DNA of 6,936 nucleotides from Octopus sinensis (taxonomy: Eukaryota), in NCBI RefSeq assembly GCF_006345805.1, contig NW_021828998.1:1-6936 (forward strand), written 5' to 3'. A program made the translations under genes and the position numbers. Below the pieces are notes generated by a model that saw only the letters and a list, made by a program, of their open reading frames with translations, did not search any database and was not told where the DNA came from. Numbering within the stretch: the stretch's first letter is position 1; every line of letters begins with the position of its first letter. Positions 1 to 6,936 of this stretch are shown here, piece after piece.

Positions 1-308
1 TGTGTTGTGGAGTGTGTGCGTGTGGTGTGTGTGTGTGTGGTGTGAGTGTGTGTGCGTGTGTGTGTGGGTGAGTGTGTGCGTGCGGTGTGCGTGTGTGTGT
101 GAGTGTGGTGTGTGCGTGCGTGTGTGTGTGAGTGTGTGTGTGTGCGTGCGTGTGTGTGTGAGTGTGTGTGTGTGCGTGCGTGTGTGTGTGCGTGCGTGTG
201 TGTGCGTGAATGTGTGTGTGCTTCTGTGTGTGTGTGCCTCTGTGTGTGTGGGTGCCTCTGTGTGTGTGTGAAAGAGAGAGAGAGAGAGAGAGAGTGAGAG
301 AGAGAGAG
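1..308. repeat. Degenerate (TG)n array followed by (GA)n
   Basis: TG/CG dinucleotide array at 1-270, including an exact 30-nt tandem unit (121-150 = 151-180), then (GA)n at about 272-308. Confidence 0.97.
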
Positions 309-807
309 CCAGTATTAATTTCACACCCAGAAATGGGAGGAAAGGAAAGGAAATGTTTTAACGTTTCGAATAAACACATTTCTTCAGAAAGATAGGATAG
401 AGAGAAAAGAAGAAGGAAAATAGAAGCGCTCGTCTATCCAACCGTCATGGCATCAAACGCACGCGCGCGTGTACACATGAGTGCGTGTGTGTGTGAGTTT
501 GTGGGTGTGTGTGGGTGTTGTGACAAAATACACGAAATAATTCTGGAAAACGGTGACATAAAGAAACGCAAAAAAATTATAGAGAAAAAGAGAAGGGAAA
601 GAGGAAAGCATAAAATAGACAGATGCAAATTCGTTCATCACTTGGTCGACATCATTACAATATGGACACCTTCCGACAATCGGGGTTAATTTGGTGAATT
701 GAATACGTTTATGGCCGTTTGTTTTGTGTTTTCGATTCGACTACAAATCTATTTCGTCCCTTTCAACCGCATTTTTAATATACATTCATACAAACATGCC
801 TACATGC

Positions 808-849
808 GTGTGTGTGTGTGTGTGTGTGTACATTGAGATGTGTGTGTAT
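808..849. repeat. (TG)n microsatellite
   Basis: (GT)11 at 808-829 plus a degenerate continuation. Confidence 0.9.
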
Positions 850-1254
850 GCATAAATTGTTCCTCGCATTCCGATTCAACCTGCTTCGGCCTTCGTTTTT
901 TGCCTGTCGTCTCTCTGTGTTACCAGCCTCTTCATCCGTCCAATCAATCACCCATCCACCAATCCCCCCCGATCTATTTTCCCTTTCTCTTTCTTTTATC
1001 TCCCCCATTCTCTTCACATTCTTCACAAGACGGTCGCGAAAGCCAACTGTTATTTATCTCAAATGAATTTTGCTTTTACTATGTACACCAAAGGCGTTGA
1101 TAGTAAAAACTGACTTCACCAAACCTGGCAAATTCCATTTGATGTATGTGACTCAGTGCGGTTCGACATTAAAAAAAATTACTTCATCGTTGTGTCGGCT
1201 AAAATTGAGGACATAAAACTTTAAGTGTTAAAAAGGAAAAATAATAAAACGCAT

Positions 1255-1256
<2 letters not shown>

Positions 1257-1286
<30 letters not shown>

Positions 1287-1316
1287 CAACAACAACAATA
1301 GCAACAACAACAACAA
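1257..1316. repeat. (AAT)n/(AAC)n compound microsatellite
   Basis: aataataat...aaacaacaacaacaatagcaacaacaacaacaa. Confidence 0.93.
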
Positions 1317-1518
1317 AGGAAGGGAACGAAACAGGATTCTTTCTTTTGTCTTGCAAAAGATAAAATAGAAATCGATTGAACAGACGATAGGGGTATATGT
1401 GGCGCCATCACGTAGCAGGACTATAAACTACTCTTTAGTTCGGATCAGATATACTTAAACGTGTGTGTGTCGGAAAGAATACATTACGTATATGTATGAA
1501 TGTATGAGTCTGTGCATG

Positions 1519-1579
<61 letters not shown>

Positions 1580-1591
1580 ATGTGTAATATA

Positions 1592-1648
<57 letters not shown>

Positions 1649-1671
1649 TGTATAGTGGGGGGGGGGGGGGG
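1519..1671. repeat. (TA)n-(TG)n-(TA)n array ending in G15
   Basis: TA at 1519-1558, TG at 1559-1579, TA at about 1587-1648, and a G run at 1657-1671. Confidence 0.95.
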
Positions 1672-1710
1672 TAAGAGTTATGTGCATATCTCTGTTGGGG
1701 GAGATGACAA

Positions 1711-1860
1711 AAAGAAGAGAAGGGGAAGTAGCAGGCAAGAATAATAGAAAGATGGGGAAGAAAGGGAGGGGAGAAGTGTGAGAGAGAGAAAGAGAAGGAA
1801 GGAGGGATAAGGGAGAAGAGACAGGGGTGCAAGAGAGAAAGAAAGAGAGAGAGGTAGAGA
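1711..1860 (+). repeat. Purine-rich (GA/GAA) low-complexity tract
   Basis: Almost entirely A/G on the plus strand, so a polypyrimidine tract on the transcribed minus strand. Confidence 0.75.
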
Positions 1861-1877
1861 TACAATCGGAAGTATTC

Positions 1878-1897
1878 TGTGTGTGTGTGTGCGTGCG

Positions 1898-1929
<32 letters not shown>

Positions 1930-1947
1930 CGTGTGTGTGTGTGTGTG
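1878..1947. repeat. (TG)n microsatellite with CG variants
   Basis: Continuous GT/GC dinucleotide array. Confidence 0.95.
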
Positions 1948-2060
1948 GTATGAGATTATCACATGAGAGACGAGAGCAGTGAGCACTTTGTTGATAGAGG
2001 TTAGAGTGAGGGGGTAACATAAAAGAATGGACAGTTTGTACAATAAAGCGTTCGGTGAAA

Positions 2061-2137
2061 TTGCGTCTTAGTTTCGTAATTCACTCATCAGAGGCTGTTT
2101 TTGCACCTGACGAGGGAATTACGAAATTATGACGAAA
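2061..2137. repeat. 31-bp imperfect inverted repeat with a 15-nt spacer; each arm carries a hammerhead-like core
   Basis: Left arm TTGCGTCTTAGTTTCGTAATTCACTCATCAG (2061-2091) matches the reverse complement of 2107-2137 (TTTCGTCATAATTTCGTAATTCCCTCGTCAG) at 26 of 31 positions. Confidence 0.92.
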
Positions 2138-2271
2138 GAAAGAGAACGTGGGAGACCAATGGACAGATTGAAAGAAAGGCAGCTGGATTGAGAAAGTGGG
2201 AAAGAAGGGATTAGTTAGAAATCTAGCCCCTGCGCATTCTTTATTTTCTCTCCTTGTTTGTTTCTGTGTTC

Positions 2272-2307
2272 CTTTCTGTGGAAGAGCGTAGGATCGAAAC
2301 GTTAAAG
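2272..2307 (+). ncRNA. Decayed minimal type I hammerhead-like motif of the Penelope-like-element (PLE) kind
   Basis: CTTT-CTGTGGA-A-GAGC(GTAG)GATC-GAAAC-GTT-AAAG. Stem I is CTTT/AAAG, stem II pairs 3 of 4, and stem III is the loopless palindrome AACGTT. The core CTGTGGA differs from CTGANGA at one position. It probably lies within a larger pyrimidine-rich repeat remnant (about 2240-2393). Confidence 0.5.
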
Positions 2308-2393
2308 ACGTTTTCAGTTCCCGAGCGTTAAACTAATACATCCGTTTGTTGTCTACACCACCTGTCTTCGTCTTTTGTTTTTTTGTGAATTCT

Positions 2394-2406
2394 CCCCCCC
2401 CCCCCC

Positions 2407-2438
<32 letters not shown>

Positions 2439-2447
2439 ATATATATA
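2394..2447. repeat. C13 followed by (TA)n
   Basis: C run at 2394-2406 and TA array at 2407-2447. Confidence 0.95.
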
Positions 2448-2725
2448 GGGAAAAAGAAAGTGAACGAGGGCGAAGAAAATGTAAAGGAAGTTTTAAGAGA
2501 CAAAAGCTTCCGTTCGTTCAACGCCAAATATTTGTGTGGGGTGGGTAGAGAGTTTATAGCCATCACCAATTTATAGATGTAAAATCAATCCCCATTAATA
2601 CACTCGGTATTGATTTCATTCACTTCAGGAGAAATGAAAGACAAAATGGAAACCAGGATTGAAGAATATTTAAGGATTACAAAAATTTCCATTGAAATTA
2701 AAAACATTTCTTTCATTGAACTTAC

Positions 2726-2787
2726 GGTGAGAAAGACTTCGCTGTTGGCTTTCGTTTGGGTCTTCAATAATATCTCGCTGTTCCGGC
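2726..2787 (-). CDS. bra: Brachyury next coding exon (segment after the T-box)
   Basis: Minus strand reads ttttcccgtttacAG|G CCG GAA CAG CGA GAT ATT ATT GAA GAC CCA AAC GAA AGC CAA CAG CGA AGT CTT TCT CAC C|GTAAG. It is 62 nt, phase 2 to phase 1, and splices in frame to the 6399-6460 exon (AG+G = Arg) to give RPEQRDIIEDPNESQQRSLSH. This resembles the vertebrate segment RSDHKEMMEEPGDSQQPGYSQ (recalled, not aligned by tool). Confidence 0.87.
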
Positions 2788-2849
2788 CTGTAAACGGGAA
2801 AATATACAATGGAAAATATACAATAGATGCCTATATACATACATGCATA

Positions 2850-3364
2850 GACAAAGTTGGTTATATTAACATTGATGAGACAAAAAAATATTGGTGAAAC
2901 TTAAAAATTAAAACAGTCACCAAGTTAAAACACACCCAGCCAGATATTTGTGTGTGGGACCACAAGGTAAAGATATGTTCTGTTGCGGAAATCAGCTGCC
3001 CTCTGGACACCAAAGTGGTTAGGAAAATACAAGAGAAAGAGGACATTTATGGATCATTGATAAAGAATTTGCAAACCCAGTACCCAAGATACACTTTCAG
3101 CTTCATATTATTATTATTGGAGCAACATGATACGTACCAACCTGTCTAGAGCAAAGTATGGTTGAAGTCGGGTTTGTAGGGGAGAGAACGCAAATCCTTA
3201 ATTCACACGCTACAAATGATCACTACATTCGAGACTAGAAAAAAACTGCAAGACCTTCAGATTTAAAGGAAGATGAAGAAAACAAGATGCTTTCCTTCAC
3301 AACCTTCCTACCAAGGAGGTGGACGGTCGAAATTTATTCTAGATTATAAAGAGAAAGAGAAAAA
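2850..3364 (+). mobile_element. Second, divergent R4/Dong-like element: severely 5'-truncated, endonuclease end plus 3' UTR only
   Basis: Reading through TGA 2895-2897 gives KKYW*NLKIKTVTKLKHTQPDICVWDHKVKICSVAEISCPLDTKVVRKIQEKEDIYGSLIKNLQTQYPRYTFSFI. After a frameshift it reads IIGAT*YVPTCLEQSMVEVGFVGGERKSLIHTLQ, and after another CKTFRFKGR* (stop 3274-3276). It is colinear with the RLE at 5341-5722, roughly 40-45% identical by hand alignment. PD is at 2940-2945 and E at 2988-2990. The 5' boundary is approximate. Confidence 0.85.
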
Positions 3365-3437
3365 CATACATACATACATACATACATACATACATACATA
3401 CATACATACATACATACATACATACATACACACATAC
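3365..3437 (+). repeat. (CATA)n microsatellite between the two R4-like elements
   Basis: Near-perfect CATA array of about 18 units. It starts right after the first element's putative 3' UTR and ends where RT homology of the second begins. Confidence 0.97.
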
Positions 3438-4700
3438 TCCAGAAACTCTTGGATGGGAAAGCACCTGGAAGAGACTTGGTTGTTGGATACTGGAATAAGA
3501 GCTAACCTCCTACTGATCACGTCTTATCAAGCTTTACCAGCTCTCAAAGGGAACACTCGTATACCAGACTGGTTAGCTCTGGTAGAGACAAAATTATGCC
3601 TCTAATGCAGAACCACTCACACGGAAAAAAAACTACCGCCAATTGCATGCCAGAACTTAATGTATAAGATACATACAGCATGTTTAAACCTCTTCCTCCA
3701 AGACCATTGTGAAACCAATAACATCATCACAGCAGGACAAGCAGCTGGGAAGAAGGGAGTCTGGGGATGTGCCGAACAATTGTAAATAAACCAGGCTGTA
3801 ATGTTAGAGGTGCCGGAGCATAGAAGGAACCTAGTTTCAATATGGATGGACAACAAGGAAGCCTTTGGCTCTCACCCCAACTCACGGATGCTAGAGGTGC
3901 CTCGACTTGCTAAAGTGCCAGTGTGCATAGTCAAAGCCATAGCTGACCTCACTTCACCGTGGGCCACCATCATGAGGTTAAATACAAGGGTAACTGTATT
4001 ATCACTAATGGAATACAGTATCGCAAGGCATATTCCAAAAGGACAGCCTCTCTGTGATGTTGTTTATACTTTCTGTAAACCCCTTGTCGTTCATGTTAAG
4101 GAAGTCTGAAGGATGTCTCACTGGTTTACAAGGAAACAAAAATACCAAAATGACACACTGTTTCTTTGTGGGTGACTTAAAACTTTATGCAAAGAATATG
4201 CATGAGATAGGAAAATTCTTGACTTGGTTACAACATTCTCAAAGGATGAAGGGTTGGAGTTTGGTCAGGGTACATGTGGTTATATGGTTGTGAAAAGGGG
4301 GAAAACTGTAAACCAGACTAGCAACATCTCCATCAATGACTTAACTGTTTCCCCTATATCTGACAACGAATGTTACAGGTATCTAGGGGTGGATGAAAAC
4401 ATATCTTACAATGGCACCTGTAACAAAATACGTGTCACTGATAAGTATTACAACGAATAAAGAAAATTTGGAGCTCAGAACCTCTCTGCATTCAAAAACA
4501 GTAGCCCACAGTGTGCATACTGTGCCAGTACATTTGGTCTACTTGATTGGACACCTGATGAAATCCGAGCCATTAATGTGAAAAACCGGAAAATACTAAC
4601 AAGCACACATAATTTCCACATAAAACAGTGACGTAGACCCCTTACCTAAAACGAAAGCAACGTGACAGAGGCATAAAATCGAACCAAACTGCTTTGAATG
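3437..4700 (+). pseudogene. Disrupted reverse transcriptase region of the R4-like element
   Basis: In-frame stop TAA at 3783-3785 and frameshifts near 3638, about 4000-4025 and about 4222. The catalytic motif reads FVGD (GGT GAC at 4171-4176) instead of (Y/F)xDD. The listed ORFs 3801-4109, 4054-4293, 4224-4460 and 4393-4581 are pieces of this one ORF. Confidence 0.88.
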
Positions 4701-5131
4701 TCATATCATATCCCTTCGGATATGGTACATCTTTTAACCACCAAGTGTTGAAGTGCATCCCTTGACCAAGGTTTGCATACATGAAGCTGATAACATCATA
4801 AGAATTGAAAGGCAGTTCCTTGAGCAGAATTCCTTGTCTGATAACCTTAAATACATCCCCAAAGAAGTTACACGACTCTACCACAAGGTAACATCAGATG
4901 AAAGGATGAGTCTATATGAGCAGGAGACCATGCATGGATATGTTAATAAAAAAGCATCGAGATGATAGTAACATTGATCAGCAAAGCAGTATATTACGGA
5001 CCAATAATGGGATAACTAACTTCGACTTTGAAGGGTATGTGTTTGCAATCCAGGAACAGGAAATATCAACAAAGTACCTGATGCATAAAATGTATAGAGA
5101 CGCAGGAAAAGCAGCAAAATGTGATAACCGA

Positions 5132-5722
5132 TGCAGACTTTGTGTAGTTAAGACCGAAGATATCACCCACATCATAAGCAGTTGTTCGAAAGTGTCATCA
5201 TGGTTGTATCTACCGATGAGACGTGACGTTGTAGCTGGGGCACTATATGATGAAATCCGTCGGAAAGATAACCTCGAGGACAAAGAAATAACAACCCACA
5301 GTATGATAGAAGCCATAGCCACTCATAATAAAAAAAGGAGTTCTGGCGGAATGTACCAGTGAAGACCTCAATAAAATGTAAACACAATAGACCTGATATA
5401 ATGATTTGGGATAGAGAAACTGTGTACAGTTGTGGAAATTAACTGCCCGGTGGATGTTGATATAAAGCTGAAGATCAGTGAAAAAGAGAACACCTATGCT
5501 GAACTATTGAGAAATCTGCAGTTACTCTATCCAGATTACAACTTCAGGTTTATACCTGTAATTATTGGGTCACTGGGATATGTAACACGTTGCCTAAATA
5601 CCAATCTTGAGAAATTAGGCTTCTCAGAACCAGAAAGGAGAAAACTGATTCGAAGACTACAGATCCAATTCATCACTGGGACTGTAAAAATCTGTAAAAC
5701 TTTCCAGAAGTTTATCATTTAA
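5132..5722 (+). pseudogene. CCHC zinc knuckle and PD-(D/E)xK restriction-like endonuclease of the R4-like element
   Basis: CRLC-x8-H-x4-C at 5132-5185, then MRRDVVAG (RHD motif decayed to RRD), FWRNVPVKTSIKCKHNRPDIMIWD (from 5341; PD at 5392-5397) and VEINCPVD...EKENTY...IPVIIGSLGYV...CKTFQKFII*. Frameshifts near 5335 and 5420. Confidence 0.9.
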
Positions 5723-5765
5723 ATATATATGAGCCTGTCTAGATATGTAATTATATGCATGAGAA

Positions 5766-5810
5766 GACATACATAAAACATACATACATACAAACAAACA
5801 AACAAACAAA
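5766..5810 (+). repeat. (CATA)n/(CAAA)n short array inside the R4-like 3' UTR
   Basis: gacatacataaaacatacatacatacaaacaaacaaacaaacaaaa. Confidence 0.85.
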
Positions 5811-5918
5811 AATATTCTGTTGTTGATCTTGAAATTCCAATGAAGGAGTCTTGGATCAAGGTTAGAAACCGGCTCTTTCTCTATTGGCAAGAAATCTCGA
5901 AATAAAACTGAATAAAGA

Positions 5919-6050
5919 CATATATACATACAAACGTACGTACGTACATGCATTCATACAAACGTACGTACATACATACATACATACATACATACATACA
6001 TACAAACGTACGTACACGTGTGTATGTATGTATGTATGTATGTATGTATG
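5919..6050. repeat. Compound (CATA)n tail with a strand flip to (TATG)n
   Basis: CATA units are interspersed with three copies of CATACAAACGTACGTAC (5927-5943, 5955-5971, 5999-6015), followed by the palindrome ACACGTGT (6014-6021) and (TGTA)n at 6021-6050. Confidence 0.95.
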
Positions 6051-6398
6051 TTTGCATAAATCCGGTATACGCAACTGAAATCAAAATAGCCATCTATGTA
6101 TCACATTTAAAGTATGTACACAGTTGATAGGCAAATCACTGCAGTATTTTTCCTGAGATAACACCTCTTACAGATGTGCTGTGCTAAAAACAATATATAT
6201 GAGAAAGAGGGGAAAATTTATCCCAACAAAATCCAGCGGGAACTCCCCGGATCCATTTCAACGTTTTGGGTCTTTTCAATGACGCGTACTCGTAGCCAGT
6301 CACATGCTCCGACGAGCATTCACCGTGTCTGAGAGACGTAAAACAGATTAAAACATTTACCGATGTTGCCAATTGTGAGATTTAATTCTGTGACTTAC

Positions 6399-6460
6399 CT
6401 TTCTTTTGCATCTAAGAAGGCTTTGGCGAAGGGATTGTGTTTAATTTTCAGTGATGTGAT
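6399..6460 (-). CDS. bra: Brachyury (T-box transcription factor T) internal coding exon, end of the T-box domain
   Basis: Minus strand reads tgtctttcAG|ATCACATCACTGAAAATTAAACACAATCCCTTCGCCAAAGCCTTCTTAGATGCAAAAGAAAG|GTAAGT. The 62 nt translate to [20 protein letters not shown](R), phase 0 to phase 2. This is the conserved T-box C-terminal motif, and [10 protein letters not shown] is the Brachyury-type version (other T-box subfamilies usually have AKGF). Acceptor AG at 6462-6461 and donor GTAAGT at 6398-6393 are canonical. Confidence 0.95.
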
Positions 6461-6570
6461 CTGAAAGACACCGAAATACAGACTTATGAAACCATACCCT
6501 TAATCCATAAACTAATCAAAGGTGATTAAAATCAGGGATTGATTGGTTTGTAAATATGGAAACAGCCCAC

Positions 6571-6645
6571 GGGCAAATGGCGTAGTGGTTAAGAGCGCGG
6601 GCTACTAACCCCAAGATTCCGAGTTCGATTCCAGGCAGTGACCTG
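6571..6645 (+). mobile_element. tRNA-derived SINE-like head (Pol III A and B boxes), not a functional tRNA
   Basis: A box TGGCGTAGTGG at 6578-6588 and B box GTTCGATTCC at 6623-6632 sit at tRNA-like spacing. The anticodon-like loop is CT-ACT-AA (6602-6608) with a 3-bp GGG/CCC stem, resembling the GGACTGCTAATCC arm of tRNA-Ser(GCT). The acceptor stem does not pair, the T stem pairs only 3 of 5, and a simple-repeat tail follows directly. Confidence 0.8.
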
Positions 6646-6735
6646 AACAACAACAACAACAACAATAATAATAATAACAACAACAACAACAATAATAATA
6701 ATAATAATAATGATGATGATAATAATAATAATGAA

Positions 6736-6803
<68 letters not shown>

Positions 6804-6860
6804 TGGTGGCATGCTCTGCTCGCTCACTCAATAATAATAATAATAACGATAATAATAATT
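6646..6860 (+). repeat. (AAC)n/(AAT)n/(GAT)n compound microsatellite, the tail or landing site of the SINE
   Basis: Long trinucleotide array starting right after gtgacctg, interrupted by ggtggcatgctctgctcgctcactc at about 6805-6830. Confidence 0.95.
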
Positions 6861-6936
6861 TTCAACTAGCAATAACCACGCCTCGGATAACCCTCGGATA
6901 ATAACATCGAAAAATACCTTGGATTGATGAGAACCA

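What the first reader, a model, noticed from the sequence alone, without database searches (positions are those of the whole stretch)
2832..6004. Two different R4/Dong-like retrotransposons stacked in tandem with (CATA)n at every junction: candidate microsatellite-targeting family
Seen: a decayed CATA run (tatatacatacatgcata, 2832-2849) precedes element 1, a clean (CATA)n (3365-3437) separates elements 1 and 2, and (CATA)n follows element 2 (5919-6004). Both elements are 5'-truncated at different points and share orientation. Their endonucleases are only about 40-45% identical by hand, so they are independent insertions of different families rather than a local duplication. Established: RLE-bearing non-LTR elements are often site-specific, and Bombyx Dong of the R4 clade inserts in (TAA)n repeats. 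Inference: a group of related elements targets (CATA)n/(TATG)n and regenerates its own target as a tail, so insertions pile up at the same site and seed microsatellites. I cannot tell whether this specificity is already described.
Basis: partly seen in the sequence, partly recalled or inferred. Interest (0 to 1): 0.75.

Follow-up and report, generated by a model that had tools for sequence, protein, structure and literature searches.

The report
Microsatellite-homing retrotransposons stacked at (ACAT)n
Two dead, unrelated copies of Dong/R4-like jumping genes sit head to tail with (ACAT)n at every junction, and relatives in other genomes show that this lineage inserts into the tetranucleotide microsatellite that it also carries as its tail.

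Summary
Element 1 (2850-3363) is the last ~140 codons plus 3'UTR of a restriction-like-endonuclease (RLE) LINE. Element 2 (3438-5917) is a decayed copy truncated at the start of the reverse transcriptase. Sense-strand (ACAT)n lies at 2832-2849 (16/18), 3364-3437 and 5918-6016. The two elements share no DNA similarity and their RLEs are 47% identical, so this is not a duplication.

Of 19 related copies with a readable 5' junction, 17 abut a microsatellite of their own tail motif. These include full-length solo copies with no LINE upstream (Argonauta hians L005, L030, L001) and 5'-truncated copies (L006). Sister lineages use (ACTT)n and stack in the same way (L004, L007, L008). A 34%-identical Diaphorina element sits between two (AAT)n arrays, as classic Dong does. 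L033 (ACAT) and L034 (ACTT) are 66% identical, which suggests a recent motif switch. A conserved 3'UTR hairpin with compensatory changes lies 45-60 nt before the tail.

Microsatellite-specific Dong elements are known for (TAA)n. I found no report of (ACAT)n or (ACTT)n specificity in RLE elements, but Repbase could not be checked. Verdict: a new variant of a known kind, of moderate interest.

The parts
2832..2849 (+). Short degenerate (ACAT)-like run (16/18). It is the likely remnant of the target microsatellite on the 5' side of element 1.
   Evidence: Sequence. Only one comparable run elsewhere in the window, and 0.005 expected per shuffled window. It directly abuts the start of element 1 homology.
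2850..3363 (+). Element 1. It is a severely 5'-truncated copy holding the C-terminal RLE part (from about residue 1021 of ~1158) and the 3'UTR. It has one frame switch and two in-frame stops.
   Evidence: Translation and stitching. tblastn with P0002 matches 2862-3119. Closest RLEs are L005 Argonauta at 55% and L001 at 55%.
3302..3330 (+). Element 1 3'UTR hairpin (CTT, stem, 5-nt loop, stem, CGG), 35 nt before the tail.
   Evidence: Alignment A2 and pair counts. Coordinates. The MFE fold of the last 90 nt contains it.
3364..3437 (+). (ACAT)18.5 at 97% purity. It is the tail of element 1 and also the 5' flank of element 2.
   Evidence: TRF. Element 2 homology starts at 3437 with no gap.
3438..5917 (+). 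Element 2. It is a 5'-truncated copy that starts at RT motif 0 (about residue 388). It has 8 frame switches and 5 in-frame stops.
- RT core: about 3636-4391.
- Catalytic FVDD mutated to FVGD: 4165-4179.
- CCHC motif: 5132-5185.
- RLE: about 5335-5719, with the PD motif at 5389-5403.
- Stop codon: 5720-5722.
- 3'UTR: 5723-5917.
   Evidence: stitched 769 aa. Pfam RVT_1 and zf-RVT below cut-off. R2 proteins are the best PDB hits at 3e-9. 38-47% identical intact relatives. Motif coordinates.
5767..5814 (+). Internal (ACAT)3(AAAC)n run inside element 2's 3'UTR. It is either an internal microsatellite or the boundary of a third ~100-nt fragment (5815-5917). This is unresolved.
   Evidence: TRF. Position relative to the stop codon and hairpin.
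5847..5876 (+). Decayed copy of the 3'UTR hairpin of element 2, 42 nt before the tail. The outer stem is kept and 3 of 6 inner pairs remain.
   Evidence: Alignment A2. Coordinates. The hairpin is not recovered in the MFE fold.
5918..6016 (+). Impure (ACAT)n tail or 3' flank of element 2, with ACGT and ACAA variants arranged as a 28-nt higher-order repeat.
   Evidence: TRF rows with period 4 and period 28.
6021..6051 (+). Inverted (TGTA)7.8. Together with 5974-6016 it forms a perfect long palindrome. Its origin is unknown.
   Evidence: TRF. Fold at -50.5 kcal/mol. Only sub-threshold miRNA-family hits in Rfam. No RLE-LINE homology downstream.

Best explanation
The region holds two independent, dead, 5'-truncated insertions from two different families. 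Both families belong to one lineage of single-ORF LINEs with a C-terminal restriction-like endonuclease (Dong/R4-like). This lineage inserts into (ACAT)n microsatellites and carries (ACAT)n as its own 3' tail.

**Shown**
- The anatomy of the two copies.
- Their independence from each other.
- The same repeat, on the same strand, at every junction here.
- The same pattern at both ends of relatives in other genomes.
- Sister lineages that do the same with (ACTT)n and (AAT)n.
- A conserved 3'UTR hairpin at a fixed distance from the tail.

**Inferred mechanism (target-primed reverse transcription)**
1. The protein's N-terminal three-helix domain and its RLE bind the repeat and nick the (ATGT)n strand.
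2. The freed 3' end pairs with the (ACAU)n end of the RNA.
3. The reverse transcriptase, held on the RNA by the 3'UTR hairpin, extends from there and slips on the repeat, which gives tails of variable length.
4. Each insertion leaves the repeat on both sides and adds a fresh array. Later insertions of any family with the same unit therefore land next to earlier ones, and head-to-tail stacks build up.

The order in which elements 1 and 2 arrived cannot be told.
For: **Window anatomy**
- Sequence, repeats, translations and motif coordinates.
- The elements share no DNA similarity and their RLEs are 47-48% identical.
- Element 1 groups with the ACAT-type elements L005, L001 and L002 at 53-55%.

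**ACAT-type relatives**
- L001 has (ACAT)13 on both sides, with an (AT)25 array further upstream rather than an element.
- L002 has the repeat at both ends.
- L003 has the tail.
- L005, from Argonauta hians, has (ACAT)9+5 at the 5' end of a full-length copy and a decayed CATA(CA)n at the 3' end.
- L030 has (CATA)41 at the 5' end with unrelated sequence upstream.
- L033 has an (ACAT)24 tail.

**ACTT-type relatives**
- L004 carries several elements of at least two families with (ACTT)n at each junction.
- L006 is a 5'-truncated copy behind (TTAC)75.
- L008, L009-L015 and L034 show the same pattern.
- In nine full-length ACTT copies the repeat ends 192-263 nt before the start codon.

**Link to classic Dong**
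- The Diaphorina citri element L029 sits between (AAT)34 and (AAT)41.
- It is sister to the tetranucleotide clade, which has 73-76% bootstrap support.

**3'UTR hairpin**
- 94% of cells pair and 8 of 9 pairs show compensatory changes.
- 0 of 500 shuffles reach the observed value, and slid controls pair at 22-43%.
- Unbiased MFE folds of the last 90 nt recover the hairpin in most copies.

**Literature**
- Dong targets (TAA)n, and the R4/Dong clade inserts into rDNA or microsatellites (PMC3812793, PMC7998251, PMC4640811).
Against: - The source genome could not be searched. The case for target specificity therefore rests on about 19 junctions from relatives that are 40-55% identical, not on copies of these two families.
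- Many of the loci are ~4-kb metagenome contigs that end inside the repeat.
- Element 1's 5' repeat is only 18 nt.
- One copy (L012) has (AAT)17 at its 5' junction but (CTTA)n at its 3' end.
- One ACAT-type full-length copy (L033) shows no 5' repeat. Another retroelement on the opposite strand abuts its start codon there.
- The nicking strand, the role of tail pairing and the role of the hairpin are all inferred by analogy with R2 and other LINEs.
Confidence: 0.8

Rival explanations
1. This stack arose in a single event. During one insertion the reverse transcriptase reached the broken 5' end of the element 2 RNA. It then jumped onto the (ACAU)n end of an element 1-family RNA and continued, so the array reflects template jumping rather than two separate homing events. 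The lineage could still be microsatellite-specific.
For: End-to-end template jumping is a known property of the R2 reverse transcriptase (my own knowledge, not checked here). The junction array 3364-3437 is very pure at 97%. Both copies show a similar degree of decay. In other loci, stacks mix families in the same way (L004, L007, L008).
Against: It needs RNAs of two families that are only 47% identical to share one enzyme. It is not needed once solo copies show repeats on both sides. It does not explain the 5' (ACAT)-like run before element 1.
Confidence: 0.12
2. (ACAT)n is only a tail. The elements insert at random, and the 5' repeats are the tails of neighbours or arose by chance in a very microsatellite-rich genome.
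For: The window is full of simple repeats. Many LINEs carry short tandem-repeat tails without any target specificity. In stacks, each 5' repeat is also the upstream element's tail.
Against: Sense-strand (ACAT)n covers under 2% of the window, yet it sits at all three junctions. Solo copies L001, L005, L030, L006, L009, L034 and L029 have the matching repeat at the 5' end with no LINE homology or hairpin upstream. The strand of the repeat always matches the element's orientation.
Confidence: 0.05
3. The two RLE segments are a local duplication of one element that later diverged.
For: Same orientation, same tail unit, and close proximity.
Against: There is no significant DNA similarity between the two segments. 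Protein identity is 47%. Element 1 is closer to an Argonauta element than to element 2.
Confidence: 0.01

Closest known systems
Dong (Bombyx mori) and Dong-like elements of the R4/Dong clade
   Same: A single ORF with reverse transcriptase, a CCHC motif and a C-terminal restriction-like endonuclease. No N-terminal zinc fingers. Insertion into a microsatellite whose unit equals the element's tail. A (TAA)n-flanked Diaphorina relative is 34% identical and is sister to the group.
   Different: Published Dong targets are (TAA)n in insects, molluscs, cnidarians and an ostracod (PMC3812793, PMC7998251). Here the unit is a tetranucleotide: (ACAT)n, or (ACTT)n in sister lineages. Membership was not tested against named references.
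Waldo (R1 clade; WaldoAg1/2, WaldoFs1)
   Same: Targets ACAY microsatellites, which include ACAT (PMC3812793).
   Different: Waldo carries an N-terminal apurinic/apyrimidinic-type endonuclease and belongs to the R1 clade. The elements here have a C-terminal RLE and no APE domain. If the target is shared, that is convergence.
Togen (NeSL clade) and microsatellite-specific HERO families
   Same: RLE-bearing LINEs that are specific for a microsatellite: (TG)n for Togen, and unspecified repeats for some HERO families (PMC4640811).
   Different: They belong to different clades and use different repeat units. I did not test the relationship to them.
R2 (28S rDNA-specific)
   Same: The same enzyme layout. 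R2 proteins are the best solved-structure matches, at E = 3e-9 over the RT. The integration model is target-primed reverse transcription with recognition of the 3'UTR RNA.
   Different: R2 has N-terminal zinc fingers plus Myb and targets a unique site in 28S rDNA. It does not target a simple repeat.
Stringent-type LINEs with a 3' stem-loop plus a short tandem-repeat tail (eel UnaL2; from my own knowledge, not checked here)
   Same: A conserved 3'UTR stem-loop at a fixed distance from a short tandem-repeat tail. The reverse transcriptase is thought to slip on that tail.
   Different: UnaL2 is an APE-type L2-clade element and has no reported microsatellite target specificity.

Membership tests
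R4/Dong clade of RLE non-LTR retrotransposons | Single ORF with RT followed by a CCHC motif and a PD-(D/E) restriction-like endonuclease at the C-terminus, and no APE domain | tested here: met
   Intact relatives of 1146-1158 aa hit RVT_1 (1e-22 to 1e-26) and zf-RVT only, with no Exo_endo_phos. In window element 2 the CCHC motif is at 5132-5185 and the PD motif at 5389-5403.
R4/Dong clade of RLE non-LTR retrotransposons | N-terminal divergent Myb/SANT-like domain without zinc fingers (PMC7998251) | tested here: inconclusive
   The N-termini have no Cys/His finger pattern. They share a conserved W...W three-helix domain, which is also present in the Diaphorina (TAA)n element. The AlphaFold2 model has pLDDT 82 and three helices. 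Foldseek against PDB gives nothing significant: the best E is 1.3, with Myb-like KNL-2 and the TRF2 Myb domain among the weak hits. Pfam and a PDB profile search found nothing.
R4/Dong clade of RLE non-LTR retrotransposons | RT phylogeny groups the element with named R4, Dong or Rex6 references rather than with HERO, NeSL, R2 or CRE | not tested
There is only indirect support: a (TAA)n-flanked insect element is the sister group in NJ trees, at 73-76% bootstrap. Dong-R4 LINEs are reported as abundant and active in octopus (PMC13282606, PMC8967140).
R4/Dong clade of RLE non-LTR retrotransposons | Insertion into rDNA or into a microsatellite identical to the tail | tested here: met
   17 of 19 readable 5' junctions lie in the tail's own repeat (and the calls cited there).
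Dong sensu stricto | Target is (TAA)n | tested here: not met
   The window elements and 7 related loci use (ACAT)n, and about 15 related copies use (ACTT)n. Among the fetched loci only L029 uses (AAT)n.
Waldo / R1 clade (ACAY-specific) | N-terminal APE-type endonuclease | tested here: not met
   No Exo_endo_phos hit in the intact relatives, and an RLE at the C-terminus instead.
HERO or NeSL clades | RT phylogeny with HERO or NeSL references, and for NeSL also N-terminal zinc fingers | not tested
   No references were available. The absence of N-terminal zinc fingers argues weakly against NeSL.

The most novel reading that the evidence does not exclude
In this lineage the target may be chosen largely by the element's own RNA tail, with the nicked repeat strand having to pair with the tail's repeat unit. 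A one-base change in the tail unit would then re-aim a family at a different microsatellite: AAT, ACAT, ACTT or ACTC.

The lead comes from L033 and L034. L033 has an (ACAT)24 tail and L034 sits behind (TTAC)83. They are sisters with 100% bootstrap support and are 66% identical in the RT-RLE region. Their putative N-terminal DNA-binding domains are about 85% identical (my estimate from the two translations printed; no alignment was run), and the DNA encoding that region is 81% identical.

If this holds, the lineage would be a natural, RNA-reprogrammable, site-directed retrotransposon.
Probability: 0.3. Interest if true: 0.75.

Novelty: new variant of a known kind. Interest (0 to 1): 0.55.

Why it matters
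- **Microsatellite clustering.** In these genomes, certain tetranucleotide microsatellites would cluster with LINE fragments and would share flanking sequence. Such shared flanks are a practical problem for designing microsatellite markers.
- **Repeat-rich tracts.** The mechanism would show how head-to-tail stacks of unrelated families and very long arrays (75-83 units) build up. Dong-R4 LINEs are reported among the most recently active elements in octopus (PMC13282606).
- **A natural specificity series.** Closely related enzymes aimed at (AAT)n, (ACAT)n and (ACTT)n could be compared to ask what sets target choice in RLE retrotransposons, protein contacts or tail pairing. That question matters for current efforts to re-aim R2-type enzymes for gene insertion.

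Tried and rejected
- **N-terminal domain.** Pfam, a PDB profile search and Foldseek gave no significant Myb assignment.
- **Rfam on the window.** It gave only sub-threshold miRNA-family hits on the (ACAT)n/(TGTA)n palindrome and on the (TA)n runs. I treat these as artefacts.
- **ARAGORN.** It finds no tRNA in the window, including the tRNA-like stretch near 6570-6645.
- **Other collections.** The viral contig scan found no relative. The bacterial/archaeal genome scan found only two distant RTs at 23-24% identity, which I did not use.
- **Source contig.** An exact look-up of six window ORFs found none in the protein collection, so the source contig could not be extended.
- **UTRs and flanks.** blastn of the two 3'UTRs and of the flanks 2450-2849 and 6052-6560 against all fetched loci hit only the window itself.
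- **Minus-strand element.** I looked for a minus-strand element to the right of the inverted (TGTA)n. There is no RLE homology there, and I saw no hairpin at the expected distance by eye.
- **Literature.** Searches for ACAT, CATA, ATGT or TATG repeats together with non-LTR elements found nothing relevant. Kapitonov et al. 2009 (PMC2829327) is not held.
- **Tree building.** The first tree run, with Biopython bootstrapping, timed out. I replaced it with a faster NJ and bootstrap. Deep branching among the ACAT lineages is unresolved, with support of 9-37%.
- **(ACTC)n as a third target.** I considered and set this aside. It is seen at only one locus (L007), next to (ACTT)n, and may be a local variant of that array.
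Full report
**1. What is in the window**

The window is eukaryotic and extremely rich in simple repeats. The finding's region holds the following features.
- A short (ACAT)-like run at 2832-2849.
- Element 1 at 2850-3363.
- (ACAT)18.5 at 3364-3437, with 97% matches.
- Element 2 at 3438-5917.
- An impure (ACAT)n at 5918-6016, with 82% matches and a 28-nt higher-order period.
- An inverted (TGTA)7.8 at 6021-6051.

Three-frame translation shows that both elements lie on the + strand.

Element 1 holds only the last ~140 codons of a restriction-like endonuclease (RLE), with the PD motif at 2937-2951, plus about 100 nt of 3'UTR.

Element 2 starts exactly at reverse-transcriptase motif 0, directly after the repeat. 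It runs through the RT, a CCHC motif (5132-5185) and the RLE (PD motif at 5389-5403) to a stop codon at 5720-5722. Element 2 is dead:
- reading it through takes 8 frame switches and passes 5 in-frame stops;
- the catalytic FVDD motif reads FVGD at 4165-4179.

Pfam sees RVT_1 and zf-RVT only below their cut-offs. The best solved-structure matches are R2 proteins, at 3e-9.

**2. Is it more than chance, and is it a duplication?**

Perfect sense-strand (ACAT)>=3 covers 112 of 6936 bases. It occurs only at the two junction arrays and once inside element 2's 3'UTR.

The 18-mer before element 1 matches (ACAT)n at 16 of 18 positions. One other such place exists in the window, and shuffles give 0.005 per window.

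The two elements are not copies of each other.
- Their RLEs are 47% identical.
- They have no significant DNA similarity.
- Element 1's RLE is closer to an Argonauta hians element (55%) than to element 2 (48%).

**3. Relatives from elsewhere**

A stitched translation of element 2 found intact or near-intact relatives at 38-47% identity. One of them is a protein of the octopod Argonauta hians. A second search with an intact relative, and a scan of metagenome contigs, added more. In all, 34 loci were fetched. About 30 copies in 24 of them belong to the group.

*ACAT-type copies*
- L001 is full length with (ACAT)13 on both sides. An (AT)25 array, not an element, lies further upstream.
- L002 has the repeat at both ends.
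- L003 has the tail.
- L005 (Argonauta genome assembly) is a near-intact full-length copy with two in-frame stops. It has (ACAT)9+5 at its 5' end, unrelated sequence upstream, and a decayed CATA(CA)n at its 3' end.
- L030 is full length behind (CATA)41, with unrelated genes upstream.
- L033 has an (ACAT)24 tail. Its 5' end is obscured by another retroelement on the opposite strand.

*ACTT-type copies*
- L004, from a 9.7-Mb contig, carries several elements of at least two families with (ACTT)n at every junction.
- L006 is a 5'-truncated copy behind (TTAC)75.
- L008, L009-L015 and L034 show the same pattern.
- In nine full-length ACTT copies the repeat ends 192-263 nt before the start codon. The repeat therefore sits at the element's true 5' end.
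- L030 (ACAT type) and L034 (ACTT type) come from the same sample, so the repeat unit follows the element lineage and not the genome.

*The count.* Of 19 copies with a readable 5' junction, 17 abut a sense-strand repeat of their own tail unit.
- Window element 1 is a weak case, because its 5' repeat is only 18 nt.
- L012 has (AAT)17 at its 5' junction and is the one exception.

**4. Relation to Dong**

The Diaphorina citri element L029 is 34% identical to P0002. It sits between (AAT)34 and (AAT)41, which is the classic Dong behaviour.

In NJ trees of the RT-RLE region it is the sister of a clade that holds all the tetranucleotide-type copies, at 73-76% bootstrap. The ACTT types form a 79% clade. 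The ACAT types are mostly a poorly resolved basal grade.

The intact proteins have no N-terminal zinc fingers. Instead they share a conserved domain with two invariant or near-invariant tryptophans, and the Diaphorina element has it too. AlphaFold2 predicts a three-helix bundle with pLDDT 82. Foldseek gives no significant match, although Myb-like domains appear among the weak hits. This fits the divergent Myb/SANT-like domain reported for R4/Dong (PMC7998251), but it does not prove it.

I could not run a tree with named R4, Dong, HERO or NeSL references.

A full scan of 1.84 billion representative proteins found 802 clusters at E <= 1e-30. Only a few dozen of the best 150 are above 40% identity, and most of the rest lie at 27-36%. 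The group is therefore a small branch of a large clade.

**5. A conserved RNA feature**

In nearly all copies a two-tier hairpin lies 45-60 nt before the tail. It consists of CTT, a 6-bp stem, a 5-nt loop, the return stem, and CGG.

On an alignment of 12 copies:
- 94% of cells pair and 8 of 9 pairs show compensatory changes;
- no shuffle out of 500 reaches the observed covariation;
- slid controls pair at only 22-43%.

I picked those 12 segments by eye, which biases the test. As a check, unbiased MFE folds of the last 90 nt recover the hairpin in most copies, including window element 1. They do not recover it in the decayed element 2.

**6. Mechanism**

*Shown.* Repeats of one unit and one strand flank these elements on both sides. 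This holds for solo copies and for truncated copies. Different families share a target and stack on it.

*Inferred, by analogy with R2-type target-primed reverse transcription.*
1. The protein binds the repeat and nicks the (ATGT)n strand.
2. The freed 3' end pairs with the (ACAU)n tail of the RNA.
3. The RT is positioned by the hairpin. It extends from there and slips on the repeat.
4. Each insertion renews the target, so stacks grow.

For this particular locus a single-event origin by template jumping between two RNAs cannot be excluded. I give that about 0.12.

**7. A possible motif switch**

L033 has an ACAT tail and L034 has ACTT flanks. They are sisters with 100% bootstrap support and are 66% identical in the RT-RLE region. 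Their N-terminal domains are about 85% identical; I judged this from the two translations printed and ran no alignment. The DNA encoding that region is 81% identical.

This suggests a recent one-base change of the repeat unit with little change in the putative DNA-binding domain. It raises the possibility that pairing with the tail contributes much of the specificity. The evidence is one copy per family, so this is a lead and not a result.

(ACTC)n tails occur only at one locus (L007), next to (ACTT)n. They may be a local variant of that array.

**8. What is known, and novelty**

*Published microsatellite targets of LINEs*
- (TAA)n for Dong, in insects, molluscs, cnidarians and an ostracod.
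- ACAY for Waldo, which is an APE-type R1-clade element.
- AC for Mino, TC for Kibi and TTC for Koshi.
- (TG)n for Togen, in the NeSL clade.
- Unspecified repeats for some HERO families (PMC3812793, PMC4640811, PMC7998251).

Dong-R4 LINEs are reported as abundant and recently active in octopus, with no mention of target preference (PMC13282606, PMC8967140).

Full-text searches found no report of (ACAT)n- or (ACTT)n-specific RLE elements. Repbase and Dfam entries, and Kojima and Fujiwara 2004, could not be read. The specificity may therefore already be on file.

I rate this a new variant of a known kind and of moderate interest.

Noticed in passing
window 5974-6051: (ACAT)n runs straight into an inverted (TGTA)n. 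Together they form a near-perfect palindrome of about 78 nt (-50.5 kcal/mol). It draws sub-threshold hits to several microsatellite-like miRNA families. Its origin is unknown, and no RLE-LINE homology lies to its right.
   Followed up: partly
window 6565-6860: A tRNA-like stretch with A-box-like and B-box-like motifs (ggcgtagtggttaag ... gagttcgattcc) is followed by long (AAC)n and (AAT)n arrays. It looks like a tRNA-derived SINE with a (TAA)n-type tail, which could point to a Dong-type (TAA)n partner LINE. ARAGORN and Rfam do not call a tRNA there.
   Followed up: partly
window 5767-5917: An internal (ACAT)3(AAAC)n lies inside element 2's 3'UTR. The last ~100 nt (5815-5917), which hold the hairpin, could instead be a third, extremely truncated insertion.
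   Followed up: no
window 2797-2824: A perfect 14-bp tandem duplication, GGAAAATATACAAT x2, lies 8 nt upstream of the (ACAT)-like run that precedes element 1.
   Followed up: no
L004 3700-4386 and 9026-9708: A non-coding unit of about 683 bp occurs twice at 95% identity. Each copy is followed by (ACTT)n, and one is also preceded by it. It lacks the usual hairpin. It may be a non-autonomous passenger of the (ACTT)n-type LINEs.
   Followed up: partly
L007 6005-6201, 10489-10520, 15007-15225: Two different families at one locus both end in (ACTC)n, while their closest relatives elsewhere end in (ACTT)n. The upstream flank is a compound of (TACT), (TTAC), (CACT) and (ACTC). This is either a local mutation of the array or tails copied from the target.
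   Followed up: partly
L012 1-51 and 4134-4161: A 5'-truncated ACTT-type copy has (ATA)17 at its 5' junction but (CTTA)n at its 3' end. It is the one clear exception to the rule that the same repeat lies on both sides.
   Followed up: no
L008 8468-9467 and 12187-13198: The 3' part of one element and its compound repeat flank recur about 3.7 kb downstream with the same spacing. This is a local segmental duplication, not an independent insertion, so I did not count it as one.
   Followed up: partly
L006 10166-10800: This element's 3' region holds about three copies of a ~120-nt internal repeat (...GGGTTATT.CCC..GG...AAGCCCC.G.AG.AACGGA...), and no clean tail was found downstream.
   Followed up: no
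window 1-270, 1519-1648, 1657-1671, 2394-2447: Very long (TG)138 and (TA)65 arrays, a G15 run, and a C-run followed by (TA)n. The surrounding sequence is unusually dense in simple repeats.
   Followed up: no
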